From the IMG/VR virus record IMGVR_UViG_3300045988_050695, positions 1 through 33,253 of that record: a DNA stretch of 33,253 bases; one strand, given 5' to 3'. This DNA is from a virus. Position numbers and translations under genes: made by a program. Below, piece after piece: positions 1-33,253 of the stretch (the stretch's first letter is position 1; the number at the start of each line of letters is the position of its first letter). The notes beneath the pieces were generated by a model, which was not told where the DNA came from, searched no databases, and worked only from the letters and a program-made list of their open reading frames with translations.

Positions 1-1
1 C

Positions 2-79
2 GGTACAGCAGACGGTACATCGCACGGTACAGCAGACGGTACATCGCACGGTACAGCAGACGGTACATCGCACGGTACA
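2..79. repeat. 24-bp perfect tandem repeat GGTACAGCAGACGGTACATCGCAC, 3.25 copies; same array as 33175..33253
   Basis: Direct reading: units at 2-25, 26-49, 50-73, partial 74-79. Each unit is two 12-bp halves starting with GGTACA. In frame it encodes GTADGTSH. Confidence 0.95.
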
Positions 80-391
80 CAAAAAAAGAATGATAAGAAT
101 GATAAAGAATGTAAAAGAATGATAAAGAATGTATTTACACCACCTACGGTGGACGAGGTTCAAGCCTACTGCATCGAAAGAGCTAACGGGATTGACCCGT
201 ATGAGTTTGTGAATTTTTACCAAGCTAAAGGCTGGATGATTGGCAAGAACAAGATGAAAGACTGGCGTGCAGCCGTGAGGACATGGGAGCGTAGCCAGAA
301 ACGAACCAACAGCAGGACGGCTAGTGAACTTAGCGGATTCTACCAGATGGCAGCCGAATGGGCACAGGAGGACGGCAATGACAAAATCTGA
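2..391 (+). CDS. Replisome organizer / DnaD-like replication initiator, C-terminal part (gene interrupted by window boundary; N-terminal part is 32785..33253)
   Basis: Frame 2 is open from base 2 and runs into listed ORF 119..391: (GTADGTSH)x3-GTQKKNDKNDKECKRMIKNVFTPPTVDEVQAYCIERANGIDPYEFVNFYQAKGWMIGKNKMKDWRAAVRTWE. This block matches the conserved phage C-terminus (TIGR02220 type) as I remember it. The same GTADGTSH repeat ends the open frame at the 3' window edge. Confidence 0.8.
   Translation, partial: GTADGTSHGTADGTSHGTADGTSHGTQKKNDKNDKECKRMIKNVFTPPTVDEVQAYCIERANGIDPYEFVNFYQAKGWMIGKNKMKDWRAAVRTWERSQKRTNSRTASELSGFYQMAAEWAQEDGNDKI
86..133. repeat. A-rich block with five helically phased GAATG cores (AAGAATGWWA-like units)
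   Basis: GAATG occurs at 88, 97, 107, 117 and 127 (spacing 9, 10, 10, 10 bp), directly after an A7 run that follows the 24-bp array. Confidence 0.85.
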
Positions 392-917
392 ATTTATGAA
401 ATTGGCGAGCGCGATAAAAACATACTTCCCACGTTTTGAAACGCTACCAAACGCAGAGGCGCTTGAACTATGGTTCAATGAACTAAAAGACTTGCCTTAT
501 CAGATAGCGGTTACGGCGCTGCGAAAATACGTAAACACTCCGGGCAACAGGTTCCCGCCCACGATAGCGGATTTCCGCGTGATGGCCGCGCAGATGATAG
601 ATAACGACCTAGTGCCGGATTGGGCTGCCGGATGGGCGCAAGTGACAAGGGCGATCGGCACATATGGAATGTGGAACCCCGACGCGGCGATCGAGAGCAT
701 GGACGCGATCACTAATGAATGTGTTAAGCGGTTGGGTTGGAAGGAATTGTGCATGAGCGAGAACCCGACAGCTGACAGAGCGAATTTCCGCATGATCTAC
801 GAGCAAGTGCAAAGAAAAAAGGTTGAGACCGCCGCGTTGCCAGCGGGGCTAAAAAAGGACATGCTACAGCGGGGCGAAAAAACGAAATTGATAGGAGGAC
901 AAGATGAAGCTATTTAA
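378..917 (+). CDS. Putative helicase loader/inhibitor, SPP1 G39P-like
   Basis: ATG 378 is preceded by AGGAGG (366-371) and overlaps the upstream stop. MTKSEFMKLASAIKTYFPRFETLPNAEALELWFNELKDLPYQIAVTALRKYVNTPGNRFPPTIADF resembles the G39P N-terminal domain pattern (from memory). Its position right after the organizer fits. Confidence 0.5.
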   Translation: MTKSEFMKLASAIKTYFPRFETLPNAEALELWFNELKDLPYQIAVTALRKYVNTPGNRFPPTIADFRVMAAQMIDNDLVPDWAAGWAQVTRAIGTYGMWNPDAAIESMDAITNECVKRLGWKELCMSENPTADRANFRMIYEQVQRKKVETAALPAGLKKDMLQRGEKTKLIGGQDEAI

Positions 918-1531
918 AGGGTTCGACAGAAAACTGAGATGCCGCGGTTTTCAGTATGAGATCGGCGAAGAATACGAGGAAGACCGCGCTGAATTGTGCA
1001 AGGCAGGATTCCATGCCTGCGAAAATCCGATTGACGTATTCGGTTATTACCCGCCGTCGCATCAAAATAGGTGCCGAAATAGGTATCAAGGGCATTGTTG
1101 ATGCGTTCATCAAATTTACAATGGAGAGAATTGACTTCGCTGCCGGACAGGTAAACACCGGCGATCAGTCAGCAGCCACAAACACCGGTTATCGATCAGC
1201 AGCCACAAACACCGGCGATTATTCGGCAGCCACAAACACCGGCGATTATTCGGCAGCCACAAACACCGGCAATCAGTCGGCAGCCACAAACACCGGCGAT
1301 TATTCGGCAGCTGAGGTAAAGGGAGCCGAATCAATTGCTATTGCAACCGGGATAGAGAGTAAGGCCGCTGGAGCATTAGGATGCTACATAGTCTTAGCAG
1401 AATGGGAGATCGCCGAGGATTCAACGCGGCACATTAAGGCCGTTAGAAGTCACAAGGTGGATGGAGAAGTCATTAAGCCGGGCGTTTTTTATAAATTGAA
1501 AAACGGCAAATTCGTAAAAGCGGAGGAGTAA
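904..1531 (+). pseudogene. DUF7666-like phage protein with 9-aa tandem repeats, split over two frames (904..1101 and about 1050..1531)
   Basis: N-terminus MKLFKGFDRKLRCRGFQYEIGEEYEEDRAELCKAGFHACENPIDVFGYYPP is the family signature as I recall it. The expected continuation IKIGAEIGIKGIVDAFIKF plus (NTGDYSAAT)n is in the +1 frame, starting right after YYPP. Confidence 0.5.
1154..1312. repeat. 27-bp tandem repeat, about 5.9 copies (encodes NTG[DNY][QRY]SAAT)
   Basis: AACACCGG unit starts at 1154, 1181, 1208, 1235, 1262 and 1289. It generates shadow ORFs on both strands (for example 1116..1334 -). Confidence 0.9.
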
Positions 1532-1534
1532 ATC

Positions 1535-1915
1535 ATGAATAGAGTCATTATCATTGGCAGAGTAGCCCGAGAAATAAAACTGGCATACACGCCGAATCAG
1601 ATCGCAGTTGCCGCGTTCCCGGTGGCCGTTGATAGAGTTTCAAAGGCCGGAGAGGAGAAAAAGGCGGATTTTCCGCAAGTAAAAGTTTTCGGCAAGCAGG
1701 CGGAGAACTGCGAGAGGTACAGCGGCAAGGGTTGCCGGATAGCCATAGAGGGCAGAATCCAGACAGGAAGTTATACCAACAAAGACGGGGCGACCGTCTA
1801 CACAACTGAGGTAATCGCCGAGAGAGTGCAGTTTATAGATTTTGCGAACAGCAGAAAAGATGAGCCTGTGCAAGAAGGATTCGCCGCCATAGACGAGGAG
1901 ATTCCATTCTGGTGA
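1535..1915 (+). CDS. ssb: Single-stranded DNA-binding protein
   Basis: MNRVIIIGRVAREIKLAYTPNQIAVAAFPVAVDR...VKVFGKQAENCERYSGKGCRIAIEGRIQTGSYTNKDGATVYTTEVIAERVQF is a typical OB-fold SSB. It ends in the acidic tail AAIDEEIPFW. GGAGG lies upstream. Confidence 0.9.
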   Translation: MNRVIIIGRVAREIKLAYTPNQIAVAAFPVAVDRVSKAGEEKKADFPQVKVFGKQAENCERYSGKGCRIAIEGRIQTGSYTNKDGATVYTTEVIAERVQFIDFANSRKDEPVQEGFAAIDEEIPFW

Positions 1916-1930
1916 AAAAGGACACAAAAT

Positions 1931-2482
1931 GTGCAACACGGGTTTAAGCACAACATCCCATTGGTCTTTTGTAAAAATTATTCGCCGCAGGTCTTAAAGG
2001 CGAACATGCGAATCTGCGGAGCCACTGAGCACGCGCTCATTCTTTACCGGGATAAGTTGCCAAAGTTCAGGAATGACGGAAAAATGATATTTAATTGGTT
2101 CGAGTGGAAAAGAGACGGAAAAGATATTCCGAAGATCCACCCTGCACAGAAGCCAGTAAATCTTTTAAAACGGCTCATTGAGATCTTCACGGATCCCGGC
2201 GATGTAGTGATAGACCCGTGCGCCGGTAGCGGTTCGACGCTAAGAGCAGCCGCAGAGTTAGGCCGTGATGCATATGGTTTTGAATGTTCAAAAGAAATTT
2301 ATGTGAAAGCACAAAAAATGATGCTAAACAGTGAACAGATTGGAGCGTTTGAATGGGAAAGAGAGAAAGAGAAAAAGGCAAGCGCGGAGAGCGGGAACTC
2401 GCCCGCCTGCTACGAGGGTACGGCTACGATGCCCGGCGAGGGCAACAATACTGCGGAGCAGCTGGAGATGCCGATGTGGTAG
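1931..2482 (+). CDS. N6/N4 DNA methyltransferase fragment (C-terminal two thirds only; DPPY catalytic motif absent)
   Basis: It contains IHPAQKPVNLLKRLIEIFTDPGDVVIDPCAGSGSTLRAAAELGRDAYGFE, the HP.QKP and D-P-x-x-G-S-G-S/T AdoMet motifs of the beta-class N6_N4_Mtase family. No D/N-PP-Y/F motif is present. The ORF begins (GTG) only 16 nt after ssb. Its tail overlaps the next gene by 130 nt. Confidence 0.65.
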   Translation: MQHGFKHNIPLVFCKNYSPQVLKANMRICGATEHALILYRDKLPKFRNDGKMIFNWFEWKRDGKDIPKIHPAQKPVNLLKRLIEIFTDPGDVVIDPCAGSGSTLRAAAELGRDAYGFECSKEIYVKAQKMMLNSEQIGAFEWEREKEKKASAESGNSPACYEGTATMPGEGNNTAEQLEMPMW

Positions 2483-2709
2483 GTCTGCCCGGTATACATA
2501 TCGAGGTCAAGCGAACAGAGAAGCTAAGCCTGTATGATGCACTAGCACAAGCCATAGCAGACGCCCGGCCCGGAGAAATGCCGATTGTGGCTCATCGCCG
2601 GAATAACTGCGATTGGGTGATAATACAGCCGTTAGACGACTGGATAAAAATATATCGGGAATGTATTGCGGCAAACAAGGAGATAGACGATGAAAAAGAT
2701 ATATTTTAA
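2353..2709 (+). CDS. PDDEXK-family nuclease, Hjc-like Holliday-junction resolvase (putative)
   Basis: KGKRGERELARLLRGYGYDARRGQQYCGAAGDADVVGLPGIHIEVKRTEKLSLYDAL...MPIVAHRR has the G.R.EREL / D-x(n)-E-V-K pattern of small phage resolvase-like nucleases. GGAG lies 7 nt upstream of the ATG. Confidence 0.6.
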   Translation: MGKREREKGKRGERELARLLRGYGYDARRGQQYCGAAGDADVVGLPGIHIEVKRTEKLSLYDALAQAIADARPGEMPIVAHRRNNCDWVIIQPLDDWIKIYRECIAANKEIDDEKDIF

Positions 2710-2950
2710 CAAACCAAAAGAAATGAGCTGCCTATTGTCACATTTCCACGGCGTGGCAGTAGATAGCCGAAAGGCCCCGAATGTTACATATCTGGCCAAA
2801 AATCGAAAATGTGGGATAGTCACAGTGGACGGAGTGGCGATCTGGCCGGAAGAAGAAACGCCGTCAATCATTGAGACGCTGACGGCAGGCATAAAAGCAG
2901 AGGCTAAAGAAGTATTTGACGAGATAAGAGACTGGAGGCGGTTCAGATGA
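2690..2950 (+). CDS. Hypothetical protein, paralogue A1 of 4052..4309
   Basis: It shares HF-G-AVDS, TYL, WP-EE, EA-EVF and R-W-R blocks in the same order with the 85-aa ORF at 4052..4309. Both are about 85 aa. Confidence 0.7.
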   Translation: MKKIYFNKPKEMSCLLSHFHGVAVDSRKAPNVTYLAKNRKCGIVTVDGVAIWPEEETPSIIETLTAGIKAEAKEVFDEIRDWRRFR

Positions 2951-3123
2951 AAAACTGGGAGAAATACGAAGAAGAGATCAAAAAGATAGGCGTTGGAAAT
3001 ATGGCCATAGATAAAAACGGTAAGACTGGCCACTGCGTAGCGATGGCTTGCAGAAAATGTATAGGCTATAAGAACGGCTGCGACAGAACAATAACTGAGT
3101 GGTTATACCAGGAGGCAGAATGA
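2947..3123 (+). CDS. Small Cys-rich protein (58 aa), paralogue B1 of the N-terminus of 5590..6039; below the ORF-track cutoff
   Basis: ATGA overlaps at both ends (2947 and 3120). MKNWEKYEEEIKKIGVGNMAIDKNGKTGHCVAMACRKCIGYKNGCDRTITEWLYQEAE aligns with MTNFEKYKDEILEII..IAVD..K...SCNEMRCSQCIRY......FFKWLYEEAKE, with a shared C-x4-C-x2-C. Confidence 0.7.
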   Translation: MKNWEKYEEEIKKIGVGNMAIDKNGKTGHCVAMACRKCIGYKNGCDRTITEWLYQEAE

Positions 3124-3377
3124 AACGAAACTCTGCGAACGATCTAAAAGACACCATGTGGACATTCCTGATGGACTACGGACAGGAAGCGGACATACAG
3201 TCGCTGAAAGAATATGTCTATGACTTGATTGGAATGACCACACAAAAGACCGCCGGCCAGCGGAAAACGAAAAAGGATATAAACTGGGTTGAATTAGAAC
3301 CAACATTGATGGCGATCGTGATCGAGGCAACCTGTTTAGTACTATCCGGCCGGCTGGATGAACTGGAGGAGAAATGA
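3120..3377 (+). CDS. Hypothetical protein
   Basis: ORF in the operon frame. ATG 3120 overlaps the upstream stop (ATGA) with GGAGG upstream. I recognise no motif. Confidence 0.6.
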   Translation: MKRNSANDLKDTMWTFLMDYGQEADIQSLKEYVYDLIGMTTQKTAGQRKTKKDINWVELEPTLMAIVIEATCLVLSGRLDELEEK

Positions 3378-3910
3378 GATTTCACTTATTCTTTGAACAA
3401 TCAGGCACATTTAAGAACGAATTAAGGAAGCTGGGCCATGAAGCAATAGACTATGACATCTTAAACGATTTTGGGCAGACTGATGTAGTCATAGACATAT
3501 TTTCAGAAATCGAGAAATCCTATGCGGGGTGGGGTAGCATTTTCGACAATATAGCCGAAGATGACATGATAATAGCGTTCTTCCCCTGCGTTCGATTTGA
3601 AGCCCGAATAATAATGAATATGAAAGGAGTTCATTATGGCAGTGAAAAGTGGAGTGATTTGAAAAAAATCGAATACAGCATGAGACTGCATAGCGAGTTG
3701 GCGCACATGTACCAATTGATATCAAAACTGGTCATCGTGTGCATAAGAAAGAAAATAGCCTTGGTAATAGAAAACCCATACAGTAGTCAGCACTACCTCA
3801 CACGGTACTGGCCGCTAAAGCCGGCAATCATAGATCACGACCGCCGGCGTGACGATGACGGTACTGATTGGGTCTGGGAAGACATTGAGGAAGGTGGAAA
3901 AGATGAATAG
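3374..3910 (+). CDS. Hypothetical protein with faint C5-methyltransferase-like core motifs
   Basis: LFFEQSGTF (motif I-like), IIAFFPCVRF (PC motif-like) and LVIENPYS (ENV-like) occur in the canonical order. There is no recognisable TRD or motifs IX/X. The acidic C-terminus is atypical. Confidence 0.6.
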   Translation: MRFHLFFEQSGTFKNELRKLGHEAIDYDILNDFGQTDVVIDIFSEIEKSYAGWGSIFDNIAEDDMIIAFFPCVRFEARIIMNMKGVHYGSEKWSDLKKIEYSMRLHSELAHMYQLISKLVIVCIRKKIALVIENPYSSQHYLTRYWPLKPAIIDHDRRRDDDGTDWVWEDIEEGGKDE

Positions 3911-4055
3911 AGTGTATAGAGGATGGTTTATCAGCAAAGATCCGATAATTAAAGGCCAGATGAAAGCTGTAAAAGGAAGAGAATCCATAATCGGAACAAT
4001 TGAAGAGATTGTAAAAGAAATAGATCAAAGAGCTGTTAAGGAGACGAAAAAATGA
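3903..4055 (+). CDS. Small hypothetical protein (50 aa)
   Basis: ATG 3903 follows GAAGGTGGA. It overlaps the upstream stop and ends in an ATGA overlap with the next gene. Confidence 0.5.
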   Translation: MNRVYRGWFISKDPIIKGQMKAVKGRESIIGTIEEIVKEIDQRAVKETKK

Positions 4056-4309
4056 AGAGATACGCTTTAAAGATGTATCCGGCAACGAAGCTTGTCCATT
4101 TTGACGGCTACGCGGTAGACAGCGAGATAGTAACAGGCCTTACCTACCTGTCAGATGGGCAGAATCATGGTCTGTTAAGAGCAAAGGAAGCCATGACATG
4201 GCCGAAAGAAGAAGATAACCAGGTGATCGGTCGAATGGTGCCGGAAGTAAGGAGAGAAGCCGCCGAGGTCTTCGAGATGGCGAGGAGGTGGGAGCGATGC
4301 GGAATTTAA
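4052..4309 (+). CDS. Hypothetical protein, paralogue A2 of 2690..2950
   Basis: See 2690..2950. It sits immediately upstream of the C5-methyltransferase gene. Confidence 0.7.
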   Translation: MKRYALKMYPATKLVHFDGYAVDSEIVTGLTYLSDGQNHGLLRAKEAMTWPKEEDNQVIGRMVPEVRREAAEVFEMARRWERCGI

Positions 4310-4340
4310 GCACGTTCCCACGAAAGACAAGGAACAAAAA

Positions 4341-5552
4341 ATGAAGTTTTTAGATTTTTTGCAGGAATCGGCGGGTTTAGGCTGGGCATGGAAATGGCAG
4401 GCCATGAATGTGTAGGTCATTGCGAAATTGATAAATTCGCCGATAAAAGTTACAGAGCAATGCACAAGATAAAGGAGAGTGAATGGTTTGCAAGTGACAT
4501 TACAAGAATTAAACCCGGAGAGCTTCCAGAAGCTGACTGTTACTGCTTCGGATTTCCATGCCAGGCTTTCAGCATTGCTGGAAACCGACGAGGCTTTGAA
4601 GATACTCGCGGGACTCTGTTTTTTGAAGTCATGCGGTTGGCTAAAGAGCGAAAGCCTCGTTTACTTTTCGCCGAAAATGTTAAAGGACTTCTTAACCACG
4701 AGGGGGGGGCAGACGTTCGGAATCATCATCAACGCCATGGATGAATTGGGGTACGATGTCGAATGGCAGGTGCTTAACAGCGCAGATTTCGGAGTCCCCC
4801 AAAACAGGGAGAGGGTGTTTATTATCGGACATCTTAGAGGATCAAGTGGACGAAAAATATTTCCCATCAGAGACAGCGACCGCACATCTGCTGGGTTTTC
4901 GCGACAAACAGCAAATACCATTACCACGCGAACCGGAGAATCGCAAGGGGTCGGAACGTATGTTGCTGAAAGTGAACAGCCGGCACAGATTAAACAGATT
5001 ATCGGCGGAAGCCAGGGACGAAGAGTCTACGATCCAGAAGGATTAAGCGTTACGCTGAGCAGTCAAGACGGCGGTTATGGAGATAGAACGGGACTATATG
5101 CCGTCCCGGTGTTAACGCCGGACAGGATAAATAAACGACAGAACGGCAGGAGATTTAAAGAAAACGGCGAGCCTATGTTTACGCTTACAGGGCAGGATAG
5201 GCACGGAGTAATGATCAAAGAAGCAACGGCAAAAGGATATGCCGAAGCAAATGAAGGCGATTCGATAGATTTTGCTAATCCGGGCAGTACAACCCGCAGA
5301 GGCAGAGTGAAAAAAGGAGTTGCAAGCACACTTGATACGAGATGTCAGCAGGACGTTTTGACCGGATATAAAATCCGCAAACTGACACCTCGCGAATGCT
5401 TCCGCTTACAAGGCTTTCCGGATGACTACTTTGACCGAGCTGCCACAGTTAACAGCGATAGCCAGCTGTATAAGCAGGCAGGAAATAGTGTAACTGTAAA
5501 TGTTGTTTATGAAATAGCGAAGAGGCTAAAAACAAAAAAACTGGACCTTTAA
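4341..5552 (+). pseudogene. dcm: DNA (cytosine-5) methyltransferase, interrupted by two compensating homopolymer frameshifts (T6 at 4355-4360, G8 at 4702-4709)
   Basis: All motifs are present but spread over three frame segments. These are MKFLDF / FAGIGGFRLGMEMAGHECVGHCEID (I), GFPCQAFSIAG (IV), ENVKGLL (VI), QNRERVFIIG (VIII), RKLTPRECFRLQGFPDDY (IX) and QAGNSVTVNV (X). The ATG with an RBS is at 4341. Confidence 0.85.
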
Positions 5553-5589
5553 AAAGTTAAAAACTAAAACAGTAGGATAGGAGGAGAAA

Positions 5590-6039
5590 ATGACAAATTT
5601 TGAAAAATACAAAGATGAAATACTGGAAATCATAGAATATAACACTATCGCAGTTGATACCAAAAAAAACAAGCCTCAAAGCTGTAATGAGATGCGTTGT
5701 TCACAATGCATACGATATAGCGACGATGGGCATTGCAGATTTCTGAATTTCTTCAAATGGCTCTATGAAGAAGCAAAAGAGTCGCTTCCTGCCCTAACCT
5801 TAAAAGAGCGAGGATTTTGTGAGATTATCGAAAATGGATTCATAGCGCGAGACCAAAATGGTAGCCTCTGGCTGTTTGATATGATGCCGGCAAAGGAAGA
5901 TGATTACAACATTACCTGGTGGAACAGTGCAAATGGCAGATATAAACGGTTGGATGGTAGGGCGTTCACGTTTATCACTTGGGAATCAGACAAGGCGTGG
6001 AGTATAGAAGAACTGCTACAGTTGGAGGTAGAGGGATGA
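5590..6039 (+). CDS. Hypothetical protein; N-terminal Cys-rich domain paralogous to 2947..3123 (B2)
   Basis: AGGAGG lies upstream. The N-terminal 60 aa align with the 58-aa ORF. The C-terminal domain (FIARDQNGSLWLFDMMP...FITWESDKAWSIEELL) has no function known to me. Confidence 0.75.
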   Translation: MTNFEKYKDEILEIIEYNTIAVDTKKNKPQSCNEMRCSQCIRYSDDGHCRFLNFFKWLYEEAKESLPALTLKERGFCEIIENGFIARDQNGSLWLFDMMPAKEDDYNITWWNSANGRYKRLDGRAFTFITWESDKAWSIEELLQLEVEG

Positions 6040-6680
6040 AGCTGAAACCATGCCCGAACTGCGGCAGCAGCAGAGTGTACATATGGCACATATGCACGGC
6101 GCGGCTGCCGTGGTGGCACTACGCCGAATGTGAGGACTGCCATTGGTGCGGGAAGACAAAGCTTTTTCGCCGGCGTGCAATAAGATCGTGGAATAAGGAG
6201 GGAAAAAATATGATAGATGAAAATAAACTGCTGGAAGAGGTGCAAAAACGGATAAATTATTGGGACGCCAAAGCCGCCGAATGCGACGAAGCTGGTTATT
6301 TGGAAAATATGGATATATGCGACGGTAAGGCGATGGAAATGCGTGAGGTCGTAAATTTCATAAAGGAATTACAAAATATGACCGACGACATTGAGAAAAA
6401 CCCAAAAAAAGAGAAATTGAAAAAGATCGCCGATCATTACGGTTTACAAGCACAAAAAGGAATGCTCATCGAAGAGATGGCTGAGCTGATGCAGGCAGTC
6501 AACAGGTTTGACCGCAATACAACCGAAAAAAACTTAGACGCTATCGCCGAAGAGATCGCAGATGTTGAAATCATGATCGCACAAGCTAAGTATTTATACG
6601 TAATTCCGCAAGAAAAAATTGACGAAATCACAGATTACAAGATACAGCGTACACTTGAAAGAATGGAGGTAGACCAATGA
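6036..6680 (+). CDS. Lar-like restriction-alleviation zinc-ribbon domain fused in frame to a MazG-like nucleotide pyrophosphohydrolase domain
   Basis: MKLKPCPNCGSS...ECEDCHWCG...RRRAIRSWNKEG fits the Lar family pattern (KPCPFCG...C..C...AI.AWN.R). The C-terminus LIEEMAELMQAV...AIAEEIADVEIMIAQAKYLY fits the MazG EE..EL / E..ADV motifs. There is no stop between them. An internal AAGGAGG-ATG lies at 6210. Confidence 0.6.
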   Translation: MKLKPCPNCGSSRVYIWHICTARLPWWHYAECEDCHWCGKTKLFRRRAIRSWNKEGKNMIDENKLLEEVQKRINYWDAKAAECDEAGYLENMDICDGKAMEMREVVNFIKELQNMTDDIEKNPKKEKLKKIADHYGLQAQKGMLIEEMAELMQAVNRFDRNTTEKNLDAIAEEIADVEIMIAQAKYLYVIPQEKIDEITDYKIQRTLERMEVDQ

Positions 6681-6997
6681 ACAAACGCGTTTTTTTGCGA
6701 AATTACGAAGGCGAAAAAACCGCCATCGAAATTCCTGATTTTGAAAATGTAACGCGGATGAGAGTTGAGATAATAACGGGGGACGAAATTCTCTTTGTGC
6801 AATATGACAGCCAGCACGTTACAAAATATGATAGCGCAGAAGATAGAATGATAGACTTTTTCGATGAATGGTACGAATTACCAAAAGAGCTTATCGACGA
6901 GTTTTCCGCATATGAAGGAACACCGTATGAGTGTTCCGAACACATCCGCAAGCTAAAATGGATAGACACGTGGTGGATGAAAAACACGAATGAGTAG
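6677..6997 (+). CDS. Hypothetical protein
   Basis: ATGA overlap with the upstream gene, in operon orientation. No motif recognised. Confidence 0.6.
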   Translation: MNKRVFLRNYEGEKTAIEIPDFENVTRMRVEIITGDEILFVQYDSQHVTKYDSAEDRMIDFFDEWYELPKELIDEFSAYEGTPYECSEHIRKLKWIDTWWMKNTNE

Positions 6998-7016
6998 AAG
7001 CTGAAGGAGAATAAAA

Positions 7017-7226
7017 ATGAGACATGTATTTGCAACAAACGAAACCGTCGAAGTTATAACGCTTGAAATCTGCGAGGGATGTGAGTTCGCGAGTTTTCAA
7101 AGTCTTGATCGTGAAATTTATTATGAAAACAAAGCAGTAATGATAAGACAATTCATAGAGTGTTCGCTTTATCGCGTTTGCATAAGGGCAATGGAAGAAA
7201 CACAGAAGCTTATAGACAAGGACTGA
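7017..7226 (+). CDS. Hypothetical protein
   Basis: GGAG lies upstream of ATG 7017. 69 aa, no motif recognised. Confidence 0.5.
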   Translation: MRHVFATNETVEVITLEICEGCEFASFQSLDREIYYENKAVMIRQFIECSLYRVCIRAMEETQKLIDKD

Positions 7227-7314
7227 AAAAAATCTACTTATATATATAAGAAAAAACTGGCGCTCGGTATGAGCTTTCGAGCTTGTAATGAGTAGTAACA
7301 AACGGGGGAAGAAA

Positions 7315-8163
7315 ATGTACAGACAAAAAAAGTATATAATGAAAAACTACATGGAAGTAGAAATCTTCCCCGTGCCGGAAAAGGTTAAGCCATACAAAAG
7401 AGCGGTAAGAGAAACGGGGACAAGCCCGGCACAAAAAAAACTGAACGATAAAAAAGCGGTAAAATATCTTAACCGCCTTGTTCATACGAACTTCGACGAG
7501 CAAGATCTGTTTGTCGACTTAACATTCGATGAGAAAAATCTGCCAAAAGACAGAAAAGACGCGCAACGCGTTGTAAGAAACTACATAGACCGCTTACGCC
7601 GGGCAAGAAAAAAAGAGGAGTTAGACGAGATAAAATATATCTATGTCATATCGGACAGCGATGAGCTTGGCAACAAGAAAAGACTGCACGTCCACATGAT
7701 AATGAACGGCGGTCTTGATCGGGACAAAATAGAAAAAACGTGGCATTGCGGATATTGCCAGACCGACAGATTACAGCCGAACGAGTACGGAGTAACGGGA
7801 AAGGTTATGTACATGGCAAGGCAGTCAAAAGGCGATCGCATGTGGTCATCGAGCAAAAATCTAAAAAAGCCCGTTGCTGTTGTAAGCGATAAGGCCATCA
7901 CGAAGGCAAAAGCTGCGGCCATAGAAAGAAACCCGGAAGACAGGGCTTTCTTTGAAAAGATATTTCCCGGATGGACATTTACCGACTGCATTGTCGAATA
8001 TCCAGACGACGAAGGATTAAAGAGAGGAACAAGCTTTTTAATCCGAATGAGAAAGGAAAAACAATGGACGAAAAAGAAAAAAAGAGAATTAAAGTCTACT
8101 TGCAGGGCTACGGACGAGAAGAAGAGAAACTCCGGCAGATCGAAGCGGAAATCGACTACATAA
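7315..8163 (+). CDS. HUH-superfamily Rep-like endonuclease (putative)
   Basis: There are three motifs in canonical order and spacing: FVDLTF (motif I), RLHVHMIMNG (HUH) and GKVMYMARQSK (catalytic Tyr motif). ATG 7315 follows GGGGGA, and the listed 7288 start is less likely. The basic tail overlaps the next gene by 100 nt. Confidence 0.5.
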   Translation: MYRQKKYIMKNYMEVEIFPVPEKVKPYKRAVRETGTSPAQKKLNDKKAVKYLNRLVHTNFDEQDLFVDLTFDEKNLPKDRKDAQRVVRNYIDRLRRARKKEELDEIKYIYVISDSDELGNKKRLHVHMIMNGGLDRDKIEKTWHCGYCQTDRLQPNEYGVTGKVMYMARQSKGDRMWSSSKNLKKPVAVVSDKAITKAKAAAIERNPEDRAFFEKIFPGWTFTDCIVEYPDDEGLKRGTSFLIRMRKEKQWTKKKKRELKSTCRATDEKKRNSGRSKRKSTT

Positions 8164-8498
8164 ACCAGACGATAGACAGCACCTCGCAAATCTTTGACGG
8201 AATGCCGCGCGGGAGCGGAATCTCTGACAAAACGGCAAGAGAGGCACAGAGACTTTGCGACTTATCCATTGACCTTATAGAACAACGATTTGAAGCAGCG
8301 ACCAAAAGAAAAGAGATAGGAGATACCATAAGAAGCGTAGAGGATACCAAGTATATGAGACTACTCTATCTTAGATACATAGAACTAAGATCATGGGGTA
8401 AGGTGTCCGAAGAAATGGGGATCAGTCCGCGATGGATATTTGACATGCACAATAAGGCACTTGAAGAAATTGCAGAAAAAATAACGATACCGCATTGA
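8064..8498 (+). CDS. Late-gene transcriptional regulator, sigma-70 region-4-like (DUF1492/ArpU-RinA-like position)
   Basis: MPRGSGISDKT...KYMRLLYLRYIELRSWGKVSEEMGISPRWIFDMHNKALEEI matches the DUF1492 / sigma region 4 HTH pattern as I remember it. It is located just before the HNH-terminase module. Confidence 0.6.
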   Translation: MDEKEKKRIKVYLQGYGREEEKLRQIEAEIDYINQTIDSTSQIFDGMPRGSGISDKTAREAQRLCDLSIDLIEQRFEAATKRKEIGDTIRSVEDTKYMRLLYLRYIELRSWGKVSEEMGISPRWIFDMHNKALEEIAEKITIPH

Positions 8499-8530
8499 AC
8501 CATCAGTGTGCGAGGTGATATGATTATAGC

Positions 8531-8824
8531 GTGGAAAAGAAAAAATATGGAAGCGAGCGTTGGAAGAAAAAAAGGAACAGAATACTTCGGCGCGATAAGT
8601 ACATCGACAAGATAGAAGCACGATATGGGAGGACAGTGGAGGCAACAATGGTCCACCATATCTTTCCGGCTGATGAGTATCCGGAGCTTTTCTGGACAGA
8701 TTGGAACCTGATAAGTGTAAGCAGGGCAACCCATCAGAGACTGCACAACAAAGACGGCAGTCTTTCCGATTTCGGCGAAGAGCTGCGAAGACGAACAGGA
8801 GAAAAAAATGGACTTAAAAGATAA
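8531..8824 (+). CDS. HNH endonuclease (packaging-associated type)
   Basis: W.KKRNRILRRDKY...ATMVHHIFP...WNLISVSRATHQRLH is an HNH core. The GTG start has GAGGTGA upstream. The position upstream of terS/terL is typical of cos phages with HK97-like heads. Confidence 0.8.
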   Translation: MEKKKYGSERWKKKRNRILRRDKYIDKIEARYGRTVEATMVHHIFPADEYPELFWTDWNLISVSRATHQRLHNKDGSLSDFGEELRRRTGEKNGLKR

Positions 8825-9062
8825 ACTGATAAAGGTAAAAGAAAAGATTGTAACGGGAGAAACAACTATAAAAGACATAGACACAATAAACGAGATCATA
8901 AAAGATATCGAGAAGATAGAAAAGATCGTTGAAAACTTTTCGCCCGAACTAAACGAAAGCGAAGAGATGATCGGTTCACTCTTACAACCTGGGATCACGA
9001 TTGACACTGTGAATATTTACTTTTTTGGCAGCGATAAAGAGGCAGAAAATGAAGCAGAGTAA
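8808..9062 (+). CDS. Hypothetical acidic protein
   Basis: 84-aa ORF overlapping the HNH stop, rich in E, K and I. No motif recognised. Confidence 0.45.
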   Translation: MDLKDKLIKVKEKIVTGETTIKDIDTINEIIKDIEKIEKIVENFSPELNESEEMIGSLLQPGITIDTVNIYFFGSDKEAENEAE

Positions 9063-9433
9063 AGGAAAGAAAGCAAAGAGGATAAACGACTTGAAGCAGA
9101 GCGGGAAGATATCCCCCCCTCCCTCAGACCCTCCTCTCTGCCCTTGCCTAATGCGACGGGTAAAACTCTTTCCAACTCTGACATGATTTTAAGAAATAGG
9201 GACAAGATGAATTGATAAGTAAAGAGTTAAAAAAATATTATACATTTTATGACAGGAAAAAACGACAGAAAAAAAGACTCAAAAAAACAGGAAAATGACA
9301 TTTAATTTTATGTCAAAAAATATACAAAAAGTAGGCGTTTTTCATTCAGTTTTTTTAACAGTCAGCCTCCTCTCTTCTAAACACCTACTCGCTCCGGGGC
9401 GTAGCGAACAACGCCCCACAAATAAGAGAACGT

Positions 9434-9468
9434 ACCGCGATGTGCTTCGGCCTCGCGGTCTTTTATTG
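9434..9468 (+). terminator. Stem-loop plus T-run (intrinsic-terminator-like) 9 nt upstream of the ParB-like gene
   Basis: ACCGCGA (9434-9440) pairs with TCGCGGT (9453-9459). The loop contains GC-TTCG-GC and is followed by CTTTTATT. A second hairpin GGGGCGT/ACGCCCC lies at 9396-9417. Confidence 0.5.
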
Positions 9469-9476
9469 GAGAAATA

Positions 9477-10751
9477 ATGAACAAGTTAAAGATAGTTTAC
9501 AAAAAGATAACGGACATACACCCATATGAAAATAACCCAAGAAAGAACGAGAAGGCAGTGGATTTTGTGGCAAACTCGATTAGTGAGTTTGGATTTCGAC
9601 AGCCCATCGTGATCGACAAAGATAACGAGATAGTAGCCGGCCACACGAGGTACAAGGCTTCGCAAAAGATTGGATTAGCTGAAGTGCCTTGCGTCTATGT
9701 CGACGATCTGACGGAAGAACAGGTAAAAGCCTACCGCCTCGCGGACAATAAGACCATAGAGCAGTCCGAGTGGGACAGTTTAAAACTGGACGAAGAACTT
9801 GAAGGAATCGGCAATCTTGACATGAGCCTTTTCGGATTCTTTCCTGTTGAAGAAATTGATTTTAAAAATCTCGGCGACATGGCGGAAAGCAATGAAGAGT
9901 ATGAAGAGTTTACCGAGAAGTTCAAGCCGAAAAAAACAACTGATGACTGTTACACGCCGCCCGCTGTTTATGAAGCAGTAAAGAACTGGGCAGTTAAGGA
10001 GTACAATCTTAATGGGCGCAAAGTAGTCAGGCCGTTTTATCCGGGCGGGGATTATGAAAAATATAAATATCCAAAAGATTGCGTTGTAATCGACAACCCG
10101 CCGTTTTCAATACTCGCGCAAATTAAAAGATTCTACGCCGAAAGAAAGATCGACTTCTTTCTTTTCGGTCCGGCAAAAACACTATTTGCAAGCGAGGAAT
10201 GTTGTTATATTTTGACAAATCAAGAAATCACTTATGAAAATGGCGCAAAAACCTACAGTGCATTTGTGACAAATCTCGACGAGGCGAGAATCAGAACCGC
10301 ACCTGATTTAGCGAGAATGATACAAGAGGCACAAGAAAATAACGCGGTAAATTTTCCGAAATACGATCATCCGAACAATGTAATCACTTCCGCAAGACTG
10401 GGAAAGATTGCCAATTATGTAGAATTAAAAATCTATCCGGAGCAGTGCCATTTTATCCGGCAGCTTGACTCCCAAAAAGAAAGCGGAGCCGCTCTTTTCG
10501 GCGCTGGATTCTTGTTATCCGAAAAAGCCGCAGCCGAAAAAGCCGCAGCCGAAAAAGCCGCAGCCGAAAAAGCCGCAGCTAAAGAAGTAACTGTGTGGGA
10601 GCTATCCGAAAGAGAAAAGAAGATCATCGAGGAGATGAGCAAAAATGAAAGCGACGACCTACGAAAAAAGAATAATAAAGGCAATGAAGACCGTAGGCAC
10701 ATACAAGCCGGAGTTCAGTCAGGCAATCAAGACACTGGCGAAGATTTATGA
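9477..10751 (+). CDS. ParB/Srx N-terminal domain protein with an NPPF-containing (methyltransferase motif IV-like) central domain and EKAAA x4 helical linker
   Basis: IHPYENNPRKN...FGFRQPIVIDKDNEIVAGHTRYKA...AYRLADNK is a ParB-like nuclease domain. Downstream lie CYTPPAVYEAV...RPFYPGGD...CVVIDNPPFS. The tail overlaps terS by 107 nt. Confidence 0.65.
   Translation: MNKLKIVYKKITDIHPYENNPRKNEKAVDFVANSISEFGFRQPIVIDKDNEIVAGHTRYKASQKIGLAEVPCVYVDDLTEEQVKAYRLADNKTIEQSEWDSLKLDEELEGIGNLDMSLFGFFPVEEIDFKNLGDMAESNEEYEEFTEKFKPKKTTDDCYTPPAVYEAVKNWAVKEYNLNGRKVVRPFYPGGDYEKYKYPKDCVVIDNPPFSILAQIKRFYAERKIDFFLFGPAKTLFASEECCYILTNQEITYENGAKTYSAFVTNLDEARIRTAPDLARMIQEAQENNAVNFPKYDHPNNVITSARLGKIANYVELKIYPEQCHFIRQLDSQKESGAALFGAGFLLSEKAAAEKAAAEKAAAEKAAAKEVTVWELSEREKKIIEEMSKNESDDLRKKNNKGNEDRRHIQAGVQSGNQDTGEDL
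10521..10580. repeat. 15-bp tandem repeat GAAAAAGCCGCAGCC x4 (encodes EKAAA x4)
   Basis: Units at 10521, 10536, 10551 and 10566, with a single C>T difference in the last unit. Confidence 0.95.
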
Positions 10752-11004
10752 ACAGTTCGACCAGGCAAAAGAACAGTTCGAGAGAACTGGCGGCGAGTAT
10801 GTGGTAAAGCACACGAACAAGAATGGAAATACGAACATTATAAAAAACCCGCTATATAGAATCCTTGAAGAAATGGAGGAGAAGATCTTGGCATACAACA
10901 GAGAGCTTGGCTTAACCCCGTCCGGGTATAAGCGCATAATGAATAAATTTGAAAAAGAAAAACACTCGGAACTTGCCGAGGCGTTAAAGGCACTTGGAAG
11001 CTAA
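10645..11004 (+). CDS. terS: Terminase small subunit, P27 family
   Basis: GAGGAG lies upstream of ATG 10645. [31 protein letters not shown] matches the P27-family terS C-terminal signature. It lies directly upstream of terL. Confidence 0.75.
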
Positions 11005-12754
11005 AAACTGGCGGGAGGTTCTGGAGTACGCCGAGAGTATAAGAGACGGGAAAAAGATAGCGTGTAAGGAGCTGAAGCAGTGCGTTGACAGGTTTTTTAA
11101 AGATTTAAAAAATCCGGCTTACTGGCTGGATAAAAAAGCCCCTGAGTTCTGTATCGGAATAATAGAAAAAACGCTAAAACACCAACAAGGAGAAGACCTC
11201 GAAGGACGCCCCATGCAGGGTCGTCCTTTTATATTGCAGCCATTCCATAAGTTTATTGTCTACAACATTGTGGGATTTAAACATAAGGACTCAGACATTT
11301 TAAAATATCACGAAGCTCTGATCTTCGTACCGCGAAAGAATGTTAAAACGACTTTTGCGGCTGCCCTTGCCTGGTCTCTTTCCTTGTACTACCGCCGTAG
11401 TGGGTCAAAAGTGTATGTTACATCAGCTGCCCTTATGCAGTCGCTTGAAAGTTTTAACTTTCTAACGTATAACCTTGACCGCATGGGAGAAAGCGAAAGA
11501 AAAGGTGGCGGTGTAAAGATAATCGACAATAACAATGAGCACTCAATCAAGGCGGATTTCCCGGACGGATCAATCTTCATTCGGGCGCTTGCCGCTAATG
11601 CGGACGCGCAGGATTCTCTAAACTGTAATATCGCGATTGCTGATGAAATGCACGCGTACAAAAAGCCAAAGCAGTACAATCTGTTTAAAGAGGCTATGAA
11701 AGCCTATACCAATAAACTGATGATCGGCATTTCCACAGCCGGAGACAACGAGCAATTGTTTTTAGGACAAAGGCTGAAATACTGTCGTAAAGTCTTAGAC
11801 GGCACCGTCGAGGACGAACAGTATTTCATTTTCATGACCTGCGCCAACCCGGACGAGGCCGGCAATATAGATTTTACAAGCCCAAAGGTACACGAAATGG
11901 CCAATCCCTCATACGGAGTAACTATCCGGCCGCAGGAAATATTAAACGAGTCTTTGCAGGCACAAAACGACCCGCAGCAAAGAAAAGACTTTTATGCAAA
12001 AAGTCTAAACGTTTACACGAACTCGATAAGGGCATATTTCGACATTGAAGAGTTCAGGAAGTCCGACAAAAAATACAGATGGACACTCGACGAGCTGGCA
12101 AAGCTGCCGATAAAGTGGTACGGCGGCGCCGACTTGTCAAAGCTGCATGACCTCACAGCCGCCGCGCTCGTTGGAGTGTATAAAGACGTAACGATAGTAA
12201 TCACCCACGCTTTCTTCCCGGTCGTTGCCGCGCACGTAAAGGCGGACGAGGACAACATACCGCTTTTTGGCTGGGCAGAAGACGGCAATTTAACGTTATG
12301 CAACTCGCCGACGGTCAACTACTCGGACGTGGTTAACTGGTTTTTAACAATGAAATCCAAAGGGTTTAAAATCACGCAGATAGGACACGACCGAAAGTTC
12401 GGCCGTGAATTTTTCATTGACATGAAAAAGTCAGGATTTCGAATTGTCGATCAGCCTCAGTATTATTTCAAAAAATCCGAAGGATTTAGATACTTGGAGA
12501 AAGCCGCAAAAGACGGCAATCTATACTATCTTCATTCTGACGCTTTTGAATACTGCGTCCAAAATGTGGCGGCAATAGAAAAGACCGACGACATGATCCA
12601 GTATGAAAAGATCCATCCGGAGCTAAGAATTGATTTATTCGACGCCGCCGTATTCGCGGCAATAAGATATTTGGACAATTTAGAAAGATCACAAAAGGGA
12701 AAGGACTGGTGGGGAGACAGTGAGCAAAAAGAAAAGCAGAAAAACAAGAGATGA
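10994..12754 (+). CDS. terL: Terminase large subunit (Terminase_1 type)
   Basis: 586 aa with an N-terminal ATPase region ([24 protein letters not shown]) and a C-terminal nuclease region. It has a TTG start overlapping the terS stop. Synteny is terS-terL-portal. Confidence 0.9.
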
Positions 12755-13922
12755 ACCGAGGACTAAACCACAGGAAAAAAGAAGCATGGTCGGATTCTTA
12801 CTGGACAAAGACCTCGGAAGTCTGGAATGCAGAGGGTATACATCTTTAGCCCACAGCCCGGAAATCTCCGCAGGAGTTGATAAGATTGCCGAGCTGATCG
12901 GTTCGATGACAATTCATCTAATGGAAAACCAAGAAAACGGAGATGTCAGGCTGAGGAATGGGCTTTCAAGAAAACTTGACATCGACCCATATTCAAGGGG
13001 CACGAGAAGCCAGTTCATAAAATGGATCGTCCATACCATGTTCTTAGAGGGCGAAGGTAACGCAGTAGTCTACCCGGTAACAGATAGCGGATACATAGAC
13101 GATCTAAGACCTATACCGGCGAGCATAGTGTCATTCGTCCCAATCGACAACTGGGACTACAGGATAGTAATAGCCGGCCGGGAATATGAACCGGATGACG
13201 TGCTTCACTTTGTATTAAATCCGAGTTCATTCTACCCGTGGAAAGGTAGAGGCTATTCGATTACGCTTGCAGATGTGGCCAACAACCTGAAGCAGGCCGC
13301 CGCCACGGAAAAAGGATTCATGACGTCAAAGTGGAAGCCGTCTATCATCATCAAGGTTGACGCACTGGTAGAAGAGTTCTCCAGCCCGGAGGGCAGGCGA
13401 AAACTGCTTGATGATTATGTGGAAACCGATCAGGCCGGCGAGCCGTGGCTATTGCCGGGCGAACAGTTTGACGTCCAGCAAATCAAGCCGCTCACCCTTT
13501 CCGATCTTGCCCTCGCTGATTTTGTGGAAATTGATAAAAAAACAGTAGCGTCAATTCTCGGAGTGCCCCCGTTCCTGCTGGGGGTGGGCGAATTTAAGCG
13601 TGAAGAATGGAACAACTTTATAAACTCCAAAATCATGCCGATAGCCCAAGCCATGGAACAGGAGCTTACAAAGAAGCTAACATATAGACCTAATTGGTTT
13701 TTTAAATTTAACCCACGAAGTCTATACAACTACGACATACGCGACCTGGCTTCTGTCGCCGATGACCAGTACGTGCGCGGGATCATGACGGGGAATGAGA
13801 CAAGAAACTGGCTCGGGCTTTCACCGCTTGAAGGTCTCGACGAGCTAATAATCTTAGAAAACTACATACCGCGAGGAATGATTGGCGAGCAATCCAAGCT
13901 GCAAGGAGGTGAAAGTGAGTGA
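12720..13922 (+). CDS. Portal protein, HK97 family
   Basis: 400 aa, follows terL. It has HK97-type portal blocks (for example [10 protein letters not shown]). The start is uncertain: GTG 12720 overlaps terL, and ATG 12786 is an alternative. Confidence 0.85.
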
Positions 13923-14497
13923 GGGAAACCAGAATTTTTACACAAAAAATATGCGTAAGAACAGACGAACAGACCGGAGATAGATACATTTCCGGTTATT
14001 TTTCTGTTTTTAATTCCAATTACGAGATGTGGCAGGGGGCAACGGAATCAATTGACCCGGCGGCATTCGACGGGGCGCTTGATGACGACGTACGTTGTCT
14101 GACGAATCACGATACTCGTCTTGTTTTGGGACGAACAAAGGCCGGAACATTGACGCTGAAAACGGATGACCACGGATTGTGGGGAGAAGTAAAGATCAAT
14201 GAAAAAGATCAGGACGCTGTGAATCTTTACGAGCGTGTAGCTCGCGGAGATGTGACACAGTGTTCTTTTGGGTTCGACATTCTCGAAGAAGAATACAGCG
14301 AAAATCCAAACAACGGAGACGTTCACTGGACGATCAAAAAAGTCAGGCTTTATGAAGTGTCCATCGTAACATTCCCGGCATACGAGGACACAGAAGTGTG
14401 GGCGCGTAAAAAAGGCGAATTTGAACAGATCAAAAAAAGGCAAAACGAAAAGTGGCGTAAAGACATGAAAAAACGCCTGAAAGAAAGGAGTAGCTAA
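13919..14497 (+). CDS. Prohead (maturation) protease, HK97 family
   Basis: GYFSVFN...LTNHDTRLVLGRTKAGTLTLKTDDHGLW...YEVSIVTFPAY is the S78/U35 protease pattern. It lies between portal and capsid. Confidence 0.85.
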   Translation: MRETRIFTQKICVRTDEQTGDRYISGYFSVFNSNYEMWQGATESIDPAAFDGALDDDVRCLTNHDTRLVLGRTKAGTLTLKTDDHGLWGEVKINEKDQDAVNLYERVARGDVTQCSFGFDILEEEYSENPNNGDVHWTIKKVRLYEVSIVTFPAYEDTEVWARKKGEFEQIKKRQNEKWRKDMKKRLKERSS

Positions 14498-16179
14498 TGG
14501 CACTTAGAGCGGTTTTACTTAGAAAGAAAATCGAAGCGAACAAAACTGCCCTCGAAGAGCTGAGGGCGAAGACAGAAGAGTTTGAACAGCGCGAAGCCGA
14601 GCTGACCGAAGCAATCGACGAAGCCGAAAGCGAAGAAGACAAGAGCGCTGTCGAAGAAGAAGTCGACAAGTTTGACGCTGAAAAAACAGCGCACGAGGAA
14701 CAGGTAAACGAGTTAGAGCGCACCATAAGCGAACAGGAAGCAGAGCTTGCAGAAATCGAGCGTTCTGTTCCTCAGATCAAAAAAAGAACAAAAGAAATTG
14801 AAAGGAGAACTACAGAGATGGAGAAAACCATCAACATCAGAAGCCTGCCGATGAACGTAAGAGCGTTTGACGCGCTGCCGATGGAGCAGAAAAGACAGAT
14901 CGTAGAAAAAGACGAGGTAAAGGCGTTTCTGAGAGAAATAAGGACGGCAGGAAAAGAAAAAAGAGATCTTCAGGGCGGAAGCCTTACAATCCCGATTGAG
15001 TTCCTCGACCTTATAAGCGAAAACATGTACAGATATTCCAAGCTTCTTAACAGGGTAAGGGTTAGAAACGTTGGCGGCGAGGCTCGCCAGACGATTGCAG
15101 GAACTGTTCCTGAAGCAATCTGGACGGAGATGTGCGGAGCAATCAACGAGCTGACCTTCGTGTTTAACCAGATCACCGTTGACGGTTATAAGGTGGCCGG
15201 ATACATCCCGGTGTGCAACTCACTGCTTGAAGATTCGGACATCAACCTTGCCAGCGCCATTGTTGAAATGCTCTCCGAATCTATCGGTCTGGCTGAGGAC
15301 AAGGCCATTCTCTACGGTAAAGGTTCCGCCGCCCATATGCCGATGGGCATTGTAACAAGACTGGCGCAGACAGCGCAGCCTGAAAATCATCCGGTCGATG
15401 CTCCAGCATGGATAGATCTTCATACCTCTAACATCATCGAAATTGACGATGAACTGACCGGCGCGGCGTTCTGGGCTGCCCTTATGCAGGCCACCGGAAA
15501 CACCTTTACTACATATTCACGCGGCAGACAGTTCTGGGCGATGAACTCCAAAACCTATGCGCTGCTGAAATCCAAAGTAATAACCTTTACCGCTACCGGT
15601 GACATTGTCGCCAACATCTTCGGCACTCTGCCGATTGTAAACGGTGATATAGACATCCTCGAATTTATCCCGGACGGCGACATCATCGGCGGATACGGTG
15701 ATCTTTATCTGTGGGCAAGAAGAGGCGTAATGGAGATTACTTCTTCTGAACACGTTCAGTTCATCCAGGACAACACCGTGTTCAAAGGAAAGGAAAGAGC
15801 AGACGGTCAGCCAGTAATCCCTGGCGCGTTCGTAGCTATCAATATCATGGGAACGGCCGTTACTACTGCAATGACCTTTGCCGCTGACACCGCGAACGAC
15901 GCAAAACTCCAGAGTCTGACAGTTGAAGGACTGACCCTCGCGCCGACATTCGACGAGGATGTCCTTTCTTACACAACCACTGCAACCGGAACAGACGGCG
16001 CAGTCGTTGCTACTCCGGTTCAGGCCAATGCACAGGTCGCCATAAGTTACAACGGTGAGAATGTAGTAAACGGCCAGCCTATTACCTTCGCAGAAGGAAC
16101 CTTCCCGCTTACCGTAACTGTTAAGAAAGGCAATGCAGTAAGGGTCTACACGGTAAACATCACAAAGGCGGGAGCATAA
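14497..16179 (+). CDS. Major capsid protein, HK97 fold, with N-terminal coiled-coil delta domain and C-terminal beta-sandwich (cadherin-like/Ig-like) extension
   Basis: The coiled coil ALRAVLLRKKIEANKTALEELRAKTEEFEQREAEL is followed by a capsid core. The last ~90 aa, LQSLTVEGLTLAPTFDEDVLSYTTT...VRVYTVNITKA, look like a cadherin-like beta-sandwich repeat. Confidence 0.85.
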   Translation: MALRAVLLRKKIEANKTALEELRAKTEEFEQREAELTEAIDEAESEEDKSAVEEEVDKFDAEKTAHEEQVNELERTISEQEAELAEIERSVPQIKKRTKEIERRTTEMEKTINIRSLPMNVRAFDALPMEQKRQIVEKDEVKAFLREIRTAGKEKRDLQGGSLTIPIEFLDLISENMYRYSKLLNRVRVRNVGGEARQTIAGTVPEAIWTEMCGAINELTFVFNQITVDGYKVAGYIPVCNSLLEDSDINLASAIVEMLSESIGLAEDKAILYGKGSAAHMPMGIVTRLAQTAQPENHPVDAPAWIDLHTSNIIEIDDELTGAAFWAALMQATGNTFTTYSRGRQFWAMNSKTYALLKSKVITFTATGDIVANIFGTLPIVNGDIDILEFIPDGDIIGGYGDLYLWARRGVMEITSSEHVQFIQDNTVFKGKERADGQPVIPGAFVAINIMGTAVTTAMTFAADTANDAKLQSLTVEGLTLAPTFDEDVLSYTTTATGTDGAVVATPVQANAQVAISYNGENVVNGQPITFAEGTFPLTVTVKKGNAVRVYTVNITKAGA

Positions 16180-16193
16180 AGAGGTGATCCTCA

Positions 16194-16466
16194 ATGAATC
16201 AGGATGAGCTTCTTACAGTTCTAAAAAAGGACCTGCAAATCACCACAACTGCTAACGACGAGTATTTGACAAAATTACTCTCCTTTTCTAAAGACCTGAT
16301 GACAAGAGAGGGAATCATCTTAGATGATTCCCTCGAATGTCAAATGATCCAAGTACACTATGCGGCTTATCTGTTTAGACGAAGAGGCGGAAGCGAGACT
16401 TCCATGCCTCGATTTTTGCGTTATGAACTTAACAATTTATTGTTGAGCCAGAAAGGAAAAACATGA
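16194..16466 (+). CDS. Head-tail connector (gp6-like)
   Basis: LKKDLQITTTANDEYLTKLLSFSKDLMTREGI is the typical Phage_connect_1 N-terminus. It lies after the capsid gene. Confidence 0.65.
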   Translation: MNQDELLTVLKKDLQITTTANDEYLTKLLSFSKDLMTREGIILDDSLECQMIQVHYAAYLFRRRGGSETSMPRFLRYELNNLLLSQKGKT

Positions 16467-16798
16467 CTTTTGACGATGGAATCGTAAAAATCTATGACGT
16501 TGTTAACGCCGCAGCTCCGGGCGATCTTCCGGTAAATAAGCTCCAAAACCCAACGGAGTTTTTTTTCAGCGAAGGAGCACTCGGCGTAACCCGGTACTAT
16601 GAGGCCATAAAAGCCAATCAGCTAATTGAAAGAGTAATATCCATCTACCGGTATCCGGTTAACATCAACCAAGTGGCCGTGTTTGAAGACGGCAGCCAGT
16701 ACACAATCCAGATGGTACAACACGAACTTGATAATAACGGGATTAAGATAACGAGACTTTCGCTTGAAAGAAACGGGGAAAATTATGAAATCGCTTGA
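16463..16798 (+). CDS. Head closure / head-tail adaptor (putative)
   Basis: The call rests on size, ATGA overlap and position in the HK97/SPP1-like connector module. Confidence 0.45.
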   Translation: MTFDDGIVKIYDVVNAAAPGDLPVNKLQNPTEFFFSEGALGVTRYYEAIKANQLIERVISIYRYPVNINQVAVFEDGSQYTIQMVQHELDNNGIKITRLSLERNGENYEIA

Positions 16799-17117
16799 AA
16801 AAATATTAAGTAGAATAAAGACCGCCATGTTAACCGTTACGGATAACGTAGGGCACTTAAAGCCTATCGACGGAACAAAAAGCCATATTGTATATAGTGA
16901 AGATTCCTCGAACAATCTCGGAGCGGATAACCGCATAGGCTGTCAGGCGATAAGGGGAACAATCGATCTTTATTCCCTTGGAGAGTTCGCGCTTTTTGAC
17001 AAGGTACAGGAAGCCCTTGAAGAGGCGGGGATAGCTTTTTACCTTAACGCCGTACAGTATGATGACGGCGAACTGAAAGGATTTACCCACTATGAATGGA
17101 TTTTCGAGGTGACGTAA
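16785..17117 (+). CDS. Neck / tail-completion protein (putative)
   Basis: ATG 16785 follows GGGGAA. The call is by position only. Confidence 0.4.
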   Translation: MKSLEKILSRIKTAMLTVTDNVGHLKPIDGTKSHIVYSEDSSNNLGADNRIGCQAIRGTIDLYSLGEFALFDKVQEALEEAGIAFYLNAVQYDDGELKGFTHYEWIFEVT

Positions 17118-17614
17118 TGGCCTACATAACCTTTAAAAACATGGACAAGTACGAGGCAAAGATCGAAAAACTGGCCAAGCGATCGCACGGCCTGTGTAAG
17201 CAGGTAGTTTACAGCGGTGCCGGAGTAATGGCGGACGCGCTAAAAGAAGCGCTGAAAAGTTTGCCGATTGAAGAAGGAAAAAACGGTCTTCCTCCGTTTG
17301 CTCCTCCGGGAGAAAAAATAAACGGAGTATCTAAAAGGCAAAGACAAGATCTGATAAATTCTTTCGGCATTGCTAAGATGAGAGAAAAAAACGGATATAT
17401 TTATGCAAAGCTCGGAGTTGATGGCTATGGCAGCGTTAAAACAAAACAGTGGCCGAAAGGGATTCCGAACATAGTGCTTTTGAGGTCAATCGAAAGCGGG
17501 ACGAGTTTTCGGGTTAAAAACCCGATAATAAGGCAGACAGTTAGCAGATACAAAGAAAAAACCAAACACAGAATGGCTCAAAAAACTGATGAGCTTATAA
17601 AAAAGGAGTTTTAA
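17117..17614 (+). CDS. HK97 gp10-family tail component (putative)
   Basis: ATG 17117 overlaps the upstream TAA. The N-terminal KIEKLAKRS...AGVMADALKEALKSLP and the SIESGTSF block resemble the gp10 family. Confidence 0.5.
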   Translation: MAYITFKNMDKYEAKIEKLAKRSHGLCKQVVYSGAGVMADALKEALKSLPIEEGKNGLPPFAPPGEKINGVSKRQRQDLINSFGIAKMREKNGYIYAKLGVDGYGSVKTKQWPKGIPNIVLLRSIESGTSFRVKNPIIRQTVSRYKEKTKHRMAQKTDELIKKEF

Positions 17615-17615
17615 A

Positions 17616-18218
17616 ATGGCAATTAAGGGATTATCAAGACCTGTTGTGGGCAAGTATGCCAATTCAGCCGGAACTGTTACATATTCTGACGCCACTATAG
17701 CAAGTAAGGCCGTAGAGTACAGCATAGCATGGACAGTCGGCGACAACAATCCGCTATATGCGGATAATAACATAGCCGAAAACGACAAAGGGACATTCCA
17801 GAGCGGCGAGCTGACGTTATCAACCGCCGACATAGATCAGGCTCTTTCCATGCTGCTTCTCGGCACAAAAACAGTAACGGACAGCGTAGGCGACGAAAGC
17901 GTAACTGTTCAGGTATGGGATGATGGCCAGTCCGCCCCTTACATGGGATTCGGTATAATCGAACTACATCAGGAAGACGATGTTGACGAATATCGCGCAG
18001 TCTTTTTGAACAAAGTGTTCTTTAACATACCAGAAAACGCCGCCACAACAAGAGGAGAGACAATAGAATGGCAGACCCCGACCATAACGGCAACAATCCA
18101 GAGATCGGATCAGGTAGATTCTAACAGAAAACACCCTTGGATGGAGGACGCGTGGTTCGAGACTGAAAGCGCCGCCCTTCAGTGGCTGGAGTTTAAGTGC
18201 GGAGGTGCAAGCGAATGA
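17616..18218 (+). CDS. Major tail protein
   Basis: 200 aa, immediately upstream of the G/T chaperone pair and tape measure. MAIKGLSRPVVGKYA... is typical of the phi13/TP901-like major tail N-terminus. Confidence 0.7.
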   Translation: MAIKGLSRPVVGKYANSAGTVTYSDATIASKAVEYSIAWTVGDNNPLYADNNIAENDKGTFQSGELTLSTADIDQALSMLLLGTKTVTDSVGDESVTVQVWDDGQSAPYMGFGIIELHQEDDVDEYRAVFLNKVFFNIPENAATTRGETIEWQTPTITATIQRSDQVDSNRKHPWMEDAWFETESAALQWLEFKCGGASE

Positions 18219-18616
18219 ACAGAATAATCACGGCAGACATAGCGGGGAAAACGTACCCGCTATGTTTTTCTTTAGGAGCAGCCAAAAAGATCGCCGATAA
18301 ATTCGGCAGTTTAGAAACGATGTTCGATCTCTTGACAGAGTCAAAAGACACAACAGCCGGAACAATAGAAGCAGTCACTTACACGTTGGCTGTCTTCGCC
18401 GAACAAGGCTGTGAATATTTAAAAATGAGCGGAGAAGAAATAGAAGGAGTAGAAACAACGCCGATAACTCAGGAGGAAATAGAAACCCTGATAGACTTCT
18501 CCGGCACAGCTGAACTTGCTGAATCGATCTTGAAAGCAATAAAGAAATCCCAGGAAAAAGAGATTGAAACAAAAAGCCAGGCGGGAAAAAACGCAAAAGC
18601 CCCAGAGGCCATCTAA
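18215..18616 (+). CDS. Tail assembly chaperone (G-type product)
   Basis: It lies between the major tail and tape measure genes and has an acidic C-terminus. A slippery heptamer lies near its 3' end. Confidence 0.75.
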   Translation: MNRIITADIAGKTYPLCFSLGAAKKIADKFGSLETMFDLLTESKDTTAGTIEAVTYTLAVFAEQGCEYLKMSGEEIEGVETTPITQEEIETLIDFSGTAELAESILKAIKKSQEKEIETKSQAGKNAKAPEAI

Positions 18617-18777
18617 TCTTCTGGGACGTCTGGGGCAGAAAGCTTAACATTCCCCCAAAAGAATACACAGCCATGCCGCTTGGAGAACTGAGCGACATGG
18701 TCGACGCTTTTTTGATCTTATCCGGAGCCGCCGATGAAGCAGCCCCGGAAGATAACTACATACCGAATCTGAGGTGA
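18215..18777 (+). CDS. Tail assembly chaperone, -1 frameshift extension product (G-T type)
   Basis: After G_GGA_AAA (18583-18589) the -1 frame is open to TGA 18775-18777. It reads KRKSPRGHLIFWDVWGRKLNIPPKEYTAMPLGELSDMVDAFLILSGAADEAAPEDNYIPNLR and fills the otherwise noncoding gap before the tape measure gene. Confidence 0.7.
18583..18589 (+). promoter_or_regulatory. -1 programmed ribosomal frameshift slippery heptamer GGGAAAA
   Basis: It has X_XXY_YYZ form in the zero frame of the chaperone ORF (GGA codon starts at 18584). It is the same type as the lambda G/T GGGAAAG site. Confidence 0.7.
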
Positions 18778-18781
18778 TAAC

Positions 18782-21595
18782 ATGGCGATTGACATCGGTC
18801 CGAAAATAGGGATAGATGGGGAAAAAGAGTTTAGAAAAGAACTTAATGAAATAAATACGACCTTGCGAACCCTCGGAACGGAAATGCAAAAAGTAAGTTC
18901 GGAGTTTAAGGAAAACGGGCAAGGTCAGGAAGCTTTAAGGCGCAAAAACGAAGTTTTAAACAAGTCCATAGACGAACAGCGCAAAAAGCTGGAAATGGTT
19001 CAAAAAGCGCTAAAAGAATCCGAGGCAAAGTACGGAGAAACCGCCACAACCACGCAAAAGTGGCAGCAGGTAGTTAACCGAACTGAAACAGCCCTAAACG
19101 ATCTGGAAAGCGAGCTGAAGCAGAACGAAAAGGCACTACAGGAGATGGACGCCGGACTCCGTGATGTAGAAACAGGCCTCGAAAAGGTCGATAAATCGGC
19201 AGATGGAATAAAAGACCTGAAAGCCGATCTTGCAGACGCTGCCGAAAACGGAGCAATGGTATTATCAGGTGCTCTTGTAGGCCTGGCGGGCGCATTAGCA
19301 GGAGCCGCCGAAAGTACGAGAGAATACCGGACAGATCAGACAAAGCTTAAAGTTGCCTTTGAAGATACCGGATATTCAGTAGAGCAGGCAAAAGAAGCCT
19401 ATAGAGAAATCTATGGACTGTTAGCCGAAGATGATACGTCTGTAGAAGCAGCCAATCACCTGGCCGAACTAACGAGGACAGAAGAAGAGCTGGCAACATG
19501 GACGGGCGACATCCTGCCGGGAGTCTTTGCGAAGTTCGGAGATTCCCTGCCTCTTGAAGGTCTTACAGAGGCAGCAAACGAGACAGCGAAAGTGGGAACC
19601 GTAACAGGCTCCCTTGCAGACGCCTTGAACTGGGCGGGGATAAACGAGGATGAGTTTAACGAAAAACTGGCAAAATGTTCAAACGAACAGGAAAGAAGCC
19701 AGCTCATCACGAAGACTCTCGCCGACGTTTATACAGACGCCGGAAGATCTTTTAAAGAGGCTAATAAAGAAGTAATCGAAGCGAACAAAGCTCAGGCAGA
19801 CCTGACAGATTCCATCGCAGACCTTGGAGCCGCCGCCGAGCCGGTTCTTACAAAATTAAAGAAAATTTTAACAGATTTAATAAAGGCTATAACCGACGTA
19901 GTTGAGGAGTTTAACGAACTACCCGAAAGCACACAGGACACTATCCTTGCAATCGGCGGGATCGGGATTGCTACCGGTCCGGCGATAAAAGGAATAAAGG
20001 GAATAACCGGCGGGATATCTACTCTCGGAAAAGGGCTTAAAGCCTTTTTGGGGCCGGCTAAAACAGCAAAGACAGCGGTGGAAACAGCAGGAGCAGCTTC
20101 CACAGCCGCCGCAACGGCTACAGGTAAATTTTCAACTGCATTTTCCGGGCTTTCCGGAGTTTTAGCGGCAAGCCCTATAACCCTTGTAGCTACCGCGTTG
20201 GGAGGGCTTGTTACATACCTGGGATTTGCCGCGGTCGAAGCGGCGAATGCGGACAATGAGTTCGTGAAGTTCAATAAAGAGATACGGCAGTCCCGCGAAG
20301 AAATGAACGAGTATGAGGACACAATGGCGCGTCTTCGCGAAAGCAGAAGCGAAGCCATCCAGTCCACTACAAGTGAATTTCAATATATTGAAAGCCTGAA
20401 AAGTGAACTGTCCGGACTGGTTGACGCCAATGGCAGAGTAACAGAAGGCTACGAGGCAAGAGCCGAGTTTATAACTGGCACATTAAGCGAAGCCCTTGGG
20501 CAGGAGATAACAGTTACCGACGGAGTTATCGACAATTATGAAGCTCTTGCGGGTTCGATTGACGATGTAATAGCGAAGAAAAAAGCCGAAGCATATATTT
20601 CAGCCGGGGATTCGGAATATCAGGAAGCTTTAAAACAGCAACAGGAAGTTACCGAAAGGCTGATTGAGGCGAAAGAAAAACAGGCTAAAGCAGAAGAAGA
20701 TCTTGCTGAAGCAGCCGAGTCCGGCTCTATGAGACAGCAGGAAGCGGCACACAATCTCCTTATGGCTGCAAATAAGAACGCGGAAGAGGCCATGGAAGAT
20801 TATCAAGAAAACAGCGAGATAATCGAGAAGCAAGAAGCCATGATGACCGCGTTTCTTGAAGGCAACTACCAAAAAGTGTCGGAGATCGCGTTTAATACGG
20901 AAAAAAATATAACCGAAATGACCAAAAGCGAGGCTGAAAAAAGGCTCGAAGAAATCCGGCAGAATCGTGCAACTCTGGTTAGTCTGTACGAAGAAACAGG
21001 CGACGAGACTTTAAAGACAATGATCGATTCTCTCGATCAGGAGGAAACCGCCTTGAACAGTCATCTTTCTGGCCTGGCCTCTGACGTAAGAAACAACAAA
21101 TCTATACCGGAATCCATGCGAGACCTTGTCCAGAGAATGAAAACTCCGCTTACCGCTGCGAACTGGAAGAGCCTTGGCGGAAACGTAACTGAAGGAGTAG
21201 CCCAAGGAATCCGGCAGAAAAAAAGCCTCGTAATGAACGCGATGAGCACGATCGCGTCCGCGATTCAAGATACTTTCATCGGGAGACTGATTATAGGCTC
21301 ACCGTCCAAGTGGATGGAAAGAGAGGCCTATTTCGTACCCGAAGGGGCTGCCATTGGAATAAAAAAGGGAATCCCTTTAGTAAAAAAGGCTAATGAAGAG
21401 ATGATAAATGCCATAGGAGGCTTTAACCCCCTTAGCGCCTCAGCGAATCTCACAGCCCCAAGCTTTGAAACATCTCAGACCATAGATTTAACAACATATT
21501 GTTATCTCGATGGCAAGATTGTATCAAAGACAGTGCAAAAGGATATAACAAAACAGCAGTCGGCCAACATCAGGGCGAAAGGAGGGAGCAAATGA
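18782..21595 (+). CDS. Tape measure protein
   Basis: 937 aa, coiled-coil rich, with a central Gly/Ala-rich hydrophobic segment. It lies after the G/T chaperones. Confidence 0.9.
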   Translation: MAIDIGPKIGIDGEKEFRKELNEINTTLRTLGTEMQKVSSEFKENGQGQEALRRKNEVLNKSIDEQRKKLEMVQKALKESEAKYGETATTTQKWQQVVNRTETALNDLESELKQNEKALQEMDAGLRDVETGLEKVDKSADGIKDLKADLADAAENGAMVLSGALVGLAGALAGAAESTREYRTDQTKLKVAFEDTGYSVEQAKEAYREIYGLLAEDDTSVEAANHLAELTRTEEELATWTGDILPGVFAKFGDSLPLEGLTEAANETAKVGTVTGSLADALNWAGINEDEFNEKLAKCSNEQERSQLITKTLADVYTDAGRSFKEANKEVIEANKAQADLTDSIADLGAAAEPVLTKLKKILTDLIKAITDVVEEFNELPESTQDTILAIGGIGIATGPAIKGIKGITGGISTLGKGLKAFLGPAKTAKTAVETAGAASTAAATATGKFSTAFSGLSGVLAASPITLVATALGGLVTYLGFAAVEAANADNEFVKFNKEIRQSREEMNEYEDTMARLRESRSEAIQSTTSEFQYIESLKSELSGLVDANGRVTEGYEARAEFITGTLSEALGQEITVTDGVIDNYEALAGSIDDVIAKKKAEAYISAGDSEYQEALKQQQEVTERLIEAKEKQAKAEEDLAEAAESGSMRQQEAAHNLLMAANKNAEEAMEDYQENSEIIEKQEAMMTAFLEGNYQKVSEIAFNTEKNITEMTKSEAEKRLEEIRQNRATLVSLYEETGDETLKTMIDSLDQEETALNSHLSGLASDVRNNKSIPESMRDLVQRMKTPLTAANWKSLGGNVTEGVAQGIRQKKSLVMNAMSTIASAIQDTFIGRLIIGSPSKWMEREAYFVPEGAAIGIKKGIPLVKKANEEMINAIGGFNPLSASANLTAPSFETSQTIDLTTYCYLDGKIVSKTVQKDITKQQSANIRAKGGSK

Positions 21596-22296
21596 GCTTT
21601 ATAACTCGATATAACGGAAAGAATGACCGGGATATCGGAGTCCTTACGGTTCGCCGGCCAAACATCCCAAGCCCAACGCCTAAAGTAGAGACATACGAGA
21701 TACCCGGACAAGACGGGTCTCTCTTTTCTTTTTTCGGTTTCTACGAAGATATAAATATACCGGTCGAATTAAACTTCATGACGCCGCTTGACGAATGGGG
21801 CGCAAAAGTCCGACAAGTTAAAGAGTGGCTTCTTGATAGGAACGGAGACAGAAGGCTATCCTTTTCAGACGACACGGAGTTTTTCTACGTTGTAAAAAAT
21901 GTGGATGTTGGAGAAATCACAAGAACTTCAAGGCGAATCGGAACACTTACGCCAACTTTTACGTGCGAGCCATACATCTACTTTTCCGCAGGAACAAACA
22001 AGATGACGGCAGAAGAAGCTTCACTCAATCCGTTTATGATCTCTCAGCCGGTCTATTATCTTACCGGAGAAGGAAACACGACCCTGAACGTAAACGGAAA
22101 AGAAGTAACTGCAAATGTTGGCCAGAATTTAACAATTGACACAAAAAGAAAGATATCCTACAGGCAGGACGGATCATTGATGAATACGGCGATTTCAGGA
22201 AACTATGAAGATTTATGGCTTCAACCCGGACAAAACGAGATTACCGTCACCGGAGGGATAGAACTTAAAATCGCCCCATATTGGAGAACATTATGA
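21592..22296 (+). CDS. Distal tail protein (Dit, siphovirus tail family)
   Basis: ATG 21592 (GGAGGGAG upstream) overlaps the tape measure stop. MSFITRYNGKNDRDIGVLTVRRPNIPSPTPKVETYEIPGQDGS is the typical Sipho_tail N-terminus. Confidence 0.7.
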   Translation: MSFITRYNGKNDRDIGVLTVRRPNIPSPTPKVETYEIPGQDGSLFSFFGFYEDINIPVELNFMTPLDEWGAKVRQVKEWLLDRNGDRRLSFSDDTEFFYVVKNVDVGEITRTSRRIGTLTPTFTCEPYIYFSAGTNKMTAEEASLNPFMISQPVYYLTGEGNTTLNVNGKEVTANVGQNLTIDTKRKISYRQDGSLMNTAISGNYEDLWLQPGQNEITVTGGIELKIAPYWRTL

Positions 22297-24110
22297 TTCA
22301 GAGTTATAAACAAAACAACACGAACTACGACAGCAACGGCGACATGCCGCTGACTCCGTCAGATTGCCGGGTAAGCGCCGAATTGAATGGAGCCTGGACA
22401 ATCTCGCTTGCTCATCCAGTCGACGAGGAAGGACGATGGAAGTTCATTACAGAGGGGGCGGTGCTGAAAGTGCCGTCCTTTAACGGAGATCAGCTCTTTC
22501 GCCTAAAAACTGTAACAAAGACTGACACACAGGTAACAGCTACCGGAGAGCCTATCTTTATGGACGCCGCCGGGGATTGTTTTCTTGTCGACGTAAGGCC
22601 GACAAACGATAACGGACAGCAGGCACTTGACATGATGACCGCCCCGAATGACAAGTATTCCGGGCAGTCGAATATCACGAAAGTTTCAACCGCCTACTAT
22701 CAGTTTAAAAACCTTATCGAGGCGATCAACGGGGACGATGAGAACTCTTTTATTTCCCGATGGGGCGGAGAGATCTTTTTTAACAATTTCAAGATCATCG
22801 TTAACGAAAGAATCGGCGAAGATAACGGAGTAGAAGTCCGCTACGGGAAGAACATCCCGAAAGATGGGTTCACCTACGAGGTGGATATGTCTGAGGTTAA
22901 GACCCGAATCTATCCGAAAGCCTACAACGGTTACACTATGACGGATAACGGATATGTAGACAGCGACCTGATAGACAGCTACCCGACGGTTATGGCGGCA
23001 ACAATCACCTTCGATGACGTGAAGATGGCCGAGGACGCTACCGAGACGGACGAAGAAAACGGGGTTATCATTTGCAACAGCCAGGCGGAGCTTGACGCGG
23101 CTTTGACTGAAAAATGCGAAGCGGAATTTGCCGCCGGTCTTGATAAGCCAAAAGTAACCATCACCGTCGACATGATCCAGCTCGCGGACACAGAGCAGTA
23201 CAAGGACGTTGCCGCAATCGAAACGGTAAGCCTCGGAGACACGATCCACTGTTATAACAGTCATCTTGGAATCTCCACCGAAGCGCGAATCGTAGAGATA
23301 GAATGGGATTGCACCCTCAAAAGGGTCGCTTCCGTCGTGATTGGAGAGCCTGCCTACAACTACTTCAACTCCGTTACCTCCTCCGTGAACCGGGTACAAC
23401 AGGCAATCCGGCCGGACGGTACAGTCATAGGCGAACAGGTTGCCGGATTTATAAACGGCGCTATGGCGCAGCTCAGGGCGCAAAAATCCGTTGCGCGAAA
23501 ACAGGACGTGCGGGCGGTCTTCTTTGAGGATACCGACCCGGACAGCCCGACATATGGAGCAATGGCAATCGGCACACAGGGCTTGCAGATTTCAAGGCAG
23601 CGAAACGAAGACGGCACGGACTGGGTCTGGACTACCGCCTTGACCGCCGAGGGACTTCTCGCGAACGTTATCGTTGCCGGAATCATTGCCGACAAGACGG
23701 GCAAGTCATTCTGGAATCTGGATACTGGGCAATTCGTCATGGAAGACGGTACTATAAAAGCCGGAAACATCGAGGGCGGAAACATCTCAGGCACAAACAT
23801 CAGCGGAACTACGATCGAGAACAACGACGGAAACGGTAACAGCGTCACCCTTTCCTTGGGCGATATTGAAGTCATTCAAAATAACGAAAGCGGTGTTTTT
23901 TCAATCAAAATAAGCGGAAATATGTTTAGGATTAAACGCGAAGGGGTTCCCGGCTATAGCGATTGGAATTTCACGATCTGGCCTAACGGCGTAATCAATT
24001 TCACCGAAGGAGAAAAGAGTATAGAAATAAGTCCGGTCGTACCGGGCATTTTCGTCAGCGATGGAGTGCATAAAGCACAACTCGACCCGTCTGGAGTTTC
24101 TACAACTTAG
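22293..24110 (+). CDS. Tail-associated protein (Tal / prophage tail endopeptidase-like)
   Basis: It follows Dit. The N-terminus YDSNGDMPLTP...AELNGAWTISLAHPVDEEGRWKFITEGAVLKVPSFNGDQLFRLK resembles the conserved Tal N-terminal region. Confidence 0.7.
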   Translation: MIQSYKQNNTNYDSNGDMPLTPSDCRVSAELNGAWTISLAHPVDEEGRWKFITEGAVLKVPSFNGDQLFRLKTVTKTDTQVTATGEPIFMDAAGDCFLVDVRPTNDNGQQALDMMTAPNDKYSGQSNITKVSTAYYQFKNLIEAINGDDENSFISRWGGEIFFNNFKIIVNERIGEDNGVEVRYGKNIPKDGFTYEVDMSEVKTRIYPKAYNGYTMTDNGYVDSDLIDSYPTVMAATITFDDVKMAEDATETDEENGVIICNSQAELDAALTEKCEAEFAAGLDKPKVTITVDMIQLADTEQYKDVAAIETVSLGDTIHCYNSHLGISTEARIVEIEWDCTLKRVASVVIGEPAYNYFNSVTSSVNRVQQAIRPDGTVIGEQVAGFINGAMAQLRAQKSVARKQDVRAVFFEDTDPDSPTYGAMAIGTQGLQISRQRNEDGTDWVWTTALTAEGLLANVIVAGIIADKTGKSFWNLDTGQFVMEDGTIKAGNIEGGNISGTNISGTTIENNDGNGNSVTLSLGDIEVIQNNESGVFSIKISGNMFRIKREGVPGYSDWNFTIWPNGVINFTEGEKSIEISPVVPGIFVSDGVHKAQLDPSGVSTT

Positions 24111-24119
24111 GAGGAGCCT

Positions 24120-26123
24120 ATGAACGAAAAAAACATAAACATAAGAGTAGTGGACTGGGAGCCTCCTCAGATCATCCACTACACGCAGGGCGGGACAGAA
24201 ATTCCGCTCGTTTTCAACATTCTCGATTATGAAATACCGTCCGGGGCGACGGCGAGAATTTATATTTTAAAGCCGTCAAAAAAACAGGTGTATAACAGTT
24301 GCACGGTTGACGGTAACTCCATAAGCTACAAGCCGACAGCTCAATCTTTCATAGAAGCCGGCCGGAATCTCGTCAAGCTTCAGGTTGTCATCGGTCAGGA
24401 CCTTCTTTTCTCGTTCACGCTGTTCGTGGACGTAGAACCGAACTTCATCAACGAAGACGCGATCGAATCCACGGACGAATATGGAGCCTTAGACGACTTG
24501 ATCATTCAGGCGCAAGAGGCGCTTGACGAGATGACAAAGCTAAACAACTTCCCATTCTACCCGTACTACGGGAGCGGAACTGAGGGGGGCATGGGATCTT
24601 TGGCGGAAGTAGACGGTGGGCACTATTCTTTCCCATATAATGCGACTGACAATACCGGATATTTGCGAATTTCGCTACCGACAAAAGAGAACATCCTGAA
24701 CAACAACTCGAGGGTAGCCTTTGACATCGTCATAGCGAGCTACACACGCGCTATGACCGGGGTTTACTCTGTAACCGGTGAGCTGTACGCCACGGGCACC
24801 GGGGCGCAGGACGGTTGGTCGGCTCCGAGCGCTGTTTTTTACGGAAAACAGGATAACGCTCTTTCGAATCTGCCGGTCGTATTCGGAATGGATCAGACGA
24901 CAAAAAGAAGATACGTACAGATCGGAAACGCCGATACTAACTGGGGGGCCGGCGCGGCTGTTATCAAAAACGTCCGCTCTTTCTGGAACGTGTACGGCGC
25001 GAACAACTGGCAAGAGGGATGGGGAATTGAGATCACAAAGACTGCAATCCCTACGCCGAGGACCAGCGTCGATCCTACAATCGTTCAGCCGATATCTTCC
25101 GGCGGCACGGGTGAAACTAATCGGGTTGACGCTATGGCCGCCCTTTTAAATTTGCCGAACAATACCGTTCCGGCAGAGGACACCCCGGCAGCCTGGGCAG
25201 AGCTTGGAAACTGCACGATCTATTACAGCGCTGCCCCGTCCGGGTTCGAGTTCCCATCGACATATGGGACTTTGATTCAATTCGTCAATAACGACGCTGT
25301 TTCTACAGTTCAGCAGCTTTGGCTCAGGCAGGCCCATGGCATGTTTTATAACCGCGCCGGAAACTCAACCGGCTGGAACGCGGACGCCGATCTGACCGGA
25401 GAAGACAGCTGGAATCAGGTATTCACGACAAGGGATCTCTCCCCGCTCTATAAGGCCATGTTTGCAGACGGCGGCTCGATCGCCTCAAACTCGAACCTGG
25501 ACAATTTCACGACTCCGGGACGCTATTACACATCCTCGTCGACCGTTTCCGCCTCGCTCACGAATACGCCTTTCCCGAACAACGCCTTCGAGATGGAAGT
25601 CGGCTTTGAGTTCAACGGCGGTCTGATAGGCGGAACAACTACAGTCTGGCAACGCGCTTACGTCACATCAACCGGGGCGGAAGCGTTCCGAAGACGATAC
25701 AACAACGTATGGTCAGACTGGACTTACACCGCAGTCCTGGGTTCAAATGGGGCGCTGCCGATAGCGGACGGCGGAACAGGTGCGACAACAGTTAGCGGGG
25801 CGCTGTCAAATCTCGGACTGTCAAACGCCATCATCATGAACTCTATGTCGCCGTCGAGTTGGGATATTCCAGCAAACTCTGCCCGAGGCGGGGAGATAAA
25901 GGGCAACCTTGACGGCTATGACGGTTACATTCCCACGGTAGTGTCTTGCTACTGTACAAACCATTACAGCGTAGTGATCTTAAACGCGTGGATAGACGGA
26001 GATTACAAGTCATCCGGAAACGGGTTCACATACCACATTGACGCAAGAAACCTGTCAGACAGCACTGTCACCGCAGATTTCACAATCCGCATTTTGTGGT
26101 TAAAAGAAAACATTTCGAGCTAA
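24120..26123 (+). CDS. Receptor-binding / tail fibre protein with GGTG(A/E)T motifs and pyocin-knob-like C-terminal domains
   Basis: ISSGGTGETNRVDAMAALL and IADGGTGATTVSGALSNLGL are typical fibre motifs. LDNFTTPGRYYTSSSTVSASLTNTPFP...WQRAY...NNVWSDWT resembles a knob domain. It is the last tail gene before lysis. Confidence 0.6.
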   Translation: MNEKNINIRVVDWEPPQIIHYTQGGTEIPLVFNILDYEIPSGATARIYILKPSKKQVYNSCTVDGNSISYKPTAQSFIEAGRNLVKLQVVIGQDLLFSFTLFVDVEPNFINEDAIESTDEYGALDDLIIQAQEALDEMTKLNNFPFYPYYGSGTEGGMGSLAEVDGGHYSFPYNATDNTGYLRISLPTKENILNNNSRVAFDIVIASYTRAMTGVYSVTGELYATGTGAQDGWSAPSAVFYGKQDNALSNLPVVFGMDQTTKRRYVQIGNADTNWGAGAAVIKNVRSFWNVYGANNWQEGWGIEITKTAIPTPRTSVDPTIVQPISSGGTGETNRVDAMAALLNLPNNTVPAEDTPAAWAELGNCTIYYSAAPSGFEFPSTYGTLIQFVNNDAVSTVQQLWLRQAHGMFYNRAGNSTGWNADADLTGEDSWNQVFTTRDLSPLYKAMFADGGSIASNSNLDNFTTPGRYYTSSSTVSASLTNTPFPNNAFEMEVGFEFNGGLIGGTTTVWQRAYVTSTGAEAFRRRYNNVWSDWTYTAVLGSNGALPIADGGTGATTVSGALSNLGLSNAIIMNSMSPSSWDIPANSARGGEIKGNLDGYDGYIPTVVSCYCTNHYSVVILNAWIDGDYKSSGNGFTYHIDARNLSDSTVTADFTIRILWLKENISS

Positions 26124-26134
26124 GGAGGAAAAAA

Positions 26135-26368
26135 ATGAAAAATTGGGAAACTTTGGAAGATTTTAAAAAATGGGCAAAAGCCGCGGCTATCAGAGCGGGA
26201 AAGACAATAGGGCAGGCCGCCATCGCCATGATAGGCACGGCAGTAGTTATGGAAGATGTAGACTGGAGGAGAGTAGCGTCCGCCGCTCTTCTTGCAGGCG
26301 TGATGTCCTTGCTTACCTCTATGGTCGGCAATCTTCCAGAATTAAAAGAAGAAACGGAGGAAAAATAA
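26135..26368 (+). CDS. Holin (putative)
   Basis: AAGGAGG lies upstream of ATG 26135. The 77-aa protein has hydrophobic segments (AAIAMIGTAVV, ALLAGVMSLLTSMVG) and a charged C-terminus. It is directly upstream of the endolysin. Confidence 0.65.
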   Translation: MKNWETLEDFKKWAKAAAIRAGKTIGQAAIAMIGTAVVMEDVDWRRVASAALLAGVMSLLTSMVGNLPELKEETEEK

Positions 26369-27469
26369 ATGAAAAGATTCGGAATTGACATAAGCGCATG
26401 GCAGTCTGACTATCCTTACGCAGGGGCAAAAAAAGAGGGCGTAGAGTTCGCCATCATCCGAGCGGGCTATCAGGAGACGAAAGATAAGCAGTTCGAGACC
26501 CACTACAAGGCGGCCAAAGAGCAGGGATGGGATGTGGGGGCATACTGGTATTCCTACGCGACAACCGTCGCCAAAGCAAAGGCAGAAGCAAAAGCTTTCC
26601 TTTCCGCCATCAAGGGGAAGAAGTTCGAGTTTCCTGTCTATATGGACGTAGAAGACCCGTCTATAAAAGGCCTTGGGAAAGAAGCTTTAAACGACATCAT
26701 CGAGGCCTTTGGCGAAGTGATAGAGTCCGCCGGGTACTACTTCGGAGTTTACACGAATGTCGATTGGTTCAGGAATAAGATTTCCGGGTCGAGCCTGAAC
26801 AAAAAGTTCGATTGGTGGATTGCGCAGTGGGCAAAAGAAGCCCCGACCGGCATAGATTATGGTGTGTGGCAGTTCGGCGGAAGCACGAACCTGATCAGAT
26901 CGGCCAAGATCGCCGGAGTAACTACGGATCAGAACTATTGTGTGAAAGACTACCCGGCAATCATCAAAGAGGGCGGTTTTAACGGCTATGGAAAGCCTGA
27001 AAAGGAACCGGAGAAAGAACCGGAAAAGAAGCCGGAAAAAGAGCCGGAGAAAAAGCCCGCCGCCTCCTCGATCAAGCTGTCGAACGAACCTCTTTACGCC
27101 TCCGCCACCGCAAAAGAAGCCGCCGGAAAGGTATCCGGCACCTATTACTACTGGGATTCTCAGGTAGTCAGCGGCAGGAGGAGGATCACGAATGCAAAGA
27201 GCAGGATAGGAAAGGCCGGACAGGTAACGGGCTGGATCGCCGTCAACAAGACGAGTAAGCCGCAGCTCAAAAGAGGATCTGAGGTCAATCTTAAAAACTG
27301 CCCGCTGTACGCCTCTTCCACAATAACAGCCGTGGCAAGTAAGGTATCCGGTAAATACTACCTCTGGGACGGCAAGCCGTTAAACGGCCGTTACAGAATC
27401 ACCAATTCTAAAAACAGGGTAGGAGTAGCCGGACAGGTTACGGGCTGGATAAATATCGAGGACATTTAA
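26369..27469 (+). CDS. Endolysin: GH25 muramidase + PEK-rich linker + two SH3-like cell-wall-binding repeats
   Basis: FGIDISAWQ...FAIIRAGY...VGAYWYSY...PVYMDVED are the GH25 blocks. The linker is KPEKEPEKEPEKKPEKEPEKKP. It is followed by two ~55-aa repeats (PLYAS...KVSG.YY.WD......R.RITN.K.R.G.AGQVTGWI). Confidence 0.9.
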   Translation: MKRFGIDISAWQSDYPYAGAKKEGVEFAIIRAGYQETKDKQFETHYKAAKEQGWDVGAYWYSYATTVAKAKAEAKAFLSAIKGKKFEFPVYMDVEDPSIKGLGKEALNDIIEAFGEVIESAGYYFGVYTNVDWFRNKISGSSLNKKFDWWIAQWAKEAPTGIDYGVWQFGGSTNLIRSAKIAGVTTDQNYCVKDYPAIIKEGGFNGYGKPEKEPEKEPEKKPEKEPEKKPAASSIKLSNEPLYASATAKEAAGKVSGTYYYWDSQVVSGRRRITNAKSRIGKAGQVTGWIAVNKTSKPQLKRGSEVNLKNCPLYASSTITAVASKVSGKYYLWDGKPLNGRYRITNSKNRVGVAGQVTGWINIEDI

Positions 27470-27470
27470 A

Positions 27471-27827
27471 ATGCCTGCCGAATATATCAGCCTGATTATT
27501 GCCGCGCTTGGCTTTGTCGCCTCGATCTATTATTCGGGGCGAAAGGCCAAAAATGAAGACATTGACAAGGTAACTAAAGAGGTTAAGCGGGATACCGAAG
27601 TGAATCTGAAACTTGACTCAATCATGACCTCGACAGCGGACACAGCGAAAAAACTGGACAAGCTGCAAGAGGACATGGCGGAAATGAAGACACAGTACTC
27701 GACCGCTCTTGAAAAAATATCCGACCTCGACAGGCGGGTCGGAAAACTTGAAACAAATCTCGGCAAGCTCCATCAGGAGCACCGGGAACATATGGCAATG
27801 TTAAGAGAAGAAAAAGGGGGCGCGTAG
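27471..27827 (+). CDS. Membrane-anchored coiled-coil protein, possible lysis accessory
   Basis: It has an N-terminal TM segment (YISLIIAALGFVASIYY) followed by a coiled coil. It is the last gene of the lysis cassette and ends in a terminator. Confidence 0.5.
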   Translation: MPAEYISLIIAALGFVASIYYSGRKAKNEDIDKVTKEVKRDTEVNLKLDSIMTSTADTAKKLDKLQEDMAEMKTQYSTALEKISDLDRRVGKLETNLGKLHQEHREHMAMLREEKGGA

Positions 27828-27838
27828 CCCCCTTTTTT
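27816..27838. terminator. Bidirectional intrinsic terminator
   Basis: The sequence is AAAAA-GGGGGC-gcgta-GCCCCC-TTTTTT. It lies between the convergent + strand lysis operon and the - strand 139-aa gene. Confidence 0.8.
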
Positions 27839-27894
27839 CGTCTAACTAAACTCTCCAGTCTTTTTCTTTAGCTATCGTTTTTGCCATCGTTACA

Positions 27895-28314
27895 CTAATC
27901 TACGCTTTCGATCGTCACGATTCTCGGATCAAGAACCGCCAGTACGACGGCGTTCTCACCCTCGACTATATTGGCGACGCCCATATCGCGAAGATTTTCA
28001 AACCTTACGCAGTCGTAGCCGCGTTTTTTTGCAAACGCCGCGATTGTCCAGGTTGACCACCAACTCTGGCACTCATTCGCATACTCGCTCATCAACTCCC
28101 AATCCTTGAACCACGGCAGATCGCTCCAGCACTCGCCCCCACAGTCAAGAGTGAGCAGGTTTTTAGGCTCAATCTCAACCTCGTAAAAATGTTCAGCGGC
28201 ATACGAACGAGCCACATTTTCGCTTGTCGAAAACCATGCACCCGTGCCGTTCTCGCTCTCTGCTAAAAACTCTTTAAATATCTTTTCACTCTTGCTGCCG
28301 TGGTAAGCTTTCAT
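27895..28314 (-). CDS. ADP-ribosyltransferase-fold-like protein (ART-PolyVal-like, tentative); accessory gene
   Basis: The N-terminal KAYHGSKSEKIFKEF, GAWFSTSENVARSYA, a later KKRGYDCVRFE and the terminal VLAVLDPRIV recall the YHG[ST]..F..F / G.[FW]F[ST]....A..YA / GYD / vv.dp.i pattern of phage/plasmid polyvalent-protein ART domains (memory only). It has its own consensus promoter and a terminator. Confidence 0.35.
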   Translation of the reverse strand: MKAYHGSKSEKIFKEFLAESENGTGAWFSTSENVARSYAAEHFYEVEIEPKNLLTLDCGGECWSDLPWFKDWELMSEYANECQSWWSTWTIAAFAKKRGYDCVRFENLRDMGVANIVEGENAVVLAVLDPRIVTIESVD

Positions 28315-28362
28315 TTTTCTTCTTCCTTTCTTCGGGGCTTTCTTGCCCTCCTTACATTATTC

Positions 28363-28391
28363 ATTATATACGCATTGCGTATAAATGTCAA
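28363..28391 (-). promoter_or_regulatory. Consensus promoter TTGACA-17-TATAAT with 17-bp palindromic operator TATACGCAATGCGTATA in the spacer (copy 1, upstream of the 139-aa gene)
   Basis: On the minus strand the -35 is 28391..28386 and the -10 is 28368..28363. The palindrome is 28367..28383. The element overlaps the stop codon of the HTH gene. Confidence 0.75.
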
Positions 28392-28582
28392 GGGGTTTTA
28401 GAAAATTTTTTCCCAATTTCTTCGATTTTTTCTATCACTAATCGTTCAACATAATCGGGCGGTTTCCGGTTCCCCAGCTCCCAGTCCTGCAATGTCCTTG
28501 GCGGTATGCCTATCTCTTTGCAGATCGTTTCACGGGATAGCCCGGCAGCCTGACGGGCTTCTTTAATAGCGTTCTTTTCCAT
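28388..28582 (-). CDS. Xre-family helix-turn-helix protein (64 aa); candidate repressor/antitoxin/controller
   Basis: AAGLSRETICKEIGIPPRTLQDWELGNRKPP is a classic Xre/Cro-type HTH. AAGGAG lies 5 nt upstream of ATG 28582. Confidence 0.8.
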   Translation of the reverse strand: MEKNAIKEARQAAGLSRETICKEIGIPPRTLQDWELGNRKPPDYVERLVIEKIEEIGKKFSKTP

Positions 28583-28713
28583 ACATGCTCCTTATTTTTT
28601 CTTACTTTGCTTTAACGCCGCTAATGCAACTATCAGGGCGGCTATGCTGATGTCGTTAGGTCTATCAGGGATTTTAATGTTTCCATCTTCGCTTACCTCC
28701 TTTCCATGATTCT

Positions 28714-28742
28714 ATTATATACGCATTGCGTATAAATGTCAA
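28714..28742 (-). promoter_or_regulatory. Consensus promoter TTGACA-17-TATAAT with the same 17-bp palindrome (copy 2, upstream of the HTH gene)
   Basis: On the minus strand the -35 is 28742..28737 and the -10 is 28719..28714. The palindrome is 28718..28734. It is 33/33 nt identical to copy 1. Confidence 0.75.
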
Positions 28743-28849
28743 GGGGGCGAAAAAAATTTATGAAAAGCTCCTTTTGATGGTATTCTACTATTAGTATAGA
28801 AAAAAATCAACGAAAAAACGAAAAAAATCTAAAAAAAATAGAAAATATA

Positions 28850-28878
28850 TTGACACTCTAATTAAATTAGACTATAAT
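28850..28878 (+). promoter_or_regulatory. Consensus promoter TTGACA-17-TATAAT with 15-bp palindrome TCTAATTAAATTAGA in the spacer (early rightward promoter)
   Basis: The -35 is 28850-28855, the -10 is 28873-28878 and the palindrome is 28857-28871. A second TATAAT lies at 28884-28889. Confidence 0.75.
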
Positions 28879-28910
28879 CATAGTATAATTTGATGAAGGA
28901 GGAAAAAAAA

Positions 28911-29111
28911 GTGCAGTTGACAATGAAGCAAGCGAGAATTGGGGCCAACTTAACCATGCAAGAGATTGCTGAAAAAATGGGGATTCATTATCAAACCTAT
29001 AGCCGAATGGAAGCTCATCCGGAAGATGTGACCATAAAAGAAGCATATAAGTTTGCTGAAATTACAGGATTGAATTTTGAGGATATTTTTTTCGGTTGCA
29101 AATCTAATTAA
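28911..29111 (+). CDS. Xre/Cro-like helix-turn-helix protein
   Basis: MKQARIGANLTMQEIAEKMGIHYQTYSRMEAHPEDVTIKEAYKFAEITG is an Xre HTH. AAGGAGG (28896-28902) lies 8 nt before GTG 28911. The listed TTG 28890 start lies within or upstream of the RBS. Confidence 0.8.
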   Translation: MQLTMKQARIGANLTMQEIAEKMGIHYQTYSRMEAHPEDVTIKEAYKFAEITGLNFEDIFFGCKSN

Positions 29112-29117
29112 ATTAGA
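29103..29117. promoter_or_regulatory. Second copy of palindrome TCTAATTAAATTAGA, overlapping the Xre stop codon, flanked by degenerate promoter hexamers (TTGCAA ... TTACCT)
   Basis: It is an exact 15/15 match to 28857-28871. The TAA stop of the Xre gene (29109-29111) lies inside it. Confidence 0.8.
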
Positions 29118-29161
29118 ATTACCTATTGAATATTTCTTAGAGGAGTAGGAAAGGAGACAGG

Positions 29162-29737
29162 ATGACAAAAGAACAGTTAAACAAGGTTTTAGAAAAGCAT
29201 AAGAAGTGGCTAAATGATGAACCTGGTGGAGAGCGAGCAGACCTCTGGGGAGCAGACCTCTGGGGAGCAGACCTCCGGGAAGCAGACCTCCGGCGAGCAG
29301 ACCTCCGGGGAGCAAACCTCTGGGGAGCAGACCTCCGGGAAGCAGACCTCCGGGGAGCATACCTCCGGGGAGCAAACAACATACCTGATTATGTATGCCC
29401 TATATGTTGCCCGGAAAAAGGCTCTTTTATTGGATTCAAAAAAGCCATCGTATTTAATTGGCATACAGAAGTAATTGTTGAATTAGAAATTCCAGCCGAG
29501 GCCAAGCGAAGCTCAGCTACCAATAGAAAATGCAGATGTAGTAAAGCAAAGGTGTTATCGATAACAGATTTTAGTGGTGTAGCTGAATTTCAAATTGCAG
29601 TAAGCAATTATGATAATGATTTCATTTACGAAGTGGGCAAGACTGTAGTTGTTGATGATTTTGACGAAAACAGATGGAATGAATGCTCAACTGGCATACA
29701 TTTCTTCATAACCAGAGATGAGGCTGTTAACTATTGA
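29162..29737 (+). CDS. Pentapeptide-repeat protein with conserved C-terminal domain of unknown function
   Basis: About 10 consecutive A(D/N)L-x-x pentapeptides ([47 protein letters not shown]). These are followed by [16 protein letters not shown]...[10 protein letters not shown]...[21 protein letters not shown] lies upstream. Confidence 0.85.
29235..29377. repeat. 15-bp tandem repeat (GAGCAGACCTCYGGG), about 9.5 copies
   Basis: Units start at 29235 and recur every 15 bp to 29369, with only 1-2 substitutions per unit. All six frames are open across it. Confidence 0.95.
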
Positions 29738-29801
29738 GGTAAAACGATGAAAGTTTACATAACAAAATCAGAATTAAAAACGCAGTCTGGGGGTGTCGTA
29801 T

Positions 29802-30392
29802 ATGAAAAAGTATAAAATCCGTGAGGGTAGCCTGTTGTGGGCGCTGAAAAGATTTTGGTTCGTGTTTGTCGGCGCAGCCATTCTGGTATGGCTGGCGTTT
29901 CCAGCACCACAAGAAGCACAGGCAGAGATCAAACTGCCGGAGGCCGAGCCGGTCGCCGCAACCGAACAGGCCCCGTTGTATGATGTACCGCTATCAGCCG
30001 ATCTGCAAGAACATATCAGCGAATTGTGCGACGCTAACGGCGTGGATATGTCGCTGGCGTTGGCGATTATTGGCCAGGAATCCAATTACCGGCCGGACGC
30101 CGTGGGAGACAACGGGAATAGCCTCGGACTAATGCAGATACAGCCGAGATGGCACCAGAGCCGCATGGACAAGCTGGGCGTGACCGATCTGTTAGACCCA
30201 TATCAGAATGTTACCGTAGGGATTGACCTGCTGGCCGAACTGATAGAAAAGGGAAACGGCACTGAGTGGGCGGTCACTGCCTACAACGCCGGAACTGCCG
30301 CCGCCGACTATAACCGCGCAATCGGAACAAGGACAGAATACGCTGAAAGCGTGATGAAGTTAAAAGAATCCTTAGAAAAGGAGCTAATATGA
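29802..30392 (+). CDS. Secreted/membrane-anchored lytic transglycosylase (SLT domain)
   Basis: It has an N-terminal signal/TM segment (FWFVFVGAAILVWLAFPAPQEAQA). This is followed by ALAIIGQESNYRPDAVGDNGNSLGLMQIQ...AYNAG, the SLT catalytic Glu-Ser and AYNAG blocks. Confidence 0.8.
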   Translation: MKKYKIREGSLLWALKRFWFVFVGAAILVWLAFPAPQEAQAEIKLPEAEPVAATEQAPLYDVPLSADLQEHISELCDANGVDMSLALAIIGQESNYRPDAVGDNGNSLGLMQIQPRWHQSRMDKLGVTDLLDPYQNVTVGIDLLAELIEKGNGTEWAVTAYNAGTAAADYNRAIGTRTEYAESVMKLKESLEKELI

Positions 30393-30736
30393 GCCCACGT
30401 TCAGAAGATTTAATCAAAAAAAGTCCGCCCCAGACTTCCCTGGAGGCAGACGCAACAAATCACAATCATAGTAGCACGATCTTGGAGCGGTGTCAATATG
30501 AATCGCATGAATCCACAAAAGTCGACAAGTCCAAAAGAGTGCGATTGATCTTATCGGCAATGGGCGAATCGGCATTGACCGCACGAGAGATCGTCGAACG
30601 GATAGGATTCTCAGACATGAACACAGTCAGACCACGTCTGACCGAGATGGTAGCCTCCGGATTAGTTGAAGTGATTGGAGTTAAATATGACAAAAAGACA
30701 CGGCGGACAGTATCCGTGTTTAGGAGGGTAATCTGA
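30389..30736 (+). CDS. Winged-helix (MarR-like) DNA-binding protein
   Basis: ILSAMGESALTAREIVERIGFSDMNTVRPRLTEMVASGLVEVIG...RTVSVFR is a wHTH pattern. It has an ATGA overlap with the SLT gene. Confidence 0.6.
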   Translation: MSPRSEDLIKKSPPQTSLEADATNHNHSSTILERCQYESHESTKVDKSKRVRLILSAMGESALTAREIVERIGFSDMNTVRPRLTEMVASGLVEVIGVKYDKKTRRTVSVFRRVI

Positions 30737-31032
30737 TGTACTGGTGTAACAACTGTAAGGCTTTTCATAGGGATGACATGTTAAAGACGATCGAAGAATC
30801 ACACAGCGAGCAATTCACGATCTGCGGACACTGTGGAAGCGAAGACATAGAATCCGCTGATGAATGCTATTGTGGAGAGCCAAAGAAAGAGGTTGACGAC
30901 CGTTGCGAGTGGTGCGAAGCCACACTGTCCGGGCTGATATCGGTAATGATATCCGATTGGATAGAAGTTACCGGGCAGAGCCGAGATACGGCAATCAATG
31001 AGATCGTGGATAGATTGGAGGACGAAATATGA
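30736..31032 (+). CDS. Zinc-ribbon-like hypothetical protein
   Basis: CxxC pairs: CNNC, CGHC, C.C and CEWC. It overlaps the neighbouring genes. Confidence 0.55.
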   Translation: MYWCNNCKAFHRDDMLKTIEESHSEQFTICGHCGSEDIESADECYCGEPKKEVDDRCEWCEATLSGLISVMISDWIEVTGQSRDTAINEIVDRLEDEI

Positions 31033-31499
31033 CCCTTTATGAGATCAACGAAAAGTTGCGTGATTTTGAGTTTGAAATCGACGAAGAAACCGGCGAGATA
31101 ATGAATGGGGATGAACTTGACGCGCTGGAAATTTCAAAGACTGAAAAGGTTCGCAACATCTGCATGATGATAAAAAACTACCGCGCAGAGGCGGCTGTAT
31201 TGAAGAATGAAGCTGACACTTTTACCAGACGATACAAGCACGCGAAAAACGAGGCTGAAAGGCTGGCTGATTATCTACAAAGAGAACTTGACGGCGAGGG
31301 CTTCAAATGCACAGAAGCGGTAGTTTCCTACCGAAAGAGTGAGGCCGTAGAGTGTGACGATGTTTCCCTCGTACCTGCCGATTTTCTGAAATACAAAGAG
31401 CCGGAAATAGACAAGGCGGGGATCAAGGCTGCCATCAAAAACGGTGTTGAAATACGCGGCTGCCGTCTTGTAGAGAGGCAAAACATCCAGATTAAGTAA
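31029..31499 (+). CDS. Siphovirus Gp157-like protein (host-nuclease-inhibitor-like, recombination module)
   Basis: MTLYEINEKLRDFEFEIDEETGEI...ISKTEKVRNICMMIKNYRAEAAVLKNEADTFTRRYK...AGIKAAIKNGVEIRGCRLVERQNIQIK fits the Gp157 family as I remember it. It lies upstream of an annealase. Confidence 0.7.
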   Translation: MTLYEINEKLRDFEFEIDEETGEIMNGDELDALEISKTEKVRNICMMIKNYRAEAAVLKNEADTFTRRYKHAKNEAERLADYLQRELDGEGFKCTEAVVSYRKSEAVECDDVSLVPADFLKYKEPEIDKAGIKAAIKNGVEIRGCRLVERQNIQIK

Positions 31500-31510
31500 A
31501 GGAGCAAGTC

Positions 31511-32167
31511 ATGACAAACTTAGAAATTTATGAAAAAGCTCGCGCGGTTCCAGCCGAGGCTCAAAAGACAATTACTGCCGGACGCTTAAAAGGTATGACG
31601 GACATCAATCCTATGTGGAGAATAAAGATGCTTACAGAGCTCTTCGGGCCGTGTGGAGCTGGCTGGTATTATCTGATAACGAATAAATGGCTGGAGAAGT
31701 CAGATCAGACAAATGAAGTTACAGCGAATGTGGAAATAAGTCTTTTCTATAAGATCAACAATGAATGGTCAATGCCTATCGAGGGCATCGGCGGAAGCAA
31801 ATTTGTGGCCGCTGAAAAAAACGGGTTATACACTGACGATGAATGCTACAAAAAAGCTCTTACCGACGCGATCTCAGTTGCGTGTAAGGCTCTTGGCATT
31901 GGCGCTGATGTGTACTGGTCAAAAGATCGGACGAAATATACAGCATATGAGCCGTCCGATAATATGGCCAGCGACCTTGAAAAGAAGACACTGAAAGATC
32001 GTTGTAAGCAGCTTGATGTAAGTCTTATGTCAATTCTTAAACAAACAGGGATGACCGATGACGAGATAAGAGCCGGCCAGTTGACGAAAGAGCACCACGG
32101 CAAAGCATTGATAATCCTGAAAGAAATCGAGGAAGCGAAAAATGAGCAGAATGAGCCGGGCGTGTGA
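31511..32167 (+). CDS. Rad52/Sak-like single-strand annealing protein
   Basis: GRLKGMTDINPMWRIKMLTELFGPCGAGWYY and YKKALTDAISVACKALGIGADVYW match the two conserved Rad52-like/Sak blocks (T.I....V.ERL.E.FG..GW and K.A.TDA.SK....LG.G..V). Confidence 0.65.
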   Translation: MTNLEIYEKARAVPAEAQKTITAGRLKGMTDINPMWRIKMLTELFGPCGAGWYYLITNKWLEKSDQTNEVTANVEISLFYKINNEWSMPIEGIGGSKFVAAEKNGLYTDDECYKKALTDAISVACKALGIGADVYWSKDRTKYTAYEPSDNMASDLEKKTLKDRCKQLDVSLMSILKQTGMTDDEIRAGQLTKEHHGKALIILKEIEEAKNEQNEPGV

Positions 32168-32456
32168 TATTACGCCGCGAGTAAAACGGATAGTCTGGGA
32201 ACGTGACGGAGGTTGCTGTATTCTATGTGGCAACCCGAACGCTGCCCCTAATGTCCACTACATCAGCCGGGCACATGGCGGCCTTGGAATTGAACAGAAC
32301 ATCGTGACGCTCTGCCAACGCTGCCATCATGACTACGACAATGGCGGAAAACGCGATGAATATGGGCGGATGATACGGGACTACCTGAATAGCTGTTATC
32401 GAAATTGGGATGAAAAAAAATTGATCTATAACAAATGGGGTGATCTGAATGGCTGA
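32142..32456 (+). CDS. HNH endonuclease
   Basis: VWERDGGCCILCG...VHYISRAHGGLGIEQNIVTLCQRCHHDYDNG is an HNH/zinc-finger core. Confidence 0.8.
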   Translation: MSRMSRACDITPRVKRIVWERDGGCCILCGNPNAAPNVHYISRAHGGLGIEQNIVTLCQRCHHDYDNGGKRDEYGRMIRDYLNSCYRNWDEKKLIYNKWGDLNG

Positions 32457-32784
32457 CGGATTAAATCTGATAAATGAAATCAACGCGCTGTCTGAAAAAT
32501 TGACAAACAGTATCAGATTGATGGCACAGTATGGGCGAGAATATGCGGCGGCAGAGCGTGATTACAAGATTGCGCTGAAGCAGGAGGCTTTGAAGCTGCG
32601 GGACGGCGGCATGGCCGTTACGTTGATTGACAAGGTCGCATATGGTAGCGTGGCAAATGAGAGGTTTAATCGGGACGTTACAAAGGTCATGTATGAAACA
32701 GCCTTAGAAAATGTGAACGCCATCAAGTTGCAAATCCGCATCCTCGATAATCAGATCGGCCGTGAATGGGGGCGAGGTGATTAG
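32449..32784 (+). CDS. Hypothetical coiled-coil protein
   Basis: 111-aa ORF overlapping the HNH stop. No motif recognised. Confidence 0.55.
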   Translation: MADGLNLINEINALSEKLTNSIRLMAQYGREYAAAERDYKIALKQEALKLRDGGMAVTLIDKVAYGSVANERFNRDVTKVMYETALENVNAIKLQIRILDNQIGREWGRGD

Positions 32785-33253
32785 ATGGAAGACATGACAT
32801 ACATAAAGATTTACCGTAAGAGCTTGCAGAATGAGATCTTCCTTGAATTACCATTCGACAGATGGCACGCGTTTATGTTTCTACTGTTAAGCGCCAGACG
32901 CTTCCCCACTATCGTGATGATAAAGGGCAAAAGCATAACCCTTGACACCGGGCAGCTGATCTACGGAGATGACACATTAGCTGAGCGCTGGGGTTGGTCG
33001 AGGGGCAAGGTAAGACGGTTTTTGAGCCTGTTAGAAGACCTAGAAATGATCAAAAAAAACGGTACACCTTATGGGACAGTTATAACCATAGAAAACTATT
33101 CAAAATACCAGTGCAACGATACACTATGCGGCACACCTGTACCCGCTGAAATTCCAACAGATGCGTGCGAGGGCGGTACAGCAGACGGTACATCGCACGG
33201 TACAGCAGACGGTACATCGCACGGTACAGCAGACGGTACATCGCACGGTACAG
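32785..33253 (+). CDS. Replisome organizer / DnaD-like replication initiator, N-terminal part (continues at base 2 after circular closure)
   Basis: GAGGTGA lies upstream of ATG 32785. MEDMTYIKIYRKSLQNEIFLELPFDRWHAFMFLLLSARRFPTIVMIKGKSITLDTGQLIYGDDTLAERWGWSRGKVRRFLSLLEDLEMI is a typical wHTH organizer N-domain. The frame is still open at the window end, inside the GTADGTSH repeat. Confidence 0.8.
   Translation, partial: MEDMTYIKIYRKSLQNEIFLELPFDRWHAFMFLLLSARRFPTIVMIKGKSITLDTGQLIYGDDTLAERWGWSRGKVRRFLSLLEDLEMIKKNGTPYGTVITIENYSKYQCNDTLCGTPVPAEIPTDACEGGTADGTSHGTADGTSHGTADGTSHGT
33175..33253. repeat. 24-bp tandem repeat GGTACAGCAGACGGTACATCGCAC, 3.3 copies (same array as 2..79)
   Basis: Units at 33175, 33199 and 33223, partial at 33247-33253. 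The last 56 nt of the window equal the first 56 nt. Confidence 0.95.

Follow-up and report, generated by a model that had tools for sequence, protein, structure and literature searches.

Several described systems come close to the locus reported here. Aca10, the regulator of the acrIC7-acrIC6-aca10 operon of Pseudomonas citronellolis, binds the inverted repeat ATACGC-N7-GCGTAT, which overlaps the acr promoter, through residues Q37 and R44 (PMC9410881). [quoted passage not shown] Extra operator copies before adjacent operons have been predicted for most Aca families (PMC13551039). For ADP-ribosyltransferases (ARTs), Iyer et al. (2017) defined the ART-PolyVal clade by an active site made up of H in strand 1, Y, and D in strand 5, described this clade as related to toxin ARTs, and predicted an early host-modifying role for it; they also found ARTs to be the commonest protein-modifying enzymatic domain in polyvalent proteins, which they predict to be packaged in the virion and injected (PMC5512222). 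Our literature searches found no experimental test of ART-PolyVal function.

Here we analyse a minus-strand cassette of an Xre-type helix-turn-helix (HTH) gene and a putative ART gene in a phage genome (IMG/VR record IMGVR_UViG_3300045988_050695; the window is the whole stretch of DNA analysed, 33,253 nt). We hold with moderate confidence that it represents an Aca-type autorepressed early-expression cassette with a swappable cargo slot that is filled by the ART, and its role is probably anti-defence or host takeover. The cassette had been described in a first-pass annotation of this DNA. The idea that its layout and regulatory principle are new is not supported: Aca11 provides a precedent (PMC12282945), most other Aca families are predicted to have similar arrangements (PMC13551039), and the ART cassette is a further example of a known anti-defence-type layout.

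Architecture of the locus

The features of the locus, in window coordinates, are as follows.

27811-27837, bidirectional: intrinsic terminator, an 11-pair G+C-rich stem between A and T runs
27895-28314, minus strand: 139-aa gene for a predicted stand-alone ART-PolyVal ADP-ribosyltransferase (Pfam PF18760)
28334-28350, minus strand: 5'UTR hairpin of the cargo transcript, GGGC-loop-GCCC
28347-28408, minus strand: duplicated unit, copy 1 (promoter, operator and start of the 5'UTR), about 62-64 nt by gapped alignment
28363-28391, minus strand: P1, proximal promoter (-35 TTGACA at 28391-28386; -10 TATAAT at 28368-28363)
28367-28383, minus strand: P1 operator TATACGCAaTGCGTATA, between -35 and -10
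28388-28582, minus strand: 64-aa Xre-type HTH gene, Aca10-like (Pfam HTH_3, E 1.1e-8)
28592-28652, minus strand: remnant, within the HTH leader, of a gene for a 33-aa hydrophobic peptide, with N-terminus and start codon deleted
28696-28759, minus strand: duplicated unit, copy 2, from the gapped alignment with copy 1, reaching into the 5'UTR
28714-28742, minus strand: P2, distal promoter (-35 at 28742-28737; -10 at 28719-28714)
28718-28734, minus strand: P2 operator, identical to the P1 palindrome

The core of the duplicated unit is a 33-nt exact repeat, ATTATATACGCATTGCGTATAAATGTCAAGGGG, with copies at 28363-28395 and 28714-28746. Read on the minus strand, both copies contain a TTGACA-17-TATAAT promoter that scores 12/12. 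Promoters with at most one mismatch from this consensus occur three times in the window, compared to 0.18 expected by chance; all three are perfect, and all lie within 28363-28878. In both P1 and P2 the spacer is taken up by the 17-bp palindrome, which also reaches over the -10 element; the window has no other copy of this palindrome even when three mismatches are allowed (0.06 expected). By established promoter logic, a repressor site that lies within the optimal 17-nt spacer and over the -10 element can only occlude RNA polymerase. P1 precedes the ATG of the ART gene by 48 nt. The repeat copy to which P1 belongs overlaps the end of the HTH gene, whose TGA stop codon (28390-28388) falls inside the P1 -35 hexamer; the second copy precedes the HTH start codon by about 130 nt. 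We predict that P1 drives the ART gene and P2 the HTH gene. We saw no terminator that would separate the HTH gene from the ART gene, so transcripts from P2 should also read through into the latter.

Much of this arrangement had been recognized correctly in the first-pass annotation, which reported the direct repeat, the perfect promoters with the palindrome as spacer, and the placement of copy 1 over the HTH stop codon and roughly 50 nt before the 139-aa ORF. It had also described the flanks of the repeat as similar, and they are: ungapped extension of the repeat gives 46 nt at 89% identity, and gapped alignment about 62 nt. The CCTCC/CAT segment that it had likened to a ribosome-binding site and start codon, however, belongs to the 5'UTR and not to the start of either real gene. 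The bidirectional terminator that it placed after the 139-aa ORF is present as a G+C-rich hairpin between A and T runs, and forms a shared end for the minus-strand ART gene and the convergent plus-strand lysis genes. Its view that these two are the only credible minus-strand genes is reasonable; the sole rival long ORF in a gap of the plus-strand genes (8366-9007) is overlapped by better plus-strand ORFs.

The untranslated regions carry further structure, which we compared with related loci (designated by L numbers and described below). The GGGC-loop-GCCC hairpin of the cargo 5'UTR is kept in L007 and L018/19 and reads GGGG...CCCC in L001 and L016, a compensatory change. The long leader between P2 and the HTH gene is not empty and holds the truncated remnant of a hydrophobic-peptide gene: the frame reads ...DISIAALIVALAALKQSKKK up to a stop codon and lacks a start codon, the gene is intact in L007 (MKKMQMIIKILSLCISIAALIVALAALKQSKKK), the BLAST alignment with L007 breaks at 28645/28652 in this remnant, and the stretch is missing from L001. 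A search of Rfam over 27700-29300 returned no significant match.

The cassette and the early rightward promoter of the phage are divergently oriented. This plus-strand promoter (28850-28878) drives a gene for a 73-aa Cro-like HTH protein and carries a different palindrome. The genome is rich in counter-restriction genes, including methyltransferases, a Lar-like protein and Gam.

The HTH regulator

The 64-aa protein consists of an HTH domain at residues 6-48, followed by a short tail (about 15 residues). Its family has an invariant recognition helix, P-x-R-T-x-Q-D-W, and an invariant G-x-R loop; the residues that do not vary are R10, P27, R29, T30, Q32, D33, W34, G37, R39 and P42. The best solved match of the family profile is Aca10 (E 6e-8, 35.2 bits), and in this alignment R34-T35-x-Q37 and R44 of Aca10 correspond to the invariant R29-T30-x-Q32 and R39. 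The relationship is a distant one, as the single HTH sequence matches Aca10 weakly (E 0.085). On the basis of the profile alignment, the HTH is a distant homologue of Aca10 in which the DNA-reading Gln and Arg are kept. We use the label "Aca" here in the sense of homology and architecture, because no cargo in this family is a validated anti-defence protein.

The proposal of the first-pass annotation that the HTH binds both palindromes, and would thereby gate both genes, is strongly supported by comparison. In addition to the homology to Aca10, the operator and this type of HTH occur together: of the 12 public loci that contain the exact operator/-10 string, 10 have a gene for a homologous HTH no more than 1 kb away (phmmer E 1e-9 to 1e-41), in gene contexts that are otherwise unrelated and include HicAB and a HicB-HTH fusion. 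Exact operator searches in IMG/VR gave no matches; 236 IMG/VR contigs encode the HTH. A strict scan for ATACGC-N0-9-GCGTAT across 80 distant HTH loci recovered 2 matches, and the same scan with two mismatches allowed recovered 31 matches in 23 of the 80 loci, compared to about 12 matches expected from shuffles. Many of the two-mismatch matches are near-perfect symmetric variants of the operator. No repeated exact palindromes with 7-nt arms were found in these 80 loci.

The ART-PolyVal cargo

The 139-aa protein matches Pfam PF18760 over residues 2-117 (E 7.8e-8) with 33.6 bits against a gathering cut-off of 31.2, a narrow margin of 2.4 bits. An exhaustive HMMER scan gave 18 matches, the longer of which (up to 3,731 aa) are multidomain, and PF18760 is recorded for both of the matches that we looked up (P0001 and P0002); of other stand-alone ARTs P0002 is the closest, and its gene lacks an HTH neighbour. 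A word-indexed protein search recovered one close homologue only, tblastn against GenBank phages recovered nothing, and the DNA of the region had trivial matches only in GenBank phages. The single ART protein found no relatives in the IMG/VR locus search, and the ART alignment was too divergent to serve as a query there. Sequence searches of the PDB with the protein or its profile returned chance matches only, such as myoglobin.

The predicted active-site residues are H5 (in a YHGS motif), Y38 and D110. Both Y38 and D110, as well as N107, are invariant in an alignment of 14 family sequences, and the window protein keeps all family-conserved residues, H-Y-D included. As single-sequence AF2 prediction gave a pLDDT of 41, we used an alignment-based AF2 model instead (pLDDT 80.6, pTM 0.79), in which the strands E2-7 and E102-110 agree with the family positions of H and D. 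The PDB matches listed by Foldseek for this model were ARTs or ART-fold relatives (PARPs, AcrIF11 6kyf, MbcT, KptA) or a phage ejection protein. Matches to solved ARTs were weak (best E 1.3e-3, TM ~0.45-0.56), and those to ART-PolyVal entries of BFVD reached E values down to 6e-9. Sequence and model thus both identify the protein as a predicted stand-alone ART-PolyVal domain with an ADP-ribosyltransferase fold, which most likely would mono-ADP-ribosylate one or a few host proteins with NAD+. The earlier suggestion of an ART is upheld by the above-threshold match to PF18760 and by the ART-fold matches of the model; the triad, by contrast, is H-Y-D and not the His-Tyr-Glu or Arg-Ser-Glu that had been anticipated. 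The protein has no match to Pfam RES, ParT or DarT, and no defence-system model in PADLOC matches it.

Cargo exchange in related loci

Comparison with related loci shows that the cargo behind this regulator changes. From 28765 to the ART start codon (28311), L007 and the window are 96% identical, and beyond this point they are unrelated; the lysis genes that adjoin the cassette are only 67-71% identical between the two. The HTH of L007 is 98% identical to that of the window and the HTH of L016/17 94%, and both accompany unrelated cargo in place of the ART. The promoter, operator and 5'UTR found at P1 also precede different cargo genes in L007, L016/17 and L018/19, and the dual-promoter layout recurs within the HTH family, in L001, L007 and L016/17 as well as in L100 and L072, which are distant relatives. 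Because near-identical HTH/promoter cassettes carry unrelated cargo, swapped exactly at the start codon, the sequences identify the HTH as a generic autorepressor, as opposed to an ART-specific antitoxin. The uncharacterised combination of this HTH with this effector that the first-pass annotation had seen here is therefore not supported as a specific pair.

The other cargos are small orphan proteins of 63-189 aa without a Pfam family. Among the cargos of at least ten related loci, only three match a PHROG family, none of which has a known function. The sole anti-defence clue among all cargos is the fold-level resemblance of the ART to AcrIF11. The operator/HTH module also autoregulates HicAB pairs, and the module itself therefore says nothing about the function of the cargo.

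Alternative explanations

The ART could benefit a lysogen instead of an infecting phage, as a moron whose product is a prophage defence, superinfection-exclusion or abortive-infection effector that is held low by the HTH and either modifies components of incoming phages or kills the infected cell. In L007 an integrated prophage has the cassette at its att-proximal end, with the lysis genes on one side and an att-site tRNA fragment on the other, which is the classic position for lysogen-benefiting morons and defence genes, and the cassettes of L004 and L016-L018 occupy the same post-lysis slot. ARTs are also defence effectors elsewhere, for example DarT (PMC9503650), and the kinship of the ART-PolyVal clade with toxin ARTs (PMC5512222) points the same way. 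We nonetheless consider this explanation unlikely. Neither an integrase nor a CI-type repressor was found among the ORFs of at least 100 aa in this phage, PADLOC does not match the ART, and ART-PolyVal domains occur overwhelmingly in invading elements (phage virion or ejection proteins and conjugative elements). Moreover, the nearest characterized relative of the HTH, Aca10, and the system with matching architecture, Aca11, both come from counter-defence operons, and the alternative cargos are small orphans, unlike typical multi-gene defence systems.

Two further explanations assign a different task to the HTH. The first-pass annotation had considered a type II toxin-antitoxin module, with the ART as growth-arresting toxin and the HTH as cognate antitoxin and autorepressor. 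Pairs of Xre-type antitoxins with NAD-using toxins exist (Xre-RES, ParST, MbcTA), MbcT is one of the weak fold matches of the ART model (E 0.04), and HicAB pairs are autoregulated by the same operator and HTH domain, yet this reading fits the locus poorly and we judge it very improbable: HTHs with 94-98% identity sit with unrelated cargo (98% in L007, 94% in L016/17), the stand-alone ART P0002 lacks an HTH neighbour, and a 64-aa protein that is an HTH with a tail of some 15 residues leaves no room for a toxin-binding domain, which in HicB is a separate N-terminal neutralizing domain. The ART gene also has its own full-strength promoter, which uncouples its expression from that of the HTH, and the Pfam families RES, ParT and DarT are not matched. 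Alternatively, the HTH might act as a CI-like immunity repressor, with the ART as a passenger gene like rexAB downstream of lambda cI. The HTH gene is divergent from the plus-strand promoter of the Cro-like HTH, a position at which the genetic switch of many temperate siphoviruses is found. Here the decisive observation is that the palindrome is absent from this early promoter, which bears a different one, and from the rest of the genome, so that the HTH cannot repress the lytic genes; in addition, there is no integrase among the ORFs of at least 100 aa, and homologues usually end small cargo operons and are not located at switches. We therefore reject this reading as very improbable.

Proposed mechanism and significance

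We return to the Aca-type autorepressed cassette as the preferred explanation, for which the promoters, palindromes, gene order, domain assignments, cargo swapping and operator–HTH co-occurrence are read from sequence. From these features we infer repressor binding, the timing of expression, enzymatic activity, a target and a benefit to the phage. P2 and P1 would be read by the main sigma factor of the host as soon as the phage DNA enters; P2 would transcribe the HTH gene and read on into the ART gene, and P1 would transcribe the ART gene directly. As the dimeric Aca10-like HTH accumulates, it would bind the 17-bp palindrome of both promoters, thereby stopping its own synthesis through negative autoregulation and blocking the ART gene twice, at initiation from P1 and as a roadblock to transcripts arriving from P2. 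ART would thus be made in a short burst, after which its expression would be low and buffered. With its predicted H-Y-D site intact, the ART may modify a defence component or the expression machinery to the benefit of the phage, in a manner functionally like AcrIF11 or the T4 proteins Alt and ModA. The unit of promoter, operator and 5'UTR also serves as a conserved junction, behind which the cargo gene differs from phage to phage.

A bolder possibility, which we put forward tentatively, is that the Aca10-like HTH and the operator A[TC]ACGC-N3-GCGT[AG]T mark a widespread, hypervariable counter-defence locus of human-gut Firmicutes phages, and that the ART is a new enzymatic anti-defence protein. 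If so, ADP-ribosylation by the ART would inactivate a defence system of Gram-positive or Negativicutes hosts; the ART would follow AcrIF11 as the second enzymatic ART known to act against defence, and the ART-PolyVal family would gain its first assigned function. The operator/HTH pair could anchor a guilt-by-association search for anti-defence genes of gut phages, for which Aca1, Aca2 and Aca13 in Proteobacteria and streptococci are precedents, and the variable cargos (63-189 aa) are immediate candidates. A stand-alone ART-PolyVal protein of 139 aa under a two-promoter circuit also offers a tractable entry point for target finding. More broadly, one repressor/operator module is reused, serving phage cargo cassettes as well as HicAB toxin-antitoxin operons.

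Comparison with known systems

The best reciprocal structural match of similar size to the ART is AcrIF11 (6KYF), a 132-aa stand-alone ART of phages and plasmids (TM 0.56/0.57). The order of key residues is comparable, with H7-F26-H37-D115 in AcrIF11 (PMC8120803) and H5-F28-Y38-N107/D110 here. AcrIF11 targets Cas8f of type I-F systems, a proteobacterial feature. Membership of the AcrIF11 family was rejected (NCBIfam NF052490, 15.3 bits against a cut-off of 50, E 0.029), and no significant sequence relation was detected by hhalign of the ART-PolyVal profile against 6KYF (probability 0.4%) or by BLASTP (E 0.42).

With the ART-PolyVal domains of polyvalent proteins the window protein shares the domain family, the H-Y-D configuration, a phage provenance and the predicted modification of host proteins early in infection. 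In those proteins, however, the ART is typically one domain among many in 500-3,700 aa, whereas here it makes up the whole 139-aa protein; this stand-alone form is not unique, since P0002 and several BFVD entries have it as well. Polyvalent proteins are predicted to be packaged in the virion and injected (PMC5512222), whereas the ART here is predicted to be expressed after entry from a repressible early promoter. We rejected its classification as a polyvalent protein: it is a single 139-aa domain, encoded on the opposite strand and outside the structural module.

On the regulatory side, the HicAB operons of Selenomonas and Veillonellaceae (L005, L006, L009 and L014) have an identical operator palindrome in their promoter and a homologous HTH. 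There the HTH is the C-terminal domain of HicB, next to a separate N-terminal neutralizing domain, whereas here it stands alone and its cargo is exchangeable.

Aca10 (7XI5) is of nearly the same size (65 aa, compared to 64 aa here), likewise consists of a single Xre-type HTH, and shows about 37% identity over 43 residues in the family-profile alignment. Both systems have a perfect ATACGC/GCGTAT inverted repeat over the promoter of their own operon, but the half-sites are spaced by 3 nt here and by 7 nt in Aca10, and the regulator precedes the cargo here and follows it in the Aca10 operon. Aca10 comes from Pseudomonas and the present locus from a gut Firmicutes-type phage, in which no validated acr gene is associated with the regulator. 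The same two-promoter architecture as here is found at the Aca11 loci; the cargos of Aca11 are stoichiometric inhibitors of Cas9, whereas the cargo of the present cassette is a predicted enzyme.

The minus-strand cassette and its duplicated promoter

A 33-nt repeat is present in two copies in the window (28363-28395 and 28714-28746), and on the minus strand both read as TTGACA-17-TATAAT promoters that match the consensus at 12/12 positions. Allowing up to one mismatch, the 33-kb window holds three such promoters (0.18 expected by chance), all perfect and all within 28363-28878. In both copies a 17-bp palindrome (TATACGCAaTGCGTATA) occupies the spacer and overlaps the -10 element, and it is absent elsewhere in the window with three mismatches tolerated (0.06 expected). 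The duplicated unit spans ~62-64 nt in a gapped alignment (28347-28408 and 28696-28759), taking in an A/T-rich stretch 5' of the -35 and the first ~25 nt of the transcript. The proximal copy (P1) overlaps the 3' end of a 64-aa helix-turn-helix (HTH) gene, whose TGA stop is part of the -35 hexamer, and lies 48 nt upstream of a 139-aa ORF encoding an ADP-ribosyltransferase (ART). The first-pass annotation had read the repeat as two promoters with the palindrome in their spacers, placed one copy over the HTH gene's end and ahead of the 139-aa ORF, and ended that ORF at a bidirectional terminator; all of this holds, and the duplicated-promoter cassette is a real, well-organised feature that was correctly described.

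Features of the minus-strand cassette
28714..28742, minus: distal promoter (P2), ~130 nt upstream of the HTH gene
28592-28652, minus: remnant of a 33-aa hydrophobic, membrane-peptide-like ORF in the HTH leader (C-terminal two-thirds, no start codon)
HTH leader: 14-codon mini-ORF with a GGAGG ribosome-binding site (METLKSLIDLTTSA)
28582..28388, minus: 64-aa HTH gene
28363..28391, minus: P1
28334-28350, minus: conserved 4-bp hairpin in the cargo 5'UTR, at equivalent positions in the related loci L001, L007, L016, L018 and L019
28314..27895, minus: 139-aa ART ORF
27811-27837: hairpin, potential bidirectional terminator ending the ART ORF

The hydrophobic ORF is intact in L007 (MKKMQMIIKILSLCISIAALIVALAALKQSKKK, 11575-11676) and absent from L001, and this peptide gene is found in three states of decay across the window and these two loci. 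The 5'UTR hairpin has the stem GGGC...GCCC in L007, L018/19 and the window, and shows a compensatory change to GGGG...CCCC in L001 and L016. Aca (anti-CRISPR-associated) proteins are reported to bind structured 5'UTR motifs (PMC13551039), and by analogy the hairpin could be a second, RNA-level control point.

A portable HTH and operator module

A 21-nt operator/-10 string was found at 12 loci in public collections, and in ten of these a homologue of the 64-aa HTH lies within 1 kb downstream (phmmer E 1e-9 to 1e-41), the gene contexts being otherwise unrelated. HTH family relatives were found in human-faecal phage contigs, and the operator is also present in Christensenellales, Selenomonas and Veillonellaceae assemblies.

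Arrangements at operator loci
L004, L013, L015, L011: operator-promoter, one or two small orphan genes, then the HTH gene (cargo first, HTH last)
L005, L006, L009, L014: operator-promoter, HicA, then HicB, whose C-terminal domain belongs to the HTH family
L007: the window's own layout

In the second group, an identical palindrome sits in the hicA-hicB operon promoter of Selenomonas and Veillonellaceae chromosomes (L005 1968-2655, also L006, L009 and L014). One operator/HTH module is therefore common to phage cargo cassettes and a chromosomal toxin-antitoxin system in which the HicB C-terminal domain is homologous to the window's HTH.

Two elements are invariant across the HTH family, the recognition helix (P-x-R-T-x-Q-D-W) and the loop after it (G-x-R-x-x-P). 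Among relatives of solved structure, the family profile scores Aca10 best (PDB 7XI5, 65 aa; E 6e-8), ranked above Aca2, C-proteins and HigA. Aca10 targets a perfect inverted repeat (ATACGCTCAtTGAGCGTAT) overlapping the promoter of its acr operon, and its Q37 and R44 are important for this binding (PMC9410881); the invariant Q32 and R39 of the window's HTH family occupy the aligned positions. The half-site ATACGC is common to both operators, although its copies are spaced by 3 nt in the window and by 7 nt in Aca10. Together, the aligned contact residues, the shared half-site and the co-occurrence of operator and HTH provide strong comparative evidence for the prediction that the HTH binds the palindrome, and HTH and operator appear to form a portable module related to Aca10. 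Repression is the only possible effect of a site that sits within a spacer of optimal length and overlaps the -10 element.

Exchangeable cargo behind the proximal promoter

L001 carries the same cassette, including an ART 95% identical in protein sequence, with different flanks and another gene 3' of the ART. Between a point upstream of P2 and 28311, at the ART start codon, L007 and the window share 96% identity; there the similarity stops, and genes of 187 aa and 114 aa take the place of the ART; the adjoining lysis genes are just 67-71% identical. L016/17 have an HTH 94% identical to the window's with a 172-aa cargo, and L018/19 have cargos of 189 aa and 104 aa; none of these alternative cargos matched a Pfam family or a PHROG of known function. 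P0002, another stand-alone ART, adjoins an integrase and has no HTH neighbour. The annotation's specific, uncharacterised HTH-ART pairing gives way to these comparisons, which show that the pairing is not specific and that the slot behind P1 is a cargo slot. The two-promoter layout also occurs in distant HTH family members, namely L100 (HTH 42% identical) and L072, where a ~60-nt promoter/operator unit is duplicated.

The gene following the ART in L001 (832-1011, MEKEYIVNYKIEN...) begins like the 172-aa cargo of L016 (915-1433, MKKEYIV...), which comes directly after the proximal promoter; a possible reading is that the ART was inserted behind the conserved 5'UTR and ahead of an older cargo gene. 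L018 has a HicA/HicB pair (2548-3327) separating the cargo cassette from the lysis genes, indicating that the post-lysis slot gathers several kinds of accessory module.

A stand-alone ART-PolyVal protein

The 139-aa protein falls in PF18760, 'ADP-ribosyltransferase in polyvalent proteins' (ART-PolyVal), at 33.6 bits, narrowly over the curated Pfam cut-off of 31.2. Scanned exhaustively with HMMER, 1.84 billion representative proteins gave 18 matches, including one 95% identical orthologue and one 156-aa stand-alone relative; the longer matches are multidomain proteins and reach 3,731 residues. When 14 domains are aligned, the window's ART retains all conserved positions, in the motifs YHGS (H5), G-x-G-x-W-F-S, A35-x-x-Y38, D-x-x-G60-x-x-W63 and G99-Y-D101...N107-x-x-D110, with Y38, G99, N107 and D110 invariant. 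Iyer et al. defined ART-PolyVal by an active site of H (strand 1), Y and D (strand 5), and predicted for it a role in modifying host proteins at an early stage of invasion (PMC5512222).

An AlphaFold2 model with the alignment as input (pLDDT 80.6, pTM 0.79) was compared with the PDB by Foldseek, the check that the annotation had proposed, and every listed match was an ART or ART-like fold, albeit with weak E-values (1e-3 or worse); among them are AcrIF11, the MbcT toxin, the catalytic domains of PARP and tankyrase, and an ejection protein from a cyanophage. Predicted viral structures gave strong matches (best E 6e-9); many are annotated ART-PolyVal, and further stand-alone proteins of 150-190 aa are included. 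The 139-aa protein is thus predicted to be a stand-alone ART-PolyVal enzyme, and it is likely catalytically active. The annotation's guess of an ART fold is borne out by Pfam and by AlphaFold2/Foldseek, but the triad is H-Y-D rather than H-Y-E or R-S-E, and the effector already has a named family in PF18760.

Phage context and a mirrored plus-strand design

The window has the look of a full genome of ~33 kb, assembled as a circle and opened within a tandem repeat: a perfect 24-nt tandem repeat (CGGTACAGCAGACGGTACATCGCA) is present at both ends (3.3 copies each, within 1-133 and 33174-33253), followed at 85-133 by 10/20-nt repeats upstream of a helicase-loader-like gene (324-917). The assembly is probably circular or terminally redundant, with its ends in an iteron-like array that is possibly the replication origin. 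Genes for a helicase loader, SSB, replication initiator, exonuclease, Gam, a Lar-like protein and several DNA methyltransferases are encoded, along with terminase, capsid protein and a GH25 endolysin; neither an integrase nor a CI-type repressor was found among the larger ORFs. The early region (1931-5552 and 5979-6680) has at least 3-4 DNA-methyltransferase-like ORFs, together with an NTP pyrophosphohydrolase to which a Lar-like restriction-alleviation domain is fused; this phage is heavily invested in counter-restriction. The cassette has the lysis genes on one side and a divergent early promoter on the other, from which the plus-strand features follow.

Features of the divergent plus-strand region
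28850-28878, plus: third perfect TTGACA-17-TATAAT promoter, with a different palindrome, TCTAATTaAATTAGA, in the spacer (28857-28871)
28890/28912..29111, plus: 73-aa Cro-like HTH gene driven by this promoter
29162-29737, plus: pentapeptide-repeat domain fused to DUF5758, behind the second TCTAATTaAATTAGA copy

The second exact copy of the TCTAATTaAATTAGA palindrome (29103-29117), with TTGCAA ahead of it, covers the stop codon of the Cro-like gene and lies upstream of the gene that follows. The plus strand at 28850-29117 mirrors the design of the minus-strand cassette, each divergent HTH gene lying between two copies of a palindrome of its own; the plus-strand palindrome was in none of the retrieved loci. 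The DNA of the pentapeptide-repeat gene contains a 15-nt tandem repeat (9.3 copies, 29235-29374). Given that the pentapeptide-repeat proteins Qnr and MfpA act as DNA mimics, this gene may by analogy be another regulated counter-host cargo.

Proposed mechanism and alternatives

On phage entry, the consensus promoters P1 and P2 would both fire, P1 giving an ART transcript and P2 an HTH transcript expected to read through into the ART gene. HTH dimers would then fill both operators, shutting off their own gene and blocking both initiation at P1 and read-through from P2, so that a burst of ART would be followed by a low level. ART would probably ADP-ribosylate a host protein to the phage's benefit, either countering a defence or taking over host functions. 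We consider the regulatory part highly probable and the pro-phage direction of ART somewhat probable; the composite, an autorepressed cassette with an active ART acting for the phage, we hold to be slightly better than an even prospect.

The main rival, in which ART is a defence or exclusion effector benefiting the lysogen, is unlikely. The cassette does occur in temperate phages, given that in L007 an integrated prophage carries it at the att-proximal end, adjoining a tRNA fragment and host genes. Two further alternatives are less likely still. A type II toxin-antitoxin system, as the annotation had entertained, would make the HTH the antitoxin and the ART its toxin; this is improbable, since a cognate antitoxin would not serve the unrelated cargos with which this HTH pairs and 64 aa leave no space for a toxin-binding domain. 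A CI-like immunity repressor is slightly more improbable again. The practical value of the cassette lies in a tractable stand-alone ART-PolyVal and in the operator/HTH as an anchor for finding accessory genes, probably anti-defence genes, in gut phages.

Comparison with known systems

AcrIF11 is likewise a stand-alone phage ART of similar size; it gave the best reciprocal TM-score with the window's ART (0.56/0.57), and its key residues occur in a similar order (PMC8120803). Sequence kinship was not significant (NCBIfam 15.3 bits against a cut-off of 50; hhalign 0.4% probability; BLASTP E 0.42; 6KYF sequence checked against the PDB), which rules out AcrIF11 membership at the sequence level.

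The two-promoter layout has a direct precedent in Streptococcus prophages, where aca11 is flanked by acr genes, both promoters of the locus hold the same inverted repeat between -35 and -10, and Aca11 represses both in reporter assays (PMC12282945); this architecture matches the window's cassette. A 2026 survey predicted additional operator copies before neighbouring operons in nearly all Aca families and found polyvalent-protein-associated (LPD) domains among Aca-regulated cargo (PMC13551039). The cassette belongs to the Aca-type autorepressed accessory cassettes and is not a new kind of system: its regulator is distantly akin to Aca10, its architecture is that of Aca11, and its cargo comes from a named, experimentally uncharacterised ART family.

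Follow-up and report, generated by a model that had tools for sequence, protein, structure and literature searches.

A phage early gene joining a changeable pentapeptide-repeat array to the conserved domain DUF5758 is a member of a very large uncharacterized viral family

The window analyzed here is the whole stretch of 33,253 nucleotides in IMG/VR virus record IMGVR_UViG_3300045988_050695, a complete circular contig in which a 24-bp repeat (3.3 copies) is common to both ends. It carries siphovirus-type genes for a large terminase, a portal, a major head protein, a tape measure, tail proteins, and an endolysin, and its early region has genes for a Gam-like protein, an exonuclease, an HNH, a helicase loader, an SSB, several DNA methyltransferases, a RusA, and a replication initiator. 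The window is a complete siphovirus-type genome with relatives among the prophages of gut and rumen Clostridia. A blastn comparison of the locus with GenBank phages gave no close relative, and an exact-word search for near-identical phages returned none in IMG/VR and three metagenome contigs, each with a different repeat array.

The gene of interest begins with an ATG and encodes a pentapeptide-repeat protein (PRP) that ends in the Pfam domain DUF5758. It lies directly 3' of a Cro-like HTH regulator gene, and a divergent HTH gene faces that regulator at what is the immunity switch of the phage (Table 1). The start of the Cro-like gene is listed as a TTG at 28890, and a GTG at 28912, which follows an AGGAGG, is likelier. 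Two further perfect promoters point leftward, to a 64-amino-acid HTH gene and to an ART-PolyVal ADP-ribosyltransferase gene. The operator-like sequence TCTAATTAAATTAGA has four matches in the window when both strands are counted, against 0.1 expected. An initial annotation, made from the sequence letters, had placed the PRP gene as the first cargo gene of a rightward early operon, which agrees with its place immediately behind the gene for the Cro-like regulator. It had also described the regulator as an autoregulated HTH with a very strong promoter; the promoter and the duplicated operator-like site fit that description, and autoregulation itself is the behavior that such an arrangement would suggest.

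Table 1. Features of the early rightward locus that carries the PRP-DUF5758 gene
Feature	Position	Strand	Evidence or remark
Early rightward promoter, TTGACA-17-TATAAT	28850..28878	+	12/12 consensus; putative function, from position
Operator-like near-palindrome TCTAATTAAATTAGA, copy 1, in promoter spacer	28857..28871	.	Exact repeat
Cro-like HTH regulator gene	28890..29111	+	Pfam HTH_3, E 8.1e-10; PHROG transcriptional repressor
Operator-like near-palindrome TCTAATTAAATTAGA, copy 2	29103..29117	.	Spans HTH stop codon; 45 bp 5' of PRP gene
Shine-Dalgarno sequence AAAGGAG of PRP-DUF5758 gene	29150..29156	+	Read from sequence
PRP-DUF5758 gene, 191 aa	29162..29737	+	ORF list; Pfam; thousands of homologues
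N-terminal cap helix, aa 1-24	29162..29233	+	AlphaFold helix; kept in relatives and in ST64T Orf-232
15-bp tandem array encoding nine canonical pentapeptide repeats and one degenerate unit	29235..29377	+	Tandem Repeats Finder (TRF), codon table, PF00805
DUF5758 domain (PF19062), aa 81-188, all-beta with C-terminal helix	29402..29725	+	Pfam, models, conservation
SLT lytic transglycosylase gene, N-terminal hydrophobic segment; next operon gene	29793..30392	+	Pfam SLT, E 1.6e-20

A repeat-bearing open reading frame with a Cys-rich C terminus is real, since the reading frame, the Shine-Dalgarno sequence, the tandem array, and the Pfam matches all agree. Tandem Repeats Finder placed the 15-bp array at 29235-29374 (9.3 copies, 90% matches, score 224) and found in it a higher-order period of 60 bp at 29233-29377 (2.4 copies, 95% matches); 60 bp corresponds to a single complete coil of a pentapeptide β-helix. 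Read in frame, the array gives nine canonical repeats at amino acids 26 to 70, followed by a degenerate tenth unit, ANNIP; the tandem array that had been noticed is therefore genuine, while the stated number of about ten consecutive pentapeptides becomes nine clean units and one degenerate one. Every unit uses GCA for its alanine and CTC for its leucine. There are eight departures from the consensus unit, all of them nonsynonymous and all at the three outward-facing positions.

Both parts of the protein match Pfam families well above threshold. The repeats match Pentapeptide PF00805 (E 6.6e-20; 70.8 bits against a cut-off of 20.2), and the C-terminal part matches DUF5758, PF19062 (E 2.9e-40; 136.9 bits against a cut-off of 26.9), covering profile positions 3 to 105 of 105. 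What had been called a Cys-rich C-terminal domain does hold six cysteines in its 119 amino acids and is more properly this named domain. An AlphaFold model of the full protein, from a 50-sequence alignment, has a pLDDT of 83. It contains a cap helix at residues 3 to 17 (pLDDT about 90), one strand per five residues across residues 27 to 67, and an all-beta C-terminal domain with a final helix at 185 to 190. The C-terminal domain modeled separately, from only 8 sequences, gave a pLDDT of 83 and a pTM of 0.79, and the DUF5758 region of the models has a pLDDT of about 83 to 94. Taken together, these results show a three-part protein in which a cap helix at the N terminus is followed by a β-helix and then by the conserved DUF5758 at the C terminus; the repeat region is predicted from the model to be a right-handed quadrilateral β-helix of about 2.3 coils. 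Foldseek comparison with the PDB matched the repeat part to HetL, MfpA, Np275, and Rfr23, with root mean square deviations of 0.4 to 1.7 Å over 45 to 49 residues, and the whole model matched nothing in the PDB besides pentapeptide-repeat proteins. The C-terminal model found no fold relative in the PDB (best E 0.9, TM at most 0.24), its profile found no PDB sequence at an E of ≤10, and NCBIfam gave no match for the domain. No well-known unrelated function was found for it.

The C-terminal domain is the conserved part of the protein. About 35 of its positions are near invariant across 153 representatives, each of which stands for one cluster at 50% identity. Conserved in at least 85% of these are C83, C124, C175, and H180, together with the basic residues K93, R116, R122, K123, R125, and R171. 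The same level of conservation is seen at P84, G87, F89, S118, S148, F154, Y156, G159, F167, and E174, and at G178, I179, F181, F182, E187, A188, and Y191. The set of three cysteines and a histidine, with the basic cluster, suggests a metal-stabilized domain that may bind a ligand or nucleic acid, the metal site being proposed from residue conservation alone. An exhaustive profile search found DUF5758 almost always at the C terminus. Stand-alone DUF5758 proteins of 100 to 124 amino acids also occur, and in one bacterial-virus representative (P0264) the domain is joined to a YdcK-type solenoid. Among the predicted viral structures of BFVD, the C-terminal domain has 36 matches (E<1e-3, TM 0.6 to 0.78), including several paralogues in Acidovorax phage ACP17 and giant-virus proteins named as MORN-, RING-finger-, HEAT-, or pentapeptide-repeat proteins. 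These fusions to varied repeat partners indicate that DUF5758 is a mobile, conserved module that mostly follows a repeat scaffold. It occurs in phages whose hosts belong to several bacterial phyla, and by fold its range extends to giant viruses.

The family is very large. A word-indexed search with the full-length protein gave 7,996 matches; all of the best 120 of these have the PRP and DUF5758 architecture, with lengths of 174 to 324 amino acids, and all of those 120 are unnamed or called hypothetical. The C-terminal domain used alone as the query recovered the same set with some stand-alone DUF5758 proteins. An exhaustive profile search with that domain reached 6,209 clusters at 50% identity with an E of ≤1e-3, and 877 of them with an E of ≤1e-30. 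Matches in reference genomes come mostly from gut and rumen Clostridia (Lachnospiraceae, Oscillospiraceae, and Christensenellales). In GenBank phages the domain is found in 160 records, of which 152 are mycobacteriophages; the many that were examined are cluster-E types of the genus Kostyavirus and carry the annotation "pentapeptide repeat protein." Plasmids with the domain number 7 among 72,556 records, all nonmobilizable and six of them larger than 900 kb. A search of the available literature on DUF5758 and on phage pentapeptide-repeat proteins found no paper that names the domain and no functional study of, or experiment on, a family member. The architecture is thus already catalogued and common, and the window gene is another member of a very large uncharacterized viral family.

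The surroundings of the gene vary across this family. In two close prophage relatives (L001 and L002) an integrase and a CI-like repressor lie on one strand, and on the opposite strand come a Cro-like HTH gene, the PRP-DUF5758 gene, a small open reading frame, and an SLT gene, with ERF, YqaJ, and SSB further downstream. In a third such prophage (L066), the genes called opposite the repressor begin with the PRP gene. The mycobacteriophage Bruin has the order integrase, repressor, two tiny open reading frames, and PRP-DUF5758 (gp54), with an exonuclease and Erf further downstream, and in more distant phages the gene sits amid many small unknown open reading frames. An HTH gene is the immediate upstream neighbor in only 7 of 48 relatives, and we rejected it as a conserved partner; other upstream neighbors include ANT, Bro-N, and SSB. 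Downstream neighbors across the family are ordinary early genes (Sipho_Gp157, ERF, methylases, SSB, RecT, YqaJ, and dUTPase). SLT is linked to the PRP gene in 4 of 61 loci, all in close relatives, and SLT, Gam, and exonuclease were each rejected as conserved partners, with linkage in only 2 to 5 of the 61 loci. Tandem paralogues, from two to at least five per phage, occur in four loci (L024, L060, L067, and L031). One locus (L065) has genes of the Pfam families Tad3 and Sequestin 2 to 3.5 kb downstream of the PRP-DUF5758 gene, names found in the recent literature on how phages inhibit nucleotide immune signaling. An anti-defense island as the usual context was rejected, since such neighbors are seen in that locus only.

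The repeat array changes far more readily than the domain that follows it. The initial annotation had proposed that repeat number may vary and that units were recently gained or lost, and a check for length polymorphism in related genomes strongly supported the former. There are 119 pairs of proteins in which the C-terminal domains are at least 97% identical, many of them 100% identical, and the arrays differ in length, by 5 to 105 amino acids and always by multiples of 5. In DNA terms, all 119 array indels are multiples of 15 bp, and the reading frame is kept every time. The arrays of one pair (P0002 and P0004) differ by two repeats, and those of another (P0014 and P0034), with identical C-terminal domains, by nine. 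A comparable case is on record in Salmonella phages L and ST64T, whose genomes are >99.9% identical and whose orf232 differs by one 15-bp pentapeptide unit (PMC8022706). A constraint to whole coils of 20 amino acids was rejected, with only 27 of the 119 differences being multiples of 20. Members of the family have anywhere from 0 to 34 repeats, whole coils not being favored, and the rotation of the cap helix relative to the C-terminal domain is therefore not conserved.

Codon usage tells of the same turnover. Alanine and leucine codons are nearly uniform inside an array and differ among arrays (GCA, GCC, GCT, or GCG; CTG, CTT, TTG, TTA, or CTC), which is the mark of concerted evolution in which arrays have been regrown time and again from a few units. 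The array is built and rebuilt by 15-bp slippage or unequal recombination, so that its length changes far more quickly than the remainder of the protein does. Counted by cells, differences within arrays comprise 1,387 nonsynonymous and 251 synonymous changes. From distinct single-nucleotide variant types in 41 nonredundant arrays, an omega-like ratio was computed that takes no account of transition bias or of how the arrays are related to one another; exposed positions gave 1.39 (P = 0.03), and buried ones gave 0.62. The exposed faces thus appear weakly constrained or mildly diversifying. Strong positive selection at the exposed positions was rejected, since the variant-type ratio of only about 1.4 is weak and fits neutrality.

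The explanation toward which we lean, with confidence somewhat short of even, is that the protein interacts with the host early in infection, in takeover or counter-defense, and does so by binding, with DUF5758 as its core and a labile β-helix as its scaffold, rather than by DNA mimicry. We hold the architectural part of this explanation with moderate confidence and the biological role with low confidence. The strong early promoter would transcribe the gene at the onset of the lytic program. DUF5758 would be the functional core, as it is the conserved part, can occur alone, and is fused to unrelated scaffolds in giant viruses. Its Cys3-His set and Lys/Arg cluster could form a metal-stabilized pocket or surface for a phosphate-bearing ligand, such as a nucleic acid or nucleotide, or for a universal target. 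The β-helix would be a rigid scaffold of variable length, its weakly constrained faces serving as a spacer or as a changeable protein-binding surface, and the protein would act early, through binding, on a host or universal target. A general anti-defense or host-takeover role is plausible in view of the early placement, the amplification of paralogues, the turnover of the array, and the one anti-defense neighborhood. A more ambitious form, which we regard as rather doubtful, would make DUF5758 a pan-viral binding or effector domain on interchangeable scaffolds and the founder of a new early takeover or counter-defense class, with the array as a quickly regenerating bait or spacer of variable length, kept up by turnover of the 15-bp repeats. 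Genes for replication and recombination, of the ordinary early kind, are the usual neighbors, and for that reason a part in DNA metabolism or regulation of the phage itself fits equally well. The protein might be an accessory factor of the phage's early program, acting in lysis-lysogeny control, as an antirepressor-like protein, or in replication or recombination, with DUF5758 binding phage DNA or protein. The slot directly after Cro often holds cII or antirepressor genes, ANT, Bro-N, and SSB are among the upstream neighbors in relatives, recombination and replication genes follow downstream, and DUF5758 has conserved basic residues. We nevertheless judge such a factor unlikely, because the family spans giant viruses and phages with unrelated regulatory circuits, has no conserved partner gene, and shows tandem paralogues and rapid array turnover that are more typical of conflict genes.

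The initial annotation had favored a DNA mimic acting against restriction or defense, in which the β-helix would resemble B-DNA and sequester restriction enzymes or other defense proteins that bind DNA. The fold is indeed that of the known mimics MfpA and Qnr, the gene is early, anti-restriction is heavily represented in the phage, which has several DNA methyltransferases and a Lar-like match, and the gene for ST64T Orf-232, an analogous PRP, adjoins ral. The repeats themselves argue otherwise. In the window protein they carry a net charge of -1 to -2; across the family a repeat averages -0.18, and the charge of an entire protein lies anywhere between -26 and +9. About 2.3 coils amount to roughly 11 Å, a few base pairs at most. 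Length that ranges so freely, in quarter turns, and exposed positions under weak constraint are likewise at odds with mimicry, as are the rarity of the family on plasmids and the failure to match Ocr or ArdA in sequence or fold; a mimic would also leave the conserved C-terminal domain unexplained. NCBIfam models of Qnr and MfpA scored 14.7 to 21.6 bits on the window protein, far under their cut-offs of 240 to 500, and matched generic repeats only. On these grounds the mimicry proposal did not hold up, and we consider it improbable. A Qnr- or MfpA-like modulator of DNA gyrase or topoisomerase IV, which would shut down or protect the host enzyme early in infection, is quite improbable: the local matches to MfpA and Qnr repeats that favor it are weak (15 to 21 bits against 240 to 500), the helix is far shorter than in either protein, and a different C-terminal domain stands where Qnr and MfpA have a dimerizing helix. 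The same guess has been made for another pentapeptide-repeat protein in a paper on a Listeria phage (PMC12282133). It is very improbable that the gene is dispensable and without selected function, its array being neutral junk. Near-neutral exposed positions and an unconstrained array length would suit such a gene, and against it stand the near-invariant C-terminal positions in the 153 representatives, the constraint on buried repeat positions (omega 0.6), and a frame kept in 119 of 119 array indels.

By itself, the window gene adds little beyond another member. The family to which it belongs, though, is among the more abundant uncharacterized early-gene families in phages of gut Clostridia, and about 150 cultured mycobacteriophages carry it as well. 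If a takeover or counter-defense role is true, a widespread module would be added to that repertoire, and the family would be a clear case of a protein whose working surface or length is tuned by repeat turnover. The useful output at present is the negative result on DNA mimicry, together with two tractable relatives, Bruin gp54 and 244 gp59.

An Acr-Aca operon opens with a small acr gene; the aca HTH gene comes next and acts as the repressor of the acr promoter, and the linkage is conserved among relatives. Here the HTH gene is upstream, at the immunity switch, and is a neighbor in few relatives, so the likeness to such operons that had been suggested does not stand. Ocr and ArdA have conserved acidic patterns, and neither showed similarity to the window protein in Pfam or in Foldseek searches of the PDB; the ArdA type is found on conjugative plasmids, in contrast to a family that is rare on plasmids and there nonmobilizable (7 of 72,556 records). 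No PADLOC defense-system model matched at an E of ≤0.1. Qnr, MfpA, and AlbG share with the window protein a right-handed quadrilateral β-helix of A(D/N)LXX repeats. Those proteins form dimers of about 8 to 10 coils, electronegative on the surface and dimerizing through a C-terminal helix; the window protein reaches about 2.3 coils, its repeats are near neutral, and DUF5758 stands in place of the helix. Proteins of the giant viruses (Klosneuvirinae, Mimivirus, and Pithovirus) resemble the C-terminal domain in fold, with TM values of 0.6 to 0.78 and E values down to 4.6e-9, and differ in having MORN, RING, or HEAT partners, eukaryotic hosts, and only 13 to 39% sequence identity.

Closer likenesses come from two groups of bacteriophages. 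Orf-232 of the Salmonella P22-like phages ST64T and L has the same cap motif as the window protein, L..IL.EHK.W....G.RADL, and in ST64T this is followed by repeats of the types ADLRG and TNLRG; the ST64T gene lies in the early PL operon, between ral and gene 17, and the C-terminal domain of its product is not DUF5758. The cluster-E mycobacteriophage proteins, Bruin gp54 and 244 gp59, differ from the window protein in a longer and more degenerate array (281 amino acids), a different N terminus, and an actinobacterial host. They combine PF00805 and PF19062 just as the window protein does, with an E of 2.5e-29 for DUF5758 in Bruin gp54, and their C-terminal domains are 49 to 51% identical to that of the window protein. 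The position of the gene is likewise the same, at the start of a rightward early operon, near the repressor and integrase and 5' of exonuclease and Erf.

A gene for an ART-PolyVal-type ADP-ribosyltransferase lies at the site where relatives carry their integrase and repressor genes. As a candidate for an anti-defence role it may be stronger than the gene for the pentapeptide-repeat protein with a C-terminal DUF5758 (PRP-DUF5758). Compared with the model of the AcrIF11 anti-CRISPR ADP-ribosyltransferase, its product gave only a very weak, sub-threshold match (E 0.029). The promoter predicted to serve this gene is one of three sigma-70-type promoters predicted within about 500 bp (28363-28878), each of them a perfect match to the consensus TTGACA-17-TATAAT. 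In the early region, the three ORFs matching DNA methyltransferases and the Lar-like ORF represent a heavy outlay on restriction evasion. The gene for the SLT lytic transglycosylase is found in the early operon rather than in a lysis or tail module, an arrangement shared by L001 and L002, two closely related prophages.

Features of the window and of the compared phage ST64T, with positions, strand or direction and remarks
Feature	Position	Strand or direction	Remarks
10-bp x 4.8 repeat	85-133		AAAGAATGAT; directly after 24-bp repeat
27-bp x 5.9 in-frame coding repeat	1153-1311		within ORF 956-1531
DNA-methyltransferase match	1931-2482		early region
DNA-methyltransferase match	3374-3910		early region
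DNA-methyltransferase match	4479-5552		early region
NTP pyrophosphohydrolase and Lar-like restriction-alleviation match	5979-6680		early region
ParB-like protein	9477-10751
15-bp x 4.1 in-frame coding repeat	10519-10579		CCGAAAAAGCCGCAG; perfect; within ParB-like ORF
12-bp x 5.5 in-frame coding repeat	26992-27057		within endolysin ORF
ART-PolyVal-type ADP-ribosyltransferase	27895-28314	-	139 aa; Pfam E 7.8e-8
Predicted promoter	28391-28363	leftward	12/12; serves ART-PolyVal gene
Predicted promoter	28742-28714	leftward	12/12
Predicted promoter	28850-28878	rightward	12/12
SLT lytic transglycosylase	29793-30392	+	N-terminal hydrophobic (signal or membrane) segment
ST64T Orf-232	L064 11086-11784	-	P22-like early-left-operon protein

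The close relatives are integrated prophages carrying an integrase and a CI-like repressor. No integrase was found among the window ORFs scanned, only a 64-aa HTH gene stands opposite the Cro-like gene, and a ParB-like protein is encoded; the phage may thus derive from such prophages as a form that is virulent or does not integrate. A 24-bp unit, CGGTACAGCAGACGGTACATCGCA, repeated 3.3 times, is common to both ends of the window (1-79 and 33174-33253), which indicates a circular contig with an assembly overlap, and its real copy number may have been collapsed in assembly. Together with the adjoining 10-bp repeat it forms an iteron-like block, a candidate replication origin, shortly before the start of a gene resembling helicase loaders (324-917). 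Among the coding tandem repeats, that of the endolysin ORF probably lies in a linker.

PRP-DUF5758 genes also occur in multiple copies. At least five paralogues are clustered on the same strand in a 37.9-kb contig of an uncultured Lachnospira MAG (CAMZGB010000001.1, L031 5521-11184), and L024, L060/L061 and L067 have two copies each. In one 161-kb contig (L065), a PRP-DUF5758 gene is followed 2 to 3.5 kb downstream by genes (6534-7217 and 7824-8435) matching the Pfam families Tad3 and Sequestin, with which phages inhibit nucleotide immune signalling; this was seen in none of the other loci compared.

In Salmonella phage ST64T, the gene for Orf-232 is flanked by ral and gene 17. Orf-232 shares the cap-helix motif and an ADLRG repeat array with the window protein, but its C-terminal domain is unrelated, and therefore the N-cap and repeat module appears to be combinable with various C-terminal domains.
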